64,000 bases of DNA from Octopus sinensis (lineage: Eukaryota), in NCBI RefSeq assembly GCF_006345805.1, contig NC_043021.1, positions 8,866,001 through 8,930,000 on the forward strand, read 5' to 3'. The notes under the pieces are model-generated. The model worked only from the letters and a program-made list of their open reading frames with translations, was not told where the DNA came from and made no database searches. Each line of letters opens with the position of its first letter. Positions within the stretch are counted from its first letter, which is position 1. Positions 1-64,000 of this stretch are shown one piece after another. Made by a program: the position numbers and the translations under genes.

Positions 1-415
1 AGTGTTCTCACTGATAAAAAATATATCTGTAAAGGAATTTGACAAATTAAGTAAATATAAGGACCTGGAAATTGAAATACAAAAGATGTGGCATCTTAAA
101 GCGAGAACTGTTCCTGTTATTGTGGGTGCCTTAGGTATGATAAGAAAGATATGTCAGAAACATCTAGATAATATCCCAGGAGAATCGTGTCTCAGAGAAA
201 TCAAAAAGATTGTGCTGACAAGTATTGTTCACATCCTTAGAAAATCCCTATCAGTTTAAATGTATGTGTTGTATTACATGAAGGTATTTCGCTACTGCTC
301 TTGCCACTTCCCCTCTCCAAGCTTTCAGTCATACTGTAACATCTCTTATCATTCACTCGCCCGAGGACGCTGGGTGTGTCTCGGCGAGTGATTGTGACAA
401 ACATGCATATTAAAA
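1..415 (+). mobile_element. 3' end of an RLE-type non-LTR retrotransposon (R4/Dong-like): endonuclease C-terminus (ORF 2-259) plus 3' UTR
   Basis: Translation KEFDKLSKYKDLEIEIQKMW...VPVIVGALG matches the K..KY..L...VP.V.GALG C-terminal motif of restriction-like endonuclease LINEs. The 3' UTR has a hairpin (tcactcgc...gcgagtga, 353-391) and runs directly into (AAT)n. Confidence 0.8.
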
Positions 416-805
<390 letters not shown>

Positions 806-2006
806 AGAGGTCTCATCAAAAATATAGTTTAAAATGTATAAATAAAAAATTAAAATAAACCAATCCAATCTCTGAAATGAAGGTAATAATTTGTAGAAAA
901 AGAAAGGAAAATCTCACAAAATATAAAGAAAATATAGAATATAAAAATATAAAATGAAAATAGAAATTACTTGCCAGAAATAATTTAAAAGGAATTTATA
1001 TAAAATATGAAAATAAAAAAAGGAATAAAAAAAAAAAGAATTTCGAAATTGAAACGAATGGTTGCCACAGTGGTATAAAGTTGACGTACAATAATACTGA
1101 TTCTCATTTGGCTATAAATAAATATATTCAATACATTATTTAGTCCACGTTAGATGAACTCATATCGAGATTTATCGATTTCCGGAAGTGAGAAATGAGA
1201 AGTGAAAATATCTGAAGGGGATGGGAAGAAGTAATAAGTGTAATGGCGATTTGAGAAAAGCAAAGCAAAGAAATTTGTTTGAATGAGATTATAAATGAAA
1301 TCTAACTCCATAAAATGAAATCTTAACAAATTCTATAAAAGCAGCTTCAATCGCCACCAACCGCTACCACCATCGAGTTTTTATGTATATTTTTATTTTA
1401 AAGCAGTGTAATTTCAGTCAGTCAAGTAATTTAGCTAAAATTTCATTCAACTAGTGTGGATAGCTGTTGTCGTCTGCTTGTTCCAAAGAGATTCAAAATG
1501 GCGACCAATCTACAAATGTCAAACTGGCGAAAGTTTTGCGCAAGCGAAAAATGAAAAGTGAACTGTATACTACGGGAAAATGAAGCGGAATAGAATATGA
1601 AACGCTATGTTCCAGTTGAAAGGAATGCTTTCAAAACTGTTTTCAAATCTGTATATTTTATATGCACACACATACGCGGGCACGCTTAAACATATACGTG
1701 TATTGGGACGCGCATACAGATATATATATACACAAACACCCAGTCGCATTTAAATTCACATACACACTTGCACAACTACAGGCATAAACACACATATACA
1801 CACGTATGTGTACATATATATATATTGCCAAGGTTGCAAAAGCAACGAAAATTTTGGAAGAAAAATATAAATAATAAATAATAAATAAGTGGAAACTGAA
1901 CCGGTGAACGTGTCACATATTAGTCCATTATGACAGTAATACAAAATCCATCTTGTTTCTTTAATTGATTATTATATATATCTATATATGTGTGTGTGTG
2001 TGCGTG

Positions 2007-2054
<48 letters not shown>

Positions 2055-2887
2055 TATAAAAATTATATATAAAAAGGGACAAGAACGTGAAATACACAAA
2101 GAAACGAACACAAAAAACGGTCATTCGAAGCCTTTAATCTTCAGTCAGGAACCGGATCATCATAGCAAATTTCGGCTGATTAATCCTGATATTGCTCCGA
2201 AACGGCCAGCCCCAATGAAAAACTAAGCTGCGAGCATTAGATTTCTTGGAAAAAGGATCGAATGTAAACGAAACAAGGACAGAAAAACGGACGAAGCCAC
2301 ACGAATATAAATACAAAAAACAAAAACAAAAATAAAAACAAGAATGGTAATAACAGGACAACAGCAGGTGTCTTACGACTTTAGACAAATTTAACTTATC
2401 TAGCAGGCGTGTTTTGAAAAAATGCCTTTTCGGCGGACGAAGACAATGTTGAACCGGCAGCGGTCACCACACGCACACACACGTCACATGTATATAAAAA
2501 CGTTACCCCCAACTGAAGAAAACAACTACAGGTTACCGATGAAACTTCAAATTGTCGGCCACTACCCGTTCCTTGGAGGTACAATCAAAAGAAGGAAAGA
2601 AGGAGCAAAAGAAACTTCGAAAGAAGTAACTTTTTTTTTATAGTAAAAGAAATTTCCCATATCTATCAATTCAAGATGTACAAGCAGAAGTAGAAAAAGT
2701 GCTGAATACCTACGATAAATGTGTAAAACAAGGAAAATACGATTCATTGAAAGGAAATTTTGATATCACAAAGGAAAAGAATGAATGATACAAGGTAATA
2801 TTATCTTCAAATTGAAAGCAAGGGACAGGTTGGATATACAACTGGAAAAGGTACTCAGTTCCAAAACTATCCATCCATCCAAAAGAA

Positions 2888-3005
2888 GACTCGTGATCAT
2901 AAGATTGTGGTTTCGATTCCTGGACAGGGTGACGCGCTGTGTCCTTGCGCAAAGCTCTTCATTTCACGTTGCTCCAGTCTACTCAGCTGGCAAAAATGAG
3001 TAACG
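2888..3005 (+). mobile_element. tRNA-SINE fragment with Meta-like central domain (family D)
   Basis: B-box-like ggtttcgattcc followed by gctccagtctactcagctggcaaaaatgagta, as at 27143-27390 and 56798-57015. Confidence 0.65.
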
Positions 3006-3266
3006 CTGCCCCTAACCACTGAACCATGCGCCTTCACTACGCGCTAAACATCGCTATAAGAACACGCAGACATCTCGGTAACATGTTTTTATTTCCATCA
3101 GCCTGTATTAGGAATTATTTTATGATAAGATTATTGAACGAAAAGAGCGAAACTTAACAATTTAATATGTAATATATACACAATAAAAATTACATATAGA
3201 CACAAACAGCAAGAGAATACAAAAGAATATAAAAAATGCTAATAGAAATATATTATTATTATTATA

Positions 3267-3326
<60 letters not shown>

Positions 3327-3621
3327 ATCAATATATAACTCCAGACTATATTTTGAATATATGATTCGAAACTATGGAAGAAATCAAAGAAAAGAAAATT
3401 TAAAGAGAAAACGGACAAAAATTTAATGGAATCCGAAATGAAATTTAAGAAATTTAAAGAAACAATTTTAGTTAAAAACATTTAATCTAGATTGAGAATA
3501 TAATCATATAGAGCCTCTTGCAGTTGTTTCAAGAAAAACCAATCATGTGGATCATGATATTGAGTAAGGACTCCATAAGCTAGGTAAACCGTCATTGGAG
3601 AGAGTCTTTTCCGGTTTGTCA

Positions 3622-4024
3622 AATATTCTTTTCTACTCTGGGCACAAAGGACCGAAATTTTGGGGGAGAGGGCCAGTCGATTAGATCGACCCCACAACGC
3701 AACTGGTGCTCAATTTATTGACCCTGAATGGCTGGAAAGCAAAGTCGACCTCGGCGGAATTTGAACTCAGAACATAAAGCCATACGAAATACCGCTATGC
3801 ATTTCGCCCGACGTGCTAACGATTCTTATTTCTTTATTGCCCACAAGAGGGTAAACATAGAAGGGGCAAACAAGGACAGACAAGGGGATTAAGTCGATTA
3901 CATCGACCCCAGTGCATAACCGGTACTTAATTTATCAACCCCGAAAGGATGAAAGGCAAAGTCGACCTTGGTGGAATTTGAACTTAACGTAAAGACAGAC
4001 GAAATACCTATTTCTTTATTACCC
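3622..4024 (-). mobile_element. SINE-A composite: alpha-tail remnant, then an alpha-tailed unit, then a beta-tailed copy
   Basis: Reverse strand reads ...aaagaaata|ggtatttcgtc...alpha tail aaagaaata|agaatcgttagc...ccccaaaatttcggtcc...agtagaaaagaat. Confidence 0.8.
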
Positions 4025-4029
4025 TCTGT

Positions 4030-4084
4030 CTTTCTCCCTCTCTCTCCTTCTCTCTCTCCTTCTTTCTCTCCTCCTCTCTCTCCA

Positions 4085-4152
<68 letters not shown>

Positions 4153-4163
4153 TAGATAGATAG

Positions 4164-4217
<54 letters not shown>

Positions 4218-4360
4218 CGTAGATAGATTCAGATGAATATGGTACTTAAGTTGAGGCACCGCAATTTAGTACGGTAGTATGCATACAATTTCAAAGTAAG
4301 GTGATAAAAATGAAAATAAGCAACAAGGATATCCAAAAGTAATGCAGTACGATCGTTTCA

Positions 4361-4399
<39 letters not shown>

Positions 4400-6020
4400 T
4401 ATATATAAAGCACAGACACACCAATTTGCATATATAACTCGGGATAGTCACGAGTACGAGGTGTTTGATCATAGAGTCAGTTCGATTAGACCGCCGTGGG
4501 AAAGGAGCTAAATGCCTACACCGTGACGGCTGCCACAAACACCTTTACGACGACGACCACAACCACCACCACCATCATCATCGTCGTCGTCGTCACCGTT
4601 GTCGTCTGCATCGTCGTCACCGTTGTCGTCTGCATCGTCGTCGCCATTGTCGTCTGCGTCGTCTTCGCCATTGTCGTCGTCGTCGTCGTCATTGCCATTT
4701 GCAATATATATCTTCATCTGTTATCCAAGATATTACACGTAGCTGTCACATCTTCATCTCGTCTTCAATCCATTTATTGCCCATCTCAGTCACGTCTGTT
4801 TATGTTAATTTCTTATCAACCGACATCTATCTACTCTTAGTCACACTACGACAGGTTTTCGCTAAGCTTGCATATATACATGCACAAGTGCATACGCACA
4901 TATATACATACACATGCACACAGTCACACACACACGCACACACACATACATACATAGATACATACATACATACATACGTACATACATGCAAACATACATA
5001 CATGCATACAAAAATACATACATACGTAAATACATGTACACATATATACATAAATATGTACATGAATATGTACATACATATATACGTATAGACACACACA
5101 GACGCACACACATACACATACACACACATACATATATATATACACATCTTCACCGCCGGCTTCTTCCTACAATTATTCCCTTATTCTGTCAATCTATCGT
5201 TGTGTAATTCTGTCAGTCTTTCAATCTCATTCATTTATTCATTCCGTTCTTCCTACATTCTTCCATTTTTCCTTCCTTCCTTCCTTCCTTCCTTCCTTCC
5301 TTCCTTCCTTCCTTCCTTCCTTCCTTCCTTCCTTCTCTCTTTCTTTCTTTCTTTCTTTCTTTTGTCTTTCTTTCTGTTTGTATGTATGCGGTTGCTCAAC
5401 TTCATGCCTGCCTGTTCATATAAACACACACACACAAACACACACGTGTGTGTGTGTCTTTGTGCGTTCATGTGTGTGTGTGTGTACGTGCATGTATGTG
5501 TGCGTGCATGTGTGTGTGCGTGCGTGTGTGTACGTGTACTTGTGTGTGTGGTGTGTGTGTGTGTGCGTGCGCGCGTGTGTAATCGTGTATTCATCAATCT
5601 ATCAGCTGAATCTACATATCTCTCTCTCTTTCTTTCTCTCTCTGTCTCTGTCTCTCTGTTTCTCTCTCTCTCTCTCTCTTCTTACACAGTTTTATACTTT
5701 TTCTTTAAAATTCTTCCATATTTATTATTATACATTCTTTCAATTTTTCTACACATTTTTTTACACTTTCTTTCGCCATTCTTCATTTCTAACATTTCAA
5801 AATCTAAACAATTCCTTCATTTTCGTTTCTTTCTTACTTTTCTGTTCTTTTTTCTTTTTATGTATGTGGATATGTACATAAACGCATCGGTCTGACGACA
5901 CTAATACACACGCGCGCGAACACACACACGCACACACATTAAAAGTATATTTATGTGTATGTCTGCATATATGTATGTATGCATGCGTGTTTGTGTGTGT
6001 TTGTGTGTGTGTGTGTGTAA
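4030..6020. repeat. Block of compound microsatellites: (TA), (GA), (GATA), (CGT), (CATA), (CCTT), (GT)
   Basis: Direct reading; explains all ORFs listed over this interval. Confidence 0.9.
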
Positions 6021-6756
6021 AAATGGTTGCATGGATGACAAGAAATCTAACAAAACTTATTGCAGTGAGCGCCAAAAGCAATTGAACATTCTCTGGCACT
6101 ATCATTGCAGCAGCATACCGCCCCCTGGAGGAATCATTATTGTTTAAAAGGATCGAAATTGTTGTGATCACCAGCCGAAAGCTGATGGTCCTGTAATGCA
6201 AGCCTCATGTAAAATGCAATATAATATAATATAATATAATATAATATAATATAATATACAATGATGGTAGTTTCTTCATGTCCGAAGATCATGAAGTGCG
6301 ACACACCTTTAAGTGGTTATGCAAGCCAAACCTTAACGCTGCGGGGCTTCTCTACCTGCGCGAGCTTAGTAAAGGGAGAGTCAGTTCATGTACTCTGAAC
6401 CCACTCCTCTCACCACCGCGGCTCTATGGGCTGAGATGGGTGTGATGACCAGTAATCTATAGGTTTTACATATATATATATATGAAACGATCGTAGTGTT
6501 TTACTCTTTATCTTTTATTAAACTTTTAATACTTTTGATATATATTTAAAATAATATAAATTAATTAATTTTATGTATTGGCTTATGTTTTTCATTGTTT
6601 GATTTGCCTAATAGTGGTTTTATCTCTAATTTAATATAATATAATATAATATAATATATTTATACTATAAAATTGGATTTAATCCTAAATCTGATTTTTC
6701 CCTGTAAGTTTGGATTTATTCCCTAATATTTTATTATATATATATATATATAATAT

Positions 6757-6830
<74 letters not shown>

Positions 6831-7256
6831 CATGTATATGTATATATTTGTGTGTGTGTATGTACCTGCATTTGTCCCCCCTCCACCATCCCTTGACAAC
6901 TGATATTGGTATGTTACTACCCCGTGACTTAGCGTTTCGGCAAAAGAACCGAATGATATCCACCGCAGTATAATTTATTCTAAGAGCGCATTCACGTTTA
7001 AGTGGGGATAATTATAACCTATAGGAAATACTTGTCGTGAAAATGTCACACCAGTTTTTCGTCACGCACGTCACAGGTGGTAAATGAAAATTGTGATCAG
7101 ACATTGTTTTCTAACAAACTCACTGGCATTTGTTGTTGTTGTTGTTGTTGTTGTTGTTTTAAATTATCAAGGCCAGCGTAAATAAACATCACGATGCTTT
7201 TTATGCTGTTCTTCAAAGATTCAGATGAATTAACTGTTAATATTTTCATGTAAAAA

Positions 7257-7319
7257 GGCGGCGAGCTGGCAGAATCGTTAGCACGCCGGGCGAAATGCGT
7301 AGCCGTATTTCGTCTGCCG
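7257..7319 (+). mobile_element. 5' head of the SINE-A copy interrupted by the Tx1-like LINE (A-box and left TSD)
   Basis: ggcggcgagctggcagaatcgttagcacgccgggcgaaatgcgtagccgtatttcgtctgccg is nearly identical to the intact head starting at 36412; the SINE resumes after 12686. Confidence 0.95.
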
Positions 7320-7483
7320 CACATGTGTTCGTGAAGTAAGAATTGCTGTTTCGTGGTGTTAATATTGTTAACAACTGTTGTTTCTTGTTAAACTGTTGAA
7401 TAACTTAACTGTTGGAGTTTTCAATTGAAAACACTTAGTGCTTGTGGTAGCACGCGTTGTTCATTCCCCCTTTGGGGGGAAGA

Positions 7484-9011
7484 ATGTCGTCTAGCATGGA
7501 GCCTACCGTTGGAGCAGAAATACTTGTTTCTCCTGTTGAGAGGAGGAAATACATGTCCGGCGAGGAGCCAACTACAGACAAGGAAATAGGGGTTTCCCCC
7601 GCTACAAGAAGGAATAGCAGAGAGGATAATATATTTGATATTTTTGGAGATGTGTCTGAGAGCTCGTCAGAACTTTCACCAGAAGAGTTTCCGACTTTGC
7701 CAGAGAACAAAGGCATTGTGTCGAAGAGAATAATTGATGTGCCTAGCATCCAGATAGAACCAAAAAATGGAAAAAAAAGTTTTGCGTTGGCTGCTGGGGG
7801 TGGAACCCAGATACTGTCGACGAATAAAAGCGAAATTATGAAATACAGCAAAATGATGGAAATAAATGACAACAGTGTGAAAATTGAACCTCCGCAAAAG
7901 TTATTACAGAAGAAAAGCAAAAAACAATAATTTTCAAAACATATTGTCTACAAAATAGAAAAATTGAAAGAATGTCAGAAGAGAAAATAGAAAAGTGCTT
8001 AAAGCCAATATTGGGCGACGTAGTATTTCTGAGAAGAAGAAAAAAATTCGGAACGGTGGAAGTAAGGTTCACCAATAAAGAAATAGCACACAAGAACTCA
8101 GTGGAAACGTTGAAAACGAACGACGTGGAGTTAATACCCTATTATATGGGGATGAGGACGTCGCGAATAAAAATTACAAGGGTCCCGCCAGAGGTCGAAC
8201 CTATGTGGTTGTTGGCGGCAGTCCTAATCAAAGAGGTAGAAAAAATTACTCTCCTCCAGGCTACCGCTACGGAAAACCCACGCTGGGATGGTAAAACAAT
8301 TAATCTTCTCATTCAAGCGGACCCTAAAATAATTCAAACAATTCCTGAGACAATTGAGGTAGGGGAGGAGAACCTCGTGGTGTTTGTTGAGGGCCGAAAA
8401 CCTCGATGTTTTTTATGTGGTCAATTAGGCCACATTCGAAGGAACTGCAAGGAAAATGAAGAAGAGGAGGAAGAGGAGAAAAAAGACAAAGAGGAAGAAG
8501 ATAAAGAAGAAACAGATGAGAAAAAACAACAAACAAAAGAAAAATACAACCAGCAACCCAGCCGAGAGCGGCGACTACTACAGAACAACGACCAAAAAAG
8601 ACTGCCAGAAGAGAAAAAGAAGAAAAAGGCATAATAGCCGTATACACTAAAGATACTGAGCTCATGAGAGACATTCAACTCATAAAGACTGTAAAAAAAA
8701 TTGATAACCTTTCAGAGGAATTTATCAATTACGACATATATGAAGTCTCAAATAAGACTTATAGAATTCTACAAAATAAGTACAGAAAGACTGTATCTTC
8801 ATTGAGATTAGATTTTAACAAGTCGATATTTCATGGATTACCAGCTCCGATCCCGCGAGAAAAGGAAAAGGTGGAGATTCCCCCTCCACCTGATAATTCT
8901 GTGTCGGTGGTGAGACGGGATTTTGACAAATCTATTTCCCAAGACCGTCCACCTCCGACCCTGGATAAAAAAAAGGTGGAGGGTCCCCCTCCACCGGACA
9001 ATCCTAATTAA
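7484..9011 (+). pseudogene. ORF1 (gag-like nucleic-acid-binding protein, one CCHC knuckle), about 510 codons if two 1-nt frameshifts are corrected
   Basis: ORFs 7457-7930, 7972-8634 and 8664-9011 join through overlapping open frames near 7890 (TSAKVITEEKQKTIIFKTY) and 8520-8630 (KKTARREKEEKGIIAVY). CFLCGQLGHIRRNC (CX2CX4HX4C) lies at 8407-8448. Confidence 0.8.
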
Positions 9012-9022
9012 ACAGGTAAGTG

Positions 9023-12000
9023 ATGGCTATTCACATTGGTTGTTTAAATGTTCATGGCCTGTTGTCAAGCTGGAAGCAAGGACGCTTTCTGAATGACATC
9101 AGGTCGAGAAATTTGGATGTAATTGTTGCAACGGAAACCCGGGTGAAGGGGCCAAGAGATCTGCTCCCCCTCCTGAACGGCTACGAGAAATACGTTTCTC
9201 CGAGTCGGGCGGGAGGTGGGGGTGGGGTGTTGGTCCTACTAAAAAGAAACCGGGTAGCCGAGAAAAAGTTGGTTTTTTCTGACCCAGAAGGCAGGCTGGT
9301 CGTTCTCGACTTGACATTCAGTTGTGGCAAGACAATCAGGCTGGTCGCTATTTATGCACCAAACATTATTGGCCCGCAAACTGAATATTTTCGTGGCCTA
9401 GGAAAGTTCCTAGCCACGTCGCATTCACTAGTAGTGTTAGGAGACTCTAATACAATATGTGCAGCACACACAGATTGTGTTGGCTCAAACTCGAACATGA
9501 ACAGAAAATGTAACACAGGCTTTCGGGATCTGCTAAGTCAATTTCAGCTAGCAGATCCATATAGGTTGGAGCACCCGAACACTCCACAGTGGACGTGGTC
9601 AAATAGTGACGGGTCTACCAGAACATATCTAGATAGGATTTTAATTAGAGAAAAAGATAAGTCCATAGTTGAGTGTCCACAGTTTTTTCTAGTCAGCTAC
9701 AGTGACCACAAGATGGTTACCTGTAAACTGACGGTAGATAAGTTGCATAGACAGGGATCTGGCTACTGGAAACTCAATACGTCCCTTTTGGCGATTGAGG
9801 AGTACAGAAAGCGGATCAAGATGTTAATACAGAGGGCATTAACAGGTACCATCATTAATAACAAATGGTGGTACGCCCTAAAAAGAGCCATCAAATATGA
9901 GTCTATTAGGTTTAGCATAAGTTTAGCTAAGAAGGGACGTAAAATAGGAGATGGTCTAGTTAAGGAACTAGAAGAAGCCTGGAGGACTGGTAATACAGAC
10001 CAAGCGAGGGTGAAAAGACTGGAGTTAAACCAGCATCTTGAAGCCCACCACATGGGAAGTATTACCAGAGCTAAGTTACGTGCAATGGGAAGTGAAGGAA
10101 TCAAAGCCGCTGGATGGGCCCGAGTGGTGGAAGCTCGGCAAGGAAATAGTTCCTCTATTCGGTCTTTGACGAATCAAAATGGTGTCTTGATAAACGAACC
10201 CGAGAAAATGTGTGAGGTCTTTCGGGAGTACTTCGCCCAGCTGTTCGGGAGTGACGGCGGTCCTGGTGGTGGGAGAGCCCTCGAGGACTTTCTTACCGGG
10301 CTGCCGTGCCTCTCGGGGTCGGATGCGGAGTCTTGCGAAGGGCCAATCACACTTGAGGAGGTGATGGAGGCTTTGGCCGATTGTAAAGCGGGTAAGTCAC
10401 CGGGACTTGATGGTCTTCCGTACGAGCTGTATAAATGTATGCCAGACTTGTTCGGGCAACTATTGACTGACGTGTACGCGAACTGGAAACAGAATGGGTT
10501 TATCCCCAGATCTGTGCGCCGGGGAGTAGTGACGTTGGTCAGAAAGGACCCGGACAAGGGGGACGTTCTAGAGAATTTCAGGCCCATCACTCTGTTAAAC
10601 GCAGAAGTGAAGATTTTGGCCAAGGTTCTAGCAAAAAGGTTGGCGCGTGTCGCGAATGGTATAGTCGGGGAGGCACAGACATGTGCCATCCCAGGCAGAA
10701 CCATTCAGGATACCCTCCATCTTATTCGCTATACCATAGAGAGGTTTGGTAATAAATCTGGCAAAGGTGGGGCATTGGTGCATTTGGACCAGTCTAAAGC
10801 TTTTGATAGGGTTGACCATCGATACCTAGCGACTGTACTTGCGCGGTTTGGCCTGGGCCTTGGCTTCCTCAGGTGGTTTATCGCTTTGTACCACAACATT
10901 GACTCGATAGTTCGGGTGAACGGTTTCCTTTCGAAGCCGTTCTGCATCAGACGCTCGGTTCGTCAAGGATGTCCGCTTTCACCACTTTTGTATGTGATGG
11001 CTCTCGAGCCATTACTGCAAAGGTTGAGTGGCATCCCGAGAGAACCAGGACTAGAGGAGTTTGTTACGGCTTTCGCGGATGATATCACTATCAGTGTAAC
11101 CACAGTGGTACGCCTACGTGAAGTAGGTAAGACTATTGAGGCTTACGAGGAGGTAGCAGGAGCAAAGATTAACCGGGAAAAGTCGGTCGGCTTGCAGCTC
11201 GGCACCTGGGTTGGCAAGTCGATGCCTTCAGACAGTGTTGTTAGGCGCTGGACGGAGGGACCGGTTAAGTTGCTGGGAGTCTGGTTTGGACCAGGCCTCC
11301 AGATAGAGAAGAACTGGACGGAGGTATTGAGCAGGGTGGCTGCAGTAGTCAAGACTTGGTCTTGGCGGTGGCTATCCCTGAAAGGGAGGGCGGAAGTGGC
11401 CAATGTGTTTATCGCATCGGTCATTACCTACCGCCTGACTGTCGTGCCCTGTCCGGATTCGTGGTTGATCAGGTTGGAGAGACAGCTCTTTCGCTTTTTG
11501 TGGAAGGGCAGGTCGCCACTTGTGAAACGCTCTGTCTGCTGTCAAAAGCCTTTAAATGGAGGTTTAGGGATGCCTTGGTTAATGATGCGCAGACATGCGT
11601 TGAGGTTGAGGCACCTCTGGATTCTCCTGGATAGTGAACGGGTGTGGTCTCCGCTGGCCAGACAAATGTTCCCTGAGTTCAAGAGTTTTTGCGAACAGGA
11701 AGCCTGGTGTTCTCGTAGACCGAGGTCGAGTGAGTGGCATAAAGAGTGCCGTAAGGCCCTCTTGCTGTTCCGGCGCTCGGGCAACGCCAGCGGTGGGGGT
11801 TCCACACGGATTTTATATAGTGGGTTGGTAGAGTCTGAATGCGACGATGGCCTGGGGTCGACTCTAGGTCTCGGATTTATTCAACTGGACAGCTTGTTTC
11901 ATCGTACATTCGGGTTGAGAACGTTGGACAACTTCCAAAAGTCCTTAACCTGGCAATGCTACAGAGGTGCCTTGCCCGTTTGGGATAAGCTCGCAAGACA

Positions 12001-12424
12001 TGGTAAACGTCAGTCGCCGACCTGTCCAAGATGCGGTGGGGACAGGGAAACCGTCCCTCACGCTATTGTTCAGTGTCCGGAGATAACTGAAATGTGGGCT
12101 TATGCTGAACATCTGTTGTCCGGCGAAGGAAGAGTACGGCTGTCGACTGAGTCAATTATAAAAATTGACCCACCGGGAGTTCTAACGAACGAAGGTAAGA
12201 ATTGTTTTCTCACGGTTGTAGCAATAGCAAAAGAGGCTGTATGGAATACTAGGATAAAAGGAATTAAGACAGGCAACTTTATCTCTGGTGACAATTTACG
12301 ATCCTTTTTTTCTTTTCATTTGAAAAGGAAACTGTGGCTGGAGAAGAGGTGTCTGTCAGAGTGTACGTTCCAAAAGAGATGGAAGTATGTTGCACGAGTG
12401 TTGTGCGTGCAAGGAACCGTGTGA
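9023..12424 (+). CDS. ORF2: APE endonuclease, reverse transcriptase and C-terminal zinc-binding domain, 1133 aa from ATG 9023, uninterrupted
   Basis: APE motifs LNVHGL, ATETR, IYAPN, LGDSN, YLDRI, SDH; L1/Tx1 linker WKLNTSLL; RT motifs KSPGLDGL, NFRPITLLN, LDQSKAFDRVDH, RQGCPLSPLLY, AFADD; GGLGMP; CPRC...H...C. Confidence 0.97.
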   Translation: MAIHIGCLNVHGLLSSWKQGRFLNDIRSRNLDVIVATETRVKGPRDLLPLLNGYEKYVSPSRAGGGGGVLVLLKRNRVAEKKLVFSDPEGRLVVLDLTFSCGKTIRLVAIYAPNIIGPQTEYFRGLGKFLATSHSLVVLGDSNTICAAHTDCVGSNSNMNRKCNTGFRDLLSQFQLADPYRLEHPNTPQWTWSNSDGSTRTYLDRILIREKDKSIVECPQFFLVSYSDHKMVTCKLTVDKLHRQGSGYWKLNTSLLAIEEYRKRIKMLIQRALTGTIINNKWWYALKRAIKYESIRFSISLAKKGRKIGDGLVKELEEAWRTGNTDQARVKRLELNQHLEAHHMGSITRAKLRAMGSEGIKAAGWARVVEARQGNSSSIRSLTNQNGVLINEPEKMCEVFREYFAQLFGSDGGPGGGRALEDFLTGLPCLSGSDAESCEGPITLEEVMEALADCKAGKSPGLDGLPYELYKCMPDLFGQLLTDVYANWKQNGFIPRSVRRGVVTLVRKDPDKGDVLENFRPITLLNAEVKILAKVLAKRLARVANGIVGEAQTCAIPGRTIQDTLHLIRYTIERFGNKSGKGGALVHLDQSKAFDRVDHRYLATVLARFGLGLGFLRWFIALYHNIDSIVRVNGFLSKPFCIRRSVRQGCPLSPLLYVMALEPLLQRLSGIPREPGLEEFVTAFADDITISVTTVVRLREVGKTIEAYEEVAGAKINREKSVGLQLGTWVGKSMPSDSVVRRWTEGPVKLLGVWFGPGLQIEKNWTEVLSRVAAVVKTWSWRWLSLKGRAEVANVFIASVITYRLTVVPCPDSWLIRLERQLFRFLWKGRSPLVKRSVCCQKPLNGGLGMPWLMMRRHALRLRHLWILLDSERVWSPLARQMFPEFKSFCEQEAWCSRRPRSSEWHKECRKALLLFRRSGNASGGGSTRILYSGLVESECDDGLGSTLGLGFIQLDSLFHRTFGLRTLDNFQKSLTWQCYRGALPVWDKLARHGKRQSPTCPRCGGDRETVPHAIVQCPEITEMWAYAEHLLSGEGRVRLSTESIIKIDPPGVLTNEGKNCFLTVVAIAKEAVWNTRIKGIKTGNFISGDNLRSFFSFHLKRKLWLEKRCLSECTFQKRWKYVARVLCVQGTV

Positions 12425-12670
12425 ATAGACGAGGAAAAAAAAAAAAGGAAAAATAAAAAGGTATCAGCGGTAGATCGGGGCTTGTGGGATCGGAGCGTAA
12501 CTTGATCATCGCTTCATTTGTATTGTTTTTGTACTGTGTATTCCATTCGATTTTTATGTATTGTATTTTAATTTTGATGTCACATTTATGTAAAATCATA
12601 TCGATTCACTGATCCCATCAGTTGTACTGTCCATATCTATGTTTGGCCCCCGGTGGGCAATAAAGAAATT

Positions 12671-13076
12671 CGTATTTCGTCTGCCGTTACGTTCTGAGTT
12701 CAAATTCCGCCAAGGTCGACTTTGCCTTTTGTCCTTTCGGGGTCGATAAATTAAGGACCAGTTACGCACTGGGGTCGATATAATCGACTTAATCCGTTTG
12801 TCTGTCCTTGTTTGTCCGCTCTGTGTTTAGCCCCTTGTGGGTAGTATAAAGAAATAGGTATTTCGTCTGCCGCTACGTTCTGAGTTCAAATTCCGCCGAG
12901 GTCAACCTTGCCTTTCATCCTTTCGGGGTCGATTAACTAAGTACCAGTTACGCACTGGGTTCGATTTAATCGACTTAATCTTTTGTCTGTCCTTGTTTGT
13001 CCGCTCTGTGTTTAGCCCCTTGTGGGTAGTAAAGAAATAGGTATTTCGTCTGCCGTTACGTTCTGAGTTCAAATTC
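12671..13076 (+). mobile_element. Remainder of the host SINE-A: 2.2 tandem units
   Basis: gtatttcgtctgccg starts at 12672, 12858 and 13041; B-box gagttcaaattcc; Nin/Deu-like ggtcgactttgcctttcatcctttcggggtcgataaa; alpha tail. Confidence 0.95.
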
Positions 13077-13353
13077 ATATATATATAATAGAGCGCATTG
13101 AGTTGCAAGGAGCAATCCCGATGTATTTCATTCGACGGGTAAGTCCTGGATTCGCTTCACAGGATTATAAGTATTTTACCGAGCGTGTATCGGAGACAAT
13201 TTTACAATAAATACGGCAGCAGAAACGTGCGTGGGACACTTTTAAATGAAATATGGTGAATGATTGACGGTGGAAATGAGAAAATATGAAAATGTCCTCA
13301 ATCTCCGTATTCATCGTAATTGTCTTGCACACAAACACACACACAAGTGTGTG

Positions 13354-13390
<37 letters not shown>

Positions 13391-13539
13391 GTATATATAT
13401 TCGTATATATATATATATAGGTATATATAGATATAGATATATGTATGTATATATGTATGTGTATGTATATACATATATATATATATAGATATAGATATAT
13501 GTATGTATATATGTATGTGTATGTATATACATATATATA

Positions 13540-13634
<95 letters not shown>

Positions 13635-14089
13635 GTGTATGTTTGTATATATATATATATATATATAATATGTATGTATCTATATTTGTATGAGTGTGTG
13701 TGTGTGCCTACGTGTGTGTGTGTGTGTATAGATATAGACATATATACATACATGCAGGCAGGCAGACAGATAGACATAACTTATATTTTCTAAAGAGATG
13801 AGTCACCGCTGTCAGTGCAAATTTACAATTTCTCATGAAAACTTCGATTAGTTTTTTGACACATTTCACGTGTTATCCAGCCTGTCACTTCAATGATGTA
13901 CTTTAAAACCTGAAGTGTTTTGCGTTTTCTGTTGGGTTTTCTGCCAATCAGCCGCACAATTTCTAATTCTATGCATTCCTCCTAATTCTAAGACATTTTG
14001 AATTCTTCGCAATATCTATGAACAAAGAAGAAATGAAACAAAATATTAAATATTTTTTTTTTGCTTTTTGTTGTCTTTTATTATTTATT

Positions 14090-14300
14090 TTTTTACTTGT
14101 TTCATTTATTGGACTGCGGCCATACTGGGGTGCCGCACTGTAAAGTTCAGTCGAGCAAATCGACTCCAGTATTTATGAATTATTTTTTTAAAGTCTGGTA
14201 CTTTGTCGTTCTCCTTTTGCTGAATCGCTAGGTTACGGGAATTTAAACACACCAACATCCGTGACAAACGCAAATACATCGATACACATACATACATACA
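14090..14300 (-). mobile_element. Degenerate 3' half of SINE-B
   Basis: tttacttgtttc...gactgcggccatactgggg...gtcgagcaaatcgac matches 31255-31722. Confidence 0.7.
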
Positions 14301-14307
14301 TACATAA

Positions 14308-14617
14308 CGATGCCCTTTTCAAGCCTAGCCAGGCTCATGGGACCGGTTTCCCGGTTTCTGTGGCGTATGTGTTTCCCCCCCCCCCCAGCTGGACGGGACG
14401 CCAATCCATCGCAGCGTTACTCAAGAAACAGGGAGACTGAGTGAGAGAAAGCTGTGGCGGAAGAGTACAAAAGGGGTCGCTACCACCCCCTGCCGGAGCC
14501 TCGTGGAGCTCTTAGGTGTTTTCGCTCAATAATTACACACAACTCCCAGTCTGGGAATCGAAACCGCGATCCTCCGACCGCGAGTCCGCTACCCTAACCA
14601 CTGGGCCATTGCGCCTT
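14308..14617 (-). mobile_element. SINE-C (tRNA-derived head) with an alternative 3' tail
   Basis: Head ggcgcaatggcccagtggttagg...ggtttcgattccc is shared with 46188-46572; the sequence 3' of ~14430 differs. Confidence 0.85.
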
Positions 14618-15599
14618 AACACATACATACACACATAATGGCACCGTCAACATCGGATGTGCAGGTATAGAGGACCGTTTAAAAAGTCCGTTTTGAACAC
14701 CTTCCTCTTGAAATATGCCGACTTCTCCAGTAACTAGTTTATTTCTTCAATAATTAATAAGAGAAACACCTGTAGCGGCACAAGCAGTCAGCTTCATATT
14801 GGATGAGATCTCGCGGTAGCCATTGCCATCTCCGAAACTGGAGCGAGATTTTACCTGCATCCATTTGCCATGTGCGAGATCACAACGAGGCTCGCCATGG
14901 CAAACTGTATATCAAATATGCTGAATGATTGACAAAACAGATTGAGATTTTGATCTCTCTTTTTAGGGCAAAACAGATTGAGGTTTTAACCTCTCTTTTG
15001 CCGTCTCTTTTTCCGCCTCTTAGCAGTAGCGCTGGCTGAGCTCACTCCATTAGCTGGGACTGTCTGTATGTTGTACCAGCAGACGCAATCGATCACCACG
15101 TTTGACCCATATCATTCAAAATTCTAGTGGGGTGGGGGTCATAACGCCTGCTCAAGTTTTTACCAAAGTTGGTGTGCTTACTCAATACAATGCAGAAATT
15201 GTATATCTGAAATTTCAGCTTTCTAGTTGAAGTAGTTCCGGAGTTACGGGCTTTTAAAACTATAATCACTAGGTGGCACTAGATTCACACTTCAGTATTT
15301 CCGCTGCCTAAATCCTTGTAGACGCAAAAGAGATGTAGAATAAAAGTGTATTTATACAGTTTTAAGATTACTGAATTGAAATTGCTCTATGCAAAGTTTC
15401 AATGCAAGGCTATTTTAAGACAGAGGCCAGTACAAGCATTCGATAACGTACAAAATTAAGAACAATACGTAATTTTAACTTTATAGCTTTAATTCCAATT
15501 TTAAATAATTATATTTAAAAAAAGGGTGATGAATGTTAGCAAATTTTTAAACATAACAAAGTATTAATTTTTTGTTAGATAAAATAAATCGAAGCTGAA

Positions 15600-16930
15600 G
15601 TTTCTCCTTCTTTTTACAAGATCTTGGAGGCACTTGACTACCCGTTCTGCACTTTCCAGTTTCGATGGTTCTTGACTCTAAAAGTTTTTTTTTATTTTTC
15701 ACAGAGTTCAATGCTTTTTTATGAACTTGCAGGCTACCCCATTACTTTTGATAATCATGTGCATTGAACATTTGGTCAGTAAACCAAAAATCTGCCCAGC
15801 TGTAAGAGATGAATCGGCAAACTTTTAGAAGTAAATCTCTTTTGTCTGGTAGAAGAATAAATGCCAAAAGAGCTATTCCATCTTGCATGTTGGGTATTTT
15901 TTGAAACTTTACTGTAGGAAATTTGCCGGTCTATTTAAAAAAAAAACGAAAAACTCTGGTCAAATGCAATAGAAATTTCATCTCATCTTGCCATCCCACT
16001 GACTTTACCATAGTTAAAATTAGCCTGGAGTTTCTCATAATTACTTAAAAGCTCTGGAATGAATGTATATTCAATATTGAGAGATGATTTTTTTCTCCAA
16101 CTTCGTTATCCATTACAACTCGAAGAACTCTATCAAGGATATGATGCTGACAACCAATAAGTTGCGGTTCTTTCAAACCCTTTTGAGCAAACAGCCTTTG
16201 CAACTGAATGACAATGCCATTTCTTTTTCCCAGTATTCGCACTCGTTGTATCAGCGACAATTAACTTTACACAGTTCTATAAATTGCATTCATCTAAAAC
16301 AGCTGTTATTCCTTTCACAACATTATCGGCTTTTCCGTTCTCTAATTGGAGTGCTTCTAACTTAACTTCTCCCTGTTCATTCTTTAAAACTAGCACTTGG
16401 TATTCTTGGTCATCAAAATGCAATGACCAGTTTTCTAAATGTAGTGTTTTCTTCATTTCCCTTTTTAGCTTAACGGCTTCTTTGATAGTCGATCTGTAAA
16501 TACCAGATTGGGAAGGAGTCTCGACATTGATTCCATCTTGAGATAATTGTCGACAAACTGTTGCTGTTTTTTTGGATGGATAGCTTGGAAGATCTTACTA
16601 ACTTGGTTGCAGTTCCAGTTTTGCCATATTTCCTCCTTGCTTGCGTGGATTCTTCATCTGATTTTTCAGACTCTTAATATTCATTTTCAGTCTCTGCTCC
16701 AGACGTTGACGATGACACTGGAGTTGCTCTGGTTGAAGTTGGCATTCAGGACACTTTTCTTCATTTGGATGGAGGGATAGTTTTGGAACTGGGTGCCTTT
16801 GCAGTTGCATACCAAACCTATCCATTGCTTTCAATTTGAAGATAACATAAACTTTTATTTTCACTGCACAGCCATTCACCATTTTCCTTTTTGATGTCAA
16901 AAATTCCTTTCAATGAATCGTAGCGTCCAT
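15600..16930 (-). pseudogene. Decayed hAT-superfamily (hATm-like) transposase
   Basis: Reverse strand gives VADTTSANTG(fs)KNGIVIQLQ...LIGCQHHILDRVL, matching the DTT..NTG / C.HH.L signature; stops and frameshifts present; boundaries approximate. Confidence 0.6.
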
Positions 16931-17039
16931 TTTATCTTCCCTCATTCCATTCAAGTTTTTATTTTTTATTTTTTACGCATCTTTATTTTTTTGACTACCC
17001 TTCTGGTGGCTTCAAAAAGAAAGAATTCTGAGATGGATG

Positions 17040-17715
17040 CAAAGCAAGAATAAGATGAAAGGTAAACCAATTACTTTAGAAATAAAATACGAATTGATTA
17101 AACAACACGAAAATGGTGCAAAGATTTATCACAAAATTTGATATGGTTCCTTCATCTGTTTGTGCGATCTTGAAGCAAAAGGAAGATTATTTAAATAAAG
17201 TTAAAAGAAGTCACTCTCTAAGTTCAACTTGGTTACGAAGAAAAGATAATGAAAGTTTAATTTCACGCTGAGAAATACCTTTGACAGCTTGGATTAACGA
17301 TGAAAACCCTGTGCTTTGAATGGAATTGATAAGACGAATCTTCCCGTAATCTGGAAACACAACAAAAAAAGCTTGGGTGACAGGAATTCTATTTGAAGAT
17401 TGGTTTTCTAATTACTTTGTTCTCGAAGTAAAAAATATTGTAGGGATAAAAAAATTCCTTTCAAAATTCTTTTGATAATGGATAATGCCGCCAGTCGTGC
17501 TGCAATTTTAAGACATCACCATCAAAATATTAATGTCTTTTTTTTACATTCCAAAACAACATCTTTAGGGCTGCCTACGAATCTAGGATCCATTTCATTG
17601 TTTAAATCTTACTATCTTCCTTTCAGCTTTTAAAGACTCATCGAAGTAAGCGATGAAGAAAATGGTCCTACAATTCAAGAATTTTGGAAGAGTTTCAACA
17701 GCCTTGATGCTATGA
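17040..17715 (+). pseudogene. Decayed, internally deleted Tigger/pogo transposase
   Basis: KPITLEIKYELIKQHENG (CENP-B-type HTH), LPVIWKHNKK(fs)AWVTGILFEDWFSNYFV, KILLIMDNAAS (DDE_1). Confidence 0.8.
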
Positions 17716-19142
17716 AATTGTGTGTGTGTGCGTGCGTTCGTGCGTACAGAGGTAAAAAGAGAGGGAACTGGATAGACAGATGCAGAATGTGATCCAGACA
17801 AGAGTCGCCTCGACAGCATTATAGGCCCTCCGGTAGTACAATGTTCTCGGGACCCGATAAAACAAAACTACAACATTGACAGATTTGCATTAGGCCCCGA
17901 GACCCGTATCCCTTCGCCCTCTGAGCAAACATGTCCAGTGTTCCCCTGCGTTGATGCAGACGACACTGATACAGACATGCAGACGACACTGATACAGACA
18001 TGCAGACAGTCAAGCCGACAGATTGACGCACAGTGTGATACCGACAGACAAACAGCGAATACATTAGGTTCTCCGATATATATCATTAAATGGAGAAGAA
18101 TTAAAAATTATCCAAAATAATCCGTGTAGCAGAAATCAAACAGAAAGATAATTAGTTAAACATTGAATATTTTAGATAGGAAACCCCTCTTCTTGTCGCT
18201 CCTTCATCTCGAAAGATCGCTATTGATCTAAGTCAAACGGCTACGATGATAATATTCATTGGACGACGATTCGTTGTTCACACTAAGGTTATAAGTTACT
18301 TAGTCAATTTCTATAATGTTAAAAGGTCGTTGTATAGTGTTAAAAAAAATAATATCAAACAGTCAAATGTTAAATTCTAAGAATTGGAGGAGAAATATGA
18401 GAGAATGTCAAGTAGGGTGAGAGAGATTTCTGGACTTTTCTTTCTGTCCTAGTTTCTATCGTATTTCTCTTATAGTTTCTCATATTTTTGTCTTATTTTT
18501 GTCGAATTTCCGTTGTATATCTAACATACTTTCCGTCATATTTCCGTAGTATTTCTGATATAGTTGCTATCATATATATATATATGACAGTTTTTCTGTT
18601 ACATTTATGAAGTATTTTCCACAATAGTTTCTTCTCTCTCTGTCATAATTTCATACATTTCCGTTACATTTTTCCTGCTTCGTATCACAGTTGTCAGATT
18701 TCTGTCACATTTTTGGCATATTTTAACAATAGTTTCAATCGTATTCTTGTATTTCTTTGATATTTGTCTTGTATTTCTGTCACATTTTTGTCAGTTTCTG
18801 TTGTATGTATGTCATAGATTAATTCGTCTGCCTCAGTTTCTGTCGTATTTATGCCCTGTTACATATGCAACATAGTTTCCGAGAGGTTGATACACAAGAA
18901 TTCAAAGAGAACACTACTCATTGTTCGTGTCGCTTCAAGTCAGTCATCGTCAAGCAGACTAATGATCAAAGAGATTCTAATCGAGACCATCTCGTGTTAT
19001 TTGCACTCTCGCCATTTTTTTTAAAACGGTAGGGTATGATGTGACGGTGTTTTTTCTTGTGAAGTTTGGATTTCTCTTCGAGCTCAAAACAAACAGGAGA
19101 GAAGCCTACTACATACATAACGACGGGACCCAAAATTCCCTC

Positions 19143-19149
19143 AATCATC

Positions 19150-19183
<34 letters not shown>

Positions 19184-19268
19184 CATATCATCAACATCAT
19201 CAACATCATCATCATCAACATCATCATCATCATCAACATCATCATCATCACCTTCATCAACATCATCC

Positions 19269-19309
<41 letters not shown>

Positions 19310-19376
19310 TTCATCATCAACATCATCAACAACATCATCATCATCATCAACATCATCATCATCATCATCATCATCA

Positions 19377-19421
<45 letters not shown>

Positions 19422-19822
19422 GTCATCACCATCATCACCATCATCATCATCATCATCAACATCATCACCACCATCATCATCTCCATCATCATCAACATCA
19501 ACATCAACATCATCATCATCATCATCATCGTCATCATCACCATCATCATCATCATCATCGTCATCATCATCATCATCATCATCACCATCACCATCACCAT
19601 CATCACCATCATCATCATCACCATCATCATCATCCTCATCATCCTCATCATCAACATCATCAACATCATCAACATCATCAACATCATCCTCCTCATCATC
19701 ATCATCATCATCATCATCATCAACATCATCATCATCACCATCATCATCATCCTCACCATCCTCATCATCAACATCATCAACATCATCAACATCATCCTCC
19801 TCCTCCTCATCATCATCATCAA

Positions 19823-19859
<37 letters not shown>

Positions 19860-20465
19860 GTCATCACCATCATCACCATCATCATCATCATCATCAACAT
19901 CATCACCACCATCATCATCTCCATCATCATCATCAACATCAACATCATCATCATCATCATCATCGTCATCATCACATCATCATCATCATCATCGTCATAA
20001 GCATCATCATCATCACCATCACCATCACCATCATCACAATCATCATCATCACCATCATTATCATCCTCATCATCCTCATCATCAACATCATCAACATCAT
20101 CCTCCTCCTCATCATCATCATCATCAACATCATCATCATCAACATCATCATCATCAACATCATATCATCAACATCATCATCATCAACATCATCATCATCA
20201 ACATCATCATCATCACCATCATCCTCATCCTCATCAACATCATCATCAACATCATCAACATCATCAACATCATCCTCCTCCTCTCATCATCATCATCAAC
20301 ATCATCATATCACAACATCATCAACATCATCCTCCTCCTCATCATCATCATCATCATCATCATCAACATCATCATCATCACCATCATCATCATCCTCACC
20401 ATCCTCATCATCAACATCATCAACATCATCAACATCATCCTCCTCCTCCTCATCATCATCATCAA

Positions 20466-20502
<37 letters not shown>

Positions 20503-20972
20503 GTCATCACCATCATCACCATCATCATCATCATCATCAACATCATCACCACCATCATCATCTCCATCATCATCATCAACATCAACATCATCATCATCAT
20601 CATCATCGTCATCATCATCATCATCATCATCATCATCGTCATCATCATCATCATCACCATCACCATCACCATCATCACCATCATCATCATCACCATCATT
20701 ATCATCCTCATCATCCTCATCATCAACATCATCAACATCATCAACATCATCAACATCATCCTCCTCCTCCTCATCATCATCATCAACATCATCATCATCA
20801 ACATCATCATCATCAACATCATCATCATCAACATCATCATCATCAACATCATCATCATCACCATCATCATCATCCTCATCAACATCATCATCAACATCAT
20901 CAACATCATCAACATCATCCTCCTCCTCATCATCATCATCATCAACATCATCATCATCATCAACATCATCAT
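19143..20972. repeat. 1.8-kb interrupted (ATC)n microsatellite with higher-order blocks
   Basis: Direct reading; a variant block recurs at ~19418, ~19857 and ~20500. Confidence 0.95.
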
Positions 20973-20974
20973 GC

Positions 20975-21112
20975 GAGTAGAATCGTGAGCGCGTCAGACT
21001 AAATGCTTAGCGGCATTTCATCCAGCTCTCTACGTTACGTTCTGAGTTCAATTTCCACCGTGGTCGACTTTGCCTTTCATCCTTTTGGCGGGGGTCAATA
21101 AAGTAAGTACCA
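20975..21112 (+). mobile_element. Degenerate SINE-A fragment
   Basis: agaatcg...cttagcggcatttc...gttctgagttcaa...ggtcgactttgcctttcatcc. Confidence 0.75.
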
Positions 21113-21159
21113 AACTGAAAAGCCGTGTGTGAAAAAGTGGAACCGGTATTATTATATTC

Positions 21160-21345
21160 TCTCTTTTACTCTCTTTTACTTGTTTCAGTCATTTGACTGC
21201 GGCCATGCTGGAGCACCGCCTTTAGTCGAGCAAATCGACCCCATGACTTATTCTTTGTAAGCCTAGTACTTATTCTATCGGTGTATTTTGCCGAACCGCT
21301 ATTTTGCCGAACATCGGTTGTCAAGCGATGTTGGGGGAATATATA
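21160..21345 (-). mobile_element. 3' half of SINE-B
   Basis: ttttacttgtttcagtcatttgactgcggccatgctggagcaccgcc... Confidence 0.85.
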
Positions 21346-21349
21346 TATA

Positions 21350-22210
21350 TGGTGATGGCAGTGGTGGTGGTGGAGTGGTGGCAGTGGTAGTGGTGGCAGT
21401 GGTGGTGACGGCAGTGGTAGTGGTGATAATGGTGGTGGTTTTGATAGTTATGTCGATAGTGCTGGCGGTAGTAATGCTGGTAGTGGCGGTGGCAGTGGTG
21501 GTGGTGGTGGAAGTGGTGGTGATGGCAGTGGTAGTGGTGGTGGCAGTGGTGGTGATGGCAGTGGTGGTGTTGGTAGTGGTGATAATGGTGGTGGTTTTGA
21601 TAGTCATGTCGATAGTGCTGGCGGTAGTAATACTGGTGGTGGTAGCAGTGGAGTGGTGGTGGTGGAGTGGTGGTGGTGGCAGTGGTGGTGGTTGCAGTGG
21701 TGATGATGGCAGTGGTAGTGGTGATAATGGTGGTGGTTTTGATAGTTATGTCGATAGTGCTGGCGGTAGTAATACTGGTGGTGGTAGCAGTGGAGTGGTG
21801 GTGGTGGAGTGGTGGTGGTGGCAGTGGTGGTGGTTGCAGTGGTGATGATGGCAGTGGTAGTGGTGATAATGGTGGTGGTTTTGATAGTTATGTCGATAGT
21901 GCTGGCGGTAGTAATGCTGGTGGTGGTGGTTGTGGAGTGGTGGTGGTTGTGGAGTGGTGGTGGTGGCAGTGGTGGTGATGGTGATGGTAGTGGTAGTGGT
22001 GGTGGTAGTGGTGATAATGGTGTTGGTTTTGATAGTTATGTCGATAGTGCTGGCGGTAGTAATGCTGGTGGTGGTAGGGCTGCAGCTGGTGGTTATGGTG
22101 TTGGTGGTGGTGGTGGTGGTCGTCGTCGTCGTCGTGGCAGTGACGGTTAAGGCAGTGATAACGGTGATGGGGGGGAGGTGGGGACGAGGCTGTGGCGGTG
22201 GTGATGTTGG
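21350..22210. repeat. GGT-rich minisatellite, 5 units of 142-156 bp
   Basis: Core tttgatagt(t/c)atgtcgatagtgctggcggtagtaat at 21440, 21596, 21738, 21880 and 22028. Confidence 0.9.
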
Positions 22211-22504
22211 TGTCACGAAATGAAACGAAGACCGAGGTTTGAGACAGGGCTAATTGTTGTAGAGACAAAGAGGTGAGAGGTCTGTTGCAATGCTGTAACG
22301 TACTCGACAGACGTTGAAAAGGATGACAGCAACAGAAATAGAAAGTTCACCATCAACAAGAACAGACACGACACAGCACAGGCTGAAGATGTGTAGTATC
22401 TGAAGGAGCTGCCGATTCAATAGCTTAGCACTTCAGAAGGTTTGATCTCGGCATTGTCCCTGACGCTATACACATACACACACAAACACACACACACTCA
22501 CACA

Positions 22505-22559
<55 letters not shown>

Positions 22560-22834
22560 GCGCACACACACATACACGCACAGAAACACACACACTCACA
22601 CAGAAACACACACGCACACATAAACACACACACGCACACACACATACTCACACACAGAAACACACACACGCACATACACATACACAGAAACACACACACA
22701 CGCACACACTCACACAGAAACACACACACACTCGCACGCAGGTACGCACAATATTCTTCTCATCAGAGAATGGAAGCTATTTGCGTGTGTACATGCATAC
22801 ATAGACACATACATACATACATACATACATACAT

Positions 22835-22865
<31 letters not shown>

Positions 22866-22905
22866 TACATACATACATACATACATACATACATACATAC
22901 ATACA

Positions 22906-22938
<33 letters not shown>

Positions 22939-23226
22939 GTGTGTGCACGTGCGTGTCTGTGTGTAATATATATGTGCATATTATATATATCATATATATA
23001 ATATGTGTATGTATATATATTTTATATAATATAATATAATATATATATATAGAGAGAGAGAGAGTTGTTGTATACTGTCAACTTAATGTGAGAGTCCCCT
23101 GAAGGGAATCACACCACTGCTATTTAGCCCTAGGAAGCAGCAACGCTTCCTGTCGGCCTTGACACATTTCCTGTGTCCTTATGTTTATAAAGGGGAGACA
23201 AGCACCTCCATCCAGCTAAGCCTGCA

Positions 23227-23269
23227 TCCAGAGACTAGTTTCTGAGTCATTGCTCGTCATCAGTCTGGA
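23227..23269 (-). ncRNA. Minimal type I hammerhead ribozyme (Penelope-type)
   Basis: Minus strand: UCCAGA-CUGAUGA-cGAGcaaugaCUCa-GAAA-cuag-UC-UCUGGA. Perfect 6-bp stem I, intact core, GUC cleavage triplet, palindromic ACUAGU in place of stem III. Confidence 0.8.
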
Positions 23270-23528
23270 GTAGAATGGCCTATACATCTTTTTTGGGTCT
23301 CGGGAGGGTTATTAATCCAATAAAAATTTAAATAAACGCACGCACTGGCTCAGTACCACTTCTTTCTTTTACCAACTAACTCTCCGGTGGTTTGTTTAAT
23401 GTGTTGATTGAACAATCAATGGGTTGTTAGTTTTCGTCGCTATTCGTGACCTCATCAATGACATGCGCCCACTCTTCAAGGACTGTTTTGCGTCTGTCTA
23501 AGAACTAGTCCTGTGCCAATACGTGTGC

Positions 23529-23564
<36 letters not shown>

Positions 23565-23599
23565 ATGTACAAACACACACACATGCACACGTATTGGCA

Positions 23600-24180
23600 G
23601 GTCACTTTCGAGTGCTACTGGTAACATGTAACCCAGTACAACCTGTTGCATGGTCGGGTCGTCGGCGACTAAACCGGCAACCCCACCAAGCTTGCTTGGT
23701 GAGGCGGGTGTTTATTGGACACCCTGCGGGATGAAAAACAAAACCTGTCAAAGGGCGGAGGAACTCTTGAGAGTCAACGGCCATCCAACAAATGTCTTAC
23801 GGCTGGATCATGCGCGGGACATAGAAATAATCGGACTGAATACCCGATCGTGCGGTTAAACCATTGGGAGTAAAGGACTCCTAGACTTTGTTAAGGCATC
23901 CTTCTAGGAGAAGATAACTCAGATAACTAGGATAACTCCGACATAAAACCTGCGGCTCAGTGGTTACCGATGATGTTGACTTGTTCTTCTTTTCGGATTA
24001 TGGCTGCTGTTGCTTAGTGAGTGGGATTGACTCAGTTCACAGCCTTTCCTCACTTTAAAAAAAATCTTTTTGCTCAGGCATTGCACGATAACAACATTGA
24101 TTAAGTTTCGTGCAATGGCCATACTCGATAACGAGGGGGCAGCCACCATGTATGTATGTATGTATGTATGTATGTATGTA
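23600..24180 (+). mobile_element. Non-autonomous RTE-like derivative with (TATG)n tail
   Basis: ctaggagaagataactc resembles an RTE 5'-UTR motif. The 3' end atggccatactcgataacgagggggcagcca recurs inverted at ~56070-56110. No coding capacity. Confidence 0.55.
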
Positions 24181-24508
24181 TGCATGTGTGAAAGTATATG
24201 TGTGAGTGTTCACGCATGTGTATGCGTTCTGTTGTATGTGTGCGCATATGCACGTGAGTGCGTGCGTTCTGTTGTGTGCGCACGTGCATATGCGTGCGTG
24301 TGCGTTCTGTTGCGTGTGCGCATGTGCGCACAGGATCGAAACACATACATGACACTGCAATACAGCTATATAGCAATATACCTCAAATACAGGAAATAAA
24401 TTACTTTCTCCCAAACCCTCCGTGACCCCCACCCCCGAGAAACTCCAAACGGACCCACCCCTAGGGTCATGACCTCCAGGTTAAGAACCACTGCGATAGA
24501 CTCTAGAG

Positions 24509-24859
24509 CAAGAGTTCTCAACCGGAGGCCACGTGGCCCCTGAGGGTCCATAACAAGATTTTTGGGGACCCACACAACAAAATAGTAAACTAGGGATCCA
24601 CAATATTATTTTAAGGGGCCCTGAAAAAATTTAGTTTTAGATATATGTATTGGTATGTATTGCAAGAAACAGCTAGGTTTCTTTCTCTAACATTTTACAA
24701 AGTTCAACCTACATGAGTGAATGTGGGAAAAATAAAATGGGAATTTTGAAAGAAGGATCTATAAAGCTATTTCTTAAACAGCGAATGGCTATGGGGGTCC
24801 ACCACAATAAAATAATATTCAAAGGGGTCCATAGATAAAAAAATGTTTGAGAATCCCTG
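24509..24859. mobile_element. hAT (Charlie-like) MITE
   Basis: Termini caagagttctcaa / ttgagaatccctg; 8-bp flanks ctctagag / ctctggac fit the NTCTAGAN preference. Confidence 0.65.
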
Positions 24860-25019
24860 CTCTGGACTATTGGCGTATATACCTCAGACATCTTAAATAG
24901 ATGTTTTCCCTTGACGCTGTTCTGCAGCTAATGAGCTCATAAACAAAACCTATTCATTAAGTATTTGACATTGATATTGTTTACATTGTTAGAGTTTGCT
25001 TAATTCAAATTTACTATAT

Positions 25020-25020
<1 letters not shown>

Positions 25021-25090
<70 letters not shown>

Positions 25091-25220
25091 GTAGGTAGAT
25101 AGATAGATAGATAGACAGATAGATAGATAGATAGATAGATAGATAGGTAGGTAGGTAGGTAGGTAGGTAGGTAGGTAGGTAGGTAGGGAGGGAGGGAGAT
25201 AGATAGATAGATAGATAGAT

Positions 25221-25251
<31 letters not shown>

Positions 25252-25274
25252 TACAGACAGACAGACAGATAGAC

Positions 25275-25325
<51 letters not shown>

Positions 25326-25406
25326 TAGACAGATAGACAGATAGATAGATAGATAGATAGATAGATAGGTAGGTAGGTAGGTAGGTAGGTAGACAGACAG
25401 ACAGAC

Positions 25407-25483
<77 letters not shown>

Positions 25484-25535
25484 CATAGATGGACAGATAC
25501 ATAGATAGACAGATAAATAGATAGACAGATAGATA
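25021..25535. repeat. (GATA)/(GGTA)/(GACA)n compound microsatellite; similar blocks at 28790-29150 and 54448-54950
   Basis: Direct reading. Confidence 0.97.
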
Positions 25536-25829
25536 TACATATACATATCGTCTGTACACACTTGTATGTTGATGCGCTAGTGTGTATGTATGAATGTAAT
25601 TGTGATAAAATTGTAATATCAATCAAATATATTAAGAAAAATGTTGAAACCGCTGCGGATGGGAATTGAATCCTTTTCAATCATTGTCAAGTGTTCAACC
25701 TTTTAATTATAAGTTAAGGTGTTAAGATTCGCATAATTGATGGTTGGCCTCAAGATGAAGAACAACCATTTCGGTTCCTGACAGAAGGAAAATAGATCAT
25801 AACACTGATATGAGACATAATGAAACTCT

Positions 25830-26188
25830 AATATCGGTTTCAAATTTTGGGACAAGGCCTGTAATTTCGGGTGAGGGACTAAGTCGATTATATTGACCCC
25901 CGTGTTCAAATGGCCCTTATTTGAACTCAGAGCGTAAAGACGGACGAAATATCGTTTAGCATTGTGCTAACGATTCTTTTTTTTTCTAGGCGCAAGGCCT
26001 GAAATTTTGGGGGAGGGAGCCAGTCGATTAGTTGATCCCAGTACGCAACTGGTACTTAATTTATTGACCCCATAAGGATGAAAGGGAAAGTCGACCTCAG
26101 CGGAATTTGAACTCAGTACGTAAAGACAGACGAAATACCACTAGGCATTTCGCCCGGCGTGCTAACGATTCTGCCAGCACGCCGTCTT
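25830..26188 (-). mobile_element. Two adjacent SINE-A copies (beta-tailed 25986-26188; internally deleted gamma-tailed 25830-25976)
   Basis: Shared head and central domain, non-alpha tails. Confidence 0.8.
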
Positions 26189-26846
26189 ATAAGTGAGTTC
26201 GACTGCTGGACCGGGTTGTATGTTGTGTTCTTAAGCAAGATACTTTATTTCACGGGACTCCAATTCACCCAGCTGTAGAACTGAGTTGTGACGTTACTGG
26301 GCGCCAAGCTGTTTCGGCTTTTGCCTTTCCCTTGGACAACATCGGTGACGTGAAGTGGAGAGACTGGTATGTATGGGTGACTGCTGGTCTTCTATAAAAA
26401 AAAACAACTTTTCCCGGAGTTATGCCTCATTCATCACCGTAGGGGGGGGGTCTTTATCTTTATCCTATCTCTATTCTTTGATCTGGAACTGGATGATATA
26501 GCTTCTATGATGTTATTGTGACCAGGAGCTGGTTTTCATAGATTCTACATGAACCTTTGAGCAGGATCTTCTTGTTACGGCTTCTAGAATTGCTCTCATA
26601 TCTTACAATCTCTCCATGTTGCAGAGAGGTCGGCACGAGACCGTTGATGGAGAGCGTTGGTGGGCCTGGTTGGCTCTACGCATGTTGACGTCTCTAGGAC
26701 CACCAACCTGGGATTCCCCAAGCCTCATCAAGCAAAGGCATGAAGCGAAACGTGCGTATAGTCTCTCCAGTGATCAGGGGTTGGATGTTATTGTGTCTAC
26801 ACTTTTATTGTGCCATAGGGTTACATAGGGTTATAGTTGCTACACC

Positions 26847-27073
26847 TATTTCTTTACTACCCACAAGGGGCTAAACACAGAGAGGACAAACAAGGACAAA
26901 CGGATTAAGTCGATTATATCGACCCCAGTGCGTAACTGGTACTTATTTAATCGACCCCGAAAGGATGAAAGGCAAAGTCAACCTCGGCGGAATTTGAACT
27001 CAGAACGTAACAGCAGACGAAATACGGCTAAGCATTTCGCCCGGCGTGCTAATGATTCTGCCAGCTCGCCGCC
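26847..27073 (-). mobile_element. Full-length monomeric alpha-tailed SINE-A with 15-bp TSD
   Basis: tatagttgctacacc at 26832-26846 and 27081-27095. Confidence 0.93.
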
Positions 27074-27142
27074 TTGTTGCTATAGTTGCTACACCGTTCC
27101 GTGATAGAGCTGGATGTTAGAATCGTTGCTATGATCTTGTTA

Positions 27143-27390
27143 TGGTGAAGGCGCGTGGCTTAGTGGTTAGAGTATTCGGCTCACGATCACAAGGTTGTGA
27201 GTTCAATTCCCGGCGACGCGTCGTGTCCTTGAGCCAGACACTTTATTTCCCGTTGCTCCAGTCCACTCAGCTGGCAAAAATGAGTAGTACCTGTATTTCA
27301 AAGGGCCATCCTCATCACACTCTGTGGTCACGCTGAATCTCCCTGAGAACTACATTAAAGGTACACCTGTCTGTGGAGTATTCAGCCACT
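27143..27390 (+). mobile_element. SINE-D (tRNA head, Meta-like domain, tail shared with SINE-C)
   Basis: A-box tggcttagtgg, B-box gagttcaattcc, gctccagtccactcagctggcaaaaatgagtagtacc, then cacgctgaatctccctgagaactac. Confidence 0.8.
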
Positions 27391-28787
27391 CCTGCGCCTA
27401 TACTTACCACACAGCCACTACTGCGCCTATGTTAGGCATAGTAGGAGAGAAAAACAGAGGGAAAGAGAGGAGGGGTGAGAGAAAGAGCGAGAGAAAAAGA
27501 TGAAGAGGCAGGCTGAGAGAGAGAGGGGAGAGAGAAAGAGAGAGAAGGATTGACTTAAGTACTGAACTAGTACTTTATTTATCGATATCGAAGCGATGTG
27601 AAACAATGTTGACCTCGGCTAGATTTGAACCCGGAACCCAGAGAACCTCAAAGCATTCCAACTGACATTCGCCACCTATTGTTATTGCTCAGAATAGCTA
27701 GATGTAATAAATTGCCTCCATGTTATTGTTAAGAGTAGCCAAGGAATTATAAATAGTTTCCATGATAATGTTAACAGTGGCTAAATGTTATTGTAGCCGA
27801 ACTAAATTTAGCAAGAGTTGGATGCTATTAACTCATTATGATATATGGAACAGTTGTTATAAATGCTGTACGCGTGATCTTTAGCACACGATAGAACAAG
27901 CGTTACAAACAGCCGCCATATTTAATTTAGCAACAATTGAGTGGTGTAAATAATATTCAAGTTATTTGTAGCAGGAATTGGCTGTTTATGAATAAGTCTT
28001 GAGGGATATTTTCAAGAGATGAGTGCTATGCACGGACAATATGTTAGTTTTCGCAAGAGTGAGAACTTATGAATGGACCCAATGTTTTTTGTTAATGGGA
28101 TCTCGGCGTATTTAATAGTCTCTCTGTTACTAATAATCTTTTGTGCTATTGTTATCAAGAGCTGGGTGTTAGGGATGGTGTCCATGCCGTTTGATAAGAA
28201 GAGCTGGTTGTAAGAATTAATCTCCATGTTATTGTTAATAACAAGAGCTAGACATTATGCTTATAATCTCCGATTTATCGTTAAGAAGCACTAGATGTAA
28301 TGAATATACTTTATGCTATCTTTAACATGAGATAAATGTTACAAATAGCCTCGTTTTTATCTGCTATAGTGTGCAGGTTATATGTAGCGGACCCTGAACG
28401 TTTCCAATAGGTTTTTCAACGGAGGCAGAGTGTTATGGCTTAAGATTTGACCATAAACAGAACCTTGATGGTATAAATATTCTCTCTGTTATCTTTAGGC
28501 TATAACGAATGATTTAAGACAAGAAAATATTTGAGATGGTTTTAGTTACGTTTTGTACATGGTGAAACGAGAGAGTGAAAGAATTTAATAATACGTCTTT
28601 TGACGTTCCCTTCAATCCAAACCCTCGTGTGCCCTGAGATTCCATGCACCATATCACCACCTATACATCAACAAGCTCTTGTTATCACCTCCCACAATGA
28701 CCACTTCTATATGGTAATACCTTTCTTTCTTCCAAAACCTTCCGCACTCAATCAGCCACGTTTTTGCCATATATATTCATATGTAGA

Positions 28788-28818
<31 letters not shown>

Positions 28819-28893
28819 ATGGATGGATGGAGGATGGATGGATGGATCGATCGATCGATCGATGGATCGATGGATGGATCGATGGATCGATGG

Positions 28894-28934
<41 letters not shown>

Positions 28935-28943
28935 CAAACAGAC

Positions 28944-29033
<90 letters not shown>

Positions 29034-29079
29034 ATAGATAGACATATATGTTGGTACAAACAGGAAAAATATAAATTCA

Positions 29080-29149
<70 letters not shown>

Positions 29150-29150
<1 letters not shown>

Positions 29151-29490
29151 AGACTGTGTGGTAAGAAGCTTGCGTCGCAACCATATGATTCCGGGTTCAG
29201 TCCCACTGCATAGCACCTTGGGCAGGTGTCTTCTACTTTAGCCTCGGGTCGACCAAAGCCTTGTGAATGGATTTGGTAGGCGGAAACTGAAAGAAGCCTG
29301 TCGTACGTATGTATGTATGTATGTATGTATGTATTTATGTATTTATTTATGTTGGTGTACGTTTGTGTTTTTCTCCTCCACCTACGCTTGACAACCGATG
29401 TTGGTGTGTTTACGTCCCCGTATCTTAGCAGTTCGACTAAAGATACCGATAGAATAAGTCCTAGGCTTACAAAGAATAAGTCCAAAGACA
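29150..29490 (+). mobile_element. SINE-B (tRNA head, CORE-like ccttgggca(a/g)gtg, internal microsatellite), 3'-truncated
   Basis: Colinear with 60696-61122. Confidence 0.85.
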
Positions 29491-30076
29491 TCCACCAGAC
29501 TCAGCCATTTTCTGCACTATATCAACAAATAGCATTTCCCCCACTAACATATATATATTCTTATTTGAGGTGTGACGTCTTAAGCATGTTAGCGTCAGCC
29601 CTTGTATGTTTGTAGAGGACGTGTTGAAAAGCAAAATGCCTCTCCGAGCATTGCTGACAGATAGACTGAAAATTTATAATGTGGAAGATAGAATGTATCT
29701 TGCTTTATTCTCACTGTAAGATCAAGCTGTGCAGAACTACAGACCACGAGTGCCGAGAAGTTCTGTTCGTATAATGAGCAGCATGTGAGACATCTTCAAC
29801 AAGCAGAAGTCTGGTGGCTGTCCAAAAGAATTTGCTTAACAAGATGTTTAAGTCTTTTGATAATTTATCTTACTTTCGAGAAAGTGAAAGGGACAGTGAT
29901 ATGGTTGGAGAAATAAAACCATAAAAAAATAGCATCTCTTATGTAGATTGGTTATTTGAAAAGCTTAATGAAGTATCACTTTATTATTAAGGACGATTCG
30001 TGACATTGATTGATTGTAAAATAACATTGAACGTATTTACTGAAAAATTGAACATCTTTCAAGCAAATTTACTTTC

Positions 30077-30468
30077 AACTAGCAGTATCGCCCGGCGTTG
30101 CTCGGGTTTGTAAGGGAAATAACTATAAAGCATTTTTAGAGAGTTATAGCCAAAAAATAGCAAAAAAAATGGGAAAAAAAAAATGATGGTAAATTTTTTT
30201 TTGATAGTTAAAAAGGTCGAGTTGCGTCCCCTAGACCATCTGTGGTTTGTGTTTCTGATTGTCGACCCCATGTCGAATTTATCGATCTTTTTCAGAACTG
30301 GGGGAACTTTTCAAAATTTTCGCTGCGTTAGTTTTGAATTATGACATTAGGCTATGTGTGTGTCAAGTTTCATCAGAATCGGTTGAAAGCCGTGGTCAGA
30401 GTGAGGGTACAACCAAATAGACACACAGAAACACACACAGACAAACTGCCGTTTATATAGAGAGAGAT
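30077..30468 (+). mobile_element. Non-autonomous Helentron/HINE (DINE-1-like) element
   Basis: 5' aactagcagtatcgcccggcgttgctcggg hairpin, 3' tttatatagagagagat; first ~55 bp nearly identical to 49183. Confidence 0.65.
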
Positions 30469-30732
30469 GTAAATATTTTGACATGCTTAGGCTGGAGGAA
30501 ATCCCTTTTTTTTCACTGAATAAAATGGATCTTGAAACAAAGTCTGGATCACTTATTATCGTTAAAAACATATGAATAAACTATTCTCTGCTTTAATTGT
30601 CGTCTGATGTAAAAGGATGGATGACAGATCAAGTTTAGAGTGGTGCTGTGTCAGATGAAGAAGCGATTAGGGAAGAATTGAACTGTGATGTAAAGATAAC
30701 TCAAAATATATGTGTAATAATATAGCAAAGAC

Positions 30733-31060
30733 TGAATTCTAGTCATTAAAAACCCGTAAAATACTATATCCAAGGTTATTGACCGAAATGGTCAAAATAA
30801 TTGTCTGTTTTCTAACATCATATATGGCTGGAACCGAGTTTAGTTCGGTGAATAAATTGCTAAATAAAGAAACAGAATGGATGACTGCAAGGTTATGAAC
30901 CGAAGAAACATTGAATTCTGTTCATTAAAAAACTGTTAAACTCTATATCCAAGGTGATTGACCGAAATGGCTAAAATAATTGTCTGTTTTCCAACCTTAT
31001 TTACCGTTGAAACCGGGTTTAGTTCAGTGAATAAATTACTAGACGTAGAAATAGATTGGC
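30733..31060. repeat. Diverged tandem duplication, period 179 bp
   Basis: tgaattct...tatatccaagg...gaccgaaatgg...aattgtctgtttt at 30733 and 30912. Confidence 0.85.
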
Positions 31061-31254
31061 TCTGTAAAAATAAATGATGACTTTAAGAATGAAAATCAAC
31101 GATCTTAAACTAAACACTGCATCATTTGTACAAAAAACTTCAACCCCAGGATCTCAGTCAATAAAAGGAGGACGTTTGAAAGGGGTTTTTAAAATTTAAC
31201 CTTTTTTGTAAGTAGGGGCCAATTTGAAAATACGGTGAAGAAAAAATGTTTACT

Positions 31255-31497
31255 CTTACTCTTTACTCTTTTACTTGTTTCAGTCATTTGACTGCGGCCA
31301 TGCTGGAGCACTGCCTTTAGTCGAGCAAATCGACCCCATGACTTATTCTTTGTAAGCCTAGTACTTATTCTATCGGTCTCGTTTGCCGAACCGCTAAGTT
31401 ACGGTGACGCAAACACACCAACATCGGTTGTCAAGCAGTAGTGGGGGGACAAACACAGAAACACACACACGCCACACACACACACACACCACACACA

Positions 31498-31552
<55 letters not shown>

Positions 31553-31722
31553 CATATATACGATGGGCTTCTTTCAGTTTCCGTCTACGAAATCCACTCA
31601 CAAGGTTTTGGTCGGCCTGAAGCTATAGTAGAAGACACTTGCCCAAGGTGCCACGCAGTGGGACTGAACCCGGAACCATGTGGTTGTTAAGCAAGTTACT
31701 AACCACACAGCCACTCCTGCGC
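31255..31722 (-). mobile_element. Full-length SINE-B with internal (TA)n(TG)n
   Basis: Head gagtggctgtgtgg, B-box gggttcagtccc, tail cagtcaaatgactgaaacaagtaaaaga. Confidence 0.92.
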
Positions 31723-32124
31723 TTGAGAAAATTGTTAAATGTAGGATGAAGATCCACCGGTGTGAGAAGAAAGGAGGTGCCCTTTCGTGTCTCTTTAATT
31801 AAAATAACACACAATTCTTTGAGGTAAATCTGGCATGGCTCGCCATGTGGCGAGTCACACTGCTTTCCAGCGGACAGCAGGTTGCTCGTGACTAATGTGA
31901 ATAAATATACAAAAAGTTCCTAGTTTTAAGCTTGTTGCAAAAGTCTTGGCTGGAGGCCCAACATTCCGATTTCTTTTACGGGACTTAGAAATACTGAAGG
32001 CGCGCTGCAATAAGTCTGTGAATCTGAGAGGGAAATGTGTTGAGTAAAATCATAATTAACTGGTCCTCCTGGATTTTCTTTTATCCATAACCAGGAACTT
32101 TTCATCCCACCTTTGTATAGTTAC

Positions 32125-32602
32125 TTGCTGGCTGGCTGGTTACCGGCTGGCTAGCTGGCTACCTGACTGGCTGGCAACTGGCTGGCTAGCTGGCTAGCTG
32201 CCTGACTTGCTGGCTAGCTAGATGGCTAGCTGGATGGCTAGCTGGATGGCTAGCTGGATGGCTAGCTGGATGGCTAGCTGGATGGCTAGCTGGCTAGTTA
32301 GCTAGTTGGCTAGTTGGCTAGTTGGCTAGCTGGCTAACTGGCTAGTTGACTAGTTGGCTAGCTGGCTGGTATTGACTGGCTACGTTTTTGGCTGTCTGGC
32401 TGAATGGATGAATGGATGGCTGGATGGCTGGCTGGATGGCTGGCTGGCTGGCTCACTAGCTGGCTGGCTGGCTGGCTGGCTGGCTGGATGGATGGATGGA
32501 TGGATGGATGAATGGATGGATGGATGGATGGATGAATGGATGGCTGGATGACTGGCTGACTGGTTGGCTGGCTGGCTCACTAGCTGGCTGGCTGGCTCAC
32601 TA

Positions 32603-32635
<33 letters not shown>

Positions 32636-32925
32636 ATGGATGGATGGATGGATGGATGGATGGATGACTGGCTGACTGGCTGGCTGGCTCACTAGCTGGC
32701 TGGCTGGCTGGCTGACTGGCTGGCAGGCTGGATGGATGGATGGATGGATGGATGAATGGATGGATGGATGGATGGATGGATGGATGGATGGATGGCTGAC
32801 TTGCTGGTTGGCTGGCTCACTAGCTGGCTGGCAGGCTGGCTGGCTGGCTGGCTGGATGGATGGATGGATGGATGGATGGCTGGATGACTGGCTGACTGGA
32901 TGGCTGACTGGTTGGCTGGCTGGCT
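32125..32925. repeat. (GGCT)/(GGAT)/(GCTA)n compound microsatellite
   Basis: Direct reading. Confidence 0.95.
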
Positions 32926-33339
32926 TAGGGCCTTAACTTCTGGTGGAGACAGAGTGGCGTTGTCATACCAAACCAGTCGTCACCATTTGTCATTGCTGTG
33001 TGCCAGAATTCTGGTCTCCACCTATGTTATGCATCACCATTCCTCTATGTTGTCTCTCCATCATTGCCTGTGTCCGTCTCTATTTCTTTCCATCCCAACT
33101 CCACAGTTCTTTGAAAAAAAAAAACTGTTCTTCGTAATGCCACCGGATCTTATTACATGGTGTACCATCTCAACAATTTTTATCTTCGATATTGCGAAGC
33201 GTTTCTTCGAAATGTCAAACGATATTAGCATGGAAACAATCCAAAACAAACCGCAGCATGGCATTTTGGGTTTTGGGCAAGAGCTACCATACCCCTGGTT
33301 ATAACAATGCCTTTTGAGGGAGTTTAGTAGGCGGAAGTA

Positions 33340-33364
33340 TGTGTGGGTGTTTGTGTGTGTGTGT

Positions 33365-33421
<57 letters not shown>

Positions 33422-33457
33422 TGTGTGTGTATGTGTGTGTGTGTGTATGTGTGTGTA

Positions 33458-33494
<37 letters not shown>

Positions 33495-33802
33495 GTGTAT
33501 GTGGTGTGTGTGTGTGTGTGGTATGTGTGTGTGTGTGTATGTGTGGTGTGTGTGTATGTGTGTGTATGTGTGTGTGTGTATGTGTGTGTATGTGTGTGTG
33601 TGTGTGTGTATGTGTGTGTGTGTGTATGTGTGTGTATGTGTGTGTGTATGTGGTGTGTATGTGTGTGTGTGTGTGTGTGTGTGTTGTGTGTGTATGTGTG
33701 TGTGTGTGTATGTGTGTGTATGTGTGTGGTGTGTGTGTGATGTGTGTGTGTGTGTATGTGTGTGTATGTGGTGTGTGTGTGTGTGTTGTGTGGTGTGTGT
33801 GT

Positions 33803-33836
<34 letters not shown>

Positions 33837-33845
33837 GTGTTTATA
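33340..33845. repeat. Interrupted (GT)n
   Basis: Direct reading. Confidence 0.97.
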
Positions 33846-33849
33846 TGTG

Positions 33850-34066
33850 CGAGGGGTGCTGGAAAGTTTCTTGGCTTTGGGTAAAAGAAAATACAGGAGG
33901 ATCAGTTTATTATGATTTTATTCAACATATTCTTCTCTCAGATTCACACACATATTGCAGCAGTCCATCAGTCTTTCTAAGGTCTGTAAAAGAACACGGA
34001 AGGTTGAGCTTCCAACCAGGCTTTTTGCGATGCCCTTAAGGCCAAGAACTTTTCAGCACCTCCGCG
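33850..34066. mobile_element. Mariner-like MITE
   Basis: Imperfect TIRs cgaggggtgctggaaagtttcttggc / gccaagaacttttcagcacctccgcg-ta; a related end lies at ~32090-32118. Confidence 0.7.
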
Positions 34067-34231
34067 TATAAATGTATTAAGTATGTATACGTGCTCTGAG
34101 CAATAAGTATTCGGATTGTTGCTATACTAACGAAGCTAAAGCATTAAAATATTGGGCACAAAAAATTACAATACATATATACATTCTTTGATAAAAATAA
34201 GAAAATGTTAGAAACAGTTTACAGAAAAAAT

Positions 34232-34542
34232 TTATGTGGGGCGCGGTTGAGAAAGGCACCAACCGCTCTACCTACAACACCAAGTGTGAGTTGGTAGCCA
34301 GGATCAAGAAGGTGTTCGAAGACCTTCCCAGGGTTTCAATGGGGGAATGCATGCGTCAGGTTCCGGATCCGACTTCAGGACGTGGTGGAAGTTAAGGGTG
34401 GTTACTTTTGGTAAACTGTTATCATCCAGTCGTAATCTAGTTGATATTTTTTTCACTTTTTTAAAGATAGTTTTATTTTTATATGGGACGTTGTGTTTTC
34501 TTTTCCTTTTATGCAAACTATCAAATTTATCCCGAACACCCT

Positions 34543-34544
<2 letters not shown>
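34232..34544 (+). pseudogene. 3' end of a Tc1/mariner (maT-like) transposon
   Basis: [31 protein letters not shown]...(fs)[20 protein letters not shown], then TIR-like tcaaatttatcccgaacaccct-ata. Confidence 0.7.
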
Positions 34545-34599
<55 letters not shown>

Positions 34600-34634
34600 T
34601 TAACATATACATATACACACACACACATATAATA

Positions 34635-34665
<31 letters not shown>

Positions 34666-34686
34666 GTATATATATATATATGTATA

Positions 34687-34801
<115 letters not shown>

Positions 34802-36411
34802 GTCAAATTTAGCCCGAACAGCCTATATATGTGTGCGTGTACGTACACGTACATACACATACACACTCACACACACACATACACACACAAACACACACGC
34901 GTACATATATACATTCACGCATACATACATATATACATGTAATTTGTATGTATGCACACACACACACACATATACATATATATATGTATATATATATATA
35001 AATTTGATATGTGTATAATGTTAAAGATATATGTGCATCAGTGTCTGTGAGTGAATGTATGTATGTATGTATGTATGTATGTATGTATGTATGTATGTAC
35101 GTATGTACGTACGTACGTACGTATGTATGTATGTATGTATGTATGTATGTATGTATGTATGTATGTATGTATGTAGTTTGTGTTTGTTTTACACTCTTAC
35201 AAAGAAGCGTCTAGGTGGTGGCATGGACTGCTAGAAATACTCGGTAAATTTCTCTCCAATCATACTCTACCGTCACAAAAAAAAATTGTAGACGTCGTAT
35301 TAGATAATGTAGTTTCTGGAAATAAAACGAAACAAATAAAAAAAAGAAAAAGAAAAAGATGGATGGATGGCGTGATCACAGCTGGAATGCTTTTGATCAT
35401 AGCTGACTCGATCAGAGCTGACCTACAGCTAAACAACATCAACAATCTATTTTTCTGCTATATATTGTTACCTCCTATTACTTGAAATCAATACTACTCA
35501 CAGAAATTCCAATGGAGAAGCGGAGAAAGGAAGAAACTGTGAACGGAGAAACGGGGGAATGGAGAAACGGAGAAACGGAGAATGGAGAATGGAGAATGGA
35601 GAATGGCGAATTCATACGCCTAGTTGTCATGGCGGTGATAATGTACTACAGCTACGAAGTGAATTCATTCCATTAAGCGCGTCTCCTGTCTCCATCAACG
35701 CTGCATTCGATAAACTCTCTCAGGCAGCAAACAAATTTCTTCCAACAGTCTGTGTTTGAATGCTTCGGTTTTTGGCCAATTCACAGCAAACTAACTGCAA
35801 ATTGCTTCTCTCTTCATCTCTGTACCAATTCTGACCGATTCATCGATTCCTCCATCTTAGCGAATTTTTTTTTTTTTTTTTTCATGTCTCTGTCTCCTTG
35901 CTAATTCTCGCTCGTTTTGTCGCTTCACTCTCAAAACAATATTCAGCCTTGATTGCATACTTTTATCTCGAGCTTCACTTTGATTTTTATTTCTCACCTT
36001 CTACCGTATTATTTCAATTTTCTTGATCCTGTACTCATACCACGTTCCATTATACATCATACTATATTGTTCTGTATACCATACTATACAAAAACTTCTA
36101 TTCTCCATTACTTCACTGCAATTCGTATGAGTAATATCGATTTCAAGAAATCGGTAGTAACAATATATAGCAAAAAAAACTAATTTTGTTATTGCCGTTA
36201 TAATTGTTGTTGCTGCTGCTGCTGCCACTACTGCTGCTGCTGCTGTTGCTTTTGTTGTTCAGCTCCAGGTCTGTTTCTGGTTGAAGATCGGTGAGGCTGA
36301 TGCCGTCAATATTCCATTTAGATTATTGCAGATCGACACTTCCAAGGAAGACATGAGCAGGAGAAGAGAGATTCCAGACGACTGATGTGGAAGGTACGTT
36401 GCCGAGCATAA

Positions 36412-36790
36412 GGCGGCGAGCTGGCAGAAACGTTAGCACGCCGGGCGAAATGCGTAGCCGTATTTCGTCTGCCGTTACGTTCTGAGTTCAAATTCCGCCG
36501 AGGTCGACTTTGCCTTTCATCTTTTCGAGGTCGATAAATTAAGTACCAGTTACGCACTGGGGTCGATGTAATCGACTTGATCCCTTTGTCTGTCCTTGTT
36601 TGTGCTCTCTGTGTTTAGCCCCAGCAAGACACTTCGTTTCACGTTGCTCCGGTTTACTCAACCGTATATGAGAAACCCTGTAACGGAATGGCTTCCAATT
36701 CAGTGGGGTTTATGCGATCTTGCTAACTTAAACGCCAGGGGAACCGGGGAAGCGGCCCTATGAACCTCGTGGCTTGAGACAATAATGCCT
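36412..36790 (+). mobile_element. Alpha-tailed SINE-A (36412-36622) fused to a diverged Meta-like SINE 3' part
   Basis: Near-consensus SINE-A to gtttagcccc, then agcaagacacttcgtttcacgttgctcc. Confidence 0.85.
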
Positions 36791-37000
36791 AAAGGTTGAT
36801 GATGCTAATGATGCTGATGATGATTATGATGACAATGATGATGACGATGACGACGACAGTGATGAACTTGATGATGATGGTGTTGGTTATGATGAAGAAG
36901 AAAGATGAGGAGGCAGAAAGAGGAGAAGGAGGACAATAATGGTGATGCTGATGATGGTAATATATATGGCAAGAAACTTATATATAAACATATATATATA

Positions 37001-37101
<101 letters not shown>

Positions 37102-37127
37102 CATATTAACTATATATATCGATTAAC

Positions 37128-37158
<31 letters not shown>

Positions 37159-37801
37159 ATGTTTGTGTGTTTGTGTTTGTCCACCCAACATCGCTTGACA
37201 ACTGATGCTGGTGTGTCACTTAGCGGTTCGGCAAGAGAGACCGATAGAATAAGAACTAGGCTTACAAAGAATAAGTCCTGAGATGGATTTGTTCGACTAA
37301 AGGTGGTGCTACTGCATGGCCAGTCAAATTACTAAAACAAATAAAAGAATAAAAGAATATATATGCTGTGAAGTTTAGCTTAATGATAAAGCACTTGCCC
37401 GGAGACTTCAAGGGATGTGGGTTCGAATCTCATGGCTGTTTGTTGACAAACCTTTCCTCTTTGTAAAGGTAAGTTACCCAATATTTCAGTTCTAACGTCG
37501 TTTCTGCGTTCGAAAATAAATTATCGTCAAGACACATTCGACGGTTACTAAAAAACAAATGCTAGTTTGTTTATACATACATACATACATACATACATAC
37601 ATACATACATACATACATACATACATACATACACATCCATATATACGCACATATGCACACATACATGCATATTTACATACATACGTATATACATACATAC
37701 ATACATACAAACATACACACACACATACATACTTACATACATACATACATACATACATACAAACATACACACATACATACACACATACATACACACATAC
37801 A

Positions 37802-37833
<32 letters not shown>

Positions 37834-37991
37834 ACGAGAGAGAAAATAGAAGTACAAGTATGGAAAACATGGCAAACGAAGGTGCACTGGGAAGCTAGGC
37901 AGACAGATAGATTGATTAATTGATAGATTGGTTGACTGAATGATTGATTGATTGGTTGTTACATACACACATACATACACACACACGCATA

Positions 37992-38036
<45 letters not shown>

Positions 38037-38346
38037 TAATACATACATACATACATTGGTTACTAGTTACAGCTCAAATGTTATCTGAAAGCAAATGTCC
38101 TCCATCTATTCTCGCCAGCTTTGTATACTCACGACGATGAACAGAGGCTTTTTCCCAATGCCCTGGTCTTTTTCTGTCTTCTCTGCGCTGTCTTCAAACT
38201 AATTGAACCTAGAATTTTCTTTTCTCGTACAGTGAGCGGTTCATTCTAATGCTTGACCTATTAAAACCCATCTTCAGACTAGGACCAAAGATTATATCTC
38301 AATCATCACCATCTGTTCTTCAGTGTTTTATTCATCCATATATACG

Positions 38347-38479
<133 letters not shown>

Positions 38480-38595
38480 AATATGTATAGCCCCTTGTGG
38501 GCAATAAAAAAATAGTATATGTATATATATATGTATGTGTGTGTGTGTGTGTGTGTGTTGTGTGTGTGTATGTATATATATATATATATATATTT

Positions 38596-38760
38596 AGGGA
38601 GAGTTTACGAAAAAAACAAAAGACGAAGACAGATGGTGTACAAAACAAACAGATGTATTAGTATAACGCTCAGGAATAGAAAAAGTCTTTTACGTTTCGA
38701 GCCTACGTTCTTCGACAGAAAGGATTGAGAGGGGAAGAAACGGAGAGAGAAAAAAATGTA
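38596..38760 (-). mobile_element. Penelope-like terminal-repeat fragment with hammerhead-like motif (38687-38722)
   Basis: Minus strand cttt-CUGUCGA-agaacgtaggctc-GAAA-cg-UA-aaag; homologous copy at 56562-56720. Confidence 0.5.
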
Positions 38761-39129
38761 GAATGTGTAGGGATTAACAATTCAGCATGATGAAATGGTC
38801 GGAAGAAAGAGGTTGAATGACGTGTGTGTGTATCTATGTATATATATATATATGTTGTGTGTGTATGTAGTGTGTGTGTATGTATATATATATATGTGGT
38901 GTGTGTGTATGTATATACGTATATATATATATATATATATAATATATATATATATAAATATTGGTTTCACATTTTGGCACAAGGCCAGCAATTTGAGGGA
39001 GGAGGTAAGTCTCTTACATCAACGCAGTATTCTATTTATTTCAACGACCCTCAAAGGAGAAAAATAATTCGAAGTCAGAACGTAAAGACGTACTAACGAC
39101 TCTACCATCTTGTCTCAACTCATCTACAT

Positions 39130-41990
<2,861 letters not shown>

Positions 41991-42277
41991 ATGAGATGGA
42001 TGTGTTCTACGCTCCCACATATGGAGTCAAACTGTTATGTAAAAAATGATGTAACTTCTAGCAAATGCGTTGAGTACCGCGTCCTTTCGTTTGTCCACTT
42101 ACTCGTTTGTGTGTGTGTGTATGAGCATGGAAGATAGGTGTGTACTGTATTGTACTGTATGAAGGTTGCCTGTACTGTAAGAGCGCGTCGCTGCATCCAC
42201 CTTACTCCTAACGGACGACACCTTTGCACCACTCAAACGACAACCCTCCAACCAATGGGTTTGTTTTTGTTAGTCAT

Positions 42278-42417
42278 TGCGTAACTGGTACTTATTTAAT
42301 CGACCCCGAAAGGATGAAAGGCAAAGTCGACCTCGGCGGAATTTGAACTCAGAACGTAAGGGCAGACGAAATACCGCTAAGCATTTCGCCCGGCGTGCTA
42401 ACGATTCTGCCAGCTCA
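42278..42417 (-). mobile_element. SINE-A head and central domain, tail missing
   Basis: Near-consensus sequence. Confidence 0.9.
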
Positions 42418-42455
42418 CAGCCTGGGAAGAAAGCTTCTTACCACACTGCTACGCC

Positions 42456-42539
<84 letters not shown>

Positions 42540-42694
42540 GTGTGTGTGTGTGTGTGAGTTTACAGGTATTGAGCAGGTTCATTTGAGGTGTGTATAACTT
42601 TACTGCTTATGATGTAAATAGCTGAACTACACGTATTACTTAATTCTTAATTCCCCATTAAACAATCAACAAAGAGTATCATAATTAATCATAG

Positions 42695-42925
42695 AGGCGG
42701 TCAGCTGGCAGAGTCGTTACCACGCCGAGCAAAAATGCTTAGCGGCATTTCGTCCGTCTTTACGTTCTGAGTTCAAACTCCGCCGAAGTCGATTTTAACT
42801 TTCATCCTTTCGAGGTCGATAAAATAAGTACCAGTTAAGAGCTGGGGGGTTCGATGTAATCGATTTACCCAACACACTCCATCCCTAGAAATTGCTGGCC
42901 TCGTGCCAAAATTTGAAATCAATAT
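42695..42925 (+). mobile_element. Gamma-tailed SINE-A
   Basis: Ends gaaattgctggcctcgtgccaaaatttgaaatcaat. Confidence 0.8.
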
Positions 42926-43048
42926 TGTATCTAGCCATATGGTGAAATATATTTCTTTAATTTCAATGTGCATTAATTTTCACTCTATGTATAGAATTCA
43001 AGGCGATATATCTGGGAATGTACGTGTTTGTTTGTACATGAATATGTT

Positions 43049-43096
<48 letters not shown>

Positions 43097-43110
43097 ATAT
43101 ATATATATCA

Positions 43111-43154
<44 letters not shown>

Positions 43155-45379
43155 GTATATATATATGTATATATATAAAATTAGAAGTGAAAATATTATC
43201 ATTATTATTATTATTATTATTATTGTTGTTGTTGTTGTTGTTATTAACACAAACAGCGGTTTCCTATTGAGCAAAATAATATATTCCAGAGGTCAATATC
43301 CAGTGTGTTATCCTTTTCTCTCTGTGATGTCATTTATATGCTAATGTTATCACACGCATTTTGCGTGCTTGCGTGTGATTGGGCCTATTGAAGATGGCGA
43401 CTACTAGCTGGATGAAAGAGTCGGCTATGCAATTGACTTAGAACTTGCGAACGTCAAAAGGAACATATGTGACTACGGCTGTATTTATATAAACATTGTA
43501 CAAGCACGACAATGGTGCTTTACATTAACAACGAGCTTTCACTCCATAACCCATATGTGACAGAAGCTCGGCTGCGATGCTTTGTTGTCGGAGCGAAATG
43601 GAAAGATTTTCTAGACTCTAATTATATAAATAAAAAAAAAATTGCTTTTATCTGAAGCGGATACCATGGCCATTCGAAAAAGTTTGGTAACAGTGAAATA
43701 ACAAGAAACAATGAAATTTAGAACCATCGTCTCCCTGATAATGTCTCTATGCAAGTCCATCCCAAAGGAAACTGATAATTGCTTAAAGGTTTATTGTGTT
43801 AACTGTTGTGTCTGGGGAGAGTCATTTTCTTTTTGGTGCCTTGTAATGTAACACAATCACCGGTAAAAATTTCCACTTATTTTTATTTTCCTAAAATTTT
43901 CGTTTCTGCCAGCTCGCTGCCTTTAGTTTAGTTTCTTAACTCTGGTACTTATTCTATCGGTCTGTTTTACCAGCCCACAAAGTCAAAGGGACACAAACAA
44001 ATCAACACCGGTAATGGTGGTGAGGGACAAACACAAACACAATCACACGCACACACTACAGGCTTCCGTGCAGTTTTTTTTCGACTAAACCCATTCACAA
44101 GGCATAAGTCAGCGCGGAACTATAACAGAATACATTTGCCCAAGTTCCACGCATTCGATCTGAACCTGAAACCACATGGTTGCACGGTGAGCTTGTTAAC
44201 CACGCAGTGATGCCTGCGTCAACGGCGTCAGTATCCCGGGTGAGTTAATATAAAAATGAAATTCTACAAATAAAAAAAAAAGTAAAGAAATTTAATAGCT
44301 CTGCAAGTATTTATGGAACTGGCATTGAGTAAAGTAAAATGGCCTCCGTGAAACTTCATATAATGTAAAATTGTGTTTAAAATGCAGCCAGATAACCACT
44401 ACAATATCTTACAGTCTCTGGATGGGTTTCAATGAAGCAATTGCTATCTAAAACGATTTGATGGATTATTCACCGAAATTTTGGGAAAATTTGATGTATT
44501 AATGGAAATTGATAAAAGAATGGATGCGGTGGCTGCTGTTGCTGGTGAATATAAGAAGAAAAAATACGATGGTGTATTTGGTATGGACGTGATGAATGTG
44601 GGTAGTTCAGCATTAATTCATGAAAGTGAAACTGCAGCGCATTTCAGAGATTAAGAGGTTTTAAGGTTAACATTTTTGTCAAAGGAAATATCAGGTCGTT
44701 ATTTTGAGGCAAGACCATTACCAATACACATTAAAACCATTAGTCATAGCAAAGCTGAGGAAACTAATTAATGATATAGTAGGAGACTGCTTTTCATCTT
44801 CTCAAGGTTTTTGAGTTCATTCAACCACCAACTTGAAGTATGCAATTAAAGAAAAGTTTCTTTGAAAAGAATGGTGTTACCAGGTCACTTCTCTGACGAT
44901 GTTCACCAATCTTAAGGAAAAAAAAAATTTTTTATCTCAGCTTTTATGCGTTGCGTTACAGGAGTTTAATAACTATCATACAAATTTTGCAAGACTCGCG
45001 AACAGAAGAAAGGTTTCGATTTATTTTTAAATTTTAGTTAATGCTGAATGGAAACTATGAAAACATGTAGAGTATGTAGTAATATGTTAATGTGTATAGC
45101 AATAATGCTTTGCATGAAAAGTCTTGTTCATTTCCTGTGTATTTACTGCGGAAAATTACCAGTATTTTTTTTTTCTGTTTGTGAGTTTATTTTATTCCTT
45201 GCATTTATATGTTGTAAGACACGCTCTTTGAAAATATGTTTAAAAATATGGAAGATGTACCAAACTTTTGAAAGGCATGTAAAACATAATAGTCATGCTT
45301 CTTCATTAATTTCACGGCGTGGGTGTTTCATTTCCCAAAGAATCTACTTACAGAATCACAGCCAGTGAATGAATGGATT

Positions 45380-46740
45380 CCGGTCAAGACCGGTACAACA
45401 CAAAAGCCATGCTGGCACCAAAGGAACTTGATACTATGAGTGCGATCACCATTATCTCGATCGTCGTCTTCAGTACAAGTCCTCTGTTGATAATGTGTAC
45501 AGCAATACCCTTACTTTCTGTAACTACAGCTGTCAGATATTAATTTGTGGTTATGGCCAAGTCATGGGGCGTTGCATGTCAATTTTCCACATCTGTGCAA
45601 TGAAAGCCAATCGAGCAAACAATTTCCAATCAGCCTCTGATATCAACATCCTTTTACTTTTTGACAACCTTTTGGATGGGTTAAAGAATACATCACCTAA
45701 AACTGCTTCAGTCTTTCTTTACCCCCAAAACAAGAAAAATGCAAATCTGCTGGCACCAACGTATTCAACTTCCAACATGTCCCGCTTCACCTTATCAAAG
45801 ACAACTACACCTGAAGACGGACGCAAGAGGTCTGTACTCGCAATACGAAGTGGACTGGCTATGCTGTGTTGCACTAACGCTGTCCTGCTAACGTCCTCAA
45901 TACTTTGTTTCAGACTCTTTCTTTGCCTTACATAATCCACCATTTTGCACGGATTTCTTTTGGCTGAGCCCGTACGCCAAATAAGTACAGTACCCTGATC
46001 CTGTGTGCTGCATATAACCCCTTCTTTGGTCTTAGTGTCACTCTGGCAAGTTCTTTTCATGTACATGCTCTATTCTACCTCTACAAGCTCGTGTCCTTCT
46101 TGACTCTGACTAGCAAATTTACCTTCAAACAAAACAGTATGTGCCGAAGTATCTGCAGTGCACGAACTACACATTTCGAAATAATATGGGAAGCACTCCG
46201 TCGGTTACGACGATGAGGGTTCCGGTTGATCAGAATCAACGGAACAGCCTGCTCGTGAAATTAACGTGTAAGTGGCTGAGCACTCCATAGACACGTGTAC
46301 CCTTAACGTAGTTTTCGGGGATATTCAGCGTGACACAGAGAGTGGCAAGGCTGGCCCTTTGAAATACAGGTACAACAGAAACAGGAGGTAAGAGTGAGAG
46401 AAAGTTGTGGTGAAAGAGTACAGCAGGGATCACCACCATCCCCTGCCGGAGCCTCGTGGAGCTTTAGGTGTTTTCGCTCAATAAACACTCACAACACCCG
46501 GTCTGGGAATCGAAACCGCGATCCTATGACCGCGAGTCCGCTGCCCTAACCACTGGGCCATTGCGCCTCCACTCGAAATAATATACTCAAAGGTACAATG
46601 CAGAGTTAGGCCTATCATACGCAAGCATCCCATGAAAGGATTCTTCGAATGGTTGACAGATGCCGCACGCAGTTACCTGTTCTTGATGCTCTGATGATGA
46701 GAAAAGCATTCGCAGCCATAACCACTTACGTTGATCAGAA
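45380..46740 (-). pseudogene. Decayed DNA-transposon coding relic (tentatively Academ-like), interrupted by SINE-C
   Basis: Minus strand ...SEADWKLFARLAFIAQMWKIDMQ resembles a motif I associate with these transposon proteins; many stops. Confidence 0.3.
46188..46572 (-). mobile_element. Full-length SINE-C with 12-bp TSD
   Basis: tcgaaataatat at 46176-46187 and 46573-46584; A-box tggcccagtgg, B-box ggtttcgattcc. Confidence 0.93.
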
Positions 46741-46749
46741 TATAAATAA

Positions 46750-46980
46750 GGCGGCGAGTTGGCAGAAACGTTAGCTCGCCGGGCGAAATACTAAGCGATA
46801 TTTCGTCTGCCGTTACGTTCTGAGTTCAAATTCCGCCGAGGTTGACTTTGCCTTTCATCCTTTCGTGGTCGATAAATTAAGTTCCAGTTATGCACTAGGG
46901 TCGATATAATCGACTTAATCCGTTTGTCTGTCCTAGTTTGTTCCCTCTATGTTTAGCCCCTTGTGGGCAATAAAGAAATA
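46750..46980 (+). mobile_element. Monomeric alpha-tailed SINE-A
   Basis: Tail tctatgtttagccccttgtgggcaataaagaaat (46946-46979) is the closest match to the LINE 3' end. Confidence 0.93.
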
Positions 46981-47083
46981 AGATTGTAACTGTTGAACTT
47001 TCTCGGCGCATTTTATGTACATAACCTTTGAAAGCTGAAACTAGAACTTTAAATTCTTCAACGCATGTGATATCCAGAATCTC

Positions 47084-47482
47084 GGGGCGGTGAGCTGGCA
47101 GAAACTTTAGCACGCTGGACGAAATACTTAGCAGTTTTTCGTCTGTCTTTATGTTCGAGTTCAAATTCCGCCGAGGTCGACTTTGCCTTTCATCCTTTCA
47201 TGGTCGATAAATTAAGTTCCAGTTATGCACTAGGGTCGATATAATCGACTTAATCCGTTTGTCTGTCTTTGTTCATCCCCTCTGTGTTTAGCCCCTTGTG
47301 GGTAGTAAAGAAATAGGTATTTCGTCTGTCGTTTATGTTCTGAGTTCAAATTCCGTCGAGGTCGACTTTGCCTGTTATCCTTTCGAGGTCAATAAACTAA
47401 GTACCAGTTGCGTACTGGGGTCGATCTTATCGACTGTACCCACTCCCCAAAATTTTCGGGCCTTGTACCTAGAGTAGAAAAG
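47084..47482 (+). mobile_element. Heterodimeric SINE-A (alpha unit then beta unit) with 15-bp TSD
   Basis: gatatccagaatctc at 47069-47083 and 47483-47497; internal junction aaagaaatag|gtatttcgtc at 47317. Confidence 0.9.
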
Positions 47483-47596
47483 GATATCCAGAATCTCTCG
47501 CCCACTAAACCCAATCTGCAATTTCTCTACAAGACCACATATAATTATATTTCCATTTCTCCTTTTTATTGTTTTAATAGTCATAAACCAAAACCA

Positions 47597-48060
47597 AGGC
47601 AGTGAGCTGGCAGAATCGTTAGCACGCCGGACAAAATGCTTAGCGACATTTTGCTTGTCTTTACGTTCTGAGTTCAAATTCCGCTGAGATCGATTTTACT
47701 TTTCATTCCTTTCAGGTCCGATATAATAAGTACTAATTGAACAACGCTGTCGGTATAACCACCTTACCCACTCCCCAGAACTTGCTGGCCTTGTCGCCAA
47801 AATTTTAAAACAATATTCATATATCAAATCATGGTGGTGTGCTGGCAGAATCGTTGACATGCCGGGCAAAATGCTTTGCGCTGTTTTTCCTCGTCCTTAC
47901 GCTCTGAGGTAAAATTTCGCCGAGGTCGACTTTACCTTTCATCCTTTAGGAGTCGATAAAATAAGTACCAGTTGAACAATACTGCCGATGTAATCGATTT
48001 ACCCCCTACTCTGAACTTGCTGTCCTTTTGCCAAAATTTGAAGCCAATATTCATATATCA
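47597..48060 (+). mobile_element. Two tandem gamma-tailed SINE-A copies
   Basis: Both end gaacttgctg...ccaaaattt...caatattcatat. Confidence 0.8.
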
Positions 48061-48230
48061 CATTTATTAAGTAACAGGAAACCGCTTTTTGTATTTCCTT
48101 TTTTCTTTTTGAAGTGATAGTAATTCAATGCTTTACTTTCGTTTGGAAGAGATGGTAACTGTAGAAGCACTCGGTTGCATACTTTTTTTTTTTCAGCTTT
48201 TACCAGACTGTTTCACTCGCATGTAATTAC

Positions 48231-48429
48231 CTATTATTATGTTCTGCTCGTATCTTATTTGCCTGTCAGAATATACATTCCTCTGGGAACATGTGACATT
48301 TCCTCTACTTTCAATGTCCGACCTTGACACCAGATCGCAGCCGACATTTTCTTGCTGGTTTATCCTACACCTTAGATTGTCAACTCGTTCGTCATCGAGT
48401 TGATTCATATCAGTTCTCTCATCAGGCAT
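48231..48429 (-). CDS. Possible first coding exon of an unidentified host gene
   Basis: Non-repetitive open frame MPDERTDMNQLDDERVDNL...EQNIII ending at AG|GTAATT; no homology recognised. Confidence 0.2.
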
Positions 48430-48584
48430 AATGACCAAAAAGGACAGTGTGTTATGTAGAAAAACTATGTTTCAATCAAGAAGAAAGTATTTCTGAATGA
48501 ATTCCATCGTACGAAAGATTCACATTGACAAAACTTAATTTTTAAAATCCACTATCGTATATTTAAACATATTTTACTCTATTA

Positions 48585-48955
48585 ATTGTTCCAGTCATTT
48601 GACTGCGGCCATGCTGGAGCACCGCCTTTAGTCGAAGAAATCGACCCCAAGACTTAAGCCTAGTACTTATTCCATCGGTCTCTTTTTTTGCCGAACCGCT
48701 AAGTTATGGGGTCGTAAACGCACCAGCATCGGTTGTCAAGCGATGCTGGGGGGGGGGACAAACACAGACACACAAACACACATATATATACGACGGGCTT
48801 CTTTCAGTTTCCGTCTACCAAATCCACTCACAAGGCTTTGGTTGGCCCGAGGCTATAGTAGAAGACACTTGCCCAAGGTGCCACGCGGTGGGACTGAACC
48901 CTGAACCATGTAGTTCGTAAGCAAGCTACTTACTACACAGTCACTCCTACGCCTA
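48585..48955 (-). mobile_element. SINE-B, near full length
   Basis: Colinear with 31255-31722. Confidence 0.9.
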
Positions 48956-49182
48956 TATGGTAAATCATTATTTTGTAACTCCATTTGTAACTTTTTGCCT
49001 TTCATCCTTTCGGGGTCGATAAATTAAGCACCAGTTGCTTACTGGGATCGATCTAATCGACTGGTCCCTCCCCAAAAATGTTGAGCCTTGTGCCTAGAGA
49101 AGAAACGATTATTACAATCTTTATTTATTCATTCACGCATTTCTCTTCAAATGTTTTTATGTACACGTATGGTATTATAGCA

Positions 49183-49484
49183 AACTAGCAGTATCGCCCG
49201 GCGTTGCTCGGGTTTGTAAGGGAAATAACTATATAAGCATTTATAGAGAGTTACTTCCCTTATATAAACCGAGCGAAAATGAATTAAAAATGCGGAAAAA
49301 TTATGGTAATTTTTTTTTTAATCGTAGACTCATCGTAGACGCGCGCTAATACCCAGAAGGGCTCGATATGAATTACGACTATAAGATACCCGCTTTTGGT
49401 TAAACTGCACCGCAAAATGTGGGAGTAGTTAGGAATCTAAATCGTAGGAGACAGACACACAACTTCACTTTTATATATAAAGAT
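49183..49484 (+). mobile_element. Second Helentron/HINE-type element
   Basis: Same 5' end as 30077; 3' end ttttatatataaagat; different interior. Confidence 0.65.
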
Positions 49485-49814
49485 ATTCTGCTCAATATCA
49501 CAGATTTGCTTGTCAGTTGCTTGACCTTAACCACTTAAGCATGTCCCTTAGTGGTTGACAATATGTGCATTTCAGATGATGAGCAGGAGTAGTAGGGGAA
49601 CATCATAGCCATGTGCTGAGAGGGTTTGAATAAATGTAAGAAAAGCAATGTTTGAAGGAAATATTAACCATTTTTCATATTTTCTAATGGTAAGCAAATA
49701 GGAAATAATAGTTGCTACCCAAAGACAAAAATCGTATTATATAGTGTAATATGACTTAAGTTAACCATCACACTTTCCCGAGTTTCCAATAGGGCAAAAT
49801 TATAAACCGTTTGT

Positions 49815-49920
49815 TTTCTAACCACGTGGTTCCAGGTTCAGTCCCACTGTGTAGGACCTTGGGCAAGGCTTTTCTACTATATCCTCAGGCAAACCAAAAC
49901 TGAAGGAATCCTGTCTTAAA

Positions 49921-49965
<45 letters not shown>

Positions 49966-50172
49966 CTTTGTGTCTATGTTTGTCCCCACCACCGCTTGAC
50001 AACCAAATGTTGGTGTGTTTACGTCCTCATAACTTAGTGGTTCGGCAACAGATACCGATAGAATAAGTATCAGGCTTTAAAAACTAAGTACTGGGGTTGA
50101 TTCATTCGTCTAAAACTTCTTCAAAGCGGTGCCCCACCATGGCCGCAGTCTAATGACTGAAACAAGTAAAAG
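49815..50172 (+). mobile_element. Older SINE-B copy
   Basis: ggttcagtcccactg...ccttgggcaag...(TG)n...atggccgcagtctaatgactgaaacaagtaaaaga. Confidence 0.8.
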
Positions 50173-50737
50173 ATACTTTACAATATCCGTATTCGCTTAG
50201 TCCCGTAACCTGAAGTCGTCGTAACGCGAGGGATGACTGTGTGTTCATTATCGCATGTTTATCAAAATAGCAAGTTTATAAAATTGCTGATGTCACAGAA
50301 GTATTGATAACAACTTCTTAGACAGACGAAGTTGCAGCACAATTCACTGTCGTCTGCTCTTCATTACATCGATACCTTGGGTCACGTACGCACTTTCTTT
50401 CATGATACGGCTCCGACAATTTCTTTCGGTCGGTTGCGGGGATTTTTCCCTCCGTAATTTATTGCCTAACTTGACAAATTTGTACAAAAAAGATCGAGTT
50501 TTGTTAACTTTATCGAATTTCATGGGACCTAGTCGATACGTGCGTAGTTGTGACAGGCCATTTCAGCCAATTGCAATGGCTGGTTTTAACGCCTCTTTGC
50601 ATTTCAAAATAGATCAGTCCTCTTCAAATTCATAAAAGATGTAGCTTTTAACAGCTTTTAATCGGAGTTAGATATTATCTACTTAACAGATCCAGTGTCG
50701 CACGAAATTTAAAATTCTCACAACTATATAACTCACA

Positions 50738-50768
<31 letters not shown>

Positions 50769-51529
50769 GCGCGCGCACACATGCACACATGCACACACAT
50801 CCATCATAACAAAACAAATAAAATCTGTTTTATGGACTCCGTGTCATACTGTCATTTTAATTATTCTCGTGAATAACGAATGTCTCATGCAGACAATTAT
50901 TCTCACGAGCTTTGTCTTCATTCGATATTTTTAGTTTTGCTCATATGGAATGTCTCAAGGATTTTTGTCTTTTTTTTTTTAATTCTTTTCTTTTAAGCTC
51001 ATAAACATTCTTTGTAAATATGAGCAGTGTTTTTTTTTATGTTTAAATATTCTTCCACTGAAATGTATCATGTCGCTTATTAACTTCTGTTTTCATTCAA
51101 TGTTGACTTTTATAATCTCTCATACGTCTTGATCTTTCGCGATCGACGTATTTAAAGAAATGAAAAAACAAATTGTGAATATCTTTCGTTGTCATTTTCA
51201 TATTTTTTTGTTATTTTAGGATGTTTTTTTTTTTTCCTGTTTACAACTTATTCTACGTCATCAATGCGCATTTTTATAACGGTTCAACCGACTCTTGACA
51301 CGTGTTGGCTGTGCAACAGTAAATGATTCGGTTAACGTGCAGTTTAGTATGGTAAAAAAAAAAAAAAAGGTGAAAGTAAATTGTTCTAAAAACAATGAAA
51401 GTAAATTGCGCTACAAACCTAAAGTGATGACACTGATATCCCATAATTTCGAGTAAACAACGTATGTGACATAACCAGTGTATAGAATGTATAGATATTA
51501 CAACAGGAAAACTCTTGCTGCCCGAACAT

Positions 51530-52160
51530 GTTAGTTAGTTAGTTAATTTGGCTCAAAAGCAAATAGCAAGGCCATGTAGGGGGACATGGAGTTAAGTACA
51601 GGGTGGTGTTCATGTAAAGAGTTCAGGCCACTTGAGGTCAAGGGAGGCTTTGAACAAAGCGGTCGTCGGCATCTTCACCATCTCGTCTGGCAGCTTGTTC
51701 CACGGATCCGCAACCCGGACGGAGAAAGCTCCTCTCCTTCGATTGAGATGAAATCGTCGCAGGTAGAGCTTTTCGGAATGACCCCGCAACCGACGCTCTG
51801 GAGCAGGAGTGAAGAACAGCTCTTTCGAGAGGTTACACTTTCCGCTTATGATGTTGTGGGCGAGAATGAGATCACCACGGCGGCGGCGTTTTTCAAGAGA
51901 ATAAAGGTCGAGCGTCCTCAGCCTTTCTTCGTAGGACAAATTTTTGAGACCATGAACCATGCGGGTAGCCAGCTTCTGGACTCTTTCGAGATGCTGTATG
52001 TCTTTGAGGAGATAAGGAGAAGAGGCTTGAATCCCATACTCCAATATGGGTCTCACCAGCGTGACATAGAGTGGTAGGAATATGGCTGCTGTGAGCATTC
52101 CGAATGACCGTCGAATCAAGAACAGAATTCCGCGTGCTTTGTTGGCAGCATGGACGCACT
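51530..52160 (-). mobile_element. 5'-truncated CR1-clade LINE (ORF2 C-terminus 52119-51610, 3' UTR, (AACT)n tail)
   Basis: LVRPILEYG...LERVQKLATRMV...SYEERLRTLDLYSLEKRRRRGDLI...LRGH...FSVRVADPWNKLP...FKASLD. Confidence 0.92.
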
Positions 52161-52384
52161 ATCACTTGCAAGTCACACCAGGGGCCCACTCCAAGTTGTA
52201 ACTATCGAGAATGAGAAACTTGCCCACTCATCGAGGCATGTATGATTAGCTTAGTGCTCCATAAAAATAAGTACATTGATATATGCGAACGTGACTTTAA
52301 AATGAAGATACGCTAATCAGCAGTCTTCTTTCCAACATGTGGATAAGAAGAAAGCCACGAAGTGAACTAGACATCTGAAAACTA

Positions 52385-52778
52385 GTGGAAGTGGTGGAAG
52401 CACTCCGTCGGTTACGACGATGAGGGTTCCGGTTGATCCGAATCTACGGAACAGCCTGCTCGTGAAATTAACGTGTAAGTGGCTGAGCACTCCACAGACA
52501 CGTGCACCCTTAACGTAGTTCTCGGGGATATTCAGCGTGACACAGAGAGTGACAAGGCCGGCCCCTTGAAATACAGGTACAACAGAAACAGGAAGTAAGA
52601 GTGAGAGAAAGTTGTGGTGAAAGAGTACAGCAGGGATCACCACCATCCCCTGCCGGAGCCTCGTGGAGCTTTGAGGTGTTTTCGCTCAATAAACACTCAC
52701 AACGCCCGGTCTGGGAATCGAAACCACGATCCTATGACCGCGAGTCCGCTGCCCTAACCACTGGGCCATTGCACCTCC
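52385..52778 (-). mobile_element. Full-length SINE-C with 14-bp TSD
   Basis: acatctgaaaacta at 52371-52384 and 52779-52792; highly similar to 46188-46572. Confidence 0.93.
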
Positions 52779-53614
52779 ACATCTGAAAACTAACTACATA
52801 CTACACACCATCAAGTGGAGCATCGTGGAACAAGGAGAGGCAGGCTTTGTTTATCCGAAAAATCTCATATTCTTAGTTCTAAGAATTCAACTGATCTGCT
52901 AAATTCCAGATGTGAGGTTTTTATTAAATGGCAGCTACTGGACAAGTATTTTTTTACTGACAGGGAAAACAAACACCCCTCGCACAAACTTTGATTGTCT
53001 CTTTGTTGAATTAACATACATCCACCTTATTAATTGCGATTCGAACAAACCAAAGGAACGTAACTCTTGATTTTCCTTTTTCCTTTTTCTTTTTCCCATT
53101 TTCTCATTCCACATTTTGTTTTTACTTTCCTCTCGTTCTTTCTCCTGTTTTCTCGAAGACCATCTCGCTTTTTTCTTTTATTTTTTTATCATAAAAGACC
53201 AGCCATCTTGTATAGTTGAACCTGAAATATTGCTTGGAAAAACACGGCACGCCATACAAGCCTGCCCGACAATTGTGTTTTGACACTATGAAACTAATAG
53301 TAGATCGAACTTAAATTTGACGTATATTAAATTAACGATATTTTTGTGTGTAATTGCTGCGTGGGTTGTTGTCAAATCGTATATGTGAGGAAGTGACAGA
53401 ATGTGCATGTGTGTAGGGATAACGATATTGATGAAACCCCTGGGATGGAAAGAGCAAATTGGTAAGTGTTATTCGTGTGTGTGCAAGTACATAAACGAAA
53501 CAAGCCCGGGAAGAAAAGTGGGTTTTTTTTCCCGAGCTTGAGACTGCAATATTGTCAACTTCACTTCCGTGAGAAACTGCGCACACTCCAACAGTCGCAG
53601 TTTCCATCAGTTAA

Positions 53615-53922
53615 CCCCTTACCCGGCAGAAACGAATATATGCGTTTTGACCGAAATCGTTTTTTTCTATCTCTGGTGAGTTAACTCGTCAAAAGATATA
53701 CTCGCCAAAATCGACAGCAAACGAGTTCCTTCGTCTAAAAACGGGTTAACTCGTTTCTGCCCAAAACGGTAATTTAAAATCAATATTATTGAAATAAAAT
53801 TCATAATAAATAAGGTTTGAAATATACCTCGAAATCACCATTCAAAACATAGTAAAATAAAACAATTAAAAAATATGTCTGAAAAAATACATTTGTTTTC
53901 AAAATAATTGTTGGGTAAGGGG
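53615..53922. mobile_element. piggyBac-type MITE
   Basis: TTAA-ccccttaccc ... gggtaagggg-TTAA. Confidence 0.8.
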
Positions 53923-54446
53923 TTAAAGAACCGGCTTATCCTAATGCTTCTACCTGAGACACGTCGTATTAAGGAACTTCAAGTCATTCCCCTCTCCCCT
54001 AGCCTCATAACCCGGATATAGAGCCCAAAGCCTAGTAGAATATTTATAATTCCTGCTGCTATTGAGATTACAGAATACCATTATTCATATTGGCCGTGCA
54101 GACTCATAGGTAACTGTCGTTGCTAAAGTACTATATACGTTCTAGAATGCCGACTAACTGGCACCAACATCTTGCCCGTCTACCATGTGGGGATTACGAC
54201 GAAAGAACTGATGGCGCTAGGATGGAAAAAAAAACCCCACGTGACCTGAACTGATCGATGGAGATCTAACTAAATATTCTCACCTAGAAGCCAGTTCAAA
54301 TTTTCTGTAAATTCTTTTCCCTCTGAATACGAACATGTGATATGGATGTGTTTTCCGTCCACGAAACTTTAAGTGGAGCCGAGACAAACGGTCATTCAGT
54401 ATCCATAACTCCATCTAAACATATTGGGTGCTGCTTTATTTCGTTT

Positions 54447-54516
<70 letters not shown>

Positions 54517-54586
54517 CAGATAGACAGACAGACAGACAGACAGTTAGATAGACAGACAGACACACAGATAGACAGGTAGATAGATG

Positions 54587-54671
<85 letters not shown>

Positions 54672-54742
54672 CTAGATAGACAGACAGACAGACTGACAGT
54701 TAGATAGACAGACAGACACACAGATAGACAGGTAGATAGATG

Positions 54743-54839
<97 letters not shown>

Positions 54840-54873
54840 CTAGATAGACAGATAGATAGATAGATAGATAGAT

Positions 54874-54942
<69 letters not shown>

Positions 54943-55927
54943 CAGACAGAGAGGGGAAGGGGAGAGAAAAGCAAGAAGAGAGATGGAGAGTGAGAAACGA
55001 GGATTACCCATCCGAAACCTGGTTTTGCTCGGTGTGTCTACCAAATATGTCAGCAGGTTTTCGTTTTATGCACGGTCAACCGACCGAACGAAACTGCATT
55101 GAGTTGTGGTAATTCTTGTTTAACTTACATAAATTATATATATTACACACACACACACACATAGAAGGAGAGAGAGGGGGAGGGAGAGTGAGAGAGAGAC
55201 ACACAGAGAGACACACAGAGACAGACGGAGATAGGTCCACCTTACATAATGCTTAGTCAATATGTTTCTCTCTCTTCTCGCTTTTCCTTTCTTCTCTCAC
55301 TCACCTCTGATCTTTCATTCACTCATACCTCTCTCACCTCTTTCTTTTCCCTCTAGTCAGTGTCTCTCACCTCTCGCCCCCTCTCTCTTTCTCCCTCTCT
55401 CTCTCTCTCTCTCCTTTCTCTCTCTCTCTCTCTCTCCGCTAAATGTTCCACTTTGATAACTCAATAGATAAATGTTTTTGGTATTTTTACGCCGGAACCA
55501 ATCCGGCTTTGGGTTATTTAGTTCAATGTTCTCTTATCAATCAAACACATTCTGTCACTCTCATCCCTCCCTCCCTCCCTCCCTCTCTCCCCCTCTCTGG
55601 CCCTTTCATTCGCTCACTCTCTCTCTTTCTTACATTTTCACACTCACCCTTTCCTACACATTCGTTATCATCCGCTCACTCTCTCTCTCTCTCTGGTGGT
55701 GGTGGTGGTGGTAGAGAAGGAGGAGGTGGGGAGGAGAGGAAGGAGAAGAGGGGAGGGGAGGGGGAGGAGTAGATGAGGTAGAGAAGGAGAAGGAGGAGAA
55801 GGAGGGGAGGGGAGGAGGAAGAGGAAGGGGGAGGAGGAAAAGAGGAGGAAGATAAGGAGAAGGAGGTGGAGGAGGAGGAGGAGGAGAGGAGAGGAGGAGG
55901 AGGAGAAAGAGGAGAAGGAGAAGGAGG

Positions 55928-56048
55928 AGACCGATAGAATAAGTACTAGGCTTACAAAGAATAAGTCCTGGGGTCGATTTGCTCGACTGAAGGTGTTGCT
56001 TCAGCATGGCCGCAGTCAAATGACTGAAACAAGTAAAAGAATAAAAGA
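55928..56048 (+). mobile_element. SINE-B 3' fragment following a purine-rich (GGA)n tract
   Basis: agaccgatagaataagtactagg...aaacaagtaaaagaataaaaga. Confidence 0.85.
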
Positions 56049-56184
56049 ATACATACACACATAGATGTTATGGCTGCCCCCTCGTTATCGAGTATGGCCA
56101 TTGCACGAAGCTTAACTGTTACTGGTGCTGTGATTGAATGTGACTTTTTAGCCCAGCTAAAGATCTACAATGTCTTGTACAGAA

Positions 56185-56215
<31 letters not shown>

Positions 56216-56561
56216 CATACATACATACATACATACATACATACATACATACATACATGCATGCATACATGTATCCTAAATTCATATACTACAAATGATC
56301 ACGAGAGCTGGGACTATAAAAGTCTGCAAGACCTTAAGATTTAAAGGGTGATGGTTAAAGCAAGATACTTTTCCTTCACAACCTTGCTACCGCGTAGGTG
56401 GCCGGCCAAAATTTACTCTGAAATTAAAATGAGAAAGAAAAGAACATACATACATACATACATACATAAATACATACATACATACATACATACATACATA
56501 CATACATACATACATACATAGATACATACATACATACATACATACATACATACATACATAA

Positions 56562-56720
56562 CGGGAAGCTTACGAAAATAAACAAAAGACGAAGGCAGGT
56601 GGAGTACAAACAAACAATTGTATTAGTATGGCGCTCAGGAATAGAAATAAAACAAGTCTTTTACGTTTCGAGCCTACGCTCATCGACTGAAAGATACACA
56701 GAAAAAAAAACAAGGAGAGA
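56562..56720 (-). mobile_element. Second Penelope-like terminal-repeat fragment
   Basis: Homologous to 38596-38760; gagc-gtag-gctc-GAAA-cg-UA at 56658-56693. Confidence 0.5.
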
Positions 56721-56766
56721 AACAAGGAGAGAAAAAAATCCGTACAGGAGCTAACGATTTAACACA

Positions 56767-56797
<31 letters not shown>

Positions 56798-56798
<1 letters not shown>

Positions 56799-57015
56799 GG
56801 AGCACTCTGTCAGTTACGACGACGAGGGTCCCAGCTGATACGATCAACGGAACAACAGCCTGCTCGTGAAATTAACGTGCAAGTGGCTGAGTACTCCACA
56901 GACACGTATACCCTTAACGTAAATCGCAAGGAGATCCAGCGTGACACAGAGTGTGACAAGGCTGGCCCCTTTTTTGAAATACAGGTACTACTCATTTTTG
57001 CCAGCTGAGTGGACT
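56798..57015 (-). mobile_element. 5'-truncated SINE-D (Meta-like domain and C-type tail)
   Basis: gtccactcagctggcaaaaatgagtagtacctg...cgtcgtaactgacagagtgctcc. Confidence 0.8.
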
Positions 57016-57308
57016 GTATGTCCACCGTACATACATACATACGTACGTACATACATACATACATACATACATACATACATACATACATACATACATACAT
57101 ACATACATACATACATACATAGTCACTGGTAATGGAGAAATTATCTCACAATCACTTGAGTCTGAGACACCAATAGCAGAATTCTTTTCTTCTCGTTTCT
57201 TACTCTGTATTTTTTTTTTTTTTTTTAGGAGAACAGTGGTTCCAAACCTGGGGTCGGCAAAGATGGTAGTGGAGGTCCGTGAACTTGTAGCGAACACATT
57301 CCCTTCAG

Positions 57309-57552
57309 GGTTGGTGAAAACGATGTGGTGGACAACGAAAAACCTGGCTGATGACAGTCAAGGCTGATCTGAGACCCAACCTAGGCCCCCATGTCTACGG
57401 CGTTCGCCGCTGGAATAGGGAGTGGTTGGAGATCACGAGGTCGTTAGCCTCAAATCGCCAGGCCTGGTCGGCGTTTGTGAGAGATGCAGCATTGAGGATG
57501 AATAAAGCCAGCTCAACCTATCCCGGGTGAATGCTGTCTCAAGACAAGAAGA
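57309..57552 (+). mobile_element. 3' end of an RTE-clade LINE
   Basis: GW*KRCGGQRKTWLMTVKADL...WNREWLEITRSLASNRQAWSAFV...PG* (stop at 57528-57530), then a short caaga tail. Confidence 0.75.
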
Positions 57553-58269
57553 TACATACGTCACTACTTGAAGTAAAACATTTTATTCTTTTTAAGCGTT
57601 TTAAACATAAAGCTTAAGTAGAAAAACAGCTTGCATAATTGGCATGTCGAAATTGTTGCTTTTGTTTGATCAGTTATTCATGTCGATATAAGCCCCTTCA
57701 TGCGTAGAATAAAGCAAGCCACTTCTTTGTTATGTACTCTCAAAGATTATACAGAATGCGCACTCTTAACTTCATTCAAATATTTTTTTTTAAATTTGTC
57801 TGCTAGAATCCTAGATACAGTTGATCGAGCAACAAAAAAAAAATTTTTAAGCTAAATATTTCACTTTTTTACGAGCTTTGTGTTTATTTATGATAGCGAA
57901 TTTTAATATTATTATTTTTTTCTTTTGAAAGTTATTGTTTTTGCGCTTCTTTGTATTATCAATAACGTTCCTACAGTTTTGGCATATTGGAAAGTCGAGT
58001 TCTTTGGAGAGTTTATAAGACAAAGGAGTAACGGAAAGAATGTGAGCACAGCATGCGAGCACATCCGCAACATGCGAGCTGTGCAGCATTTATTTGGCAC
58101 AATTAATTGTTTAATTTTTATTTCATAATTCAAAATATAATGTACCACATGAAGTTGAAAGATCGTCAAGTGAGGCAGTATTGCATGTACGTACACGCAT
58201 GCGTATATACAAATACACACGCACACTCAAGCACACTCACAGGCAGGCACATACACACACTTACACATA

Positions 58270-58320
<51 letters not shown>

Positions 58321-58516
58321 GGAAAAACACATGCATATGTACGTAGATGCATAAGGATACATATATATTTTAAGTTTATCTCCACAGATTTTCTATAGAC
58401 TTCAGAGCCAGCACTGGCGGTTCTGTAGAGATAAACTTTAAAATGAAAACATCGCGCTGCTAACACAAAAGTAAGGCGTGATATTGAAGTGTAAGCATTT
58501 AATATACTTGGAAGCA

Positions 58517-58890
58517 AGGCGGCGAGCTGGCAGAGACGTTTGCACGTCGGACGAAACGCTTAGCAGCATTTCGCCTGCCGCTACGTTCTGAGTTCAAATT
58601 CCGCCGAGGTCGACTTTGCCTTTCATCATTTCGGGGTCGATAAATTAAGAACCAGTTGCGCACTGGGGTCGATATAATCGACTTAATCCGTTTGTCTGTC
58701 CTTGTTTGTCCCCTCTGTGTTTAGCTCCTTGTGGGTAGTAAAGAAATAGGTATTTCGTCCGAGTTCAAATATCGCCGAGATCGACATTGTTTTTCATCCT
58801 TTCAGGGTCGATAAAATAGGTACCAGTTGAGCTTTGGGGGTCAATTTAATCGATTTACCCCTCCTCGGAATTGCTGGTTTCAAACCAGAC
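58517..58890 (+). mobile_element. Heterodimeric SINE-A (young alpha unit then old gamma-type unit)
   Basis: Junction aaagaaatag|gtatttcgtc at 58750; the second unit is visibly more diverged and ends gaattgctgg. Confidence 0.85.
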
Positions 58891-58974
58891 AATTTTTTTT
58901 TTAATTGTTCCAGTGAGGTATGTGAATTGTGGTATTTTGATTCTCTGGTAATTAGCGTCAGGTTCCATATCTAC

Positions 58975-59310
58975 ATCTTGTACCATTATGTAAATGAGTC
59001 GAATCATCATGTAAAGAATTTGCATTATTATGCAAATGAGCCGTATCACTATGAAAATGTGGTTTACTATTATGTAAAGGGGCTGCACCATTATGTTAAT
59101 GAGTTGCACTTTTACGTAAATGAACGAACTATTATGTAAATGAGTTGCACCATTATGTAAATTAGTTGTGCTATTATAAAAATGAGATGTGCTATTATGA
59201 AAATAGAGGGTGCTATTATGTAAACGAGTTGTGCTGTTATGTAAATGAGCTGCACAATTATGTAAATGAGTCATGCTGTTATGAAAAATTAGACTGCTAT
59301 TATGAAAATG
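58975..59310. repeat. Degenerate ~21-bp minisatellite
   Basis: Unit approximately attatgtaaatgagttgcacc. Confidence 0.85.
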
Positions 59311-59316
59311 TTATTA

Positions 59317-59916
59317 AGGCGACGAGCTGGTAGAATAGTTAGCAGGCCGAGCAAAATGGTTAGCGGTATTTCGTCTGCCGTTACGTTCTGAGTTCAAATT
59401 CCGCCGAGGTCGACTTTGCCTTTCATCCTTTCGGGGTCGATTAAATAAGTATCAGTTACGCACTGGGGTCGATATAATCGACTTAATACGTTTGTCTGTC
59501 CTTGTTTGTCCTCTCTATGTTTAGCCCCTTGTGGGTAATAAAGAAATAGGTATTTCGTCTGCCGTTACGTTCTGAGTTCAAATTCCGCCGAGGTCGACTT
59601 TGCCTTTCATCCTTTCGGGGTCGATTAAATAAGTACCAGTTACGCACTGGGGTCGATGTAATCGACTTAATCCGTTTGTCTGTCCTTGTTTGTCCTCTCT
59701 GTGTTTAGCCCCTTGTGGGTAATAAAGAAATAGGTATTTCGTCTGCCGTTACGTTCTGAGTTCAAATTCCGCCCAGGTCGACTTTGCCTTTCATCCTTTT
59801 GGGGTCGATTAAATAAGTACCAGTTACGCACTGGGGTCGATATAATCGACTTAATCCGTTTGTCTGTCCTTGTTTGTCCTCTCTGTGTTTAGCCCCTTGT
59901 GGGTAGTAAAGAAATA
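59317..59916 (+). mobile_element. Trimeric alpha-tailed SINE-A
   Basis: One head; units at 59366, 59550 and 59734 (period 184). Confidence 0.95.
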
Positions 59917-60102
59917 GGGTTTTTTTCCACTATATTTCGAATCTTGGGAATAAAGGAGAGGCAACCAAACCTGAGGAGTCCCGAGGACGACGAAACCAGT
60001 TAATGTTTTGACCCTCTATTCAACATAGAAGGAAGGACCTGTGAGATCTAATTTCACGAGATCTAATTTCACAGAGAAAATAAATATATGTCTCTTTTAG
60101 GC

Positions 60103-60503
60103 TCTTTTACTTGATTCAGTTATTTCACAGTGGCCATGCTGGAGCACTGCCTTTAGTCGAGCAAATCGACCCCAGGACTTATTTTTTGTAAGCCTAGTAC
60201 TTATTCTATCGTTCTCTTTTACCAAACCGCTAAGTTACGGGGACGTAAACACACCAGCATCGGTTCTCAAGCGATATTGGGGGACAAACACAGACACACA
60301 AACATACACACACACGCATACGGACACGCACACACACATATATATATACATATATACGACGGGCTTCTTTCAGTTTCCGCCTACAAAATCTTCTCACAAG
60401 ACTATCGTAGAAGACACTTGCCCAAGGTGCCACGCAGTGGGACTGAACCCGGAACCATGTGGTTGGTAAGCAAGCTACTTACCACACAGCCACTCCTGCG
60501 CCC
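60103..60503 (-). mobile_element. SINE-B with small internal deletion
   Basis: Inverted relative to 60696-61122. Confidence 0.9.
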
Positions 60504-60695
60504 ATATATAACTGTTCAATTTGACAACTCCACTAGAATGGACGAAAGCGCTAATATATTATATATGATATATGATGTATAAAAATATGTAATATACAAA
60601 TAAATATCTGTAAATATAAAACCATCCGAATTTCTGAGTACCTCATTTCTTCTAATATAAAATACCTGTACATCATCTCCAAACCTTCTAATAAA

Positions 60696-60862
60696 CAGGA
60701 GTGGCTGTGTGGTAAGTAGCTTGCTAACCAACCACATGGTTGCGGGTTCAGTCCCACTGCGTGGCACCTTGGGCAAGTGTCTTCTGCTATAGCCCCGGGC
60801 TGACCAATGCCTTGTGAGTGGATTTGGTAGACGGAAACTAAAAGAAGCCTGTCGTATATATG

Positions 60863-60914
<52 letters not shown>

Positions 60915-61122
60915 TGTGTCTGTGTTTGTCTCCCTAGCATTGCTTGACAACCGATGCTGGTGTGTTTACGTCCCCGTCACTTAGCGGTTCGACAAAAAGA
61001 GACCGATAGAATAAGTACTGGGCTTAGAAAGAATAAGTCCCGGGGTCGAGTTGCTCGACTAAAGGCGGTGCTCCAGCATGGCCGCAGTCAAATGACTGAA
61101 ACAAGTAAAAGAGTAAAAGAGT
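60696..61122 (+). mobile_element. Full-length SINE-B flanked by a 98-bp direct repeat
   Basis: 60598-60695 and 61123-61220 differ at one base. Confidence 0.93.
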
Positions 61123-61219
61123 AAATAAATATCTGTAAATATAAAACCATCCGAATTTCTGAGTACCTCATTTCTTTTAATATAAAATACCTGTACATCA
61201 TCTCCAAACCTTCTAATAA

Positions 61220-61250
<31 letters not shown>

Positions 61251-62386
61251 TATACACTCATATATGCTTGTGGGAAGGGGTACGTAGAACTAATGCAGTA
61301 AAATTATGCCAGGTATTTCTCAAATTGGAAACGTGTCATTGTTTTCGTTATCAACATTCCAATGATGGAACTTTGTATCTTTGTGCGAAACCAGCTCCTT
61401 TCTTGCAGGAAGATTTCAAATAATTATAAATGGAAGAGAATCATGTATATATGTGTGTATATAAATCTGTATGTATGTATGTATGTACAAAACGAATAGA
61501 CATACATAGAAACATAAGCATGTACATATACCTTTTTTTTAAAAATGCATAAATATATCTATATATAAGTGTGTGTGTATGTGTATTAAAAAAGGACGAA
61601 ACAATGCAACTCCATGGATTTTTCCAGAACATAAAAGACGTGAAACAAAAAAAAAAAGAAAATGAGGAAAGTAAACAAAAGGGAATCCTTATTTGTTAAT
61701 TAAATAAAGATTTAAACTTGAATAACTGATCGTGATTCTCCAGAATGGAACTAATACATAACGCCTCGCATTCGTTCTTGGTAGGGTTCGCGCGGGCGCA
61801 CATGTGTGTGTGGGGGGAGGGAGAGGTGCGTGAGCAAACGCTATGCTTGTTTGTTTGTGGGGATGAGGATACTTTTTGCTTTTTGTCTTTTTTTGTTGTG
61901 TTTTCTTATTTGTTTTGTTTTTTGTTCTGACAAATGCAAACCTTACAGCAATAAAGATATTGTATTATCTTACAAAGCACACACGGACAGAGACAGAAAC
62001 ACACTCATGCACGCACGCACGTACATACATACACATATCACACATATCACACATATCACACACACTTTACAGACCTAGTAAAACATTATATATATGCTTT
62101 TTTCCATTGTAAACCGAATGAAGCGCTAGGGAAAACCAGCGACTCAAGGCTACGTTGGTTAATAGACTTCCCAGAATAAACGGAAGGCCGTTGCCAAACT
62201 ACACACATGCGCATACACATGGACACACACACACAGACACACACACACACGCACACACATACGCATATACATATGTTTATATAAAATTATATATATTAAA
62301 TCATATACATACAGATATATGTATGTATGTATGCATATATATATACATATATATGTCTATATATGGGTATGCATGCATATATATAA

Positions 62387-62417
<31 letters not shown>

Positions 62418-62508
62418 ATATGTATGTATGTATGTATGTAAGTATGTATGTATGTATGTATGTATGTATGTATGAATGTATGCATGTTTGTATGTGTTTG
62501 TATGTATG

Positions 62509-62564
<56 letters not shown>

Positions 62565-62589
62565 TATGTCTATACATGGGTATGCATGC

Positions 62590-62621
<32 letters not shown>

Positions 62622-63423
62622 TTATGTTTGTATGCATGTATGTATGTTTGTATGCATGTATGTATGTATGTATGCATGTATGTATTATGTATGTATATCT
62701 GTATGTATGTATGCATGTATGTATTACGTGCATCAATGCCGAAATATTTTCTCAGTGTTGCTGGGGTTACCATATATATGAGATTGCATGTATGTGTATG
62801 TGTGTGTGTGTGTGTGTGTGTTTGTATGCGTGCGTGAGAGAGAGGTGCTGAGAGGGAGAGAAGACTATTTAAGGAGAGATGGAAAAGGGGTTTTAATGCA
62901 CAAAATACATTTAAAAAAAAAAAGATTAACGACTGGAAATGCCTCAGATTTAAAATTTAAGGAAATGGGAAAATTAACAGGGAAAATATTCATAAAACTA
63001 ACAGACAAGACACACACACACACACACACATATCCACAATCATTGGACGTCGTTATACACCATTGAACACAATGCACTTCCTCGCGTCGTTGTAGCTTTC
63101 GAAGGATGCCACGTCGCTGGCTACGTGAGCAGGCAGGGTAAACATTCTCTGTGAACGGGACACCAGACCGTCGCAGTGCTTACCCATTAACAGCTGAGTG
63201 GACTGGGGCAATGTGAAATTAAGTAGTTTGTTCAAGAACACAACACGCCTCTGGTTTTCGAGTCGAAACGACGGTCTTGCGATCGTGAGTGTAACACCTA
63301 ACCATTCGACCTCAACTCTTCATACACACACAAACACACACACGGGTAAGCACATAAATGCTAAAAGAAGGTGGGGAAAAAATAGTACTCGAATACCTAA
63401 GGTACAGTAATATGCATTTTCTT

Positions 63424-63939
63424 CCGAGGTCGACTCTGCCTTTCATCCTTTCGGGGTCGATAAATTAAGTACCAGTTACGCACTGGGGTCGATGTAATCG
63501 ACTTAATCCGTTTGTCTGTCCTTGTTTGTCCCCTCTGTGTTTAGCCCCTTGTCGGTAATAAAGAAATAAATATTTGGCCTGTCGCTACGCTCTGAGTTCA
63601 AATTCCACCGAGGTCGATTTTGCCTTTCATCCTTTCGGGGTCGATAAATTAAGTACCAGTTACGCACTGGGGTCGATGTAATCGACTTAATCCGTTTGTC
63701 TGTCCTTGTTTGTCCCCTCTGTGTTTAGCCCCTTGTCGGTAATAAAGAAATAAATATTTGGCCTGTCGCTACGCTCTGAGTTCAAATTCCACCGAGGTCG
63801 ATTTTGCCTTTCATCCTTTCGGGGTCGATAAATTAAGTACCAGTTACGCACTGGGGTCGATGTAATCGACTTAATCCGTCTGTTTGTCCTTGTTTGTCCC
63901 CTCTGTGTTTAGCCCCTTGTAGGTAGTAAAGAAAGAAAA
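63424..63939 (+). mobile_element. 5'-truncated trimeric alpha-tailed SINE-A with 15-bp TSD
   Basis: aatatgcattttctt at 63409-63423 and 63940-63954; units at 63570 and 63754 (period 184). Confidence 0.95.
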
Positions 63940-64000
63940 AATATGCATTTTCTTATTAAGCCTGTAGAAACATCGCAGAAACTGTTACTCAAAGTTTCAC

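Follow-up and report, generated by a model that had tools for sequence, protein, structure and literature searches.

The window, a stretch of 64,000 nucleotides of Octopus sinensis DNA, contains a full-length LINE that breaks a SINE between SINE positions 47 and 48 and is followed by two further SINE units (Table 1). An A-box-like motif lies to the left of the LINE and a B-box-like motif to its right; both were judged by eye, against the general consensus of these boxes, and they bear out the original observation of a SINE head split between its A- and B-boxes. The tandem SINE units are joined at the same nucleotide at which the LINE is inserted, as had also been noted: junctions of the form gaaata/gGTATTTCGTC were found at 12858, 13041, 40032, 47317, 58750, 59550, 59734 and, on the minus strand, 4007, with variants near 63570 and 63754 (the listed numbers refer to SINE position 49, the actual joint being 1 base earlier). 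Matches to GTATTTCGTC with at most one mismatch numbered 26, compared with 3.7 expected, and 0 of 100 shuffles reached 26.

Table 1. Features of the split SINE and its LINE, in window coordinates.
Feature	Position	Strand	Remarks
Target SINE head, positions 1-47, C48 subtype	7257..7303	+	A-box-like motif 7267-7277
Left 16-mer CGTATTTCGTCTGCCG, SINE 48-63, apparent TSD	7304..7319	+	
L1/Tx1-type LINE, full-length, young family, 5,351 bp	7320..12670	+	
ORF1, one CCHC zinc knuckle (PF00098)	7484..9011	+	three frames in window copy
ORF2, open, 1,133 aa: predicted APE-type endonuclease, RT, C-terminal zinc-binding domain	9023..12424	+	PF03372, PF00078, PF13966
LINE 3′ tail: GCCC/GGGC hairpin (12646-12658), AATAAA, GAAATT	12620..12670	+	
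Remainder of split SINE, position 48 to LINE-like tail	12671..12856	+	B-box-like motif 12698-12708
Right copy of 16-mer CGTATTTCGTCTGCCG	12671-12686	+	start of split SINE's remainder
Second SINE unit, headless, joined at position 48 (G48)	12857..13039	+	
Third SINE unit, joined at 48 (G48)	13040..13076	+	ends early after B-box

In an alignment of 39 copies, the LINE of the window departs from the majority base of the columns by 0.07%. The element belongs to the L1 group (L1/Tx1), judging from its predicted APE, RT and C-terminal zinc-binding domain and from human L1 ORF2p as the closest match to its ORF2 (E = 1.5e-64 over residues 5-867, compared with 1.7e-20 at best for R2). An ORF1 with a CCHC knuckle is a Tx1-clade feature, and this LINE carries one (PF00098); ORF1 is a single frame of ~520 codons in copies L047, L062 and L102, and an unbroken ORF1 contains one C-x2-C-x4-H-x4-C motif. 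No Tx1 name occurred among the 120 listed homologs or among the Atlas clusters, and the RT tree was built by a quick method from a reference set that held no named Tx1 family. Poly(A) is absent from the LINE 3′ tail. Many copies have frameshifts in A-runs, perhaps sequencing errors, and four runs that we guess to be RNA carry contigs across the LINE and are uninformative on transcription.

Position of the LINE insertions

Across the whole genome, NGTATT directly follows 138 of the 146 exact LINE 3′ ends, and GTATT occurs at 0.0014 per position in the SINE-rich window, so that chance does not account for the motif. All 30 LINE 3′ ends taken in genome order lie at SINE position 48 (one behind a 7-nt slippage repeat), and a SINE head stands at the LINE 5′ end in 38/38 best-ranked matches. 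Exact LINE 5′ ends numbered 97, with 89 matches to the head context and 3 to the junction context, the three search patterns differing slightly; the genome offers 25,576 heads and 25,160 array junctions. The young LINE family is thus supported as specific for one base of the SINE head, at which ~95% or more of its copies lie. This agrees with the preference predicted from the window, and the flanks of the genomic copies, on which that prediction was to stand or fall, are not random. One excerpted source calls a non-LTR element sequence-specific when >20% of its copies are flanked by one sequence type (PMC4494074), a proportion that the counts of 138/146 and 30/30 exceed. Within the site, base 48 of the young-LINE targets is C in 58 and G in 41 of 100 listed rows (hand count), and A or T occupies it in 1/100 LINE targets compared with 16/100 free heads (p = 1.5e-4; counted by hand on listed rows).

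The SINE, its tail and its arrays

The SINE is ~230 bp long and has 97,317 exact tails genome-wide, of which 25,160 join at site 48. Its size and copy number lie within a definition of SINEs as <1 kb, interspersed, in at least 100 copies and with a head at least 60% identical to tRNA (excerpt of PMC3531059). ARAGORN returned 0 tRNAs for the head and Rfam tRNA no match, its tRNA resemblance consisting of the A- and B-box-like motifs seen by eye.

SINE and LINE have their 3′ tail in common, with 81-91% identity over 34-42 nt; the tails of the sister LINEs resemble it less closely. In the final 30 nt, 132 SINE tails are closer to the young-LINE lineage (0.80-0.86 identity) than to sister LINE families (0.73-0.77); across 50 nt, however, the young-LINE lineage (0.745-0.756) is no nearer to it than sister B (0.752). 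The sister families, 55-59% identical, have similar tails and different targets, (ATT)n or (TATC)n. Four different tails are found on the same SINE head and body, and the tail hairpin is not more stable than shuffles (z -0.05 and -0.72). Flanks of 141 SINE tails fell into three classes, including a TATA/ATAT class; 62 were classed as unique and 66 as 'site 48', 2 or 3 of the latter being look-alikes misclassed by the script. GGTA begins 18 of the 62 unique flanks, and a TSD of at least 10 bases was scored by script at 30 of them, some within simple repeats; SINE insertions make 15-19 bp TSDs. At locus L047, a SINE with its own head is nested in an older SINE at 48 and is flanked by a genuine 16-bp duplication in which rare variants are repeated, the only such nesting among all loci examined. 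The common tail and the shared base are in line with the predicted mobilization of the SINE by the young LINE; however, because the SINE also inserts elsewhere (62/141 tails in unique flanks) and sister LINEs have similar tails, the young LINE may not be its only driver.

At 100 listed array junctions base 48 is G in 93 and C in 2, compared with G in 41/100 young-LINE targets, and the earlier reading of the junctions as the young family's own insertions is not supported as it stood. The G48 excess, a match to an older LINE subfamily and signs of local duplication argue that they are not simply insertions of that family. The older subfamily, 84-94% identical to L111, sits between SINE positions 47 and 48 in 28/30 cases, and its 3′ end lies at position 48 in 5/5 seen; such an end was present in only 2/20 fetched stretches because copies are deleted or interrupted. 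It is G48-biased, in agreement with the array junctions, and its divergence fits that among SINE copies (8-11%), whereas the young LINE, with a mean pairwise difference of 0.55%, does not. Most arrays likely date from this older G48-preferring subfamily and not from the young family. Adjacent array units with the same rare variants (L061, L064, L057, L105, L106 and window positions 63570/63754) point to local duplication, and many SINE arrays look locally amplified. Array-terminal units end in three different older SINE tails, for which three or more events at this one base would be needed. Arrays follow 1/10 C-heads compared with 9/21 G-heads (p = 0.11), and the idea of C48 as an escape variant is suggestive only.

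We favour, with a probability of roughly 0.75, the reading that a young L1/Tx1-type LINE inserts between SINE positions 47 and 48, where its APE likely nicks, and that the SINE, with a tail of the same clade, is likely mobilized in part by this lineage and likely renews its targets. The driver-passenger loop originally proposed keeps its common site and tail but becomes looser, since the junction base differs, arrays amplify locally and the SINE lands elsewhere too. It is possible, though we doubt it, that the SINE is a passive target: the LINE would be SINE-specific, the SINE tail would come from another or an extinct member of the clade, and the arrays would go back to a single ancient junction, or to a few, multiplied through multi-unit retroposition together with unequal exchange, with no loop today. 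The G48 excess and the rare variants of neighbouring units fit such a history, as do the sisters' similar tails, their TATC/ATT targets, which match the TATA/ATAT SINE flanks, and an age of the SINE far above that of the young LINE. However, it has to accommodate the separate events marked by the three older tails, the true TSD of the nested SINE in L047, the GGTA starts among the unique flanks, and an older subfamily that is both G48-biased and diverged about as far as the SINE.

The 5′ junction and the proposed course of insertion

The 16-mer had been read as a 16-bp TSD; it is perfect at the window locus, but comparison of the loci shows a pattern unlike that of a true TSD, and the 16-mer appears largely element-borne. 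Left and right 16-mers are identical at just 18/49 loci, with mismatches at 1/343 sites in positions 48-54 and at 55/441 in positions 55-63, and rare right-copy variants also occur in the left copy in 2/28 cases (position 61 omitted). The same left haplotype may recur among unrelated loci, in one case 3 times and in another 2, and T61 is found on the left in 10/14 copies of one LINE sublineage compared with 8/37 others (p = 0.002, uncorrected); right T61 showed no comparable link to LINE sublineage. The 49 loci exclude L108, L109, L111, L116 and the right-copy indel loci L036, L055, L062, L065 and L106, and the sublineage tests of T61 and, below, of C48 additionally exclude L099 and L064. Because left variants track the LINE lineage and left equals right in so few loci, the 16-mer is for the most part not a TSD, and the LINE probably carries target sequence at its own 5′ end. 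Within the left 16-mer, position 48 comes from the target and positions 55-63 were likely copied from the element RNA; base 48 is equal left and right in 49/49 loci, yet variable among loci. Six 'CG-start' copies have apparent true TSDs (informative variants shared 2/2).

Target choice could also lie mainly with the RNA itself, pairing of the 3′ read-through into the SINE and of the 5′ target piece with DNA being superimposed on a loose TAT(T/C) endonuclease common to the microsatellite-targeting sisters. We consider this less likely than not. TAT is common to the sister targets, one sublineage has C48 in 14/14 copies compared with 20/37 (p = 0.002, uncorrected), CG-start copies have C48 in 11/11 listed (hand count), the sole diagnostic endonuclease change, T165P, is present in 7/13 sublineage copies scored, and read-through annealing has been proposed for R1Bm and SART1 (excerpt of PMC7265360). 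However, the sublineage tests rest on one lineage and are non-independent, heads are preferred by 89 to 3 though junctions are about equally common, with head bases outside the RNA as we reconstruct it, and the endonuclease has GDSN in 50/50 copies and a loop before YLDR unlike that of the sisters. A long hairpin (quasi-palindrome; z -3.64) has the insertion site at the edge of its loop. Symmetric cutting of the quasi-palindrome was rejected: after a mirror nick between 43 and 44, base 48 of the left copy would come from the RNA, yet it matches the right base throughout, and 12/28 older-subfamily copies lie at junctions without a palindrome.

Young-LINE ends are 0.3-1.3% apart between copies, whereas the flanking SINE sequence differs by 9.3-10.7% pairwise, so the LINE insertions are independent, and the SINE heads at LINE loci, with 10.7% pairwise difference, were pre-existing targets (the flank distances leave out nine heads and seven bodies that had indels or lay in another context; L044/L015, a duplicate of the L032/L003 locus, was excluded from later counts). 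Copying of head, LINE and body as one composite, the flank being part of the element, would account for the presence of the two flanks, and of one and the same 5′ junction, in nearly all copies, but is very improbable given these divergences and the behaviour of base 48; it is incompatible with L109 (a 5′-truncated copy at the same site with an overlap of CGT only), L114 (a LINE at an array junction without a head) and L101 (in an older-tail SINE), and is refuted for all beyond the ~15-nt 5′ piece. Random insertion, even if selection against 5-kb insertions favoured repeats, and assembly artefact, which the A-run frameshifts might suggest, can be dismissed almost entirely, since neither yields single-base precision, the 30/30 and 138/146 counts refute the former, and the latter is at odds with 146 places over many contigs with unique outer flanks and with the same head-LINE junction in contigs of other public runs.

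According to the favoured model, which starts from the insertion position, the independent insertions and the common tail seen among the copies, a bottom-strand nick between 47 and 48 would prime reverse transcription, which would begin at the hairpin-GAAATT 3′ end, followed by a top-strand nick ~16 nt downstream that would leave a 3′ overhang. The LINE RNA would start with a copy of the target (~49/55-63), and the cDNA end would anneal to the overhang and prime the second strand. The 5′ junction would thereby be fixed, most copies would be full-length, and the inner part of the pseudo-TSD would be of donor type. A comparable case on record is melanogaster-type R1, in which target sequence carried on the RNA makes the 5′ junctions precise (PMC2718515). 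The SINE would employ this machinery with less stringency (sites starting with GGTA, TSDs of 15-19 bp), and a SINE landing at 48 of another SINE would found a headless array, to be enlarged afterwards by local expansion. An extension that we consider rather unlikely is a closed loop with co-evolving targets, in which a microsatellite-targeting clade gave rise to a lineage inserting at one base of its own passenger SINE's head. RNA-borne target bases would let each lineage inherit its target choice, the lineage would have seeded tens of thousands of headless arrays, and its preference would have passed from G48 to C48 and then to both, while the SINE gave rise to a spreading G43-C48 variant with the RNA hairpin retained but self-insertion avoided.

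Known systems and significance

The octopus tRNA-derived SINEs OK, OR1 and OR2 were reportedly described by Ohshima and Okada in 1994, and Nin/alpha-domain SINEs are known alongside them; our SINE likely belongs among these. L1 and Alu insert in the A-rich tails of earlier copies, so that a passenger leaves sequence its driver can cut, but this site is a low-information TT/AAAA motif to which L1 is not confined, unlike the single SINE-head base of the octopus LINE. Dewa targets tRNA arrays. Tx1L targets Tx1D, Keno U2 snRNA and Kibi/Koshi (TC)n and (TTC)n (PMC4494074), and like the octopus LINE these are APE-encoding, sequence-specific elements with multicopy targets; the octopus sisters resemble Kibi/Koshi in targeting microsatellites. 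None of these targets is a SINE, and neither are the tRNA arrays of Dewa.

The closest known system is the crocodilian Tx1-Mar/SINEU, in which a Tx1-type LINE and a SINE have the same preferred site within a mobile element of many copies. Tandem SINEs are put down there to sequential insertion, and truncated copies exclude hitch-hiking. However, its target is a third element, Mariner-N4_AMi, and not the SINE itself; its preference spans two regions and not one base; and for SINEU-1 the excerpted text reports no LINE with the same 3′ end, whereas the octopus pair have a common tail (PMC4494074). Melanogaster-type R1 (PMC2718515) and the 3′ annealing of R1Bm and SART1 (PMC7265360) resemble the model for the octopus LINE in having RNA-borne target sequence that anneals at the cut and gives precise junctions. 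In the same excerpts these are R1-clade elements with rDNA or telomere targets, and the piece carried by R1 lies upstream with a 9-bp deletion, whereas the octopus piece is on the downstream side of the proposed nick, where it imitates a TSD; the octopus targets are diverged, so donor and target bases can be told apart, unlike in the R1/SART1 systems. One octopus source lists 13 recently active L1-Tx1 families, the word 'target' being absent from the part of its text available (PMC13282606). The literature searched, in the portions accessible, contained no targeted LINE for the octopus SINEs (OK/OR1/OR2, Nin), nor any SINE-targeted LINE; Repbase lay outside the search, and paper supplements or Repbase Reports may hold the family.

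A perfect 'TSD' can be element-borne, as a warning for other families, and the system offers a route to tandem SINE arrays. Because the targets are ~10% diverged and the LINEs near-identical, each insertion records which junction bases derive from the target and which from RNA, an origin unreadable in homogenized rDNA or snRNA targets, so that genome sequence can serve to test second-strand priming in TPRT. With their other targets, the sisters provide a natural series in which endonuclease specificity can be mapped. The sequence-specific LINEs known so far rely on targets that the host or an unrelated transposon supplies. The octopus LINE instead has as its target a passenger SINE from its own clade, so that activity of the driver can itself enlarge the target pool.

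Insertion of the LINE at a single SINE site

The LINE is almost certainly SINE-specific in its insertion (probability about 0.97). Its last 23 bases occur in 146 exact copies in the genome searched (G000), 138 of which are directly followed by NGTATT; this large excess shows that the flanks of the LINE are not random and bears out the preferred site in SINE-A of the original prediction. Among the first 30 loci in genome order, SINE sequence from position 48 onward (the first base after the insertion point, 47|48) follows the 3′ end in 30/30, including four that fail the strict NGTATT pattern; 27 of these loci are young-family copies (near-identical to the window LINE) with a 5′ end, one is truncated and two belong to an older, diverged subfamily. 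An intact 5′ end lies behind a whole or partial SINE head in 38/38 of the top 3′-end matches fetched (one a duplicate locus). Slightly differing patterns, whose counts are not strict subsets, gave 97 exact 5′ ends, 89 matches in head context and 3 at array junctions, where a SINE tail joins a headless unit at position 48. The 97 5′ ends versus 146 3′ ends suggest that the sample over-represents full-length copies relative to the genome. A or T at base 48 is disfavoured in targets (1/100, versus 16/100 in free heads).

Hitch-hiking of flanking sequence with the LINE was ruled out: young copies differ by 0.55% on average, versus 10.7% for flanking SINE heads and 9.3% for downstream SINE bodies; moreover, one 5′-truncated LINE (L109) lies at the same SINE base with an overlap of 3 nt only, and another locus (L114) has a SINE tail instead of a head upstream.

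Features in the window and their surroundings
Feature	Position (strand)	Remarks
SINE head	7257-7303	upstream of 16-mer and LINE
LINE, 5,351 bp	7320-12670	between SINE head plus 16-mer and remainder of same SINE
ORF1 end	8803-8900, 8911-9005	two-copy proline-rich repeat, 72% identical
Endonuclease motif	9440-9451	GDSN, fixed in 50/50 copies; GDWN in sisters, GDFN in other relatives
C48-only sublineage alleles	7866, 8103, 8967, 9515, 10353, 11109, 12247	also in contigs from public runs X1, X7, partly X8 (organism A)
Position-15 joint	3826(-)	also L037, L043, L046, L051, L054, L067, L068, L143
SINEs with other tails	42743, 47880, 47316, 26138(-), 3792(-)	also L016, L024, L030, L119

The remainder of the split SINE is followed by two headless SINE units, and the junction coordinates of the original prediction proved correct. 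ORF2 is open (1,133 aa; APE endonuclease, RT, zf-RVT), while ORF1, with a CCHC knuckle, is split in this copy and open in others.

Relatives of the LINE and their targets

The LINE belongs to the L1 group and is a likely member of the Tx1 clade proper. The best solved relative of ORF2 is human L1 ORF2p; an Argonauta hians protein is 62% identical. The older subfamily, 87% identical to the young family with a different 5′ region, occupies the same SINE site in 28/30 loci (16 in heads, 12 at junctions), none of the 28 having C48, and 5/5 of its 3′ ends seen lie at position 48. Three of its loci on contig C25 (L172, L175, L177) share an outer flank and represent a local segmental duplication, not three insertions.

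Four sister families (A-D; ORF2 55-59% identical) have similar tails and microsatellite targets. Family A (L149-L156) is young (96-99% aa identity between copies), targets (ATT)n in 8/8 and forms tandem LINE arrays at L150, L151, L155 and L156. Families B, C and D (L157-L168) target (TATC)n in 12/12, and several copies are visibly 5′-truncated, unlike the rarely truncated SINE-targeting LINE; L158 and L160 hold mixed tandem neighbours within one microsatellite tract. A quick midpoint-rooted tree places the SINE-targeting LINE as sister to the four families together with P0001 and the Argonauta protein, with SH-aLRT support of 100 for the group and 93 for the split. TAT is present in all targets, and a target shift, putatively from microsatellite to SINE, is plausible. 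Because its alleles occur in X1, X7 and partly X8, the C48-only sublineage may be common to more than one species and predate the main burst.

Probable origin of the 5′ target piece

The 16-mers flanking the LINE had been read as a perfect TSD, but they are identical in only 18/49 loci and the left copy is very probably element-borne for the most part. Left and right differ by 7.1%, over tenfold the divergence of the LINE itself. At base 48 the two copies match in 49/49 loci; mismatches number 1 in 343 sites at positions 48-54 and 55 in 441 at positions 55-63. Rare right-copy variants recur on the left in 2/28 cases, odd left haplotypes appear repeatedly at unrelated loci, and the left T61 allele tracks one LINE sublineage, whereas right T61 does not. 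Very probably, the element carries its 5′ target piece; in six CG-start copies the duplication may still be a true TSD. According to this model, the LINE RNA would begin with target bases, whose cDNA would pair with an overhang of ~16 nt, a stagger inferred from SINE TSDs of ~15-19 bp. Such annealing would account for a fixed 5′ junction and rare truncation. Melanogaster-type R1 is a precedent for target sequence on element RNA (PMC2718515). The 3′ junctions of L036/L079, L045, L111, L132 and L187 carry short extra copies of the terminal bases, GAAAT[A/T], a pattern that slippage at the onset of reverse transcription would predict.

The SINE as target and probable passenger

The original prediction held that the LINE mobilises the SINE, which in turn creates new sites. 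In favour of self-insertion by the SINE, its arrays join at the LINE's base, one locus (L047) is a nested SINE-in-SINE and array-terminal units bear three different older tails. Several findings speak against a simple loop that involves the young LINE: 93/100 array junctions have G48, adjoining units are near-identical, indicating local amplification, the tail is also common to sister LINEs, and the SINE is far older than the young family. We consider it probable that the SINE was mobilised at least in part by this LINE lineage, while a loop active today is a tentative proposition; the older G48 subfamily fits as main seeder of the arrays.

G000 holds 97,317 exact SINE tails, 25,160 followed by ANGTATTTCG. 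Among 141 tails at hand, a sample enriched for LINE loci, 66 were classed as position-48 joints, 13 as position-15 joints (tail|AGAA[A/T]CG) and 62 as entering unique DNA, starting GGTA in 18 and TATA in 15. SINEs with older tails also join at position 15 (L186, L190, L198); no LINE was seen there among the loci examined. In L066, L115 and L031 the tail is followed by antisense SINE body at GGTAC/GGTAT, possibly a third hot spot within the SINE. The same head and body bear three further tails besides the LINE-like one, which suggests partner swapping.

SINE positions 43 and 48, paired in a predicted head hairpin, covary (T/G 74, G/C 45 of 150), which may be plain subfamily linkage. Since one LINE sublineage uses C48 in 14/14 cases versus 20/37, target subtype looks heritable, putatively via protein or RNA pairing.

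The octopus LINE works like Tx1-type target-specific LINEs, above all Tx1-Mar/SINEU as described in PMC4494074. A literature search, with Repbase and subscription journals outside its scope, returned no LINE targeting a SINE or its passenger SINE.

What the first reader, a model, noticed from the sequence alone, without database searches (positions are those of the whole stretch)
12636..12669. SINE-A alpha tail matches the 3' end of this LINE (31/34 nt, conserved stem-loop)
Seen: LINE tctatgtttGgccccCGgtgggcaataaagaaat versus SINE tctatgtttAgccccTTgtgggcaataaagaaat (46946-46979). The GCCC/GGGC stem is kept and two of the three changes fall in its loop. Neither element has a poly(A) tail, and TSDs are similar in size (LINE 16 bp; SINEs 13-15 bp). 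Established: shared 3' ends mark stringent LINE/SINE partners, typically CR1, L2 and RTE, whereas mammalian L1 recognises poly(A). Inference: a stringent-type, non-poly(A) L1/Tx1 partner for a very abundant SINE.
Basis: partly seen in the sequence, partly recalled or inferred. Interest (0 to 1): 0.85.

Follow-up and report, generated by a model that had tools for sequence, protein, structure and literature searches.

The report
LINE that nests inside its SINE
A young family of about a hundred jumping-gene (LINE) copies sits almost always at one exact spot inside a very abundant short repeat (SINE) whose tail end it shares, so the SINE likely borrows the copying machinery of this LINE's group while serving as its landing pad.

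Summary
The 31/34-nt match is real and belongs to the family: 114 exact copies of the LINE tail exist genome-wide. The LINE (7320-12670; APE, RT, zinc finger, no poly(A)) is L1/Tx1-like, and it is target-specific for the SINE itself. Of 109 copies whose 3' flank I read, 108 run straight into SINE-A at position 48, between its A-like and B-like boxes. Three 5'-truncated copies also lie in SINE heads. SINE-A inserts into itself at the same site. The tail is not private to this family. Most sister families found (55-74% ORF2 identity) and an ORF1-only derivative carry it, some matching the SINE as well or better. The SINE burst is older than this LINE subfamily, and the SINE variant with the closest tail avoids this LINE's site. 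So the partner is likely the whole group, not this family alone. Stringent tail recognition is inferred; folding and covariation support is weak. Tx1 membership was not tested against named references. Verdict: new variant of known kinds; I found no animal L1/Tx1 tail-sharing pair and no SINE-targeting LINE in the papers searched.

The parts
7257..7319 (+). SINE-A head (SINE positions 1-63): 5' part of the target copy, with an A-box-like motif at about 7267-7277
   Evidence: blastn to other SINE-A copies; motif by regex from a recalled Pol III consensus
7304..7319 (+). Left copy of the 16-bp repeat (SINE positions 48-63)
   Evidence: sequence; empty-site contigs join 7303 to 12671-12687 in public runs
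7320..12670 (+). Full-length L1/Tx1-like LINE, 5351 bp
   Evidence: 18 whole copies align from the 5' end, 97.8-99.8% identity; 98 exact 5' ends and 114 exact tails
7484..9011 (+). ORF1 with CCHC zinc knuckle; frameshifted twice in this copy, open for 509 aa in copy L152
9023..12424 (+). ORF2, 1133 aa, open: APE endonuclease, reverse transcriptase, zf-RVT
   Evidence: Pfam; best solved relative is human L1 ORF2p, E 1.5e-64, versus R2 1.7e-20
12636..12670 (+). 3' tail shared with SINE-A and sister LINEs: stem 12646-12649 / 12655-12658, loop 12650-12654, AATAAA 12659-12664, no poly(A)
12671..12856 (+). Rest of the target SINE-A copy (positions 48-231): right 16-bp repeat 12671-12686, B-box-like motif about 12698-12708, alpha tail
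12857..13076 (+). Two further SINE-A units (48-231, 48-84) joined at the same position-48 junction
   Evidence: L001
46750..46980 (+).
59318..59916 (+). SINE-A array, head plus three bodies, joined tail-to-position-48; like arrays at 39800-40217 and 63424-63937

Best explanation
This LINE family inserts at one fixed site inside SINE-A and shares with it a 3' tail common to its L1/Tx1-like group, and SINE-A is likely copied by several members of that group through this tail, not by this family alone. Shown: fixed insertion site, shared tail, no poly(A), SINE-in-SINE insertions at the same site. Inferred steps: (1) the ORF2 endonuclease likely nicks the SINE head at position 47/48, and the RT likely starts at the hairpin-plus-AATAAAGAAAT end without poly(A); (2) full-length RNA likely carries a few upstream SINE bases (about positions 55-63) whose cDNA anneals to the target and primes the second strand, as proposed for R2, which would give the uniform 5' junctions and an apparent 16-bp duplication that is only partly a true copy of the target; (3) the SINE likely took its tail from an older member of the group, was nested into itself at the same site, and the resulting arrays then moved as units; (4) each LINE insertion would separate the A-like and B-like boxes and silence that SINE copy, while SINE spread would supply new safe targets.
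For: Target: 108 of 109 3' flanks continue into SINE-A at position 48 (30 of 30; 21 of 21 further loci; 57 of 58). The exception keeps CGTATT and then runs into an older relative. 5' flanks: 29 of 30 end in SINE positions 48-63 (the 30th was mis-oriented by my script and also does); 18 of 18 whole copies with a 5' end likewise. Independent targets: downstream SINE bodies are 89% alike, 1 of 435 pairs identical; the C/G at position 48 agrees on both sides in 47 of 47 copies versus 24 expected; 3 of 3 truncated copies with a visible junction lie in SINE heads. No A at position 48 in 58 LINE targets versus 12 of 48 random heads. Second strand: two-sided mismatches 0 of 301 at positions 48-54 but 47 of 387 at 55-63; 5'-only variants recur in unrelated loci; truncated copies have short duplications of about 2, 6 and 11-14 nt. 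SINE uses the site: 44 matches of target motif followed by a new SINE head, control 0; at least 12 of 20 distinct places read show full SINE then position 48 again; 22 of 70 SINE tails in 800 kb run into position 48. Group-wide tail: families L197, L252, L253, L265, L111, L112, L113, L133 and an ORF1-only element carry it; the nearest clade (71-74% aa, SH-aLRT 99) ends in AAAGAAAT (L265 type: AATAAAAC), and many of its copies are followed by AG/GG starts like dispersed SINE sites.
Against: No assay. The hairpin is weak (z -1.25 to 0.55) and covariation is not convincing: 83% of cells paired, 18 of 500 shuffles as high; covariation score reached by 59 of 500; the alignment misplaces some stems. 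Families L131, L136 and L260 are intact or young yet lack the GCCC/GGGY stem. Array junctions carry G at position 48 in 50 of 51 cases whatever the head has, whereas the LINE mostly uses C (40 of 58), so most arrays are inherited units, not separate insertions by this family. The 55-63 segment still agrees between sides more often than chance (16 versus 10.3, p 0.004), so donor origin is only partial, and positions 49-54 are nearly invariant and carry little information. No LINE with the exact SINE tail was found (119 matches; 29 of 30 read had SINE body by rule and the 30th on inspection). Tails of older relatives listed could not be read.
Confidence: 0.7

Rival explanations
1. The tail is not read stringently by the RT. 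It is kept as a 3'-end signal (it holds AATAAA), and priming comes from pairing between a few read-through bases at the RNA end and the nicked target. SINE site preferences would then mirror what followed each source copy.
For: Each SINE tail class has its own following bases: TAGT class 19 of 27 GG-starts, CAAT class 0 of 11, matching the two array junction types (position 48 GGTA, position 15 AGAA). Structure support is weak. Some families lack the stem.
Against: A Pol III SINE would not need a Pol II signal, yet it keeps about 45 nt including the stem; its commonest class has AGTAAA instead of AATAAA. An ORF2-less element also keeps the tail. Read-through pairing can act alongside tail binding.
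Confidence: 0.15
2. One-to-one pair as first proposed: this family is the partner that amplified SINE-A.
For: 31 of 34 identity to the CAAT class is the highest per-base match to the very end; same site and similar duplication length for nested SINEs.
Against: About 114 copies at about 1% divergence versus SINEs at 4-7%; near-absolute site specificity cannot explain the majority of SINE copies at unrelated sites; CAAT class 0 of 36 at GG or position-48 sites; sister families match as well or better.
Confidence: 0.08
3. Reverse direction: the LINE captured its last 34 nt from a SINE array, where a tail lies just upstream of the target site.
For: In arrays the tail directly precedes position 48, so capture is geometrically easy; the match in this family stops at 34 nt.
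Against: Families 55-58% identical that sit next to (TCTA)n or (TTA)n, and families with varied targets, carry the same tail, so it predates SINE targeting. Local homogenisation of a few bases cannot be excluded.
Confidence: 0.05
4. Hitch-hiking: SINE head, LINE and SINE body form one composite element copied as a whole, so there is no targeting.
For: Most copies are full-length with the same junctions.
Against: Flanking SINE parts are diverse while the LINE is about 99% identical; position 48 agrees across sides 47 of 47; truncated copies lie in SINE heads; one copy sits in the second unit of an array (L043).
Confidence: 0.02

Closest known systems
Tx1-Mar LINEs and SINEU of crocodilians (Kojima 2015, PMC4494074; read parts 1-4 of 5)
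   Same: Tx1-type LINE with target preference for another transposon; SINE inferred to use it because of shared target; tandem SINE insertions sandwiching a 16-nt duplication.
   Different: There the target is a third element (Mariner-N4_AMi), SINEU has snRNA heads and poly(A), and no LINE sharing the SINEU-1 3' end was found. Here the target is the SINE itself, the tail is shared and there is no poly(A).
Target-specific Tx1 elements: Tx1 into Tx1D, Keno into U2, Kibi and Koshi into microsatellites (as listed in PMC4494074); Dewa into tRNA arrays (recalled)
   Same: APE-type ORF2, fixed site in a multicopy sequence; sister families here adjoin (TCTA)n and (TTA)n.
   Different: Target is a SINE head; membership in Tx1 not tested with named references.
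Stringent L1-clade pairs LINE1-1_ZM with ZmSINE2/3 and L1-1_CR with SINEX-3_CR (Ohshima 2012 PMC3472496, part 1 of 3 read; Ohshima 2013 PMC3747384, passages and Table 1 read)
   Same: A lineage of L1-clade LINEs keeps a conserved ~45-nt end with a hairpin that SINEs share.
   Different: Those are plant and algal, with terminal repeats; Table 1 lists no animal L1 or Tx1 pair. No targeting of the SINE is described there.
R2 elements with 28S co-transcripts (PMC3774820; abstract and passages)
   Same: Uniform 5' junctions explained by target sequence carried on the RNA; earwig and sow bug R2 carry duplicated downstream target with substitutions.
   Different: R2 uses a restriction-like endonuclease, rDNA target and a ribozyme; none of this is shown here.
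HAL1 and other ORF1-only non-autonomous LINEs (passage in PMC5786205)
   Same: The L068-type element keeps an ORF1 homologue and the group's tail, with no ORF2 between them.
   Different: Derived from this octopus-like group; copies old and broken; 5' end not seen.

Membership tests
L1 clade (broad, including Tx1) | ORF2 with N-terminal APE endonuclease, RT and C-terminal zinc finger, closest to L1 among characterised proteins | tested here: met
   Pfam PF03372, PF00078, PF13966; human L1 ORF2p E 1.5e-64 over residues 5-867 versus R2 1.7e-20. The solved set showed no CR1, L2 or RTE protein to compare.
Tx1 clade | RT phylogeny groups with named Tx1 elements | not testable with these tools
   Homologues P0001-P0023 carry no clade names; the tree (quick method) shows only that 12 families of this genome form one clade (SH-aLRT 99).
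Tx1 clade | Target-sequence preference (common in Tx1, not exclusive) | tested here: met
   108 of 109 3' flanks at one SINE position.
Tx1 clade | ORF1 with CCHC zinc knuckle, unlike mammalian L1 ORF1 (feature recalled) | tested here: met
   zf-CCHC above cut-off in window ORF1 piece and in intact ORF1 of L152; no Transposase_22 match.
Stringent LINE/SINE pair | Shared 3'-terminal sequence at family level | tested here: met
   31 of 34; 114 exact LINE tails; four SINE classes 28-31 of 34.
Stringent LINE/SINE pair | Conserved hairpin with compensatory changes | tested here: inconclusive
   Stem predicted in most families and beats slid controls, but shuffle controls are weak and folding z-scores are not significant.
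Stringent LINE/SINE pair | Tail required for retrotransposition | not testable with these tools
   Needs an assay.
Stringent LINE/SINE pair | Concurrent activity of the two partners | tested here: inconclusive
   This LINE subfamily about 1% (max 3%) versus SINE classes 4-7%, lowest copy 1.2%; older relatives exist but their tails were not read.
Relaxed, poly(A)-type L1 | 3' poly(A) tail | tested here: not met
   No poly(A) after any of the 109 tails read.
tRNA-derived SINE | tRNA-related head with A and B boxes | tested here: inconclusive
   Motifs at positions 11-21 and 75-85 by a recalled consensus; ARAGORN finds no tRNA and Rfam no tRNA match.
Named octopus SINEs (OK, OR1, OR2) or MetaSINE | Identity to the published consensus | not testable with these tools
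   Ohshima and Okada 1994 not held; no match of two core motifs in the 2 readable MetaSINE supplements, file 1 not searchable.

The most novel reading that the evidence does not exclude
A closed parasite loop: an animal L1/Tx1-group LINE has evolved to target the promoter region of the very SINE that hijacks its group's machinery, entering between the A and B boxes, knocking out that SINE copy and borrowing upstream SINE bases to complete full-length insertions. It would be an animal L1-clade system with stringent, poly(A)-free tail recognition, in which the SINE is passenger, landing pad and integration aid at once.
Probability: 0.45. Interest if true: 0.8.

Novelty: new variant of a known kind. 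Interest (0 to 1): 0.65.

Why it matters
Whether the ancestral L1-clade element recognised its RNA stringently is an open question; the known stringent cases are in maize and Chlamydomonas (PMC3472496). A young animal L1/Tx1-like family with intact copies, a defined tail, a defined 16-bp target and a natural SINE passenger makes this directly testable. Sister families with the same tail but different targets give a natural series for mapping endonuclease specificity. It also names a likely engine for one of the most abundant SINEs of this genome (roughly 240,000 tails by extrapolation from 70 in 800 kb) and explains its tandem arrays. A LINE that lands only in a dispensable SINE is a clean case of safe-harbour targeting between two selfish elements.

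Tried and rejected
Single-copy recombination with a SINE tail: rejected. Composite hitch-hiking: rejected. Search for a LINE carrying the exact SINE tail behind a LINE-type upstream motif: 119 matches, the 30 read were SINE point variants. Search for other 5' junctions at SINE position 63: 110 matches, loci not read; by coordinates only one listed place lies at a window-family copy, and the rest look like nested heads or internal deletions, which is inferred from three bases only. Older relative next to L413: scrambled, no tail seen. The CR1/L2-like remnant at 51610-52158 has an unrelated end. Beta tail: 25 of 25 hits had SINE body upstream, no LINE source found. Rfam and ARAGORN gave nothing for the SINE head. 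No RNA holder on record was listed, so expression was not tested. Contigs of four public runs cover the LINE and reach only 12-30 letters into SINE sequence, under the tool's 31-letter bridging rule; not counted as evidence. The careful tree did not finish; the quick tree was used. Two of 20 whole-copy stretches (L142, L158) were taken from the wrong side by my error, and L145 duplicates L141; these three were dropped, leaving 47 of 50 pairs; four pairs with an indel were left out of the per-position count (43). Earlier-findings look-ups returned nothing. Literature searches without a matching report; Repbase, Dfam, SINEBase and subscription papers are not searchable here, and the Zenodo library and supplement of PMC13282606 were not seen and may hold these families.

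Full report
Observation. Window 12636-12669 and 46946-46979 agree at 31 of 34 letters, with two differences in a 5-nt loop and one beside a 4-bp stem. The match scores 53 against at most 29 in 2000 shuffles. Both fold to the same predicted hairpin, but it is no more stable than shuffled sequence. The genome is 2.72 Gb with 30 large contigs and is rich in microsatellites and SINEs; I infer an octopus, which no call states.

The LINE. It spans 7320-12670. ORF2 (9023-12424) is open and has APE endonuclease, RT and zf-RVT domains; its best solved relative is human L1 ORF2p. ORF1 has a CCHC knuckle and is frameshifted in this copy but open for 509 aa in L152. The family is young: 114 exact tails and 98 exact 5' ends genome-wide, copies about 1% apart. 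So most copies are full-length. Named Tx1 references were not available, so I call it L1/Tx1-like.

The LINE targets the SINE. In the window the LINE splits a SINE-A copy: head at 7257-7319, body from 12671, with SINE positions 48-63 repeated on both sides. I read the 3' flank of 109 loci: the 30 best hits including the window (L002 and L008 look like one locus assembled twice), 21 more and 58 taken from the exact-match list. In 108 the tail runs into SINE-A at position 48, two of them after a few slipped bases; the last has CGTATT and then an older relative. None has poly(A). At the 5' end all 30 best hits end in positions 48-63, as do 18 of 18 whole copies. The flanking SINE parts are separate copies: bodies are 89% alike, and the C/G variant at position 48 agrees across the insertion in 47 of 47 copies against 24 expected. 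Of 18 copies without an exact 5' end nearby, three showed their junction within 1 kb, and all three lie in SINE heads with short duplications. The site falls between A-box-like (11-21) and B-box-like (75-85) motifs (consensus recalled).

The 16-bp duplication is only partly a true copy. It is identical on both sides in 16 of 47 copies. Mismatches are 0 of 301 at positions 48-54 and 47 of 387 at 55-63, far above the family's age, and some 5'-side variants recur at unrelated loci. I infer that the RNA carries a few upstream SINE bases that anneal to the target, as proposed for R2 with 28S sequence (PMC3774820, passages). Agreement at 55-63 is still above chance (p 0.004), so both sources contribute.

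The SINE uses the same site. The target motif followed at once by a new SINE head occurs 44 times, control 0. In at least 12 of the 20 distinct places read, a whole SINE follows and then position 48 resumes. In 80 evenly chosen 10-kb stretches, 22 of 70 SINE tails run into position 48 and 3 into position 15 (7 further tail hits were LINE-group ends). Against a simple reading, array junctions have G at 48 in 50 of 51 cases whatever the head carries, so most arrays are inherited and moved as units; an outer duplication was found around 4 of 13 multi-unit elements. Dispersed copies often start their duplication with GGT, AGA or TAT.

The tail belongs to the group. Protein searches of the genome gave sister families at 55-58% and 71-74% ORF2 identity, forming one clade. 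Most carry the tail. Scores against the best SINE class: L268 58, L111 54, ORF1-only element 54, window and L265 53, L197 46, L112 45; L131, L136 and L260 score 18-26, within the shuffle range. Their 3' neighbours differ: (TCTA)n, (TTA)n, other repeats, and once SINE-A position 14 (L247). I did not see their 5' flanks, so for them these may be targets or terminal repeats. An ORF1-only element keeps the tail with a changed stem. Covariation across 15 tails is suggestive at best. SINE tail classes sort by what follows them: TAGT 19 of 27 at GG starts or position 48, CAAT 0 of 11 (p 1e-4). The CAAT class is the one closest to this LINE. SINE classes are 4-7% from their majority, older than this subfamily. 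Hence the SINE's partner is likely the group over time, with this family a recent specialist.

Comparison with print. Kojima 2015 (PMC4494074, parts 1-4 of 5 read) describes Tx1-Mar LINEs and SINEU sharing a Mariner target, with poly(A) and no shared tail. Ohshima 2012 and 2013 (part 1 of 3; passages and Table 1) list three L1-clade tail pairs, all plant or algal, and no Tx1 pair. A 2026 Octopus vulgaris annotation (PMC13282606, parts 1-2 of 3 read) counts 13 recently active L1-Tx1 families with 421 insertions and many unclassified SINEs, without pairing or targets. PMC8967140, PMC4824008, PMC4758252 and PMC5786205 (passages only) do not describe this pair. Searches found no LINE reported to target a SINE; Repbase-type entries could not be checked.

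Verdict. Observation confirmed; interpretation partly supported and extended. Each ingredient has a precedent, but their combination, a tail-sharing, poly(A)-free animal L1/Tx1-like LINE whose near-exclusive target is the passenger SINE, was not found in the papers searched. New variant of a known kind; interest 0.65.

Noticed in passing
L081-L110 (first seen in L068): Older ORF1-only (HAL1-like) element with the group's tail; its 3' flanks recur and contain CTGATGA...GAAAC, resembling a hammerhead core (motif recalled), so it may target a Penelope-like or retrozyme repeat.
   Followed up: partly
L111-L140, L191-L220: Young sister LINE families ending directly in (TCTA)n (three families) or (TTA)n (one family); may be microsatellite-specific like Kibi and Koshi. 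5' flanks not read.
   Followed up: partly
L163-L167, L181-L183, L188-L190: SINE-A heads (positions 1-63) repeated up to 13 times before one body; fits repeated self-insertion followed by copying of the nested unit, or later tandem expansion.
   Followed up: partly
window 3675-3826, 47318-47490 and others: SINE-A bodies that switch at about position 166 to other tails (beta, gamma) with a GGCC-TTGT-GCC hairpin like that of the ORF1-only element; no LINE source found in 864 kb.
   Followed up: partly
L168, L170, L177, L247: A second recurrent junction at SINE position 14-15 (AGAA start), used by CAAT/CAGT-class SINE tails and by one L197-family LINE copy.
   Followed up: partly
G000 C30:10162407-10200873: Seven matches of the SINE target motif spaced about 6.4 kb apart: a tandem array of a 6.4-kb unit. 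Not read.
   Followed up: no
window 46184-46572 and 52396-52780: A second SINE family on the minus strand with a clearer tRNA-like head; may be of the OR type (name recalled).
   Followed up: no
window 51580-52158, minus strand: C-terminal remnant of another LINE, CR1/L2-like by recalled motif, no Pfam match, unrelated 3' end.
   Followed up: partly
window 19139-20972: Long composite CAT-type microsatellite array with higher-order repeats, ending at a SINE-A copy (20979).
   Followed up: no
L419-L420: Scrambled older relative of the LINE (about 85% DNA identity) with a triplicated 5' part, lying directly behind a young copy at the same target motif.
   Followed up: yes

Follow-up and report, generated by a model that had tools for sequence, protein, structure and literature searches.

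The element at 47069..47497 (plus strand) of the window, by which we mean the whole 64-kb stretch of DNA analysed here, is a SINE heterodimer in which two units with different tails lie within a single target-site duplication (TSD). The preliminary description had drawn one 15-bp TSD around a head, an alpha-tailed unit, a junction and a beta-tailed unit, and this was confirmed by exact 15-mers at 47069..47083 and 47483..47497. The 15-mer has no third occurrence on either strand of the window, and when 30-nt stretches 430 bases apart were paired at random within 43300-54800, none of the 20,000 pairs shared 15 letters or more, the maximum being 14. Between the two copies, all on the plus strand, lie the 5′ part of a tRNA-like head (47085..47132) with an A-box-like motif at about 47096-47107, a left copy of an inner target of non-alpha type (47133..47148), the body of unit 1 (47149..47250) with a B-box-like motif at about 47157-47169 and alpha-type letters in its 3′ half, and the alpha tail of that unit (47251..47315). 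There follow the right copy of the inner target (47316..47331), which forms the canonical junction, carries T at target position 13 and is one base longer than either type, then the body of unit 2 with beta-type letters (47332..47434) and its beta tail (47435..47482), which ends at the outer duplication and therefore points to an outer insertion primed from the beta end. The box motifs were picked by eye, and their labels follow the Pol III consensus. Unit 1 is 184 bp long; its tail is 92.5% identical to another alpha tail over 67 nt, and the tail of unit 2 matches three other beta copies at 80-84%. Plain tandem duplication was rightly excluded at the outset, since it cannot give two tails. 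In the left inner target an A-to-T change creates a run of five T residues (47135-47139), which, judged by sequence, is likely a Pol III stop in the dimer head.

About 20 loci in the window, which is rich in microsatellites, match the dimer and make up one SINE family, whose copies have a common tRNA-like head and body followed by one of three tails, designated alpha, beta and gamma. In each of three sequencing runs, 211,446-252,719 contigs aligned to a 1066-bp stretch, as befits a short, interspersed, high-copy SINE. ARAGORN found 0 tRNAs in the head and Rfam gave no tRNA match there; the head partially matches that of another SINE, the criterion for a tRNA-derived head being at least 60% over 60 nt. 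A different tRNA-headed SINE at 46190-46572 (minus) is presumably like octopus OR1/OR2. Folding of heads and tails gave no z-score beyond -1.3; the head at 39800-39885 can form one long imperfect stem with the target on the 3′ arm near the loop, at a z-score of -0.5 that falls within the shuffles. Assignment to the MetaSINEs, which carry a 66-bp Meta domain after the head, was dropped, as the bivalve Meta consensus rows in the available part of PMC4824008 are unlike this element by eye, and six short motifs, four of them from this SINE body, were absent from the accessible portion of its MetaSINE supplement.

The three tails differ in relatedness and in age. Alpha and beta tails align with a local score of 19, equalled by 21 of 2000 shuffles and thus marginal, and the alpha-gamma score was equalled by 1409 of 2000, so that by sequence comparison alpha is not clearly homologous to either, whereas beta and gamma are related to each other (0 of 2000 shuffles as good). 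Copies are on average 0.90 identical to one another in the alpha family (112 pairs, each spanning two loci), 0.82 in beta and 0.75 in gamma (6 pairs in each of these two), which makes alpha the youngest family and gamma the oldest. TSDs of 15 bp at the dimer, 15 bp at 26847 and 12 bp at 39800 were recognised, and none was found at 7 of the 11 SINE elements examined; a 16-bp match at 47833 could be a tandem duplication instead of a TSD. Four family members, namely an alpha monomer, the dimer and two gamma copies, stand in one orientation within 1.3 kb (46750-48060), and the same 16-bp word comes directly after each of these gamma copies, a product of either target duplication or tandem duplication.

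A LINE without a poly(A) end, whose 3′ end resembles the alpha tail, occupies 7320..12670 (plus) and is itself inserted in a copy of this SINE. The head of the host (7257..7319, plus) ends in the left 16-bp target copy (7304-7319), and the right copy (12671-12686) opens the rest of the host, which comprises two alpha units and a cut third (12671..13078, plus). A zinc-knuckle frame lies at 7888-8634 and ORF2, of 1134 aa, at 9020-12424, with Pfam matches to PF00098 (CCHC knuckle, ORF1) and, in ORF2, to PF03372, PF00078 and PF13966 (endonuclease, reverse transcriptase and zinc-binding domains, respectively). This set agrees with the make-up of the Tx1 clade, although such domains alone do not split Tx1 from other L1-group LINEs; the best named match among 63 was a coral 'Transposon TX1 149 kDa protein' (31% identity, E 2e-90). 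The element is accordingly called Tx1-like. The ORF1 region (7451-9011) runs across three reading frames and ORF2 is open over 1134 codons, a contrast that may reflect frameshifts or assembly errors.

The LINE ties the dimer to a defined insertion site. Its duplication, identical at 16 of 16 positions, covers the motif found at 47133-47148 and at 47316-47331, that is, both inner target copies of the dimer, which upholds the proposal that the dimer junction is the LINE's site. A host-specific C is kept on both sides of the LINE, which puts the cut immediately ahead of the target motif; because the LINE keeps the C of that position on both sides, the target copy in the dimer starts at 47316, and the junction previously placed at 47317 is real with its first base one position to the left. 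The target falls between the A- and B-box-like motifs, so that a 184-bp unit has the B box without the 5′ part of the head. The last 45 nt of the LINE resemble the final ~45 nt of the alpha tail of unit 1 more closely than in any of 2000 shuffles (0/2000), as expected of a LINE-derived alpha tail, whereas the same LINE end matched neither the beta tail (1605/2000 shuffles as good) nor the gamma tail (1152/2000). No partner LINE was found for the beta or gamma tail. A LINE 3′ fragment at 51531-52158 (minus), which ends in short tandem repeats, is presumably CR1-like and has no Pfam match, was considered as their source and rejected, there being no tail match in it. The site specificity of the LINE is read from one copy (n = 1).

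The distribution of junctions in the window argues for a fixed register. Alpha tail ends adjoin the target at one register in 10 of 17 cases and beta or gamma ends in 0 of 10 (Fisher p 0.003), or, counted by loci, in 7 of 10 against 0 of 10; the cut alpha tail at 36622 was left out of these counts, and most of the ten are alpha-alpha junctions, in which the units of an array are not independent. After none of 11 junctions (10 SINE, 1 LINE) is there a nested second head. Two of the ten SINE junctions are mixed, namely that of the dimer at 47069, the one alpha-beta dimer at the canonical register in the window, and that of 58518..58890 (plus), where a head and an alpha unit precede an older gamma-tailed unit. 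We also observed a second nesting register, in the A-box region, at which alpha precedes beta at 3828 (minus; 3623-4024) and beta precedes gamma at 25976 (minus; 25833-26186); it is used by one alpha tail and one beta tail whose end matches the site, and an alpha-tail joint to it also occurs in run X13. Alpha arrays are found at 39800-40214, 59318-59916 and 63424-63936; private letters shared by units within the array at 39800, and likewise by the units at 63569/63753, indicate local duplication or conversion after the first junction, and a degenerate 21-bp tandem repeat (58982-59310) stands directly before an alpha trimer.

A predominance of alpha-first dimers had been put forward as a sign of targeting by the Tx1 machinery, and this test is a weak one. 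All four mixed elements in the window have the younger family first, and age alone predicts that order. Alpha-first order is no proof of targeting, because any nested insertion of the youngest family would produce it and recombination with alpha arrays would also yield it. The evidence for targeting is the fixed register at the LINE's cut, not the order. Alpha copies with duplications of their own also lie outside the target (26847 and 39800), which makes the targeting a preference. The alpha monomer at 26830-27090 (minus), outside any SINE, is flanked by a 15-bp duplication whose first letters resemble the canonical target, and 7 additional letters stand at its 5′ junction.

Letters flanking the junction help to tell resident from donor sequence. 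Target position 15 is G in 13 of 15 alpha-tailed units and T in unit 1, as in the beta and gamma copies, the other non-alpha start among alpha-tailed units being that at 4007 (minus). Unit 1 thus begins with a non-alpha target, as would be expected if a beta resident had left it there, and it is alpha in body and tail from about 47200 onward; a non-alpha target joined to an alpha body and tail fits a beta-resident left target followed by alpha cDNA. The right copy is ambiguous, because the T at target position 13 of unit 2 also occurs in two alpha units and because the copy has one extra base; on sequence grounds an alpha/beta hybrid is another reading of it. In the second mixed element, an alpha-type head at 58518 is combined with a right target copy, in the gamma unit at 58750, whose position 11 is C, the gamma-type letter. 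With respect to age, non-CpG changes number 17 in 189 positions of the resident parts and 6-8 in 148 of the insert (p 0.08-0.30), so that by this comparison the insert is less diverged, though not significantly. Between the copies of the inner duplication 2 of 15 places differ, and between those of the outer 0 of 15 (p 0.48), which is opposite in direction to the younger inner duplication that would be expected.

The dimer locus also bears the trace of a local exchange. Unit 1 and the neighbouring alpha monomer at 46750..46980 (plus), 335 bp upstream, differ at 2 of 95 positions within 47173..47267 (plus) and at 24 of 138 outside (p 0.0002, with borders chosen after looking), and among the other alpha units the one nearest to unit 1 has 7 differences in 95. 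The letters of this tract are rare: by summed contig depth in the three runs, the other letter makes up 96-98% at 46883/47218, 90-93% at 46897/47232 and 85-93% at 46866/47201. An A common to 46790 and 47126 was dropped as evidence for conversion, G reaching only 77-87% there. Local gene conversion is the simplest and probable cause of this ~95-bp tract, with the upstream monomer as partner, though a polishing artefact may account for it instead. The exchange did not make the junction, because the neighbour's tail continues into unique DNA; it does blur dating, and indicates that DNA-level exchange acts at the dimer locus. The earlier reading of the dimer, supported in part, had overlooked both the near-identical tract and the headless state of the insert.

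Sequences from related organisms give partial views of the locus. A contig from another organism (run X20, record 20) covers 46960-47126 with 6 of 167 letters different, so that this organism shares the neighbour, spacer, left duplication and head. Among the contigs listed for the three relatives' runs X13, X19 and X20, none spans the dimer, and no empty allele was seen; contigs spanning this type of junction are present in X19 and X20 (records 15 and 22). In organism C, the spacer (47043-47078) and the right flank (47547-47582) both have single-copy depth. In X19 and X20, the summed depth of contigs over the end of the alpha tail and the junction (47295-47330) is ~72% of the maximum over the body, as against 5% in X13, hinting that this alpha tail variant expanded after organism C split off, contig depth being no copy number. 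Exact patterns from the junction or body had 0 matches in metagenome, prokaryote-genome and viral collections.

Our preferred explanation, to which we assign a probability of about 0.6, is a Tx1-driven insertion of alpha RNA into a resident beta copy at this locus, with the 5′ end joined by homology. A beta-tailed, tRNA-derived SINE would have inserted first, creating the outer 15-bp duplication. Later, proteins of the Tx1-like LINE may have bound alpha SINE RNA through its LINE-derived 3′ end, mobilising it in trans, and their endonuclease would have been specific for the ~16-bp site between the A- and B-box-like motifs that every family member carries, reverse transcription being primed at the cut. 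Head and target occur both in the alpha RNA and in the DNA left of the cut, so the cDNA could have annealed there, and second-strand synthesis in register would leave the observed order of head, target, alpha unit, target and beta unit. A headless insert calls for such a homology-guided 5′ join, and it is because of this join that no second head would appear. Gene conversion between unit 1 and the alpha copy lying 335 bp upstream would afterwards have homogenised ~95 bp of the two. The independent insertion of alpha into a resident beta element at the LINE's site, as originally put forward, is thus the most likely model, supported in part by anatomy, register and tail homology, while the occurrence of that event in place, and the order of steps at the dimer locus, are what we infer from them.

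Several simpler origins can be set aside. Unequal crossover with the neighbour would duplicate spacer and head; conversion of the last tail of an alpha-alpha dimer to beta is contradicted by the natural end of the beta tail on the duplication; and a microhomology join of a tail end and a head would keep seven letters that are absent at the junction. Two others compete more closely with insertion in place, and we regard each as unlikely. The heterodimer may have formed once elsewhere by the same targeting and then, as a member of a dimeric subfamily, been copied to this locus in one piece by way of its beta tail, which would suit a perfect outer duplication alongside an inner one with 2 differences, ages of resident and insert that are not separable, and the alpha-alpha dimer at 39800 that lies inside one 12-bp duplication. 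Besides the T5 run at 47135 and a T4 run at 47453 (both absent from most copies), the units have no run of four or more T residues, so that a read-through dimer RNA seems plausible. Yet the window's four mixed elements vary in how they are built and in which families they combine, the trend is to a younger insert, and beta looks older than alpha, so that the LINE that served beta may no longer have been active.

Import of the junction from an alpha-alpha array, through template switching on beta RNA or gap repair of a beta copy, is improbable to much the same degree. It would keep the outer duplication and always put alpha first, and it could draw on common donors, there being 5 multi-unit alpha loci; units within an array are often near-identical (0.91-0.99), which indicates that DNA-level exchange acts on alpha arrays, conversion touched unit 1 itself, and the opening of unit 2 permits a reading in which 15 alpha letters precede beta sequence. 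Such an import predicts alpha-type letters past the junction, whereas in unit 2 position 13 is T and the target is followed by three T residues, and at 58750 the gamma-tailed unit keeps its gamma-type C at position 11; the only close donor, at 46750, has no junction after its tail, and the first junction and the LINE's duplication are left unexplained. That assembly or polishing joined or homogenised neighbouring repeats is very improbable: mis-mapped reads could have produced the tract common with the neighbour, and the dimer is unspanned by the contigs listed, but the outer duplication is exact, the contig from another organism (X20, record 20) includes the neighbour's tail, spacer, left duplication and head, junction-spanning contigs occur in X19 and X20, and a second mixed element uses the same register.

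The closest known counterpart of the preferred in-place insertion is the crocodilian SINEU-3, which, in the available parts of Kojima 2015 (PMC4494074), is moved by Tx1-Mar LINEs into a Mariner element and forms tandem copies that are read as sequential insertions, not as a subfamily. As in that system, the SINE and a Tx1 lineage prefer the same target, this target is another repeat, the duplication is ~16 bp and tandem copies sandwich a duplication. Unlike SINEU-3, whose head is U1/U2-derived and whose target is a Mariner DNA transposon according to those parts, the octopus SINE has the target in its own tRNA-like head, and would insert into itself and older kin with seamless loss of the insert's head. 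The target-specific Tx1 families summarised in the same sections, namely Xenopus Tx1L in Tx1D, Keno in U2 and Kibi/Koshi in microsatellites, likewise are endonuclease-reverse transcriptase LINEs at a fixed site of a multicopy sequence; the target here is a tRNA-derived SINE, a kind not named in those portions of PMC4494074. A target-specific family is defined there by more than 20% of copies at one sequence kind, and one LINE copy is available here.

With regard to the 5′ join, R2 RNA that carries upstream 28S sequence gives uniform 5′ junctions through annealing of cDNA to the target, and injected R2 RNA with upstream target sequence gave more than 80% precise junctions (Eickbush et al. 2013, PMC3774820, in the parts available). 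The alpha template similarly includes sequence upstream of the target, the annealing step here being our supposition. In contrast to R2, which those parts describe as autonomous, with a restriction-like endonuclease and rDNA as its target, the element is non-autonomous and of Pol III type. Tandem SINE arrays of the blood clam (PMC11481361) and SINE-derived satellites of squamates (PMC10702118) are ascribed to unequal recombination in the accessible portions of those papers; there too the first unit has a full head and later units are head-truncated, and mixed-family arrays occur, but their inner tails are truncated, whereas here the inner tails are complete and the register is the LINE insertion site. 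Surveys of octopus repeats, as far as their available text goes, list L1-Tx1 and abundant SINEs without a link between them (PMC13282606, PMC8967140), and L1-Tx1, RTE, CR1 and Dong-R4 LINEs are reported as active in O. vulgaris (PMC13282606, available part). The mainly open-access literature covered, with Repbase and Dfam outside its scope, described in its accessible portions neither a Tx1 element that targets a SINE head nor a SINE that targets itself, which is weak evidence that either is new.

Octopus tRNA-derived SINEs of high copy number with a tRNA-like head, named OK, OR1 and OR2, were reportedly described by Ohshima and Okada in 1994, and the present family resembles them in both respects. 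The dimer is a single element without evident function, and taken alone it is a nested insertion; its value lies in the evidence it gives for a SINE that carries the target of its partner LINE. Our results suggest that the element carries its own landing site and builds chains of itself. A broader picture, held tentatively and at somewhat less than even odds, is of a Tx1 lineage specific for a site in the tRNA-like head of the SINE family that is most abundant in the genome, and of one SINE subfamily that captured the LINE 3′ end, inserts seamlessly into its own kind, including older kin, replaces their expressed tail, seeds 184-bp arrays genome-wide and takes over the promoters of its rivals.

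If this is true, Tx1 retrotransposons would have a new kind of target, the SINE's own promoter region, and there would be a retrotransposition route from dispersed SINE to tandem arrays, for which unequal recombination is the usual explanation. One SINE subfamily would then grow by landing in the head of another. Heterodimers are informative in this respect because the letters flanking the junction separate resident from donor; thousands of them may exist, and would map the 5′ joining of a SINE in vivo. The matter also bears on the annotation of a genome with a very abundant SINE family.
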